Shown here: positions 1 through 30,175 of the stretch, piece after piece | How positions within the stretch are numbered: position 1 is the stretch's first letter | How the letters are laid out: every line of letters starts with the position of its first letter | Origin: a virus | Taxonomy: Duplodnaviria > Caudoviricetes | Length of the DNA: 30,175 nucleotides | Strand: one strand, 5' to 3' | Virus record (IMG/VR): IMGVR_UViG_3300037782_000107 | Coordinates: 1 to 30,175 of that record | Made by a program: the position numbers and the translations under genes | Notes under the pieces: generated by a model | Database searches by the model: none | What the model saw: only the letters and a program-made list of their open reading frames with translations | Told to the model about the DNA's origin: nothing

Positions 1-93
1 CTTGATCACGAGGCGGGCAGCTTCGTCGGGCACGGTACGCATCGAGACCTTCTCGATGATGCCGACCAGCTCACCGATCTGCGCTCCGTTCAA
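1..93 (-). CDS. Partial ORF (LNGAQIGELVGIIEKVSMRTVPDEAARLVIK...), either a separate head gene or the frameshifted C-terminal extension of the portal
   Basis: Open frame running off the window edge with GC-rich third positions. TTG at 93 follows AAGGA. The frame stays open upstream to the G9 tract at 114-122. Confidence 0.6.
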   Translation of the reverse strand, partial: MNGAQIGELVGIIEKVSMRTVPDEAARLVIK

Positions 94-1633
94 GGCTTCC
101 TTCTGAACGTCTGCCCCCCCCCTCCTCGGTACCAGCGGGCACTTCGCCGCCCTCGGTATCGCCGTCCGGTGCTGCGCCCGGGGTCACGCGACCCGCCTTG
201 GCCAGCTCCTGCGCCTCCCGCTCCTTGAGCTCGGTCTCGGCCTCGGCGAGTAGCGTCGACACCTCCTCGGGCGAGAGGTGGTTCAGGACCATGCGCAGCG
301 CCTTCTCGCGCGTGATGAGTCCTTGCTCCAGTAGGAACGCCACGACGGCGAGACGCTCCTCGACCGTGAGCACCGGCGTGCCTTCCGGGAACTCGGTCTC
401 AACGTAGGGGTCGAGGCGCTCGTTCTCGTGTGCGAACCAGACGTCGCTCGAGCACCGGTGCACGTCGCGCTCCCACGCACGGGCGACGTTCGTCCGCCGT
501 TTCGCGTCCTCGCGCAACATCCCAGCGCGGACGAGGATGGCCCTACCTGACTCGACCACAGCCTGCTTCAGCCGCAGCGTCGATGCCGGGAGATCGTTGC
601 CAAGCGCGAAGGCCTCGAAGAGCAGCATGATGCCGCTCTCCATGCCGCCGAGGTTCGCCCCGTTCGCCGCGAATCCCGCCAACGCGCCCTTCTTCAGCTT
701 CCAGACATGCTCCGGGGCGAGCGCGATCGTCGCATCTTTCTGGACGTCACCAGCGATGTACGGCTGCCCGCGCTGCAGAGCGAGCGCGCGCAGAAACTCG
801 GTGATCGCGTGGTTGAGCGCGCGGATGTTGAGGAGCGTGTCGGGGCCACCCCACGGCTGCCCCCAAAACGACCGGCCTCGCTTCGTCACGGCGTTGCGCA
901 ACGGGACGCACGGCACGCGGCCGTAGCCGTGCGCGTGGAAGAGCTCGCCCTCTTCGTTCTCGACGATCTCCCAGTTGCGCCCGAACGCCTTGCCCTCGAT
1001 CCAGCACTGCACCTCGCTGTCCCAGTACTCCCAGACACAAACGTCGTGCTTCGTGCCCGCGACCGCAGCCGGCTCGATGTGACGCAGCACCGCCACGGCC
1101 TCGATCTCGTGCGGTCGCCCGCGCGGCGAGATCACGACGAACGACTCCGGCTCGAACCATGACAGCTTCAGCCCACGCCGAGCCTGGTCCTCCTGGTCGT
1201 GCTCGACCATCACGAGCAGCGTTCCGAGCAACCGGACGTAGGGGTCCATCTCGTCGAGCACGGCCGAGAGGCCCGCGTCGTGGCGCCAGAGAACATCGTT
1301 CCATCGCTCCGTGTTCTCTTCGTCGGCGCCGCGCCGGATGACCTCCTCGTTGTAGACGTAGGAGAGGTCGTTGATGCACTTCCGAAGCACGTTCGGCGTG
1401 AGCTTCGGGCGCACGCCGAAGTTCACGTCGGACTCCCGCGGCATCTTCGGCACGAGCCCGTTGGTCGCCTGCTGGTCACCCTCGTAGGCGAGGCGCAGTC
1501 GCCGCATTGCGCGCCGGCGCTTCGCGTCCGCCGAGACGTTCCACATCGCCTCGAGCTTCGTGATGCGCTGCCGTGCGCGCTCGGTCGCCTCGACCGGCAA
1601 GTCGTCGATCGTCAGGTATGCTGGCGCTGCCAT
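71..1633 (-). CDS. Phage portal protein (SPP1 gp6-like)
   Basis: 520 aa, directly downstream of and overlapping terL. Contains the HGYGRVPCVPL motif, the SGRAILVR segment and an acidic low-complexity tail typical of portals. Confidence 0.85.
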   Translation of the reverse strand: MAAPAYLTIDDLPVEATERARQRITKLEAMWNVSADAKRRRAMRRLRLAYEGDQQATNGLVPKMPRESDVNFGVRPKLTPNVLRKCINDLSYVYNEEVIRRGADEENTERWNDVLWRHDAGLSAVLDEMDPYVRLLGTLLVMVEHDQEDQARRGLKLSWFEPESFVVISPRGRPHEIEAVAVLRHIEPAAVAGTKHDVCVWEYWDSEVQCWIEGKAFGRNWEIVENEEGELFHAHGYGRVPCVPLRNAVTKRGRSFWGQPWGGPDTLLNIRALNHAITEFLRALALQRGQPYIAGDVQKDATIALAPEHVWKLKKGALAGFAANGANLGGMESGIMLLFEAFALGNDLPASTLRLKQAVVESGRAILVRAGMLREDAKRRTNVARAWERDVHRCSSDVWFAHENERLDPYVETEFPEGTPVLTVEERLAVVAFLLEQGLITREKALRMVLNHLSPEEVSTLLAEAETELKEREAQELAKAGRVTPGAAPDGDTEGGEVPAGTEEGGGRRSEGSLERSADR

Positions 1634-3366
1634 CGTTTCTTCACTCCCAGGTCTTGCTCGATCATCTCGACGTCGGGGTCACCCCACGCCTTGAGCATCG
1701 CGAACTGTGCTGCGTCCGCGCCGTGACTCGACGCGTCGCGCTTGTTGGGCTTCGGGCGTCCGGCCTTCAGCGAGCTCGGGGACCAGTGGTAGCCCTCGAA
1801 GCACTCGACCAGGCTCGGCCGATTCGGGTGGTGTCGGATCGCGCACGACGGCGAGAAGAAGACCTTCCCGTGCTTGATGTTCAGCCGCATCGCCTGGATC
1901 GACCCTGCCGAGTAGGCGATGCCCTCGACGTCGATGCCGTAGCGCGCCAGGTTCTCGAACCAGCTCTCGGCCTCTTCCTGAGCGCGCCCGCCGTGCATCC
2001 GATTGCCGGAGAGGTTGCCGCTCATGTCGCCGACGCGGGCGTCGGGGTCGCGGCCTCCGGTGTTCGTTGCCGTCCACCACCCGGCCTCGGCAACGTCGTC
2101 CGCAATCTCGTCGACCTCTTCGAGCCCCCACGAGCGGTAGTCGACGAAGACGAGCATGTCCTGGTCGCGCGTCGACACGTGCGCGGCCCAGCAGACGAAC
2201 GTGGCCGACGGCCCGTTGCCGAAGTCCCACGCCTCGATCCACTCGACATTCGTTCGCCAGAGGAACGGCTCGACCGCGTCCTCCCACATCTCGTCGGAGT
2301 AGACGTGGAGGTCGCGGTCCATCTCCGGCCAACACCGGTCGGGCATCGACGCGTGGTAGTCGATCTCCTGCTCCTGCGCCCAGCTCTCCGCCGAGCGCCG
2401 CGCCTTCTCGCGCTTGCGCCACGCCTTGCCCTCGGGCGTCGACGGGTCCTTCGCTGGGTGCCGCGAGTAGTGCAGCCGGATGTGCAGCCAACCGATGCCC
2501 TTGCTCTCGTACGCGACACCCTCTTCGACCACGTCGCCGAGCTCGCCGTGGACGACCCGGGCGAAGTCGTTGTTGCGGCCCTGCACCGAGCTGATGAGCA
2601 CCTGCGCCGGCGTCACGTCGTTGATCGCGTCGAGCATCCGCTCGAGCAGGTCGATCGCCGCCGCCTCGTCCACGAGTACTCGCCGGAACCGGTGCTGGCG
2701 GAAGGCGTCGCCGACCGTGCTGCTGCCGAAGATCACACCGCCGTTCGACGGGTTCTTCAGCTGCATGTGCGTGTCGACGCGCCGGTTCCGCTTCGCCTCG
2801 CGCCAGCCGTCTGGACGCATCCAGGCTGGCTGGTGCTTGATCAGGTAGCGCAGGCGGCCGAAGAGGCTGACACCCTCCTGGTCGCCAACGTCGACGTCGC
2901 GCTCCATCCGAGCGAGGATGCCGAAGCTCTCGCCGTGGAACTGCCACTGCCAGACGATGCAGGCGAGCATCGTCCAGGTCGCGCCCATGTCGCGGCTCTT
3001 GTCGAGCGCGATCGGCCACAACTCGCCGTTGCTGTCGAGGTAGCGCTCGTCCTCGCCGAGGAACCAGCGTGCCACCTCGCGCTGGAAGTCCCAGAGCACG
3101 AACGGCAAGTGCCCTGGCTTGCGGTTCTTCCGCGGGTCGCGGGTCCAGGCGAAGTTGTCCGACCAGAAATCGAAGTCGCGCTTGCAGCGCCGGTGCACGT
3201 ACTCGCGAACGACCGGGTTCGCGTTGCATCCGTGGAGCACTCGGCGCCGCCGGACGCACTCTCGCCGCCACCAGCCGCGGAAGTCGGTGCCGCAGAAGCG
3301 CTCCGGCGTGAAGCTGAGCCGCGCGCGAACATCCGATCGCTCGAGCTCTCTCTGATGGTCGATCAC
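1612..3366 (-). CDS. terL: Terminase large subunit
   Basis: Walker A-like DKSRDMGAT, Walker B VLVDEAA, and an RNase H-like C-terminal domain (AWDFG ... SHGADAAQF). Confidence 0.95.
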   Translation of the reverse strand: MIDHQRELERSDVRARLSFTPERFCGTDFRGWWRRECVRRRRVLHGCNANPVVREYVHRRCKRDFDFWSDNFAWTRDPRKNRKPGHLPFVLWDFQREVARWFLGEDERYLDSNGELWPIALDKSRDMGATWTMLACIVWQWQFHGESFGILARMERDVDVGDQEGVSLFGRLRYLIKHQPAWMRPDGWREAKRNRRVDTHMQLKNPSNGGVIFGSSTVGDAFRQHRFRRVLVDEAAAIDLLERMLDAINDVTPAQVLISSVQGRNNDFARVVHGELGDVVEEGVAYESKGIGWLHIRLHYSRHPAKDPSTPEGKAWRKREKARRSAESWAQEQEIDYHASMPDRCWPEMDRDLHVYSDEMWEDAVEPFLWRTNVEWIEAWDFGNGPSATFVCWAAHVSTRDQDMLVFVDYRSWGLEEVDEIADDVAEAGWWTATNTGGRDPDARVGDMSGNLSGNRMHGGRAQEEAESWFENLARYGIDVEGIAYSAGSIQAMRLNIKHGKVFFSPSCAIRHHPNRPSLVECFEGYHWSPSSLKAGRPKPNKRDASSHGADAAQFAMLKAWGDPDVEMIEQDLGVKKRWQRQHT

Positions 3367-3791
3367 GCCGCAGCGTTCTCGGCCTCGATGAGCTCGAGAA
3401 TCGTGTCATCGTCCTGGTCCTCGAGCTCAGCGTCGTCGACCTTCTTGCGCTGCACGTCGTCGACCTGCATGGCGGCCTGTCGGTCGAGGCCCCGCCCGTA
3501 GAGCTCGGGCCACCGGCGCTCGAGCAGCCAGGCCTTCGCCACCCAGTCCTTGTTGCCTAACCAGATCGCCTCGAGAGCGCGGTGCTGGCACTCGGCCTCA
3601 GCCGTCTCCAGACGACTGAAGAACTCGCCGTAGACGCTGTCGGGGTCGGCCTGCCCCTTCCGCTTCCAGTTGTAGTAGGTCTGCTTGACGATCCCGACGC
3701 GTCGGCACGCCTGCTGGATCGGAAGGCCGTGCTCGATGTTCGAGCAGAGGTCCTCGATCATCTGCGTGGTCAGCTTCGTCTTGCGTCCCAT
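3363..3791 (-). CDS. terS: Terminase small subunit (HTH)
   Basis: MGRKTKLT start, HTH (QQACRRVGIVKQTYYNW) and AWLLERRWPELYG motif. ATGA-coupled to terL. Confidence 0.85.
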   Translation of the reverse strand: MGRKTKLTTQMIEDLCSNIEHGLPIQQACRRVGIVKQTYYNWKRKGQADPDSVYGEFFSRLETAEAECQHRALEAIWLGNKDWVAKAWLLERRWPELYGRGLDRQAAMQVDDVQRKKVDDAELEDQDDDTILELIEAENAAA

Positions 3792-4725
3792 CGTCGTTGC
3801 TCGCTGGCAGAAGGGGGAGGAAGTCCCCGCGAGCGTAGTATCTGAATTCGGTGAGCGCGGATTCGAGGAGCCGGCCAGCCCAGTCGGCCGAGACGTCCAT
3901 CGCCTCGGCGAGCTCCACGATGTCGAGCCCGCTCGGGTTCGCGTCGGCCACGTCGAGCGCGCAGCTCTGCGGGCTGTCGCGCAGGTGAATGTGCCCGCTC
4001 GCGTCGACGTCCAGGCCGAGGTTGTAGCGGCAGCCGAGCCACGGGCACGGCCGAGGTCCGTCGATGCACTCGGCGCGCGTTGCCGGCCGCTGTGGCGGAG
4101 GCACGTCGAGGCCCGGGATCGTCAGCTGCAGGCGATGGTGCCCGGCGCGGTACTGCGCTCGCTTCCGGGCGCGCCGCGCTCTCCTGGGCTGCGCTGGGGC
4201 GTCTCCTGGCTGCGTTTGACTCGGTGCTGCCGTGCTCTTCCTTTTTTGGGGTCCACATTTCTTGGAGACTGAGGCGGGCTCCTCAGCATTCTCGTCAAGA
4301 GACCCGGCCCCCCTCCCCCCTTGTTGCTCGCGCCAGGTGTAGACGCCGGTCCGACGCGCGACGAGTTCCATGTCGAGGCAGCCTCGCCGGCGGAGGTAGT
4401 GCACCGCGTTGGTCGCTGCCTTCTTCGGCACACCGAGGAGCGCTGAGACCTGCTCGACCGTGCGAGGCTCGGCCTGGATGAGCTCGGCCACCGCAGCGTT
4501 GAGCTCGCCGTGGCCGTAGGTACGACCAGCGGTCGCGGCCGGGCCGCGCACCTTGACCACCCCCTCGACCCACATCCGCTGTGCCTGGCCTGCGTCGACG
4601 AGCTCGAGCACCGCGTCGTGCGTCTGCTTCACCGTGAAGCCGAGTACTCGTGCGAGCGCATCGACGGGAAGCCATGCCTGGCCCAGGACGGCGCGGACCT
4701 GCTCTGCGATGCCCCCCTCAGCCAT
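3598..4725 (-). CDS. Multi-HTH DNA-binding protein: two N-terminal winged HTHs plus a Cys-rich/sigma70 region 4-like C-terminal domain
   Basis: RPATRAECIDGPRPCPWLGCRYNLGLDV...SCALDVAD...LDIVELAEAMDVS resembles a sigma70_r4-like family I associate with myxobacteria. Start placed at ATG 4725. The 3' end overlaps terS by 194 nt. Confidence 0.65.
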   Translation of the reverse strand: MAEGGIAEQVRAVLGQAWLPVDALARVLGFTVKQTHDAVLELVDAGQAQRMWVEGVVKVRGPAATAGRTYGHGELNAAVAELIQAEPRTVEQVSALLGVPKKAATNAVHYLRRRGCLDMELVARRTGVYTWREQQGGRGAGSLDENAEEPASVSKKCGPQKRKSTAAPSQTQPGDAPAQPRRARRARKRAQYRAGHHRLQLTIPGLDVPPPQRPATRAECIDGPRPCPWLGCRYNLGLDVDASGHIHLRDSPQSCALDVADANPSGLDIVELAEAMDVSADWAGRLLESALTEFRYYARGDFLPLLPASNDDGTQDEADHADDRGPLLEHRARPSDPAGVPTRRDRQADLLQLEAEGAGRPRQRLRRVLQSSGDG

Positions 4726-5125
4726 CTTCGAACACCACGACGCGGAGAGGCCGAGCCGCGTCGAGCGGATCGTTTGGAGCTGCCGCGACACCGATGTTCA
4801 GGCCTGGCAATTCGAGATCGAGACGATGATACCCACCACGAGTGCCAGCGGCACCAGGCTCCATCCTCGCCGTCGCCACGCGAGAGGGGTCGCACTCGGT
4901 GATGATCTCGATCAGCCTCGACCGCGCGCGGCGATCACCGCGTGCAGCCTGCAGCACCAGCTCGCCGCACGCGTCCAGGTTGAGCTGCCGGTCGCCCGCT
5001 TCTCCGAGCCTGACGTGGCGCTTGGCCACCTTGCGCCGGAGATGCGCAAGCAGTTCCCGCTCGGCGTCCTCATCGCCTTCGGCTGCTCGCAGGTACATGT
5101 TTCGTTCAGTGTAGAAGGTGCTCAT
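4718..5125 (-). CDS. Hypothetical protein with two short helical repeats (LRAAEGDEDAERELL / LQAARGDRRARSRLI)
   Basis: GGAG RBS before ATG 5125. The stop overlaps the next start. The C-terminal frame is uncertain (see findings). Confidence 0.6.
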   Translation of the reverse strand: MSTFYTERNMYLRAAEGDEDAERELLAHLRRKVAKRHVRLGEAGDRQLNLDACGELVLQAARGDRRARSRLIEIITECDPSRVATARMEPGAAGTRGGYHRLDLELPGLNIGVAAAPNDPLDAARPLRVVVFEDG

Positions 5126-5673
5126 CGGTACATCTCCGTCACGGGTGAATCCTCGGGCATGAACGGCCCCCGTCAATCATCGTTGAGCCACTGCACGCCA
5201 GCCATCTCGGACGCGGTCAACTGACGCATCTCGCCGGTATGCTCGTCTCGAATCCAAGACCGGCCGCGTTGCGCTCGAAGGCGCTCCTCTTCGACCCAGC
5301 GAGGTTGACGCCCTGATGGCGTGGAGATGAGCAGCGGGTGCACAGCGGATGGGTTGTCCACAGCGTGGATGCGAATGGTGCGCCTGAACCCGCGTCCGCT
5401 GGTGCGACATCGAGCAAGGAAGCCGTTGCCGCGGTCGTGGCAGTGGTGATACCCCCAGAAGCCACGGCGCCCTTGCGCCCTCACATCGCCAACGGCAGAG
5501 CACACCCGTAGCGCACTCCCCTCGCACCGCTCAGCTGACGATGTTCCGAGGTCCCACTCGAGCACCTGGTCGGCGCCACCCTGCCTGAGCCGTTCCCGCT
5601 CCAGGGTGTATGCGCCTGCGATGTCGCGAGCGTTGATGGCGTCCTTCTGCCTCATCGGTACATCTCCGTTACG
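5121..5673. repeat. 23-bp direct repeat pair CTCATCGGTACATCTCCGTYACG (5121-5143 and 5651-5673) flanking one ORF
   Basis: Seen directly; 22 of 23 positions are identical. Confidence 0.9.
5173..5655 (-). CDS. Hypothetical protein (160 aa)
   Basis: ATGA-coupled to the VRR-NUC stop, with a GGAG RBS. No family recognised. Confidence 0.55.
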   Translation of the reverse strand: MRQKDAINARDIAGAYTLERERLRQGGADQVLEWDLGTSSAERCEGSALRVCSAVGDVRAQGRRGFWGYHHCHDRGNGFLARCRTSGRGFRRTIRIHAVDNPSAVHPLLISTPSGRQPRWVEEERLRAQRGRSWIRDEHTGEMRQLTASEMAGVQWLNDD

Positions 5674-5990
5674 AAGCGCTGCACGTCGCCGACGCTGCGG
5701 CACACGGCAGCGTTCCAGCCGAGCAGGCTGAGGTTGTCGAGCCATGTCTGCTGCGCCTCGCTGATGCGACCCTTCGCCGTCTTCAGCTCGATGACGCACG
5801 GCATACCGTTGTGCGCCGCACGGCAGAGTAGCACGTCAGGGAAGCCTGGCTTGGCGCCCATCGCCTTGAGCTGCGCTCCTGTGCGCGACGTTCGAGCGCC
5901 GCCCAGCGGAACATGCAGCCAGGCACCGCGCGTCGCAGGGTGCCTGTCGAGCCATCGTGCGACGGCCTGGTGGAGTTTGTCCTCGTTCAT
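5652..5990 (-). CDS. VRR-NUC domain nuclease (Holliday junction resolvase-like)
   Basis: E-x-x-L-H-Q start, HVPLGG, GAKPGFPDV, IELKTAKGRISEAQQTW and AVCRS motifs. Confidence 0.9.
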   Translation of the reverse strand: MNEDKLHQAVARWLDRHPATRGAWLHVPLGGARTSRTGAQLKAMGAKPGFPDVLLCRAAHNGMPCVIELKTAKGRISEAQQTWLDNLSLLGWNAAVCRSVGDVQRFVTEMYR

Positions 5991-6294
5991 CGTTTTCACC
6001 TGTGGGCCTGTGGGCCACATTCGCCTAGGAGCCAGCGAAAACGGTTTCGCTGATGTTCTGTAAGTGCCTGTTTTCTCGATCTGCATATCTACAAAGGTTT
6101 TCTTACTGATTTCAGTGGTCAAAGTGGGTCATTTTGACTTTAGCTAGGTAACATCGGGCGTTCGGCGGGCCACATAGAGCCCCACATGATAACATCGAAG
6201 TGGGGACACTCGCCTGTCTCATGTTTCATTCCGACACGATGTTACAAACGGTGCCCCACATTCCTCATGTAACCTGGGGGCTTCTCTGGCCCAC
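5991..6294. other. Putative replication origin
   Basis: Non-coding, with an AT-rich core (~6040-6150) and repeated GTGGG(C/G)/(G/C)CCCAC-type motifs in both orientations. Lies immediately downstream of the primase-helicase. Confidence 0.55.
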
Positions 6295-8700
6295 CTAGAT
6301 GGGCAGATCGGTGTCCGGCTCCTGGAGGCCTCCGCTTGGCGCGAAGCCCCGAATTTTGCGCGACCCGTTGCGCTTGCGGTCGCGCACCCATCCGATTGCC
6401 GACATGGCGTCGGCGAGGCGTCGCCCGTTCCCCGCGTGCTGCTGCGCCTTCGGTAGGTCGAGTGCCTTCGCGAAGAGCTCGGTCGTCGCCACGAAGCCGA
6501 ATCGCTGGTTCGAGAGCAGCCAATCGGTGAGGATGTCCTCCCACGGGTCGCGCTCCGTCCGTTCGCGCTGCGCTGCGACGCACATCTGCACCTGCTCGGG
6601 CGACGACGGCCACCACTCCTCGCCGGCGTGGTAGCGCACGACGGCCTCGGCCCAGAGCTGGTCTCGGTCCTCGGCGAGTGCCTCCAGGTCGCTTCCACGG
6701 ATGCGCACCGGCCAGAAGCGCCGGTTGCCGGTCGTGTCGCGCAGGTAGCGATCTGAGTTCGTCGTGCCCGCGAAGACTGTGTTCCGCGGCTTCTTCCCAG
6801 GGTTGCGCCCGTAGCTCTTCCGGAACTTGTCCGTCGAGCTCGTCAGGTAGGCCTTCACCTGCTCGATCTGCTTGAAGTCCATCCCGCTGAGCTCGGCGAG
6901 TTCGTAGATCCACACGCCCGAGAGCAGCTGATAGGCGTCGGGCCCGCCGCGGCCGATCGGGAGCTCGGTGTCGCTGAACCAGTCGCCCCCGAGGATGCGG
7001 AAGGTCGTCGACTTCCCGGCGCCCTGCGCGCCCTCGAGGATGAGCATGTGATCGACCTTGCAGCCGGGATCGAACGCCCGGGCGACGGCCGAGATGAGCC
7101 ACCACGTGCCCACGCACCGGTGGTAGCGCGTGTCTTCGGCGCCCGCGTAGCGCTGCAGCCAGTTCGTCAGCCGCACCTCGCCGTCCCACTCGAGTCGGGT
7201 GAGGTAGTCGCGCACCGGGTGGAACGAGCGGGTGACACGGGCCACGCGGTCGACCAGGCCGTGGACGGTCGAAGTCCCGTAGCTGTGCGCGGCACGCCGC
7301 TCGAGCCAGCGCACGAGCTCGACTTCGTGATGGTCTTCGAGGGGCTCGCCGACGGCGAACCCTGCCCGGGCGGAGCGGTGAAGCCGCGGCCGTCGGAGGC
7401 AGACCACGCGGTCGAGCATCTCGTCGAAGCCGAAGCAGCCCTTCACCTCGCCGTGGTGCTCGAGGAAGAGCCCGGCGTTGTGCACGCGCTTGAGGATGCG
7501 CTCCTCGCCGTCCTTGTTCGGCGGGCTCATGAGCAGCCACTTGCGCCACGTGTCGGCCGCGGCGTCCTCGCCCGCGTCGACCTTCGCCTTCACGGCCTCG
7601 GCGACGGTCGTGAGCTCGGCGATGTCGTCCTCGGTCGGCGCGAAGTCATCCGCGACGCCATGGTGCGCCTGGAGCTCCGTCCAGCCATCGCCGAGCTTCG
7701 GCTTCCCGACGCACCGGTCTCCCGAGCACCCGGCGTGCACCTCACCTTCGGGTGTGATGATGATGCGCGCGGCTGGTCCGCCGCTGTGACCACCGGGGAC
7801 GCGCCAGCACGGGATCCGCCAACGGAACCCGCCGTTGTAGTCCTGGCGCCTGGCCGCTGGGTAGTGCTCGTCGACGAATCGCTCGACCTCGGCCAGGGTC
7901 TCGGCGTCCCACGACGACACGGGGGCCGGGCGAGGCTCTGCTGCCGTATTCTCAGGCTCAGGCTCGAAGGCGACGAAACTCTCCATCTGCTCGCGCGTGA
8001 GCAACTCACCATCGCCTGGGTCGAGGAGCGCGGCCTCGCGGTGACGCATCGTCCGGTACTCGTCGCCCTTGCGCGCCATCGTGCCGGGGCACTTCCAGAT
8101 TCTGGCAGCGTTGCCACACGTCCGGTCGACTTTGAGCTTCTCGGTGCCGAAGCGCCGGTTGAGTTCGTGGAGGACACCGTTGACGAGTTTCTCGGCCGGT
8201 CCGCCCTTCCCGTCGTTGGGTAGTCGGATGCGCCACATGAGGTGCGCGCCGTTGCCCGAATCCGATCGGACAGGGGCGGGCCAGCCCTCCGCTTGCATCG
8301 CCTCGGCGACGTGCTTGGCGTGCTCGAGCGCGAGCTCGTGCTCCTCGTCGGTCGAGCTGAGGCCGGCGGGACGCTGCACGTCGATGTCGACCAGGAGCCA
8401 GCGACGCTCGACCACGTCCTCGTCGTTCGTCGTCGTCTTCAACCCGGTGGTGAGTCGGTCCATGCTTCGAGCGAAGCACCGATCCTCGATCGGGTTGAGG
8501 ATGACGTACACGCCGCAGGCACCCTGGCGAGAGAGCGTCGCAGCGTCGCGAGCCATCGCGTCCAGGTCGTAGTAGTAGCCGGCGACGGTGCCTGCCGTGT
8601 ATCGCCCTTGCGGGACTGCGAGTCCGCGCACCTCGTAGAGCTGCCCCTCCTCGCAGAGCACTTCGAGCGCGGCGCGGACGCGCGGTTCGTTGTCTGTCAC
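6295..8700 (-). CDS. Primase-helicase: N-terminal AEP/RepB-like primase plus C-terminal VapE (VirE) P-loop helicase
   Basis: LLVDIDV, SDSGNGAHLMW and NAARIWKCPGT primase motifs. GCKVDHMLILEGAQGAGKST, WIYELAEL and FAGTTN...LRDTTGNRRFWPV are VapE motifs. GTG 8700 is coupled to the upstream stop. Confidence 0.9.
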   Translation of the reverse strand: MTDNEPRVRAALEVLCEEGQLYEVRGLAVPQGRYTAGTVAGYYYDLDAMARDAATLSRQGACGVYVILNPIEDRCFARSMDRLTTGLKTTTNDEDVVERRWLLVDIDVQRPAGLSSTDEEHELALEHAKHVAEAMQAEGWPAPVRSDSGNGAHLMWRIRLPNDGKGGPAEKLVNGVLHELNRRFGTEKLKVDRTCGNAARIWKCPGTMARKGDEYRTMRHREAALLDPGDGELLTREQMESFVAFEPEPENTAAEPRPAPVSSWDAETLAEVERFVDEHYPAARRQDYNGGFRWRIPCWRVPGGHSGGPAARIIITPEGEVHAGCSGDRCVGKPKLGDGWTELQAHHGVADDFAPTEDDIAELTTVAEAVKAKVDAGEDAAADTWRKWLLMSPPNKDGEERILKRVHNAGLFLEHHGEVKGCFGFDEMLDRVVCLRRPRLHRSARAGFAVGEPLEDHHEVELVRWLERRAAHSYGTSTVHGLVDRVARVTRSFHPVRDYLTRLEWDGEVRLTNWLQRYAGAEDTRYHRCVGTWWLISAVARAFDPGCKVDHMLILEGAQGAGKSTTFRILGGDWFSDTELPIGRGGPDAYQLLSGVWIYELAELSGMDFKQIEQVKAYLTSSTDKFRKSYGRNPGKKPRNTVFAGTTNSDRYLRDTTGNRRFWPVRIRGSDLEALAEDRDQLWAEAVVRYHAGEEWWPSSPEQVQMCVAAQRERTERDPWEDILTDWLLSNQRFGFVATTELFAKALDLPKAQQHAGNGRRLADAMSAIGWVRDRKRNGSRKIRGFAPSGGLQEPDTDLPI

Positions 8701-9131
8701 TCGTCCTCTCCGACTGCCAGCCAAGTTCGTGTGTCGGCCAGGCTGTAGCCCAGCAGCTCGGCAGCTCGACTCACCGTGATGCTGCCCTCGTTCCACCACT
8801 CCTCGACCTGGGCGCGGATGAAGTCGTCGATCGTGTTGAGAAGCGTCCGAGCGAAACCGGTTTCCATCGCGTCGACCTCCAACGCGCGTTCGAGCGCGTC
8901 TTCGAGCTCGCCGTGGTCCTCCTGGCGCCACTCGGCGGGCCGAATCTCGACCGCGTTCTTTCGAAGGATGTCGGAGAGCCGGACGCCGAGCTCGTCCGCG
9001 CAGTGCTGGAGCCACGCGCGAGAGTCTTCGGTGATCGGGAGTGTGATGCGCACGCCCTTGCGGCGCTCGAGGACGGCGACGCGGCGCACCACGTTACCCC
9101 AGAGTGGGTCAAATCCGGTGATCGTGCTCAT
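8697..9131 (-). CDS. Putative DNA-binding protein (RHH-like N-terminus, UPF0175-like HTH C-terminus)
   Basis: RITLPIT...ADELGVRLSDILR and GSITVSRAAELLGYS. ATGA coupling. Confidence 0.6.
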   Translation of the reverse strand: MSTITGFDPLWGNVVRRVAVLERRKGVRITLPITEDSRAWLQHCADELGVRLSDILRKNAVEIRPAEWRQEDHGELEDALERALEVDAMETGFARTLLNTIDDFIRAQVEEWWNEGSITVSRAAELLGYSLADTRTWLAVGEDE

Positions 9132-9634
9132 CGCCCCCTCCCGCGCATCCAACGCTTCACGTCGGCGGTGACCTGCGCGCTCTCGTCAGGCCGACTGATG
9201 CGACGGGCCGACCCATCGGCGAAGATGATCGTGACTTCCGACTTCTCGCCCTGGGCGCATCCGATCGCGTGCCACGTGCCTCGGCTTCGCTTCCGTGGGA
9301 ACGCGAGACAGAGCGTCGAGGCGAGTGCCATGAACCGGTTCCGGTCGAGTGGCCGGCTCACAGGATGGACGACGTCGGATGCATCGAGCGATGCCTGGTC
9401 AGTCCACCTCTGGTGGTTGCTGGGGAACGCCTCAATCTGGAAGCCCAGGAACTCCGCGAGGTCTACCACCTGCGCGTCGACACCCTTGCACGCTCCGTGG
9501 ATGAGCGTCTTGTACCCATCGCGCGCGGCAACGATGAGCTCGGCTTTGCACATCTCGACCTGCCGCGGGGTCATCCCGTGTCGGCTTCCGGTGACCATGA
9601 ATGTGGTTCTCTTCATTCGCTCGTCGTGCTTCAT
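9128..9634 (-). CDS. SLOG-superfamily protein (YspA/DUF2493-like)
   Basis: VTGSR, LIHGACKGVD, PLDRNRFM and LAFP...SRGTWHAI motifs. Confidence 0.8.
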   Translation of the reverse strand: MKHDERMKRTTFMVTGSRHGMTPRQVEMCKAELIVAARDGYKTLIHGACKGVDAQVVDLAEFLGFQIEAFPSNHQRWTDQASLDASDVVHPVSRPLDRNRFMALASTLCLAFPRKRSRGTWHAIGCAQGEKSEVTIIFADGSARRISRPDESAQVTADVKRWMRGRGR

Positions 9635-10959
9635 GACAGGCAGAGCCTCCGTCGTGCGCGGCTGTACCCGACGTACAGCAGCATGTTGCGAAATGAGTGG
9701 TCGCGCTTGGCCTTCCGGACGACCTCAGTCTCCACGAGGAAGACCTCGTCGTACGTGCTGCCCTGCGACTTGTGGATGGTGGTAGCCCAGCCCGGCCGGA
9801 CGCGCGCGAAGGCCTCCTTGAGCCGGTAGTACTCGTCCCACTGGTTGAGGGCGCGCCCCTTCGCCTTGGCGCGGTTCACGCGGTCGACCCAGGCGGGTCG
9901 CTGCTCGTCGTCGAGGGCGAGGATGTAGCCCTTCCACCCGTAGTGATCGACGACGTCGAGACGCCAGCAGTCGAGCTCGAACTCGTTCCACTCCATGGCC
10001 CGCTCGACCTCGAGCTCGGTCTCGGTGTGGAGCATCGTCGCGCCGATCTCGTGACTCTCCACCAGGACGAGGCGCTCGCCTGCGATGAACGGTGCAGGGT
10101 TCTGCCCGTAGAGCTGCTCGCGCACCCAGCCGTTGAGCCAGTCCACGGCGTCGTTGGTGAACGCGAGCGCCTTGGCGCGGTTGCCCGGCTTCGAGACCGC
10201 AGCGAGGAACTCGGCGAGCCACTCGTTGGACTCGACGCGCTCGATGGAGCCGTGCTCGTCGCGCCCGGTCTGCGCCAGCATCGGGACGCGCGAGCCGATG
10301 TTGAGTCGGATTCGCGTCGCCGCGTCCTGCACCACGCCTCGCGAGCGGACGATCTCGGTGAGGGTTGCCGAGTACTCCATGTCGAAGCAGGGCGACTCGC
10401 CCTCGCCGACCGGCGGGAGCTGCAGCGGGTCACCCATAACGATGACCTTCGTGCTCGGGCGGATGGTCGAGGTGACCCACGACCACATCTCGGTCGACAC
10501 CATCGAGCACTCGTCGATGACGACGACGCTGAAGTTGCGAATCGGAGCGGGCTTGCGCGGGTCGGGCTTGAAGACCCGCTCGCCGTCGACGCGGAACGGC
10601 TTCACCGAGCACAGCGAGTGAATCGTGGCGACCGGCATCCATGCCAGCCCCGCCTCGCCAGCCATCTCGGCGAGCACGCCGCATGCCTTGTGGGTCGGTG
10701 CACTCATCACGACGTTCGCCGACCCACCATCGAAGAGCCGCTGGATGACCGTGGTCTTGCCGGTGCCGGCGTAGCCGTAGAGGCCGAAGAACTGCGCGTC
10801 GCCGGCGAGGAAGTCCCGCAGCTTCGCGAGGGCGGCCTCCTGGCCGGCGTTGAGAGGGAACACGTGCTCAACGGCGTTGATCGCGTCGGGCGCGAGGACG
10901 ACCTCGCGCTCCATGTCGTCGAGGAGGAAGTCGAGGTCGAATGGGTCAGCGTTCATCAA
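9631..10959 (-). CDS. Dda/RecD-like SF1B DNA helicase
   Basis: GYAGTGKT, IDECSMV, GDPLQLPPV, ATTIHKSQGSTY and YVGYSRAR motifs. Confidence 0.92.
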   Translation of the reverse strand: MMNADPFDLDFLLDDMEREVVLAPDAINAVEHVFPLNAGQEAALAKLRDFLAGDAQFFGLYGYAGTGKTTVIQRLFDGGSANVVMSAPTHKACGVLAEMAGEAGLAWMPVATIHSLCSVKPFRVDGERVFKPDPRKPAPIRNFSVVVIDECSMVSTEMWSWVTSTIRPSTKVIVMGDPLQLPPVGEGESPCFDMEYSATLTEIVRSRGVVQDAATRIRLNIGSRVPMLAQTGRDEHGSIERVESNEWLAEFLAAVSKPGNRAKALAFTNDAVDWLNGWVREQLYGQNPAPFIAGERLVLVESHEIGATMLHTETELEVERAMEWNEFELDCWRLDVVDHYGWKGYILALDDEQRPAWVDRVNRAKAKGRALNQWDEYYRLKEAFARVRPGWATTIHKSQGSTYDEVFLVETEVVRKAKRDHSFRNMLLYVGYSRARRRLCLS

Positions 10960-11702
10960 GACGCCTCCAGTCCGGGGATGGCCCGTGTGAAGCCGCGGCG
11001 CAGACGCGCGACGGCGAGGTCAAAGGTGTCGGGGTCGATCTCCGCGCCGATTGCACGGCGGCCGTTGCTCACGGCAGCGAGCAGCGTGGTCGCGCCGCCG
11101 GCGCACGGATCGACGATGAGGTCGCCGGGTCGCGAGTAGGAGCAGACGAGCGCGGACATGAGCGGCAGCGGCTTGCCGCCGGTGACGACCTGCTGTGCGC
11201 GCCAGGCGCTGGTGCCGAGCACGTAGTAGCCCGGGGGCTGCTCAGTGATGACGTCGACGGCGCGGCGGTCCCGCGTCCGCGACAGGTGGATGAACTCCGC
11301 GGCGGTCGGCGGTCCGTCTTTCACCATCCGCGGCGCGGCGTCCGGCTTGCACCACGGCACCGGCGCGAAGACGTACCTATCACCAGCGCGCGCCGCGTCC
11401 TCGAGCCAGCGAACCGTGTAGTGGTCGCCGAACGAGACGATCCACGGCGCGGCGGCGAACCGTTCGACGAGTTCGACGCAGTCCGCCTGGTCGAAGTGGC
11501 CGTAGCCGATGCTCGACGAGCCGCCGCCGACCCACGCACGGCCGCCAGCCTCGCCTCGCCGTGCGTTTCCACGCTGACCACGCTGCGTGCGGTCCGAGTA
11601 CGGCGTGTCGGTGATGACGGCGTCGGGCTCCACGTCGGCGAGCACCTCGCGATAGTCGCCGAGCCGGAGCTCCCAGCCGGGGCCTGTCTCACGCCGCGTC
11701 AC
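10956..11702 (-). CDS. DNA methyltransferase (N6A/N4C, beta-type motif order)
   Basis: VITDTPYS (motif IV variant), KPLPLM, IVDPCAGGATT (motif I variant) and GRRAIGAEID. GTG 11702 follows AAGGAGG. Confidence 0.85.
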   Translation of the reverse strand: MTRRETGPGWELRLGDYREVLADVEPDAVITDTPYSDRTQRGQRGNARRGEAGGRAWVGGGSSSIGYGHFDQADCVELVERFAAAPWIVSFGDHYTVRWLEDAARAGDRYVFAPVPWCKPDAAPRMVKDGPPTAAEFIHLSRTRDRRAVDVITEQPPGYYVLGTSAWRAQQVVTGGKPLPLMSALVCSYSRPGDLIVDPCAGGATTLLAAVSNGRRAIGAEIDPDTFDLAVARLRRGFTRAIPGLEAS

Positions 11703-11952
11703 GGTCGCCCTCCTTCTTCCAACGTGGGCACTCATGAGTCGTGATGAGGGAGCGGCGTGCAGATCGCCGGTCGCGGTAGAGCCGCCAGCCGCTCTCGAAC
11801 AGGACCACGGAGACCCCAGAGGGCGACTGAACCAGTCGCCCCATAGGCCTGCGGCACCGTACGCAACGAATCTCGTACGCCCTTTGGTCGTCGGCGAACG
11901 GTGGCCCGGCAGGGCCCGGAATGAGATGGACGGTGGTGAGTGGGTAGGTCAT
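11689..11952 (-). CDS. Small hypothetical protein, possible Zn-binding (CVRC ... HEC)
   Basis: TGATG coupling to the upstream gene. CxxC and HxC motifs. Confidence 0.6.
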   Translation of the reverse strand: MTYPLTTVHLIPGPAGPPFADDQRAYEIRCVRCRRPMGRLVQSPSGVSVVLFESGWRLYRDRRSARRSLITTHECPRWKKEGDRDAA

Positions 11953-12161
11953 CAAAGACCCCTTTCGCCGGCGAGCCAATCCGAGATGACGAACACGCCG
12001 GAGTCGCCGTCCTTCCAGCACTCGCTGTCGGCGTGAATCTGCGACTTCGGGAACCAGTCCGAGAAGCCATCGTGTTTGCGCACGATGTGAACGGCGCTCT
12101 CGGTCTCATCGGTGACTCGGCACTCGCCGAGCGGGGTTCCATAGTCTTCATCGTTCCACAT
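11952..12161 (-). CDS. Small phage protein with WFPKSQI motif
   Basis: ETESAVHI...WFPKSQI...ISDWLA pattern common in small phage proteins. GGAG RBS. Confidence 0.7.
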   Translation of the reverse strand: MWNDEDYGTPLGECRVTDETESAVHIVRKHDGFSDWFPKSQIHADSECWKDGDSGVFVISDWLAGERGL

Positions 12162-13566
12162 GAGAGTCTCCAAGGGGCCAGCGCCCGCATCGCTGCGTGA
12201 CGCGGAGAATTGTGAGGCAGTCGCTGAGGTCGCCCTTGCTCCAATGGAACAGGTCGGTGTCCTCGACGACGGCGGCGAGCAGCGTCCGGTGCGGCTCAGG
12301 GATGGCCCAGAGCGCCGGCGCGAGGCGCCGCACGGCCCGCTGCTGCTTGACGGAGGGAAAGTCGCGTCGCCACGAGCCGTGCTTCTTCAGCTCGACCAGG
12401 CCGCGAGAGCGCAGGGCGAGGGCCGCCTTGCGCATGTACTTGGCGATCTCGTCCATCGGGACGATGTAGTCCGCGACGCCCGACTCGGGCATGAGCTCGG
12501 CCACCTCTTCGGCGAGCTGCTGCACCGGATCCTTCGTGGCGACGTCGCAGCCGAGCACCGCCTCGTAGTCGAGAGCGAACTCGTTGAAGAGGTCGTGCGG
12601 GTCGAGCACGCGCGGCTGTGGCTTGCCGTCGTGTGACCGGAGTACTCGTCCGACCATCTGGCAGAACGAGACCCTCGAGGTCATCGGCGCCCGCAACGCG
12701 AGCCACTCGAGCCAGGGCAGGTCCACGCCCTCGGTGAGCAGCTGGACGTGAACCAGCGCATCGACTTCGCCCATGAGTAGGTCTTCGATGAGCCGGTCCT
12801 GCGTGTCCTTGTCGTGCTTCGAGTGGATGGCAGCTGCGCGCACCCCGTGGTCGGAGAGGAACGCGGCGTAGTACTCGGCATCATCGATGTTCACTGCGGT
12901 GACAAGGCCGGGGCCGACTTCTCGACTCACCATCTCGAGCACTGCGGTGTCGATGTCGACGTCCCACTCGGTGCCGTCCCAGTGCACGAGCTCGGGCTCC
13001 ATCACCACGCCATCGCGCATCGCGTCGGCCGCGCTGTAGGCGTAGAGGAGCTCGTCGAAGTGCTTCAGCCGCCGGCGCTCGGCCGCCATGAACGGCGTCG
13101 CCGAGAAGCCCAGCGTGGCGTAGGGCTGCATCCGCTCGACTGCCGCGCTGATGCGGTCGGCGTTCGTCCGATGCGCCTCGTCGGCCAGCCAGACCGCTGC
13201 GTGGAGGCCTTCAGCCGCGAGCGCATCGGCGAGTGTCTCGGCCGACGGCACACAGCAGACGATCACCGGCCCGGTCGTGTCCTTCGCGTCGCTGAAGAAG
13301 GGCGACGCGCCGACGCCGTGCGCCCGGAGCGTGGCCACGAGCTGGCGCACGAGCGCGCGCGTCGGCGTCGTGAGCACGATGCGCCAGTCGTCGCCCAGGC
13401 CCTGGCAGAGTTGCCAGCAGAGCTCGGCGATGAGCAACGACTTGCCCGAGCCCATGACCGCCTGGACGATCGCTCGCTTGCCCGCGTGGAGCGCGTCGAT
13501 GCACAGCGGCAGCGCCTCGGCCTGCCACGCCCGCGGCGGGTATGGGGAGGTGGACCAGGCGATCAT
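12148..13566 (-). CDS. SF2 DEAH-box helicase (ResIII-like)
   Basis: RAWQ Q-motif, MGSGKS, DEAH, SATP, LTEGVDLP and QMVGRVLR motifs. Confidence 0.92.
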   Translation of the reverse strand: MIAWSTSPYPPRAWQAEALPLCIDALHAGKRAIVQAVMGSGKSLLIAELCWQLCQGLGDDWRIVLTTPTRALVRQLVATLRAHGVGASPFFSDAKDTTGPVIVCCVPSAETLADALAAEGLHAAVWLADEAHRTNADRISAAVERMQPYATLGFSATPFMAAERRRLKHFDELLYAYSAADAMRDGVVMEPELVHWDGTEWDVDIDTAVLEMVSREVGPGLVTAVNIDDAEYYAAFLSDHGVRAAAIHSKHDKDTQDRLIEDLLMGEVDALVHVQLLTEGVDLPWLEWLALRAPMTSRVSFCQMVGRVLRSHDGKPQPRVLDPHDLFNEFALDYEAVLGCDVATKDPVQQLAEEVAELMPESGVADYIVPMDEIAKYMRKAALALRSRGLVELKKHGSWRRDFPSVKQQRAVRRLAPALWAIPEPHRTLLAAVVEDTDLFHWSKGDLSDCLTILRVTQRCGRWPLGDSHVER

Positions 13567-13940
13567 CGCTCGCCATCCTCCGGCCGCCCGTGACGGTCCA
13601 GCGTGTCGAGTTGAGCCGTCGATGTGGCTCGATCCTGTCCGAGCCGTGCCGCACCCGCCGCGCCGGCGCGAAGCCCAGCGATGAACATTGCGAACCGGCC
13701 GAAGTCCTCCTCGTCCGCATCGTCGACCGCCAGGTCGAGCACCACGGCGAACTCTTCGAACTCGTTCTCCGCGCCGTAGACAGTCCCGAATTCGAACTTG
13801 GCGATGGCGGTGTCGACCTCTTCGTAGCCGAACTCGCTCCTGATCGGCGCGATGATTCGGTCAAACGCGAGCTGCGCCTTCGACAGGCTCTCCACGTGCA
13901 GGAGGACGAAAGACGGGCGGAGTGGAAAATCGTTGGTCAC
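13563..13940 (-). CDS. Hypothetical acidic protein (125 aa)
   Basis: GTG 13940 follows AGGAG. The stop is coupled to the helicase ATG. Confidence 0.65.
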   Translation of the reverse strand: MTNDFPLRPSFVLLHVESLSKAQLAFDRIIAPIRSEFGYEEVDTAIAKFEFGTVYGAENEFEEFAVVLDLAVDDADEEDFGRFAMFIAGLRAGAAGAARLGQDRATSTAQLDTLDRHGRPEDGER

Positions 13941-13957
13941 AGAGGTCTCCTGTGGTG

Positions 13958-14128
13958 TTAGGGCGCGCTCTCGGTCCAGAGCCGCGCCGCTTCGATGAGT
14001 TTGATCTCGTGGTCTGCGAGATGCCCCCCTGTCCCGTTCGGCATCACCCCGCATCGCACGAGCACCCCGAGAAGGCGGTCGATGACAGCGAGGAGCGCTC
14101 GCACGATTGTCGTCACATCGTCGGCCAT
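13958..14128 (-). CDS. Small hypothetical protein, 56 aa (MADDVTTIVRALLAVIDRLLGVLVRCG...), not in the ORF track
   Basis: AAGGAG RBS before ATG 14128, TAA at 13958-13960. Fills the gap between its neighbours. Confidence 0.6.
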   Translation of the reverse strand: MADDVTTIVRALLAVIDRLLGVLVRCGVMPNGTGGHLADHEIKLIEAARLWTESAP

Positions 14129-15159
14129 GGTGGGTTCTCCTTTGAGTGTTGGCGGAGCTCGGCCGAGGTCATCCCCTCGCGCTCGCCTTTGAGTGAGTGG
14201 GCGATGTGCACGGTCCCGTCCTCGAACTCGATCCAGCGCACGGGCTGGTCGATCGGGTCGATGTCGTAGGCGCGCACGCCGCCGTGGCGCTTCTCGAGAA
14301 GCGTCGCGATGTAGAGGTGCTCGCCACAGCCAATCGTGAGTCCCTCGTCGGGAATCGCGCGGCCGTAGCGCTCACACACCCAGCCGCCGGCATCGAGGTC
14401 GGGCGTCGAGTGCATGCACGTGCGGCAGTCGACGGCAGGCACGTCGCCGTCGAGGCAGAGGTGTGAGAAGTCGCACCAGAGACAGGGCGGCTTCTTCGGG
14501 GAGGCCTTCTCGACAGGTGCAGGGGGCTCGACAGCCGAGAGCACCTCCAGCGCCTTCCTGCCGAGCGACTGGAACGACACTTCGTCGTAGATGACGACCT
14601 CTTCGTAGAGATGGTCGTCGTTCTTGCAGTGCGCCATGTAGAGCGCCTGCTTCGGTGGATCGCCGTCGAGTCCCCAGTGGTCCCAGTAGGCCCGGGCGAA
14701 GCCGATGTAGATTTGCATCTGCGCCCAGTGCTGCGGCTTCGTCTTGCCGGCACCGTCGCGTGCGAGCGCCTTGTAGCGCTTCTCGTTGCTCGTCTTGAGC
14801 TCGAGCACGAACCACTCGTCCGGGTCTTCGCCGGGCACCCGACGGATCAAACCATCGAAGTGCCCGGCGAAGTGGCCGCCGAACGCATCTACACTCCACT
14901 GCTCGCCCGTCCGTGGGTTCCGCTCGAGCAGCTCGCAACCGATCGCCTTCAGCTCGGCGACCATCCTGTCCTCTTCCCTGTGGCCGGTCTCCCACAGGCG
15001 CAGCATGCGCGGCGCTGGGTCCACCAGGGCGGCGCCACGGAACCCGTACCAGAGTTGCCTCAGGCACGGCGCACCGAGGGCACTGCCGCCCAGGTAGAGC
15101 CGCTCGTCACGCTCCTTGTTGGCGTGGAGATCGTAGATTGCGTCGACGACCGAAGACAT
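14113..15159 (-). CDS. Cas4-like PD-(D/E)XK exonuclease of the phage recombination module
   Basis: YLGGSALGAPCLRQLWYGFR, GHFDG, VLELKT, QMQIY, CLWCDFSHLC and CRTCMHS motifs. Confidence 0.88.
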   Translation of the reverse strand: MSSVVDAIYDLHANKERDERLYLGGSALGAPCLRQLWYGFRGAALVDPAPRMLRLWETGHREEDRMVAELKAIGCELLERNPRTGEQWSVDAFGGHFAGHFDGLIRRVPGEDPDEWFVLELKTSNEKRYKALARDGAGKTKPQHWAQMQIYIGFARAYWDHWGLDGDPPKQALYMAHCKNDDHLYEEVVIYDEVSFQSLGRKALEVLSAVEPPAPVEKASPKKPPCLWCDFSHLCLDGDVPAVDCRTCMHSTPDLDAGGWVCERYGRAIPDEGLTIGCGEHLYIATLLEKRHGGVRAYDIDPIDQPVRWIEFEDGTVHIAHSLKGEREGMTSAELRQHSKENPPWPTM

Positions 15160-15162
15160 CGC

Positions 15163-15684
15163 TCAGCCCTCCTCGCCGTCGTCGTTGGACGCCTTCTTGT
15201 CGCCCCACGGGTTCGGGGGCTTCGCCGCGGCGCGCGGCGGCGCCGAGGCTCCTCGCTTCGGCTTGCGCGGCGCACCAGGTCCGCCCTTCACTGCCTTCAC
15301 TCCCCGGACGACGTTCTCATCCTCGCCGGAGTAGTTGCTCTTCTTGATGCCGACGCGAATCGATACCGGCTTCCCGATGAAGAAGCTGGTGTCACGCACC
15401 CACGAGCTCGCGCCGCATGCCTTGCAGAGGTGGCCGTAGTCGCGCCGGCCGATCTCCTCGGCCTTATCGGACGCACAGCGGATGTTGTAGTTCGTCCAGA
15501 CCCATCGGCCATTGTCGAGCTCGAAGCCGACGGAGACCATGTGGCCTCCCTTGTCGGTCTCCTTCACTTCAGCGCGCTGAATCGTCGCGCGGTACGTGCC
15601 CTTCGGCACCAGGTCGAAGTCACCGTGCCCATCGGGAAGGGCCTGGTCTTCGTCTCCGAACACTTCGTCGAGTACGTTGCTCAT
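15163..15684 (-). CDS. DUF669-type single-stranded DNA-binding protein
   Basis: FDLVPKGTYRATI, WVWTNYNI, ENVVRG and a low-complexity tail with PNPW. Lies between the Sak4-like ATPase and the exonuclease. Confidence 0.82.
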   Translation of the reverse strand: MSNVLDEVFGDEDQALPDGHGDFDLVPKGTYRATIQRAEVKETDKGGHMVSVGFELDNGRWVWTNYNIRCASDKAEEIGRRDYGHLCKACGASSWVRDTSFFIGKPVSIRVGIKKSNYSGEDENVVRGVKAVKGGPGAPRKPKRGASAPPRAAAKPPNPWGDKKASNDDGEEG

Positions 15685-15725
15685 CTCGTTCTATCCTCTC
15701 GCTGTGGTGAGTTTTCGTGGTGAGT

Positions 15726-16418
15726 TCAGCCGCGAATCTTCGCGGCGATGTTGCCGATGTGCGGCTCTTCCCAGGCGTCGAGGCGCCCGGAGCGGTCCTT
15801 TGCCGTCCAGTCCCCGTCGCTCTCGGTCATGAGCGTGCGATACGTAGAGCCCTGCTCGTCCCGCTCGACGCGAAGGGCGAGCACCTCGTCGAAGAGGTAC
15901 GGGATGCCGTTCTTGAGCGCGTTGCCGGGCATCGAAGGGCGATGCTGCGCCCGATCGGGCGAGTTCTTCCCGCCGGGGATGACCTTCGTGTCCTGCTTCG
16001 CGGTGAAGAGGACGTTGACGGGCAGGTCGCGGAACTTCCGCAGCAGGTCGAAGACGATGTCGCCGAGCTCGCCGTAGGCCTGACGAGGGTCCGCAGCGTC
16101 GGCCTTCTCGTTGGCGAGCACGACCTCGGCGATCTCCGACACCGAGTCGAGACACACCCACTCGTAGGGGTGCTCGTAGGAGGCGAGCCCGCCGTAGACG
16201 TCGTGGAGGTCCGCGACTGTCTCCACGATGGTTGCCGGGATGTCGTAGTCGTCGAGGGCGAGGAGTCCGCCCTCGCAGCTGATGATGAGGATCTTCTCGT
16301 GGTCCTCGGTGCAGGTCGCACAGAGGCTCGTCTTGCCAGCGCCGGCGTCTCCGTAGACGAGCACGTTGATGCCCGCTTCGGACGCAGCTTTCCTGGTCGT
16401 GGTGATCGTGAACGCCAC
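15726..16418 (-). CDS. Sak4-like AAA_24 ATPase (ssDNA-annealing recombinase)
   Basis: VLVYGDAGAGKT, EGGLL, VCLDSVSEI, DPRQAYG and AKDRSGRL motifs. Confidence 0.88.
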   Translation of the reverse strand: MAFTITTTRKAASEAGINVLVYGDAGAGKTSLCATCTEDHEKILIISCEGGLLALDDYDIPATIVETVADLHDVYGGLASYEHPYEWVCLDSVSEIAEVVLANEKADAADPRQAYGELGDIVFDLLRKFRDLPVNVLFTAKQDTKVIPGGKNSPDRAQHRPSMPGNALKNGIPYLFDEVLALRVERDEQGSTYRTLMTESDGDWTAKDRSGRLDAWEEPHIGNIAAKIRG

Positions 16419-16452
16419 GTGTCTCTCCTGGTCGGTTGTGGTGATGAGTTGG

Positions 16453-16707
16453 TCAGGTGCGGGGGCGCACCCAGAAGCGGCCGGCTTCGAGACTCCAGTC
16501 GACGTCCCACTCGGCGCCGAAGAGCACGTCGCAGTAGGCGTCGCCCTCGTAGCCGAGGGTCTCTGCGATGGCTCTCACCACCGTCGTCGGCATCGTGTGT
16601 CCGGGCTCGACGAGCCCTCGCATGAGCCGGATGAACTGGAAGTCACGACCCTGGCTGCGGAAGCTGAGCGCCCCCACGATGAGCTGGATACGTTCCTCGG
16701 CGGTCAT
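16453..16707 (-). CDS. Hypothetical protein (84 aa)
   Basis: ATGA coupling and a GAGG RBS. Confidence 0.6.
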   Translation of the reverse strand: MTAEERIQLIVGALSFRSQGRDFQFIRLMRGLVEPGHTMPTTVVRAIAETLGYEGDAYCDVLFGAEWDVDWSLEAGRFWVRPRT

Positions 16708-16955
16708 GCTGCCGCCTCGAGGCCAGCGAGGAACGCGCGCCCTGCGTCGGTCGGGAGCCAGCAACGTGCGCCCCGGTGGTTGCGGTAGGCGTAGCCCATC
16801 TCGCCGAGCGAGATCGTTGCCGAGCGCGCCGCGCCGACCGACCGGTCGACGGCCTTGGCAATGTCGGCGAACGACGGCGGGCAGCCGTGCCGGTTGTGGT
16901 ACTCGACCAGCGCTCTGAGCACGGCCGTCTCAGTCGGATTCGGTGTCAGGGCCAT
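16704..16955 (-). CDS. Stand-alone LexA-like winged-helix DNA-binding domain (83 aa)
   Basis: TETAVLRALVEYHNRHGCPPSFADIAKAV...LGEMGYAYR matches the LexA N-terminal pattern. No peptidase domain. GGAGG RBS. Confidence 0.75.
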   Translation of the reverse strand: MALTPNPTETAVLRALVEYHNRHGCPPSFADIAKAVDRSVGAARSATISLGEMGYAYRNHRGARCWLPTDAGRAFLAGLEAAA

Positions 16956-18069
16956 CGGCCTCCTCCTTCCCCTCGTCCATCGGCATGATGACGTAGGCGA
17001 CTTCTGGGCGTGCGCTGTCGGTGACGTAGGTCGGCGAAGCCAGGCCCGCGACATCGAGCTTGACGTCGTCGCCCTCGATGACGGCGAGGACCTGGCGCAC
17101 GAATTTGTAGTTGTAGTAGAGGGCGAGCGGCGGGCTCTGCTCCGCGACACAGGGCACCGGGTCGACGAGCTCGCCGGAGACCTGGTCGGTCGAGAAGACC
17201 TCGAGCGTGCCGTCGCTGAGAGTCAGCCGGATTCGGTTCGACTTGCCCGCGAAGATGGCTGCCCGCTTCAGCGAAGCTGTGAGGCAGTCTCGGTTCACGA
17301 GCGCCGATGCGATCGGCTCGTGCCGGAAGATGTGGTCGCAGTCCGGGTAGCGCCCATGGATGAGCTGCACGACGATCCTCGTCTCCCCGGAGATGAAGAG
17401 CATGCGGTCGCCCTCGACACCCACGCCGACCACACCGTCGCCGCAGAGCAGACGCTGGAGCGCGGCCACGCCCTCTCGAGGAATGAGCGCGTCGATGTTC
17501 CCCCAGCTCTCCTCGGGCTGGGGACGCAGGGTCACCTGCGCGAAGCGCACCCGGTCGCTCGCGATCATGCGCAAGCTGCCGTCGAGGAGCTTGTGCAGCC
17601 ACGCGGCGCAGAACACGGCCTGGCTCTCGTCGCGGCCGATGAAGGGCGCCGTCTTCTCGAACATGTCGAGCAGCGTGGCGACGGCGATGCGGTGCGGCGC
17701 GTCGGGGTAGGTAGGCTCCTCCGGGAAGTCGCCCTGCTCGAGCTCGTTGACCTGGGCGTGTACCCGTGACTGGTCGATGACGAGCGCGCGCTTGAGCGAG
17801 TGGCACTCCACCGGCCCGGCCGGGCTCGACTTCACCGTCGAGAACACGCGCTTCAGGTCGACGACGACGCGGCCCGGCTTCTGGACGTCCGCCGCCACCT
17901 CGCGCCGCACCCAGACCACCAGGTCGGTCGCCTGCACGACGATGCGTCCGTCCTTGGTCGCGTCGATCTGGCAGCACGCCAGCACCGGCAGCGTGGCGCT
18001 GCTCTTCGTGACGACGCTCGCCGCGAAGAGGGCCTCGACGAATGCCTCTCGGTCGATCGTGAACTTCAC
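16930..18069 (-). CDS. dnaN: DNA polymerase III beta sliding clamp (phage-encoded)
   Basis: KFTIDRE, TLPVLA, ATDL, DFP, IASDRVRFA, LIPREGV, LIHGRYPD, YNYKFV and YVIMPM motifs. 379 aa from GTG 18069. Confidence 0.92.
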   Translation of the reverse strand: MKFTIDREAFVEALFAASVVTKSSATLPVLACCQIDATKDGRIVVQATDLVVWVRREVAADVQKPGRVVVDLKRVFSTVKSSPAGPVECHSLKRALVIDQSRVHAQVNELEQGDFPEEPTYPDAPHRIAVATLLDMFEKTAPFIGRDESQAVFCAAWLHKLLDGSLRMIASDRVRFAQVTLRPQPEESWGNIDALIPREGVAALQRLLCGDGVVGVGVEGDRMLFISGETRIVVQLIHGRYPDCDHIFRHEPIASALVNRDCLTASLKRAAIFAGKSNRIRLTLSDGTLEVFSTDQVSGELVDPVPCVAEQSPPLALYYNYKFVRQVLAVIEGDDVKLDVAGLASPTYVTDSARPEVAYVIMPMDEGKEEADGPDTESD

Positions 18070-18287
18070 GCCGCCACCTCGCGCTGGTGGCGAACCTGGC
18101 GGGCCTCGACGAGGGCAGCTTGGACGGAGGCGACCAAGTCCTTGCCAGGATAGTTCAGCGCGTCCTTGCCCCACGGCTTCACGGTGCAGAGCGCACCGTC
18201 GCCGTCGAAGGTGACGTGCACGAAGGTGCGGTCGCCGTGGGCCTTCTGGATGTAGTGGATGACGTACTCGAGTAGGTCGGTGGTCAT
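18066..18287 (-). CDS. Hypothetical protein (73 aa), first gene after attP
   Basis: GGAGGG RBS. The stop is coupled to the dnaN GTG. Confidence 0.7.
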   Translation of the reverse strand: MTTDLLEYVIHYIQKAHGDRTFVHVTFDGDGALCTVKPWGKDALNYPGKDLVASVQAALVEARQVRHQREVAA

Positions 18288-18317
18288 GACGGACCCCTCC
18301 TGTGAGCGCACCTATCC

Positions 18318-18567
18318 TGTGCCGCTATTGTGCCGCACCGAGGTTCGGTGCTATGCGCGACATGAGTCTAAGTGCGCGAAATGATGCTAGATGAGTGAAA
18401 CTCTACGGCCGCGCGCAAGCAACTACACGAAATCATAGAGGTTTCAGGTGGATAAGTTCATCTACTCGATGAACTACAAATGGTGCCGAAGCCCGCTCTA
18501 GAGCGGCTTCTCGATGCGTTCGAAATCTGCTTGTGCCGTAGATGTGCCGTGGATGTAGCGTGTGCCT
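18318..18567. other. Putative attP
   Basis: TGTGCCG arm-type repeats at 18318, 18329, 18532 and 18543 flank an AT-richer core. The core holds the inverted repeat AGTTCATC-N5-GATGAACT (18455-18475) and a tRNA 3'-end-like CTTCGGCACCA on the minus strand (18491-18481). Adjacent to the int stop. Confidence 0.75.
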
Positions 18568-19637
18568 TCGAGCGACTCGATGGCCTTCACCATCGCCGCG
18601 CCGTCGGGCGCCAGGTGTGCGTAGCGCTGGAGGACAGCCATGCTGGACCAGCCGCCGAGACGCTGGACGACGTTCAGCGGGACGCCGTTCGCCACGAGCT
18701 GCGATGCGAAGGTGTGTCGGGTCTTGTGCCAGTAGAAGCGCGCGGCGAGGTCGCCGTCGATCGCGCTGGCCGCGTTGCGCGTCTCCTGGTGCGAGAACTC
18801 GCCGCGCTCGCCATTGCCGCGGAAGACGTGCGGGTTGTGCAGCGCGCGCGGAAGCTCGGCGAGCGCGCGCGTGAGCTCCGGGCCGAGAGGGACGAGCCGG
18901 TTGCGCTGCCCCTTCGGGAAGTCCTGCCAGACCTCGCGCGTCGGGCGCGCCGTGTGGACGACCTGGCGTCGGATGTGAAGTCGCCCGCGCTCGAGGTCGA
19001 TGTCGTCCCACTGCACCGCGCGCAGTTCGCCCTTGCGGACGCCGGTCCTGAGCGCGAAGAGCACGTGGAGCCGAACGCCGTGCCGGTCCGCGATGCGGAG
19101 GAGCTCCGGCACCTGGTCGGCCGTGAACCACTCCTCGCGCGTCGCCCCGGGCGTGCTCAACTTCTTGAACTTCGGCGCCGCCGGGATGAGTTCCCACTCG
19201 AATGCGATGCGCAGCATGTGCTGGATGAGGCTGAGCACGTGGTTGTAGGTCGATGCGGCGAGTCCCTTCTCACCCATCGTGATCGCGAGCTCGTTCGCGT
19301 GCATCGTCGTGAATTCGTGCAGGTGCAGCAGGCCGAACTGAGGCTCGATGTGGTTGTCCCAGTAGCTGCGCTTCGCGGTGAGAGAAGCCGGTCGATTCAT
19401 CGTCTCGGCGACCGCGATGTACTTCGGCCACCACTCTCTGAACGTCATGTGCTTCGTCTGCGCCTCGACGCGACGCTGATACTCACCACTCGCCAACTCA
19501 CTGAGAATGCGAGCCTCGAAGGCCTTCGCGTCCTTCTGCGTGCGGAACGATGACTTCCGGAGCCGACCGTTCTTGTCGATGAGTCCATCGTGGACGATAT
19601 CTACCGCCCACTTCTTGCCACGTTTGCGCACACTCAT
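18498..19637 (-). CDS. int: Tyrosine integrase
   Basis: TGVRKGE, HKTRHTFAS, LGGWSS and QRYAH catalytic motifs, with an N-terminal arm-binding domain. ATG 19637 is coupled to the xis stop. Confidence 0.95.
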   Translation of the reverse strand: MSVRKRGKKWAVDIVHDGLIDKNGRLRKSSFRTQKDAKAFEARILSELASGEYQRRVEAQTKHMTFREWWPKYIAVAETMNRPASLTAKRSYWDNHIEPQFGLLHLHEFTTMHANELAITMGEKGLAASTYNHVLSLIQHMLRIAFEWELIPAAPKFKKLSTPGATREEWFTADQVPELLRIADRHGVRLHVLFALRTGVRKGELRAVQWDDIDLERGRLHIRRQVVHTARPTREVWQDFPKGQRNRLVPLGPELTRALAELPRALHNPHVFRGNGERGEFSHQETRNAASAIDGDLAARFYWHKTRHTFASQLVANGVPLNVVQRLGGWSSMAVLQRYAHLAPDGAAMVKAIESLEGTRYIHGTSTAQADFERIEKPL

Positions 19638-19825
19638 GACTCCTCCAGCGCGCGCAACTCCTGACGCTCGACCCACTCCTCGACACTCTTCCGGCGGAAG
19701 CGCATCACACGCGACCCACCGGTGAATTTCGGCAGAGGATCGACGCGCCGGCGCGTCCAGGCCCGAACGGTGTTCTCCGAGACGTTGAGAAGCTCGGCGA
19801 CCTCCTTTGTCTTCATGATGTCCAT
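19634..19825 (-). CDS. xis: Excisionase (HTH_17)
   Basis: MKTKEVAELLNVSENTVRAW...MRFRRKSVEEWV, directly upstream of int. Confidence 0.85.
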   Translation of the reverse strand: MDIMKTKEVAELLNVSENTVRAWTRRRVDPLPKFTGGSRVMRFRRKSVEEWVERQELRALEES

Positions 19826-19853
19826 GCGCGCCACCGTGTCGGATGATGAGTTC

Positions 19854-19890
19854 ACCCTACGTGCGCGCCCTGTCGTCGGCAATGGTTTTT
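19854..19890 (-). promoter_or_regulatory. Putative sigma70-type promoter for xis-int
   Basis: TTGCCG (19882-19877), 17 nt, TAGGGT (19859-19854), with an A-tract upstream. Confidence 0.5.
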
Positions 19891-19914
19891 TCGTGTCCAT
19901 AATCGTGACTTTCG

Positions 19915-19947
19915 CTCACCTCGCGCACAGGGACTCACCTCGCGCAC
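19915..19947. repeat. 14-bp direct repeat CTCACCTCGCGCAC x2 (19915-19928, 19934-19947)
   Basis: Exact repeat with a 19-bp period, upstream of the xis promoter. Degenerate copies lie nearby. Confidence 0.8.
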
Positions 19948-20009
19948 TGAGACTCATTTCGTTACGTTTCGTGTATTCTCGCGCAGGTTAATAAGTGGGC
20001 ACTCCGGAA

Positions 20010-20705
20010 TCAGTGCTCGCGCCGCCAGATCCGCACCTTCCGGCTGCCGCCTTCTCGCACCCGATGCGCGACGAAGCCGAGCTCACGCAGCGCAGTCGCC
20101 GCGCGACGAGCGTGGCTCGCGTTCGGGTTCGTGACGCCCCAGGCCAGGCGCGCGAACTCGGCGGAGGTCGTCTCGGTGACGCCCGCCATGAGCCGCGCGT
20201 ACCGGTCGCGCTCGCTCGAGTCGACGTCCGGCAGCATGCCCGCGCGCCGGAACGCCTCGCGAGCCATCGCGCCCGCCTCGGCCTTCGTCATCGCGCCGAC
20301 CTTGATGGCCTTCGCCGCGCGCTTCAGGGCCAGGTCGACGTCGAGCTCGGCGACCGACTTCCGCTCGTTCCAATACGCGTCGAGCACCTCGGCGCAGCGG
20401 CACTGGAAGAGCTCGAGCACCTCGCGAGCCCGCTCGTCCTTGATGCGGCTCGCGTCGATCGTCGCCAGCCACATCGGAACCTGCTGGCGAGGCAGCGCGA
20501 CCTGGTCCTGAGGCCCTCCCGCCGAAGGTGCCTGTATCATACAGGTGCCTGCCCAGACTTGTCGCGAGAGGCGCTGGCGCTGGCCCTCCCAGTCGATTCC
20601 GATCGACACGCAGATCGGCTTGATCGGAACCAGCTCCTCGTCGGGTAGAACCTGAATCTGGAAGCCGCTGAAGTCGATGGTCTCGATGCACTGAACTGCT
20701 GACAT
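20010..20705 (-). CDS. ant: Phage antirepressor (P22_AR_N domain)
   Basis: VPIKPICVSIGIDWEGQRQRL...VALPRQQVPMWLATIDASRIK...FQCRCAEVLDAYW. Confidence 0.88.
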   Translation of the reverse strand: MSAVQCIETIDFSGFQIQVLPDEELVPIKPICVSIGIDWEGQRQRLSRQVWAGTCMIQAPSAGGPQDQVALPRQQVPMWLATIDASRIKDERAREVLELFQCRCAEVLDAYWNERKSVAELDVDLALKRAAKAIKVGAMTKAEAGAMAREAFRRAGMLPDVDSSERDRYARLMAGVTETTSAEFARLAWGVTNPNASHARRAATALRELGFVAHRVREGGSRKVRIWRREH

Positions 20706-20728
20706 GATCTCGCTCCGTGGTAAGGGTG

Positions 20729-20839
20729 TTGACGTTCGCTGGCGACGCAGCCAATATGAAGTTGGCGGCGGGACTAACCTTCAAGTTGTCGCCACGGCTA
20801 ACGTCCTAACGTATAGGTTAGTCCCTCTGCTAATGTCAA
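20729..20839. promoter_or_regulatory. Immunity control region with face-to-face promoters and operator-like repeats
   Basis: Plus strand: TTGACG(20729)-17-CAATAT. Minus strand: TTGACA(20839)-18-TATACG. 11-bp inverted repeat GGGACTAACCT (20770-20780, 20815-20825) and further CTAACGT/CTAATGT copies. Confidence 0.6.
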
Positions 20840-20869
20840 AGGAACATTTTGCAGGTGAAGGCTACAGCT

Positions 20870-21187
20870 ATGGCTCTCGCACGAATCGAAGCTTACAGCG
20901 GGAAGATCGAAGACGAGCGGAAGCGTCGCGCCGCGGACACGATCCAGAAGATCCTCGACGAACACCGCATGAAGGCGACCGAGCTCGCCGAGACGCTCGG
21001 GGTGCACGCCCAGCCCGGGCGACCCAGCCAGGTCACGCGGTGGCTTCGCGGACACGACCTCGTCGGCTCGGACTACCAAGCGCTACTCGACATGATTGCT
21101 GATGGCCGCCTGGCGCTGAAGCACACGGGCAAGAGGGGCCGCCGCAACTTGTTCGAGCTGGCTTGCCCGGAAGAGCTCGCCGCCTAG
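20870..21187 (+). CDS. XRE-family HTH protein, probable repressor
   Basis: ILDEHRMKATELAETLGV...SQVTRWLRG. Divergent from ant-xis-int. No S24 peptidase domain. Confidence 0.7.
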   Translation: MALARIEAYSGKIEDERKRRAADTIQKILDEHRMKATELAETLGVHAQPGRPSQVTRWLRGHDLVGSDYQALLDMIADGRLALKHTGKRGRRNLFELACPEELAA

Positions 21188-21432
21188 TGCCGCTTCCGCG
21201 CCGCCCGGGTCTTCCGGAATCGCGTGCGCTCGCTGTGCCACGTGTAGACCGCGACGACGAGGCCAGCGAGCGCGAGCTCCTGGATGGCGACGCACACGCG
21301 CGCGAGCGTCCACCCGAGACGCTCGCCGATGTCTTCGACGCGCTCGTTCGGCACCATCGTGCAGTAGATGGCGTAAGCGTCGAGGCTGATGGGCCGCTTG
21401 TGAACGGGCGTCAGGTGGAACTCGTACTGCAT
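21184..21432 (-). CDS. Small winged-HTH protein (82 aa)
   Basis: VEDIGERLGWTLARVCVAIQELALAGLV. GAGGAG RBS. The stop overlaps the repressor stop. Confidence 0.7.
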   Translation of the reverse strand: MQYEFHLTPVHKRPISLDAYAIYCTMVPNERVEDIGERLGWTLARVCVAIQELALAGLVVAVYTWHSERTRFRKTRAARKRH

Positions 21433-21491
21433 GCTGCGTCTCCTCTGTACGCGATGCGTCCTCGGCGGACGCGATTCGGTGAGGTACAGAC

Positions 21492-21520
21492 TGGACAAGC
21501 GAGCAGCAGGGAGCTACGCT
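21492..21520 (+). promoter_or_regulatory. Putative promoter for a small antisense RNA
   Basis: TGGACA, 17 nt, TACGCT. Confidence 0.55.
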
Positions 21521-21526
21521 CCCCTC

Positions 21527-21599
21527 AACTCGTGGTGCTGCTTTGTCCAGCCCACACCAGAAGCCCTCGGCGCTCCAACGCCGGGGGCTTCGTCGTTTT
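21527..21599 (+). ncRNA. Putative ~70-nt antisense RNA to the leader of the 21432 gene
   Basis: Bounded by a promoter consensus and an intrinsic terminator. Contains one arm of an inverted repeat in the leader. Confidence 0.5.
21560..21599 (+). terminator. Intrinsic terminator
   Basis: 13-bp stem GAAGCCCTCGGCG/CGCCGGGGGCTTC with loop CTCCAA, followed by GTCGTTTT. Confidence 0.75.
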
Positions 21600-21703
21600 C
21601 GGCATGTCTGCCGTGCGGTGGAACCGAACGTAACAGCTCAAACACCACTGAGCAAATGTATAGTGGTCTTTTCTTGGTACGACGATTGAAAAAGGACCGA
21701 GCC

Positions 21704-22129
21704 ATGAACCGAATCGCCCCAGCTCTACTCGCCGCAACCCTGCTCTTCGCCTGCGCGGAAGACGATCCGGCGCCGCCAGATCTCGGCACGTTTGCTGTCG
21801 AGGGCGACTGTCCGGCGTTCGCTACTGCCGACCCGTACGACGCGATCGAATCTGGTCAGGCATGGAGCGAGGTCACGGGCGTCGCGTCGACCGTGCAGGC
21901 TGCTGCGTGGCGGATCGCCAACGGCGGCGCACCGCTCACCGAATGGGACGGCACGATCGACATCGGCCCCGACGCCGGCCTGATCGACAAGTCGATGCTC
22001 CCTCTCGTAACCGCGCCCGCTGTCGTCCCGCCCGAGGGCGGCTGCATCGGCCTCCGCTTCCAGGTCAACAACCCCGACGGCTCCACCTCGCTCGGCGAGA
22101 TGATCGTCGTCGACAACCCGGACACGTAG
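21704..22129 (+). CDS. Lipoprotein (141 aa)
   Basis: Signal peptide MNRIAPALLAATLLFA-C with lipobox. AAGGA RBS and an AT-rich upstream region containing TATAGT. Confidence 0.8.
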   Translation: MNRIAPALLAATLLFACAEDDPAPPDLGTFAVEGDCPAFATADPYDAIESGQAWSEVTGVASTVQAAAWRIANGGAPLTEWDGTIDIGPDAGLIDKSMLPLVTAPAVVPPEGGCIGLRFQVNNPDGSTSLGEMIVVDNPDT

Positions 22130-22132
22130 CGG

Positions 22133-22429
22133 ATGAACGACGACAAGCTGTGGAAGATCGTGATGCTCGCCGGCGGCGGATTCTTCGTGATCTTCGTGAT
22201 CGTGGTCACCGCGCTCGGCAGCGGCAGCGGCGACGCGTACGAACCGACAACGAGGCACACGAAGCCGACGCCGAGAACCACAGCGCCGGCACCACAGCCC
22301 GCCTATCGAGCGCCGGTGCGGAAAGCAGCACCGACACCGACACCGGCGGTCAAGCGAAAGCCGAAGTGCAAGAAGGGGAAGCCGTGCGGCAACAGCTGCA
22401 TCGCTCGAGACAAGGTCTGCCACAAGTAG
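22133..22429 (+). CDS. Membrane-anchored protein with Pro/Thr linker and C-terminal CKKGKPCGNSCIARDKVCHK motif
   Basis: One hydrophobic TM segment and a four-Cys motif. Starts 3 nt after the lipoprotein stop. Confidence 0.8.
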   Translation: MNDDKLWKIVMLAGGGFFVIFVIVVTALGSGSGDAYEPTTRHTKPTPRTTAPAPQPAYRAPVRKAAPTPTPAVKRKPKCKKGKPCGNSCIARDKVCHK

Positions 22430-22430
22430 G

Positions 22431-22646
22431 TCAGCCGCCCCACAGCTCCTCGAGCCCCTTCATGTGCAGCTCGCACCCGAGGCGCTCGGCGCCGAGCTCG
22501 GCCACCGCGACGATGACGTCCATGGCGTCGACGAGGCACACGTCGGGCTCGCGTGCGGCCTCGGCCTGGTCGAGCTGCTCGATGGCGCGCGCGAGGTTGG
22601 CGTAGGCGTGGCGGGCGGATGCGATGGCTTCGGCTGCGTGCGACAT
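22431..22646 (-). CDS. Small helical hypothetical protein (71 aa)
   Basis: GGAGGT RBS and GC-rich third positions. Confidence 0.65.
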   Translation of the reverse strand: MSHAAEAIASARHAYANLARAIEQLDQAEAAREPDVCLVDAMDVIVAVAELGAERLGCELHMKGLEELWGG

Positions 22647-22715
22647 GACGACCTCCGTTGTGGGTGACGGAGGGTTATCGGCAGGTCGGGCGCCCGCGTT
22701 TAGCGAAATCGACCC

Positions 22716-22834
22716 GGACAGTACTTGTCCGACACCAGTGCGTAGGCTCGACGGTCCGACGCCACGAAGTCGGACAAAGCCTGTCCAACTCGATCACGGT
22801 CGCTTGACGCGGGGAGGTGATGCCCCTCTATCGT
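22716..22834. promoter_or_regulatory. Two GGACA-N5-TGTCC palindromes (22716-22730, 22772-22786) and a possible plus-strand promoter TTGACG-19-TATCGT
   Basis: Seen directly in the divergent intergenic region upstream of the accessory cassette. Confidence 0.5.
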
Positions 22835-22869
22835 CTCAAGTTCGGACAGACGACTGCACGGAGGGGAGG

Positions 22870-23781
22870 ATGGGTATCGACGACCACGCGAGGTACTTGC
22901 TCGCGAATCGAGGCGAACCACATCTAGGGCCGGACCCGATCGACAAGCTCGCCGAACTTGATTCGGAAGAGGCCGGCCGGCTCAGGGTCGAGTACGATTC
23001 AGCGACGCGGCGCACTGTGCTGTTTGAGCTGCCAACGCTCGGTGCCGTGCCCCCGGCGTTCTCCGTTTCTCTGGAGGACAACCAATCCGGCGTTCTCGCA
23101 GCAGCGATAAGGCCGGGCGTCGTGCTTCTCGATGTACAGATCACAAGGAAGATCAACGGATCGTGGAACGGCGAGCGGACCACGATCTACCAGCCGACCA
23201 CGAAGTCGTGTCTCGTCCTTCAGGACTCGCCCACAGTCCTCATCGTCAACGCCTCTGCTAGAGAGGCCCGCAGAGTCGCAAGCGAATGCGCGCGATGGCT
23301 GTATCGAAAACAACCGAAGGATAACATTCGTGTTTTCCACGGTAGCGAGCTGATCCGGCCGGTCGCCATTCGGGATCGACACGTTCAAGCCGTCGTCGAA
23401 AAACTGAGCGCGAGATGGATCGATGTCGATGGGCCCAGCGCCGACGAGAGATATGGCCATCAACGGTTCCGAGCACGTCTCAACGCCACAACGCGGCGAC
23501 ACGAAGGCCTGAAACTTGAAGACGATCCAGCAAAGCGACAGCTTGAGGCCGGCGCGAATGATCGGCTGGCTGTATCGTTCGAACTTGTGCATGCAGACGG
23601 ATACGCCGAGCATGTCGAAGAGGTGCTCTTCCACCTCAGCGACACCAACGCATGCTTTGAACTGTTCGGCTCTGCGAGTCGAACCGCCCGAGACGTGGTC
23701 TTGGGCACCATCAGGGAGGTGTGCCTTGGAGCTTCAACTGGTCGAGAGACTTCGCGTACTTCTCCACTGCCATTTCGCTGA
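22870..23781 (+). CDS. Accessory cassette gene A, unknown alpha/beta protein (303 aa)
   Basis: Strong GGAGGGGAGG RBS before ATG 22870. More A/T-ending codons than the core genes. Confidence 0.8.
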   Translation: MGIDDHARYLLANRGEPHLGPDPIDKLAELDSEEAGRLRVEYDSATRRTVLFELPTLGAVPPAFSVSLEDNQSGVLAAAIRPGVVLLDVQITRKINGSWNGERTTIYQPTTKSCLVLQDSPTVLIVNASAREARRVASECARWLYRKQPKDNIRVFHGSELIRPVAIRDRHVQAVVEKLSARWIDVDGPSADERYGHQRFRARLNATTRRHEGLKLEDDPAKRQLEAGANDRLAVSFELVHADGYAEHVEEVLFHLSDTNACFELFGSASRTARDVVLGTIREVCLGASTGRETSRTSPLPFR

Positions 23782-24136
23782 GTTCGCCTCGGCGGTGCTG
23801 TACTACTCTGGATGGGCGAGCGCGAAACTCGAGGTCGATGAGCGAACCGTGATCGATGCGGCGCGTCCACTCGAAGGCGCGGGGCTAATCGTCTTGGGCC
23901 TCGAAGCACAGTGCGACGCATGCCGGCAGGTGGCCTGGTTCGGTGGTGCCGATCAGTTCCCGCAGGACACCACCGGCCTAACCTGTCGTCGTTGCTCCGA
24001 GCCGTTCGAGTTGGACGGCTGGGAGTTCCGAGCGAGCTTCTCGATCACCCCAGAATGGCGAGCCGCGGTCGAGCAGATTCGAGAAGCGGGAAACCGCCGG
24101 AGGGGGCTGAGCGCCGATGTCCCCCTGATTCACTGA
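23726..24136 (+). CDS. Accessory cassette gene B, wHTH-like plus Zn-ribbon protein (136 aa)
   Basis: TTG 23726 follows AGGGAGG. WASAKLEVDERTVIDAARPLEGAGLI helix-turn-helix/wing, and CDAC...CRRC. Confidence 0.78.
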   Translation: MELQLVERLRVLLHCHFAEFASAVLYYSGWASAKLEVDERTVIDAARPLEGAGLIVLGLEAQCDACRQVAWFGGADQFPQDTTGLTCRRCSEPFELDGWEFRASFSITPEWRAAVEQIREAGNRRRGLSADVPLIH

Positions 24137-24148
24137 GTCTCCCGGCGC
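24088..24148 (+). promoter_or_regulatory. Predicted -1 programmed ribosomal frameshift signal
   Basis: G_GGA_AAC in frame with gene B, a 6-nt spacer, stem 1 AGGGGG/CCCCCT and stem 2 GCGCCG/CGGCGC. The -1 frame is open to 24591. Confidence 0.75.
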
Positions 24149-24591
24149 CTCCGCCCCCCACCGACCCTAGCTTGGTGATCCACGTGACGAACAACCACAT
24201 CACGATCGACCGCTCCACAGGCGTTGCGATCAACAACGATAGCCCGGGTGCGAGCATTGTTCAGACGCTCGCACCGGACGAGGACGGCAAGTTCGCGAAG
24301 GAGGGTCTCGAACAGCTGTTTGGTCAAATCGCGCTCATGGCAGCGAAACAGGACGAGTACGCAAACGCGCAGGCCGCGATGTTCGTCAGGCTCCTCGACC
24401 AACACGACGAAACCCAGCTCGGTGTGGCAGACATCGTCGCGCTTGTGGAGCCTGCATGGATTAAACTCACGGCGAAGCAGTTCCAGGCGGACCCTGCGAT
24501 GGCAAAGGCTGCCGCTGCCTGGCTCGCTGACAAGTTCGCTGAGATGGGTCTCGTTGAGTTGGTGAAAGCACTCCCGGCCTTGGCTGGTTGA
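24094..24591 (+). CDS. Accessory cassette ORF C, probably expressed as a B-C transframe fusion (~288 aa); alternative own start TTG 24172 or GTG 24175
   Basis: Pro-rich linker, Asn-rich beta segment and helical domain with an amphipathic end. No Shine-Dalgarno before 24172/24175. Confidence 0.75.
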   Translation, partial: PPEGAERRCPPDSLSLPAPPPPTDPSLVIHVTNNHITIDRSTGVAINNDSPGASIVQTLAPDEDGKFAKEGLEQLFGQIALMAAKQDEYANAQAAMFVRLLDQHDETQLGVADIVALVEPAWIKLTAKQFQADPAMAKAAAAWLADKFAEMGLVELVKALPALAG

Positions 24592-24643
24592 CGACTGGCT
24601 CAGAGGCATGTCACGGCGCGCCGCGGGCCTCGTCGCAGACGGT

Positions 24644-24745
24644 GGAGCGGTGGCTGAGTGGCAAGGCGCCATTGGATCGGCGACCGGGGCTGGCGACCGG
24701 AACACGGCTGACGAGCCGACGCAGGTTCGAGTCCTGCCCGGTCCA
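24644..24745 (+). tRNA. tRNA-like element or pseudo-tRNA (class II, Ser/Leu-like body); anticodon not assignable
   Basis: Acceptor GGAGCGG/CCGGTCC (one G-G mismatch), D arm TGGCTGAGTGGCAAGGC, variable arm CGGCT-GACG-AGCCG and perfect T arm GCAGG-TTCGAGT-CCTGC. The anticodon region is about 36 nt. Ends ACTA, not ACCA. Confidence 0.6.
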
Positions 24746-25480
24746 CTACCCGCGCCAGCGAATCAGGTCCATGTCGAGGGCGGCGTTGACGTCGATGCTC
24801 CCGCGCGCCCACTTCGGCCGCCAGCTCGACGTCCACTGCCAGACGTCCCAGCCCTCGATGCGTGGGCCGCGCTCGATCTGCGCGACGGCGAGGCGATGGA
24901 ACTCGGCGAGCGGACGACCCTTTGTTGTCGGGTAGCGCGCCGACCAGCGGAACAGCTCCCGCTCGACGAACTCGACCTCGAGGCCGAGCGCCTGGGCGAT
25001 GATGCGGCATACTCGCGCGAGGTCGACCTTGCCGTTGCGGGCGAGCTTCCCGATGTAGATGCCGGGCAGGATGCCGAGCGCGTCGTACACCCGCACGACC
25101 CAGGAGGAGATCCAAAGCTCGTCATCGAACGAGTCGCCGGTCTCGCGCTCGTAGTCGAGCACGGGGCGCAGGCCTCGCGCGTCGATGTCGTCGAGCTCGC
25201 GCAGCAGCACCTCCGCCTCGATGTCCGGGTCGTCGGGGTAGTCGCTCGGGACGGCGAAGTGGTAGACGCCGACGTCGGCGATGCCCGCCTCTTCGAGGCC
25301 GCGGGCGTGTTCGCTGGCGAGCTTCGCGCCGAGCCCTCGAGGGTCGTTGCCCTGGCTCACCTTGATCCAGGCGAAACGCACGCCGTCGAGGGGGATCGCG
25401 TCGTAGTCGAGGCGCTTGTTCCAGCCGCTGAGGTCGATGCCCGGCACGCAGCCCGGCAGGTGGATGAGTGGCTCGCTCAC
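24746..25480 (-). CDS. Endolysin, GH25 muramidase
   Basis: GIDLSGWN, FAWIKVSQG, GVYHF, PVLDYE, VWQWTS and IDVN motifs. Confidence 0.93.
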   Translation of the reverse strand: MSEPLIHLPGCVPGIDLSGWNKRLDYDAIPLDGVRFAWIKVSQGNDPRGLGAKLASEHARGLEEAGIADVGVYHFAVPSDYPDDPDIEAEVLLRELDDIDARGLRPVLDYERETGDSFDDELWISSWVVRVYDALGILPGIYIGKLARNGKVDLARVCRIIAQALGLEVEFVERELFRWSARYPTTKGRPLAEFHRLAVAQIERGPRIEGWDVWQWTSSWRPKWARGSIDVNAALDMDLIRWRG

Positions 25481-25788
25481 GGGTCGCTCCTCTGGATGCG
25501 GGCCGCGAGCTCGGCGGCCTCCTCCTGGTCGATCAGCTCCTCGAGGCGGGCCGTCGCGTCGGCGAGCGAGTTGCTCGTCGCGATCAACAGCGCCCGGTGC
25601 GAGGCGTCGGTGGTCCCGCGCGCGAGGCCACGCACTCGCTCACGCGTCGCGGACACCTGCCCCCGCAGCTGACGCGTCGCCGAGACGAGAGCGCCGGAGC
25701 CGATGCGGACGAACGGCACCTGACTGTCGTCGCCGCGCCGGCGCAGGACGGCGGCCTGAGCGTGCGGTGGTGTGCGTCGGTCGCTCAT
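25477..25788 (-). CDS. Hypothetical helical protein (103 aa)
   Basis: ATGA coupling at both ends. GAGGAG RBS. Confidence 0.65.
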   Translation of the reverse strand: MSDRRTPPHAQAAVLRRRGDDSQVPFVRIGSGALVSATRQLRGQVSATRERVRGLARGTTDASHRALLIATSNSLADATARLEELIDQEEAAELAARIQRSDP

Positions 25789-25982
25789 GGCTCCTCGCGT
25801 GGTGGCACGGGGACGCGCTCGTCGCAGCGCTCGCGCCGGCAGCGGACGGTGGTGTGCTCCTCGAGCACGGTGGACTCCCACGCCTCGCCGCAGACGCAGC
25901 GGACGACGACGCGACGCCACGCGCCCGGCTTGGTCGGCCGCACGCGGGACAGCCCGGTGCCTCTGAGGCCAGCGACGCCCAC
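25785..25982 (-). CDS. Small Cys-rich protein (CVC...CRRERC); start uncertain
   Basis: Fills the gap between neighbours. The stop is coupled to the next ATG. Confidence 0.5.
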   Translation of the reverse strand: MGVAGLRGTGLSRVRPTKPGAWRRVVVRCVCGEAWESTVLEEHTTVRCRRERCDERVPVPPREEP

Positions 25983-25984
25983 GG

Positions 25985-26221
25985 TCAGTCGGCGCTGTGC
26001 CAGCTGGCCTGCTTGTCGAGAGCGGCGCGGACCGCGCAGTCCTTCGCCTCGAGCAGCTTGCGCAGCGCTACCGTGAGCTCGGGGCCGGCGAGCGCCGAGT
26101 TGTCGACGAGCGATTTGGCGAGGTCGTGGAACCCCTTCGAGATCTCGCGCAGATGCGGCGGCAGGTGCGCGTAGGCGAAGAGGACGGCGAAGTGTTCGAC
26201 GGCGGGATGATACTTGCCCAC
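25985..26221 (-). CDS. Conserved small phage helical-hairpin protein, possibly Acb2/Tad1-like
   Basis: FAYAHLPPHLREISKGFHDLA...ELTVALRKLLEAKDCAVRA. GGAGG RBS. The CDS is confident; the family link is tentative. Confidence 0.75.
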   Translation of the reverse strand: MGKYHPAVEHFAVLFAYAHLPPHLREISKGFHDLAKSLVDNSALAGPELTVALRKLLEAKDCAVRAALDKQASWHSAD

Positions 26222-26304
26222 GTGGGCCTCCGTTGGTGTGGGCGCTCAGCGCCCGATCAGGGACTCCAGGCCGCGGAGTGCGACCCGGCCGAGCACGTCG
26301 GCGG

Positions 26305-26709
26305 CTACTCGGCCGACCGCGCTCCAGTCGATTCGGGCACGCGCACCAGGAGCACGCGCCGGAGACCGAAAGGGAGCAGGCCACCCTCGGTCACACAGCG
26401 GGAGTCGGAGATCTCGGTCACGACGCCTTCGGCCACGGCGCCGGCGACGGACGCGACGACCGACGTGCAGCTGCCGAGCTCGCCGTCGTCGAACTGGATG
26501 CCGGCCTCCTCGACCTCGAGGTAGACGGGCGTGCCGTCGACGGTGAGCTCCACGCCGCCGGTGCCCCAGGCGCGCTGCACCTGGACGTCGGGAGCCGAGG
26601 CGCAGCCGGCCATCGTGATGATGCCGATCACGAGCATGATCGCGCCGAGGATGGTCAGCGCGGCGAGCACGACCTCTTCGGGGTCGATGCGGTGGCTATT
26701 CGTCTTCAT
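26305..26709 (-). CDS. Lipoprotein in the lysis region, possible spanin component
   Basis: Hydrophobic N-terminal segment ending in lipobox MAG-C. Beta-rich body with two further Cys. Confidence 0.7.
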   Translation of the reverse strand: MKTNSHRIDPEEVVLAALTILGAIMLVIGIITMAGCASAPDVQVQRAWGTGGVELTVDGTPVYLEVEEAGIQFDDGELGSCTSVVASVAGAVAEGVVTEISDSRCVTEGGLLPFGLRRVLLVRVPESTGARSAE

Positions 26710-26836
26710 CGGTGATTGCCTTCTGGTTGTTGGTGTCGCCCTCGCGCTGCAGGCGCCAGAGCTTGATCGCGCCGGTCGCTGCGATCAGGAATCCGGTGAT
26801 GGCCGAGATGAGCCCGGCCCAGTCGATGTCGTTCAC
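26696..26836 (-). CDS. Small single-TM protein, holin candidate (46 aa)
   Basis: NDIDWAGLISAITGFLIAATGAIKLWR plus a charged tail. GTGA coupling. Confidence 0.6.
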   Translation of the reverse strand: MNDIDWAGLISAITGFLIAATGAIKLWRLQREGDTNNQKAITDEDE

Positions 26837-26940
26837 GTGCGAATCCCCACGAGCTCGAGAATCCAGAGCAGCCCGAGCCACCCGGAGTAGGAGACGATGG
26901 CGCCAACCCAGGCGCCGATTGCGAGCAGGCCTCCGATCAC
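26833..26940 (-). CDS. Very small hydrophobic membrane protein (35 aa)
   Basis: IGGLLAIGAWVGAIVSYSGWLGLLWILELVGIRT. GGAGG RBS. GTGA coupling at both ends. Confidence 0.6.
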   Translation of the reverse strand: MIGGLLAIGAWVGAIVSYSGWLGLLWILELVGIRT

Positions 26941-27731
26941 GGCGTCCTCCCGTGTGTGGTGAGCCAGGTGACGAGGCGCGCGTAGAACTCGGGCGTCCAC
27001 GCGACGAAATGATCGCCGTCGACGACGTCCCAGCGCTCGACGCGGTACTCGCCTGGCCAGTAGTTGGCCGAGACCTCGTGGTCGCCGGTCGTCGCTACCC
27101 AGCCGCTCGCGCCTGCGGTCTGCGCGCCGGCGCCGTTGGTGCCGATCCAGCGCTCGAGCCCGGTCGTGACCGACGGGTGCGCGCCGAGCGCCTGGTTCCA
27201 CGTCCCGCCCTCTGGCCTGATGCTCGTGTCGGCCGTGCCGTGCACGTGCAGCAGGGGCACCGGCGCGACGGGCGTGTGCTTGGCGACGTCGAGCCAGGTC
27301 GCCCCTTTGAGGCTGGCCACGCCGGCGAGCCGGTTGCCCAACTCGAGCGCCGCCCTGTGGACCATGAAGCCGCCGTTGGACGAGCCGACCAGGTAGATCG
27401 TGTGGTGCCCAGAGCGCTCGAGCGCGTCGAGGATACGGCTGAGGTAGGCCACGTCGTCGGGCACGGGCGCCCCGGCGAGCCAGCAGCACGCGTCCGTCGC
27501 GGCCCAGGCCGGCGTCGCGCCGGAGCCCTGCGCCCAGACCACGGTGATTCCGGCCGCGTCGGCGACGTCCAGGAGGTCGATCTCGTTCGCCCTCGTCGCC
27601 GCGGCCGTCCCGCTGTAGCCGTGCAGCCACACGATCGCCGTGCCGGCCGGCGAGCTCGGCATGTCGAACAGTTCGGCGCGTCCCGTCGCTGCGAGGTTCG
27701 GGGCCGCGGATGGTGCTCCGAGACCCCTCAT
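26937..27731 (-). CDS. Alpha/beta hydrolase, LpqC/PHB-depolymerase-type esterase
   Basis: WLHGYSG, AWAATDACC, DDVAYL, GSSNGG nucleophile elbow, HVHGTAD and GDH triad motifs. Confidence 0.9.
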   Translation of the reverse strand: MRGLGAPSAAPNLAATGRAELFDMPSSPAGTAIVWLHGYSGTAAATRANEIDLLDVADAAGITVVWAQGSGATPAWAATDACCWLAGAPVPDDVAYLSRILDALERSGHHTIYLVGSSNGGFMVHRAALELGNRLAGVASLKGATWLDVAKHTPVAPVPLLHVHGTADTSIRPEGGTWNQALGAHPSVTTGLERWIGTNGAGAQTAGASGWVATTGDHEVSANYWPGEYRVERWDVVDGDHFVAWTPEFYARLVTWLTTHGRTP

Positions 27732-28483
27732 CCAAAACCCCCGGGGCCCTGCGAGTAGATCTGCTCGGCGTACGCGCTCCAGTCCTCCGTGCCGAACGCG
27801 GCCTCGTACACGATCCCATTGAGCGCGAACGTTGGTGTCGCCACCTGGGTGTCGCCGAGCCGCATCGCGTGCGTGGCGTTGCCCGTCGCGACGGCGAGTG
27901 CGGCAGCGGAGTCTACCTCGACACCATCAAACGCCAGGCGAGCCGTGACCCCGTCGCAGGTCAGTAGCGCGTGGTGAATCTGGCCCACCGTGACAGCGTT
28001 CGGATCGGTGTTGAGGCGCACGATCTGAGGCGCGACGCCTCGCACGATCTGGGCGCTCAGCATCCGATCCCCGAGCTCGGAGAAGTCGTCGTCGACGAAT
28101 ACCGAGGTGCCTTTGGTTGCGGCGCCGAGCGCGTTGCCTGCTACCACCTCCAGCGCGTCCGCCTCGGCTGGACCCGCCCACTCGAAGAACAACGACTGGC
28201 TGAACACCTGCGTCTGGTGCTGGTAGTTGAACGTCGAGGCCGTCCCGAGCGTGGTCCACTGCGTGGCCCCGTCGTAGATCACGCCAGGCGGATCCGTCGC
28301 GATCGACGGGTCGCCCGTGTGCACCCCGTTGACGACCCCGGCGATCTCCTCGGGCCACCCGCCGACCGTGGGATTGCGGTACAGGTAGGTGAGGCCCGGC
28401 AGCCCGAGGACGACGTCGACGTCTCGGCGGCGTCGATCGCGGCCCGGAGGCCGCGGCGGGCGCGCTGGTCGCGGTGGCCTCAC
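27728..28483 (-). CDS. LamG/concanavalin A-like beta-sandwich protein, probable tail/receptor-binding component
   Basis: IHHALLTCDGVTARLAFDGVEV and MRLG...LNGIVYEAAF patterns. GTG 28483 is coupled to the upstream stop. Confidence 0.72.
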   Translation of the reverse strand: MRPPRPARPPRPPGRDRRRRDVDVVLGLPGLTYLYRNPTVGGWPEEIAGVVNGVHTGDPSIATDPPGVIYDGATQWTTLGTASTFNYQHQTQVFSQSLFFEWAGPAEADALEVVAGNALGAATKGTSVFVDDDFSELGDRMLSAQIVRGVAPQIVRLNTDPNAVTVGQIHHALLTCDGVTARLAFDGVEVDSAAALAVATGNATHAMRLGDTQVATPTFALNGIVYEAAFGTEDWSAYAEQIYSQGPGGFG

Positions 28484-28794
28484 GCTCGTACGGCGACGAT
28501 CGGGCAGACGTGGACGATGACGTCCGTGACGCCATCGATTGCCCGTGCGTAGAGATGGGTGTGCGCGGACTGCTCCGGCGTGACGAGCTCGGTGCCCTCC
28601 TCGTAGACCGGGTCGGCCGTCGTCGCCGCGTCGCCCGTCAGGCCCGTTCGGATGTGCACGGCTCCGCCGATGATGACCACGCGGTAGGCGCCGCCCGTGT
28701 TGCCCTTGAGCTGAGCCTCTTTGCTGGTCGCACCTAGGGCCGTGATCGTGGTGTTCTTCCCCTTCTGCGGCCGTGTGGACCAGCTCGAGCTCAT
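28480..28794 (-). CDS. Small beta-rich putative virion protein (104 aa)
   Basis: ATGA coupling and position in the late gene block. Confidence 0.65.
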   Translation of the reverse strand: MSSSWSTRPQKGKNTTITALGATSKEAQLKGNTGGAYRVVIIGGAVHIRTGLTGDAATTADPVYEEGTELVTPEQSAHTHLYARAIDGVTDVIVHVCPIVAVRA

Positions 28795-29588
28795 CCCGAC
28801 GTCTCCCAGCAGAGGAGCCGCTTGCTCCACCGCTTGTAGTAGTTCCCGTAGCGAGGCGGCGGCGCCCAGCCGAAGTCGCTCGCGTCGAGCTTGAGCTGCG
28901 AGTATCCGGCGGGCTCGTCGATCTCCGCCCACGGGGCTGAGTTCGTGCGGTCACGGTAGTATCTGAATCCAAGCCCGCTGGAGATCAGGCGCACCAGGTC
29001 GCGGAACGCGTGGTACTCGGTGGCCACCGTGGCGAACGGCGACCCGGCGCAGCCGAACTCGAGCTGCCACCTTCGCGGCTCCGCGAACGTCACCGTGTTC
29101 ATGACCATGCGGTCGTCGCTGTAGGCCTGCGACGCCTCCGGGATGTCGCCGATCAAGTCCTGGATGGCGCTCCGGTGGTGCCGCGGAATGAAGAGGCCGC
29201 GCACCATGCGCGATCCCACGCTCTCGATGTCGGTGACGGCGAGCGACGCGCCGCCGAAGCGCAGCCAGTCGCGCAGGTCGACGCCATTCGCCGTCCACGT
29301 CAGCGTCGCCGTCTGCCCGATCGTGTTCATGACCGCTTGCGCGATGCCGAGCTCGGGCTCGCTCGGGTTGAAGCGCAGGCGGAACTCAGAGAGCTCGCCG
29401 TGCGTCGTGACGAGGTCCTGGACGACGCCGAGGATGTCCTCCGCGCTCCCGTCACCGAGCATGTAGTAGGTGCCGTCGGGCACACTGATCGTCCGCGTTG
29501 GCTGCCCGCCGATGTCGGTCCGCTGGATCGTGAACTCGACGTTGACTGCCTGCAGCCCCACGGCGAGGCGAAGCTCTGTGCTCATCAT
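28791..29588 (-). CDS. Putative virion/tail protein (265 aa)
   Basis: ATG 29588 is coupled to the upstream stop. GAGG RBS. Beta-rich composition. Confidence 0.7.
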   Translation of the reverse strand: MMSTELRLAVGLQAVNVEFTIQRTDIGGQPTRTISVPDGTYYMLGDGSAEDILGVVQDLVTTHGELSEFRLRFNPSEPELGIAQAVMNTIGQTATLTWTANGVDLRDWLRFGGASLAVTDIESVGSRMVRGLFIPRHHRSAIQDLIGDIPEASQAYSDDRMVMNTVTFAEPRRWQLEFGCAGSPFATVATEYHAFRDLVRLISSGLGFRYYRDRTNSAPWAEIDEPAGYSQLKLDASDFGWAPPPRYGNYYKRWSKRLLCWETSG

Positions 29589-30115
29589 GTGACCTCGATT
29601 GTGTCGTTGCCGAGCGCCTCGAACGTCACGCCGTAGACCGTCAGGTCCTCGCCGTCGCCCATCGCGAACTCGATCTCGATCGTCTCGTCGCCGAGGTCGC
29701 CGGGCGCGCCCTGCCCCCATGCGACCTGCAGGACGTAGGTGTGCGCTGACGCGAGCGCGTTCGCTTCGGTCCCCACGATCTCGTGCTCGACGCTCCCCTC
29801 GGTCGTCGTGATCGTGACGGTTCCGTCGTCGTTCAGGCCGCCTGTCGACGCGATGATCGTCACGAGGAGGTCGAACGAGAACGGCTCGCGCGGCCCTGTG
29901 ACCTCGATGACCTCCGTCCCGTTGACAGTGAACGGACCGAGGCCGCCGAGGTGCAGCTTCCGCGCACCGAGGACGTGGTGGACCATCTGCGTGCACGCAC
30001 GCGCCGCCTTGGCCCGTCCCCGCTTGCCGTTGTCGATGATGCCGCCGTCGTCAGACCGGGCGACGAGCGAACTCGGCGCAACCAGCGGCACGGGTATCGT
30101 TGATGGCCCCGGCAT
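29585..30115 (-). CDS. Putative virion/tail protein (176 aa)
   Basis: GAGGAG RBS and TGATG coupling. Acidic and beta-rich. Confidence 0.7.
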   Translation of the reverse strand: MPGPSTIPVPLVAPSSLVARSDDGGIIDNGKRGRAKAARACTQMVHHVLGARKLHLGGLGPFTVNGTEVIEVTGPREPFSFDLLVTIIASTGGLNDDGTVTITTTEGSVEHEIVGTEANALASAHTYVLQVAWGQGAPGDLGDETIEIEFAMGDGEDLTVYGVTFEALGNDTIEVT

Positions 30116-30174
30116 CAGCTGCTCCTCGGCCGGTCCGCGTCGGCCCAGTACGCGCAGGCCGAGACGAGCTGGAG
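30115..30174 (-). CDS. 3' end of an upstream gene (…LQLVSACAYWADADRPRSS*)
   Basis: Open frame from the window edge whose TGA overlaps the next ATG. Confidence 0.5.
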   Translation of the reverse strand, partial: LQLVSACAYWADADRPRSS

Positions 30175-30175
30175 G

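Follow-up and report, generated by a model that had tools for sequence, protein, structure and literature searches.

The window analysed here is a complete virus record of 30,175 bases from a temperate tailed phage. Three genes, here called A, B and C, and a tRNA-shaped RNA form a plus-strand cassette of under 2 kb that lies between the integrase/antirepressor region and the endolysin gene (Table 1). An earlier note on this DNA had described a compact plus-strand operon with A overlapping B and the RNA following closely on C, and these coordinates all hold. The cassette is on the repressor/immunity side of the temperate phage, with the integrase and the antirepressor at 18498-20705.

Table 1. 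Features of the cassette and of its surroundings in the phage genome
Feature	Position	Strand	Remarks
Portal, terminase, primase, helicases, sliding clamp		minus	
Integrase	18498-19676	minus	
Antirepressor	20010-20705	minus	
HTH-looking ORF	20849-21187	plus	By inspection; same strand as A, 1.7 kb upstream of it
Lipoprotein-like ORF, then 98-aa membrane protein		plus	Between the HTH-looking ORF and A
Gene A	22870-23781	plus	ATG, 303 aa; two tandem alpha/beta domains (predicted)
Gene B	23726-24136	plus	TTG, 136 aa; overlaps A by 56 nt
Slippery heptamer G_GGA_AAC	24088-24094	plus	In the frame of B (Gly-Asn), after B residue 123
Predicted frameshift-stimulating stem-loop	24102-24158	plus	7 nt past the heptamer; holds the stop codon of B
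Predicted small hairpin	24159-24180	plus	Hides the extended SD (24174-24180) of C's own start
Gene C	24184-24591	plus	GTG, 135 aa; strand motif, then five-helix bundle (predicted)
tRNA-shaped RNA	24644-24745	plus	Begins 52 nt past C
GH25 endolysin	24746-25480	minus	Convergent with the cassette; stop codon abuts the discriminator base of the RNA

The three ORFs each score highest for coding in their own frame. GC3 is 0.64 in A, 0.72 in B and 0.73-0.74 in C, compared with 0.83-0.93 in 12 of 13 reference phage genes, the thirteenth, a LamG tail-type gene, standing at 0.73. The distinct codon usage claimed for the cassette is thereby confirmed, as is its moron-type position between the integrase/antirepressor region and the convergent endolysin; placement and low GC3 are both those of a moron. 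A search for a sigma-70 promoter, and for a terminator between the cassette and the convergent endolysin unit, found neither. The phage population occurs in pond metagenome runs, and the cassette is known from this one phage population only. For the sliding clamp of the phage, the best plasmid matches are 24-28% identical, and a search of genome contigs with the integrase returned one match, at 26%.

Contigs of run X1, which may be the source sample, cover 20000-28000 with 0 differences, and the same agreement with the window is seen in contig X7 over 23866-24121 and in contig X6 over 24155-24485; the stretch 24122-24154 has contig support from X1 alone. A sequencing-error indel is ruled out over the parts that these contigs cover. 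Three 151-nt contigs from one RNA run map to A, B and C, a match that cannot show transcription.

None of the three proteins has a Pfam, PHROG or NCBIfam match over the cut-off, and PADLOC returned one weak row, for A (E 0.054), which agrees with the earlier description of all three as unrecognised. In the ESM Atlas, the features of A fall with unnamed bacterial and archaeal clusters at 0.93-0.94 (TM 0.65-0.70 per Atlas row). The nearest named clusters carry GAPS4b_N (0.86; 15% of the cluster) and CENP-L (0.84; 31%), and a structure row at TM 0.35 leads to a cluster with DUF4747 (29%) and DUF6731 (22%); Atlas scores below 0.9 are leads only, and the feature and structure searches count as one source. 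A single-sequence model of A, at pLDDT 51, shows two alpha/beta domains. The C-terminal half of this model was matched by VIA to chain N of the yeast kinetochore (Z 5.4, rmsd 4.0, 91 aligned) and of the human CCAN (Z 4.3, rmsd 3.8, 88 aligned), rows that tie with unrelated KA1, SMC and lipid-binding folds and start from a query of pLDDT 51. The best VIA match of A reaches Z 6.1. Foldseek, which the earlier note had proposed, gave no match for A at E 0.001 in PDB or BFVD and found no fold match for C. The language-model and structure look-alikes point, as leads, to defence-associated scaffolds.

The scaffold of RexA is reported to be common to RdgC, IML3 and CHL4 (PMC11077077). RdgC and RexA are absent among the fold matches listed for A, and a pairwise comparison of A with the two proteins, which is an insensitive test, gave no sequence similarity. 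Against an RdgC profile built from 24 sequences A scored no better than shuffles; the test is uninformative because a RexA control was missed as well. Weak rows at E 5e-4 suggested an alanine dehydrogenase, an identity that does not agree with the predicted fold and was set aside. Basic DNA-binding faces are a feature of RexA and RdgC, whereas A is not basic overall, with 41 K+R against 43 D+E and a pI of 6.5. Taken together, the leads, each of them weak, converge on a DNA-clamp scaffold of the RexA/RdgC/GAPS4b/CENP-L-N kind, which we infer tentatively for A.

Gene B follows an SD with a pairing energy of -15.1 kcal/mol. Its CxxC-x20-CxxC pattern sits, by inspection, inside a helix-turn-helix-wing pattern, and the match to Pfam Zn_ribbon_4 (E 0.0036) is below the cut-off. 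In the ESM Atlas, B falls with clusters of 130-149 aa at 0.91-0.94, which consist of soluble zinc-ribbon proteins; the best of them (0.94) contains 14% DUF5939. B thus looks like a winged-helix-like domain with an inserted zinc ribbon, with DUF5939 as a lead. A search for DUF5939 found the family in 0 of 351 genomes and likewise in 0 of 14 controls, and is therefore uninformative; the literature search returned no paper mentioning the family. Because A and B both match Atlas clusters (at 0.93-0.94 and 0.91-0.94), both belong to wider families.

Sequence homologues of A, B or C were recovered by none of the searches run, and neither co-occurrence of the genes nor a B-C fusion was seen elsewhere. 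A word-index protein search returned the window's own A and B only, with none for B among longer proteins. Viral contigs yielded 0 matches for B and 0 for C, and the one locus for A was rejected as an antisense match over another gene. Metagenome contigs gave 0 matches for A and for C, as did tblastn against phages and plasmids; for B, the latter gave 4 plasmid and 5 phage rows, all at E 0.1 or worse, and the one that was inspected was judged a chance match. In a set of 301 genomes from one phylum, chosen around a Clostridia genome, A had 2 weak rows and B had 4, which we discarded, since stop codons interrupt five of the six and the remaining one runs antisense to a permease.

The model of C (pLDDT 62) has short strands followed by five helices. 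Its N-terminal motif of 25 aa is rich in N/I/V/G/T/S, and its composition score of 0.80, a crude measure of composition rather than a BASS profile search, is matched in none of the 5540 windows taken from 15 other ORFs; within the cassette the maximum is 0.68 in A and 0.44 in B. BASS motifs are described as enriched in Q/N/G/V/I (10.1101/2020.01.06.895854), and the N-terminus of C fits this composition and may be an amyloid-like strand motif. As in the Bab/Agp and BASS proteins, a small helical domain in C is joined to a short strand motif rich in N/G/V/I. The order in C, motif and then helices, differs from that of Bab/Agp, where a Bell domain precedes the motif, and unlike BASS pairs the cassette has no matching motif in A or B; an NLR or TPR-GreA/B-PIN partner is likewise absent. 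C showed no feature of a toxin, either catalytic or membrane-spanning, and its maximal 19-aa hydropathy is 1.35.

C is read in the -1 frame relative to B, and this frame is open from 23842 to the stop at 24591, so that a -1 shift at the heptamer would give a B-C protein of 288 aa (123 + 165). The heptamer is the sole X XXY YYZ heptamer in the frame of B and stands directly after the end of B's domain. The downstream stem of 14 bp, which is interrupted, has a predicted energy of -27.9 kcal/mol and a z of -2.85 (3 of 200 shuffles were as good). Its fold ranks in the top 3% of 6024 windows and is the strongest found downstream of the window's 15 heptamers, and a fold as strong follows 5.2% of 600 random positions; this ranking is flattered because the 57-nt window length was fitted to the stem itself. 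Across 15 other ORFs with 5873 codons in all, a single canonical in-frame heptamer occurs. All elements of a -1 signal are present, namely the in-frame heptamer, a spacer within 5-9 nt, a 3' structure and an open -1 frame, and the B-to-C signal read by the earlier note is borne out by the sole heptamer, the 7-nt spacer and the strong stem. The 13-codon tail of B after the heptamer has a coding score of -0.23, compared with 0.14 for B. The layout of B and C resembles that of the IS3-family OrfA, OrfB and OrfAB, with an upstream protein, a downstream protein with its own start, and a fusion. G_GGA_AAC is also a reported g-t shift site of halovirus HCTV-1 and Caulobacter phage Colossus (PMC3556154; PMC5009743); unlike the -1 frameshifts of phage tail chaperones, the present one would lie in a non-structural accessory cassette. 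In E. coli, A_AAG is reported to shift better than A_AAC (PMC5009743).

C also has a start of its own, GTG at 24184, that had been missed earlier. Its SD (-11.4 kcal/mol) is equalled or bettered at 1 of 218 internal start codons and falls within the span of 8 other genes, -3.2 to -12.3; with such an SD, a frameshift is not needed to make C. The SD and the start codon are predicted to be base-paired, and the strong SD is probably hidden by the small hairpin. Thus, of the earlier proposal that a minority B-C product is the effector, the well-formed frameshift signal stands, but a fusion-only route to C is not required. On the sequence features of the junction, we lean slightly towards real frameshifting, and the frameshift and C's own start may both operate.

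The same defence-type cassette could instead express C as an ordinary third gene from GTG 24184, with the heptamer arising by chance and the hairpin acting as an intercistronic stabiliser or coupling element, an explanation that we consider unlikely but one to be taken seriously. The extended SD is strong, gene callers predict C as a stand-alone gene (138-139 aa), and the first 26 codons of the C frame past the heptamer code poorly (-0.33). If C is made by itself, its motif would stand at the N-terminus, an arrangement reported for Agp and NLR partners (10.1101/2024.11.07.622273), and in shuffles of the 98-codon B/C overlap a heptamer arises by chance with P 0.069. However, the predicted pairing of the SD and start codon speaks against it, and so does the coincidence of heptamer, 7-nt spacer, strong stem, open -1 frame and domain boundary.

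A different origin of the two frames would be a natural 1-nt indel that split one gene into B and C in a decaying cassette, with the RNA as a pseudogene. Its acceptor mismatch and lack of a normal anticodon loop, described below, would fit such decay, as would the occurrence of the cassette in one phage population only. Yet A, B and C are free of other lesions, a chance indel would explain neither the heptamer with its spaced stem nor the SD of C, the elbow of the RNA and both of its extra hairpins are intact, and the X1, X6 and X7 contigs contain no indel variant, which together make decay distinctly improbable.

The RNA scores 33.7 bits against Rfam RF00005, above the gathering score of 29, and ARAGORN at default settings called no tRNA at its position. 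The description of it as tRNA-like therefore stands as far as the Rfam threshold goes, but not for the anticodon region. The elbow is intact, with the conserved GG in the D-loop, UUCGA in the T-loop and a 7/5 acceptor/T branch; the acceptor stem has one G.G mismatch, and no CCA is encoded. The middle has two possible folds, one with a stem of 3-4 bp, an 8-nt loop and two hairpins, the other with a 5-bp stem, a 19-nt loop and one hairpin. Neither fold gives a 5-bp anticodon stem with a 7-nt loop, and the anticodon/variable region is enlarged. Taken over its full length, the RNA is no more stably folded than shuffled sequences (z -0.75). In its branch, D-loop, T-loop and long variable region the RNA is like a class II tRNA (Ser/Leu/Tyr type), and its 5' half presumably resembles tRNA-Ser; the 8-nt or 19-nt loop, the extra hairpin, the G.G mismatch and the missing CCA set it apart from that class. 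The 7/5 branch also places it outside the definition of allo-tRNAs, which are reported to have an 8/4 or 9/3 acceptor/T-stem branch (Mukai et al., PMC5389517).

Two tRNA patterns matched 0 viral contigs, and the blastn matches were all short and partial. In the repeats listed for the window (20 direct families, 25 inverted pairs), no long repeat of the RNA appears elsewhere, and no tRNA fragment was seen by eye past the integrase; an attachment-site origin of the RNA is therefore unsupported. The RNA is tied to A, B and C by position only. Because the RNA ends right at the endolysin stop codon and the search for a terminator was negative, processing or stability of the 3' end would be its simplest use, and the RNA is likely a non-decoding tRNA relic that would mark or stabilise the 3' end of the transcript at the lysis operon rather than feed into the frameshift.

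The RNA would have a more active part if it served as a decoy, an antitoxin or a frameshift modulator, so that B-C output tracked tRNA or ribosome status. It is on the same strand as C with no promoter-like site found between them, its elbow is intact, and phage tRNA variants reportedly counter tRNA-cutting defences. Against this, the RNA lacks a canonical anticodon that would read the slippery Gly or Asn codon, its GC of 0.71 is phage-like, and none of the three proteins revealed an RNase domain; we regard such a part as very improbable. For the dependence of the B-C level on ribosome or tRNA status, put forward in the earlier note, no linking evidence was found: the slippery codons encode Gly and Asn, and a canonical anticodon loop is missing from the RNA.

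Among known systems, RexAB and the rex-like pairs (Sbash gp30/31, CarolAnn gp44/43, Butters gp30/31; DUF4747, DUF6731) are likewise prophage accessory genes near the immunity region, and lambda rexAB and the actinophage pairs are reported to adjoin the repressor (PMC11077077). DUF4747 is described as a mark of Rex-like soluble components (PMC7542560). A, a protein of about 300 aa with two predicted alpha/beta domains, may be RexA-like, with weak look-alikes in the RexA/RdgC/IML3/CHL4 scaffold. Unlike RexAB, the cassette has no RexB-like multi-pass membrane partner; the partners of A are the zinc-ribbon B and the soluble helical C. At the three DUF6731 loci compared, from 3 of the 301 genomes, a small hydrophobic protein is next in each case and a zinc-ribbon ORF in none. 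The likeness to GAPS4, which pairs the PD-(D/E)xK nuclease GAPS4a with the GAPS4b ring, lies in the GAPS4b_N domain of A's nearest named feature cluster and in a clamp-type sensor with a separate effector, as proposed here for the cassette. GAPS4b is predicted to ring DNA, and the nuclease motif of GAPS4a is HGxD-SxK (PMC13748975). The cassette is not GAPS4, because neither B nor C has this motif, and it also differs in having three ORFs and a frameshift signal in place of two genes. Nor is the cassette classical RexAB, given the different partners of A, and it may work like RexAB or GAPS4 without membership in either.

Membership of Azaca, raised earlier as a possibility, did not survive. Azaca is reported to consist of ZacA with DUF6361, a PLD nuclease and an SF2 helicase (10.1101/2025.07.10.664194), and the likeness is limited to the number of genes. 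Pfam and PADLOC gave no DUF6361, PLD or SF2 match in A, B or C, and all three proteins have neither Walker A nor HxKxxxxD and are too short for an SF2 helicase. RAZR has a Cys4 zinc finger, which is however fused to a HEPN domain (PMC13017515). DUF4747, winged helix, amyloid and frameshift are terms absent from the main text of the DefensePredictor paper (PMC13092281), and within the sources as available the literature search returned no defence system built on a -1 frameshift.

A and B might also have no anti-phage role and instead bind DNA to regulate the lysis-lysogeny switch or host transcription, with C as an unrelated helper. RexA is reported to bind DNA and to bias the lambda switch without RexB, RdgC to regulate recombination (PMC11077077), and in the cassette B is regulator-like and a toxic domain was not found. 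On the other hand, the prokaryotic look-alike families of A (GAPS4b, DUF4747 and DUF6731) are reported to be defence-linked (PMC13748975, PMC7542560) and the motif of C resembles immune signalling motifs in composition, so that a purely regulatory cassette seems rather improbable.

Our preferred reading, held tentatively and with somewhat less than even confidence, is that A, B and C form an abortive-infection system expressed in the lysogen, with A as a DNA clamp, B as an adaptor and C as an arrest domain that is partly fused to B by the -1 frameshift. In this system a dimer of A would clamp aberrant DNA of an invading phage, as a sensor of the RexA/RdgC type, and B would dock as a DNA-binding zinc-ribbon adaptor. 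A small share of B would carry C through the -1 frameshift, and C alone may also be made at a low level from its hidden start. Clustering would let the N/I/V/G-rich strand motif of C polymerise and turn on the helical bundle, leading to cell arrest. The layout of the genes, the heptamer, the hairpin, C's own start and the composition of its motif can be read from the sequence, whereas the scaffold of A, the frameshifting and each functional step are proposed. A more specific version, in which the frameshift sets the ratio of free adaptor to adaptor-effector on a RexA/RdgC scaffold, clustering on A-bound phage DNA nucleates the amyloid-like motif of C for cell arrest, and the anticodon-less tRNA mimic is a co-transcribed partner, is improbable as a whole.

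The cassette is a credible, if unproven, Rex-like variant of prophage defence with a plausible programmed frameshift. If it is protective, translational recoding would set the stoichiometry of an immune complex, a case that the literature search, in the sources as available, did not return, and the RexA/RdgC clamp scaffold would gain a third type of effector beyond RexB channels and the GAPS4a nuclease.

The minus-strand 71-aa ORF parts the membrane protein gene from A, the first gene of the candidate defence cassette A-B-C, and the cassette therefore probably has its own promoter, located within 22650-22860; a search turned up no sigma-70 consensus. The 98-aa membrane protein has no family match, and a lipoprotein-like ORF ends at 22129, just ahead of its gene. 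These two proteins may form a superinfection-exclusion pair, or provide a membrane partner for A.

Features upstream of A and further slippery-type heptamers in the window
Feature	Position	Strand	Description
98-aa protein	22133-22429	+	N-terminal membrane helix, Pro/Thr-rich linker, short basic Cys-rich tail
71-aa ORF	22431-22646	-	between 98-aa membrane protein gene and A
Heptamer GGGAAAG	12355-12361	+	slippery-type by sequence, irrespective of reading frame
Heptamer AAAAAAG	4247-4241	-	slippery-type by sequence, irrespective of reading frame

Both of the listed heptamers have weaker downstream folds than the heptamer at the B-C junction. In the three DUF6731 loci compared with lambda RexAB-type pairs (L038, L039/L041, and L040), the DUF6731 gene is followed by a small hydrophobic protein, a likeness to RexAB; two frames share the DUF6731 match in L039/L041, where it is split.

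On the minus strand, at 18498-19676 and 16930-18174, the early leftward gene run includes the integrase (18498-19676), which lies upstream of a sliding clamp encoded by the phage, of Sak4 and of a Cas4-like nuclease. Between roughly 18310 and 18500 is a gap richer in AT, a candidate for an attachment site or for a promoter.

Over positions 25043-25144, in the 3' region of the endolysin gene, a contig from sequencing run X2 carries 15 differences from the window, and therefore a related variant of the phage is present in the ponds.

Follow-up and report, generated by a model that had tools for sequence, protein, structure and literature searches.

A predicted -1 frameshift signal, G_GGA_AAC, at the end of a probable accessory gene in a tailed phage from pond metagenomes

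The described systems closest to the locus analysed here are the lambda-type G/GT tail chaperones, the -1 shifts of Escherichia coli dnaX, the IS3 family and cro of Lactobacillus phage A2, and the elements of eukaryotic viruses such as SARS. As set out in the available excerpts of PMC5009743, the g-t shift site of halovirus HCTV-1 is G_GGA_AAC, and this heptamer ranks among the shiftiest on mammalian ribosomes; in E. coli, A_AAG sites are shift-prone and AAC is weaker. IS elements use stem-loops as well as pseudoknots, and in the SARS element a stem-loop is described within loop 3 (PMC5009743, excerpts). Hypotheticals account for 79 of 2,476 annotated joined phage genes, and the precision of motif-only tools is low (PMC10274946, excerpts).

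The locus compared with these systems is a G_GGA_AAC heptamer near the end of a small phage gene, B. It is likely a site of programmed -1 frameshifting at which both B and a B-C fusion would be made. An earlier note on this DNA had called the non-structural context unusual. The place is uncommon; it is less unusual than claimed, since a -1 shift in a non-structural phage gene, cro of phage A2, has been published (PMC5009743, excerpts).

The phage and its A-B-C cassette

The window, meaning the whole stretch of DNA that was analysed, is an entire virus record of 30,175 bases (IMGVR_UViG_3300037782_000107), 41% complete and present in pond metagenomes. Family scans of 40 hand-picked ORFs indicate a temperate tailed phage. 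On the minus strand they place a terminase small subunit, a portal-like gene, a VapE-type primase/helicase, helicases, a methyltransferase, a Cas4-like nuclease, Sak4, a beta clamp, an integrase, an anti-repressor and a GH25 endolysin. The clamp (16933-18069, minus strand) is of the DNA polymerase III type; it passes the TIGR00663 cut-off and shares 22-28% identity with the bacterial clamps tested. A 576-aa ORF (1682-3409, minus strand) lies between the small terminase and the portal, the position of a terminase large subunit, and has no Pfam or PHROG match at E 0.01. A direct repeat of ~16 bases at about 19810-19850, between integrase and anti-repressor on the minus strand and after a heptamer match at 19886, is possibly an operator or attachment-site sequence.

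A plus-strand block lies between the anti-repressor region and the endolysin, with A, B and C at its end, oriented opposite to the lytic genes. The neighbours are a tRNA-like element and the opposite-strand GH25 endolysin on one side and the immunity region on the other. The tRNA-like element (24644-24745, plus strand), just 3' of C, scores 33.7 bits against the Rfam tRNA model (gathering 29); its D and T arms are clear, its anticodon region is enlarged and its extra arm long, and there is no ARAGORN call. A programmed -1 frameshift probably operates here, within an accessory cassette made up of the three genes A, B and C in a temperate phage. The features are as follows.

22870-23781, plus strand: gene A, a 303-aa orphan (P0002 of the gene caller, likewise 303 aa), starting at an ATG with a Shine-Dalgarno (SD) sequence of -10.0 kcal/mol
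23713-23721, plus strand: SD of gene B, -12.3 kcal/mol, joint strongest among 33 frames
23726-24136, plus strand: gene B, zero frame, from TTG at 23726 to TGA at 24134-24136; 136 aa, about 15.2 kDa
24088-24094, plus strand: slippery heptamer G_GGA_AAC, in frame, Gly-Asn at codons 122-123 of B
24094-24171, plus strand: Pro-rich linker in the -1 frame, 26 codons, codon score -0.39, overlapping the RNA structure
24095-24100, plus strand: spacer CGCCGG, 6 nt
24101-24148, plus strand: predicted H-type pseudoknot, stem 1 at 24101-24106/24121-24126 and stem 2 at 24111-24116/24143-24148
24102-24158, plus strand: competing long stem-loop, in which the G run pairs with 24153-24158, stem 2 is shared and extended, and the loop-3 hairpin is kept
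24159-24177, plus strand: predicted hairpin pairing the candidate C starts TTG 24172 and GTG 24175, pairing probability 0.99 at 24174-24177
24172-24591, plus strand: domain C in the -1 frame, codon score +0.47, best SD -2.8, orphan

Gene A is predicted, with low confidence, to consist of repeated alpha/beta domains (single-sequence AF2 model, mean pLDDT 52, best fold-match Z 6.1). Its Atlas matches are unnamed proteins of 304-356 aa; one row (rank 8, score 0.91) carries GAPS4b_N on 23% of members, with a recognition value of 1821, below the tool's mark of 2300. The 3' end of A and the 5' end of B share 56 nt (23726-23781). The strong SD of B sits within gene A, and the B frame is open from about 23513. 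The gene caller reported only a 113-aa piece of B and missed the predicted 288-aa product.

The B protein has a helical N-terminal part followed by a CxxC-x19-CxxC zinc-ribbon-like motif; it matches Zn_ribbon_4 weakly, below cut-off strength (E 0.0036). Its single-sequence AF2 model has a pLDDT of 50 and a best fold-match Z of 3.7, and neither the A nor the B model gave a clear fold match or a Foldseek E under 0.001. In the four Atlas rows shown, the look-alikes of B are unnamed stand-alone proteins of 125-149 aa (score 0.93), and one Atlas cluster near B carries DUF5939 on 14%. In a search with a profile built from 9 DUF5939 N-domains, B ranks first of 502 with a 73-residue collinear alignment that includes all four Cys, though it scores 8.6 bits where the best shuffle reaches 7.0; the Pfam DUF5939 model (PF19363) gives no match. 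By sequence, then, B weakly resembles DUF5939-type zinc-ribbon N-terminal domains. Such N-domains sit in open frames of 385-1080 aa at 9 of 9 loci found.

Domain C consists of an Asn/Ile/Thr-rich beta-type stretch and then an acidic Ala-rich domain, the latter likely helical judging from the sequence. No strong transmembrane segment is present (top 19-residue hydropathy 1.35).

Searches for relatives of the cassette returned essentially the query itself. In a set of 5.8 billion proteins, the near-length search with B kept 1 of 55 candidates and the search with A 1 of 4727, each time the query, and longer forms of B gave 0 of 1553; a full HMMER scan of 1.84 billion representatives with B found itself alone. 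Viral contigs contained no relatives of A, B or C (the endolysin and beta clamp were also searched, and nothing was found), and C had 0 of 106 in genome contigs. In tblastn against phages and plasmids, A and C had no match, and B drew 2 and 3 records with E values of 0.5 and 0.1. In samples of 201 genomes per phylum, the matches were weak (B 0, 4 and 1; A 3, 0 and 0; C 2). The 10 phylum-sample loci, compared with A, B and C, were set aside as chance (short, with internal stops, or in unrelated genes). The sole metagenome-scan locus for B was likewise rejected as spurious, being 41 residues with a stop soon after on an unrelated contig. The 80 phage loci centred on phrog_5120, the family of a neighbouring gene, contained no cassette relative and one A match at E 0.044. 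PADLOC, NCBIfam, PHROGs and PDB sequence searches yielded nothing useful for the cassette.

The shift site and its downstream RNA folds

The heptamer GGGAAAC at 24088-24094 lies in the X_XXY_YYZ phase of B, as the earlier note had read it, base for base. Its account of the frames also holds: the zero frame ends at 24136, 13 codons past the site, and the -1 frame, open from 23842, runs to the stop at 24591, with 165 codons read in that frame after the site. The predicted products of 136 aa and about 288 aa are both borne out, the transframe product being 288 aa exactly. The junction peptide proposed earlier (…EAGN/KPPEGAER) agrees around the site and needs correcting at the junction itself, where the residue is Asn after a tandem slip or Lys after a single-tRNA slip, not both together; Pro-Pro-Glu-Gly follows directly. 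No SD-like stimulator was found upstream of the heptamer (best -3.0).

Downstream, the spacer and both stems are where the earlier note had placed them. Each stem is a perfect 6-bp Watson-Crick helix, and the loops are 4, 4 and 16 nt. A de novo search for H-type pseudoknots with free stem and loop lengths returned exactly this structure as its best hit, with a stacking sum of -29.7 kcal/mol; pseudoknot scores here add up the stacking energies of the stems and leave loop penalties aside. Within loop 3, a weak 5-bp hairpin (24127-24139, -1.4 kcal/mol alone) that contains the stop codon of B is possible.

The designation as an H-type pseudoknot stands in respect of its two perfect stems and needs qualifying in another, since it is one of two competing folds and the nested long stem-loop is a strong competitor. 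The stem-loop has an energy of -28.9 from 24101 and of -32.8 over 24095-24165 (z -2.42, matched in 3 of 200 shuffles), and 87 of 2000 random 60-mers fold equally well. Once loop penalties are counted, the nested stem-loop might prove the more stable of the two. Because both folds start 6-7 nt past the heptamer, a shift could be stimulated by one or the other. Rfam frameshift elements gave no match here.

How often such a signal arises by chance can be estimated in several ways. Among 1500 positions drawn at random from this GC-rich genome, 10 had a pseudoknot score as good or better, as did 5 of 600 composition shuffles. The window contains 15 heptamers of X_XXY_YYZ form on both strands together, and 3 in-frame heptamers occur among 33 hand-picked genes of this genome. 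The chance of an in-frame heptamer is 0.024 in the 98-codon overlap and about 0.005 in the last 20 codons. In a control set of 80 other phage loci around the neighbouring phrog_5120 gene (933,793 bases, 62% GC), similar frame geometry was found at 18 of 1740 heptamers, none of the 18 with a structure as strong as here (best pseudoknot -24.4, best hairpin -23.6). The chance rate is raised by the way the site was chosen, from a very large number of stretches of DNA.

A second heptamer of the same genome, G_GGU_UUU at 27734-27740 on the minus strand, is in frame at the end of a Laminin-G-like gene, and a -1 shift there would lead into the reading frame of the esterase-like gene that follows (265 codons). 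The heptamer overlaps the SD of the esterase-like gene, its pseudoknot score is just -13.8, and it is probably due to chance. Since this heptamer, too, opens into the next gene's frame, a heptamer by itself is weak evidence.

Coding signal, assembly support and competing explanations

The coding signal changes frame at about the site. In a codon model built from 4963 codons of this phage, C scores +0.47, B before the heptamer +0.08, the -1 frame upstream of the heptamer -0.71 and the linker -0.39, and the best-scoring frame switches between about 24090 and 24130. These scores indicate that C is coding and that the frame changes near the heptamer. The question is then how ribosomes reach C.

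The earlier claim that C has no SD is upheld. No ATG, GTG or TTG in 23842-24337 has an SD better than -2.8, a value that ties for the weakest among 33 frames; of the 32 other frames, 29 reach -5 or better in a comparison that took the best start in the 5' half of each frame and so favours long genes. Independent initiation of C has in its favour that 3 of the 32 other frames are also weaker than -5. In that account, C would be a gene of its own, begun without an SD at 24172/24175 or else from CTG 24316, and the signal at the end of B would be due to chance or would control the translation of C. The poor codons of the linker and the strong coding signal from near the candidate starts fit it, as does the strong SD (-12.2) ahead of CTG 24316, inside C, from which the product would be 91 aa. 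Against this, the sequence upstream of the candidate starts is C-rich and lacks an SD, the starts are predicted to be paired, and the stop of B is 36 nt away, leaving no start-stop overlap; a start at CTG 24316 leaves the well-scoring stretch 24180-24315 unexplained, and an in-frame heptamer would fall in the last 20 codons of B by chance only with the low frequency given above. Overall, a separate C is improbable.

A second group of explanations holds that B and C form, or recently formed, a single frame. An insertion anywhere in 23842-24133 could fuse them, and contigs bear on this directly. Over 22400-25000 the X1 contig (11,222 bases, depth 9.88) shows no difference from the window, though it may be the window's own source. 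The X2 (23668-23951), X4 (23866-24121) and X5 (24155-24485) contigs are all free of gaps. Contigs of other samples thus span most of the overlap without an indel, which speaks against the possibility raised earlier that B-C is one ORF split by an assembly indel, and assembly error across B-C is unlikely. What speaks for it is confined to a short stretch: bases 24122-24133, including a C5 run, are covered by X1 alone, and the X4 contig reaches only 27 bases beyond the heptamer where the tool requires 31 to count a contig as bridging. That the true genome is one base longer and B-C a single ORF is very improbable.

A genuine loss of a base is harder to set aside, while still unlikely. B-C would have been a single gene until, recently, a base dropped out of one of its short G or C runs; slippage would perhaps rescue the broken gene in part, and the signal would be incidental. 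Indels compensated by slippery sites do occur, which lends this account support (PMC10986495, excerpts). The region contains G5, C5 and C6 runs, a Pro-rich linker is typical of fused two-domain proteins, the DUF5939-type domains that B weakly resembles head long proteins, and C has no start of its own. Yet a broken gene leaves unexplained why a canonical heptamer is in phase and why a structure in the top 1% follows it at the proper spacing. The proteins that resemble B in the Atlas stand alone and are close to it in size, and the split form is also present in other pond samples for 23842-24121, though these may represent one population.

Transcriptional slippage was considered and rejected, as no run exceeds 6 and there is no long A/T run. 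RNA runs X6 and X12, from one study, gave contigs on A, on the A/B overlap and on C, none across the heptamer; these are the size of single reads and do not show transcription.

Programmed -1 frameshifting is therefore the best reading, given the phase of the heptamer, a strong, GC-rich predicted structure 6 nt downstream and the frame switch in the codon signal, together with the lack of a usable C start and the unlikelihood of an assembly indel. The earlier interpretation is retained on the strength of phase, structure and frame switch; its attribution of the stimulus to a pseudoknot is narrowed to one of two folds.

Under programmed frameshifting, ribosomes would load at the strong SD of B inside the end of gene A and pause at the pseudoknot or the long stem-loop. 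tRNA-Gly would shift its pairing from GGA onto GGG and tRNA-Asn from AAC onto AAA, and a fraction of ribosomes would slip back one base, bypass the stop at 24134 and read the Pro-rich linker and domain C. One mRNA would yield mostly the 136-aa zinc-ribbon-like B and a minority of the 288-aa B-C. By analogy with phage G/GT chaperones, the purpose is likely to keep B-C at a constant, low proportion relative to B; B would act as a docking or DNA/partner-binding module and C as a dose-limited add-on. A guess from position and strand, possible but doubtful, is that the A-B-C operon acts during lysogeny, in defence or in modifying the host. More specific, and quite unlikely, is the idea that the three genes are a prophage operon of a kind not yet described, for defence or control of the host, with a switch between pseudoknot and stem-loop setting how often the zinc-ribbon module is fused to an effector and frameshifting itself dosing or triggering the response.

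Comparison with described systems

Among defence and accessory systems, GAPS4 (the GAPS4a nuclease and GAPS4b ring) shares with the cassette a small accessory operon, and the one Atlas row for A with GAPS4b_N is a lead under the tool's mark. The HGxD-SxK motif of the PD-(D/E)xK subunit, given in the excerpts of PMC13748975, is absent from the A, B and C translations as read by eye, and the words 'frameshift' and 'zinc' do not occur in that paper's main text. For Bab/Agp-type amyloid pairs (bioRxiv 10.1101/2024.11.07.622273, excerpts), the beta stretch of C was compared with A alone and gave E 1.0 in BLAST, which is weak for such motifs. A literature search of partial coverage found no defence system using a programmed frameshift. 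With DUF5939 (PF19363), B shares the low-scoring collinear four-Cys alignment, whereas the DUF5939 loci found carry the domain in long frames.

The E. coli dnaX, IS3-family and A2 cro shifts have in common with the B site a -1 shift, a 3' stem-loop or pseudoknot and a non-virion gene (PMC5009743, excerpts). They differ in that the heptamer of B ends in AAC and not AAG and is not preceded by an SD-like stimulator; the shift at B lengthens the product, and the cassette has no transposase. The three-stem elements of eukaryotic viruses (SARS type) share G_GGA_AAC and a stem-loop in loop 3 (PMC5009743, excerpts), whereas here a dsDNA phage, bacterial ribosomes and a 4-nt inter-stem loop are involved.

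The lambda-type G/GT tail chaperone likewise has an X_XXY_YYZ heptamer at the end of a gene and makes a short protein and a C-terminally extended form; in HCTV-1 the heptamer is identical to that of B (PMC5009743, excerpts). Matches to a DNA pattern of heptamer plus G/C stem numbered 13 in viral contigs, where about 12 would be expected by chance, and 120 in genomes, likewise close to the number expected. None is related to A, B or C, and the pattern including stem 2 was found 0 times. Frame geometry is present in 9 of 124 genome matches, 2 of them in the L007 family described below. In all, 5 of the 13 viral and 2 genome matches occupy a tail-chaperone position.

Two apparent G/GT families with G_GGA_AAC and a G/C-rich hairpin emerge among these matches: L003, L010, L014 and L015 (site at about 1201-1240), and L007, L065 and L089. 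The L003 site lies behind a confirmed major tail gene and ahead of a gene read as tape measure; the tail-chaperone placement of L007 is our own reading, its PHROG label being head-tail adaptor. This suggests that signals built from a heptamer and a G/C stem are in use on bacterial ribosomes, and implies no kinship to B-C. The B site differs in not lying between major tail and tape measure genes, and B and C match no tail family. Tail-chaperone-type sites fold mainly as hairpins, whereas the stimulator of B can also form a two-stem pseudoknot.

Eukaryotic viruses and tail chaperones are where signals of this type are mainly known; if real, the site would place a pseudoknot-capable G_GGA_AAC frameshift in a phage accessory operon that does not code for virion parts. 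It would be a new instance of a known mechanism, its biological payoff uncertain. The element is compact, at about 70 nt, and its two folds could show how bacterial ribosomes respond to a pseudoknot as compared with a stem-loop.
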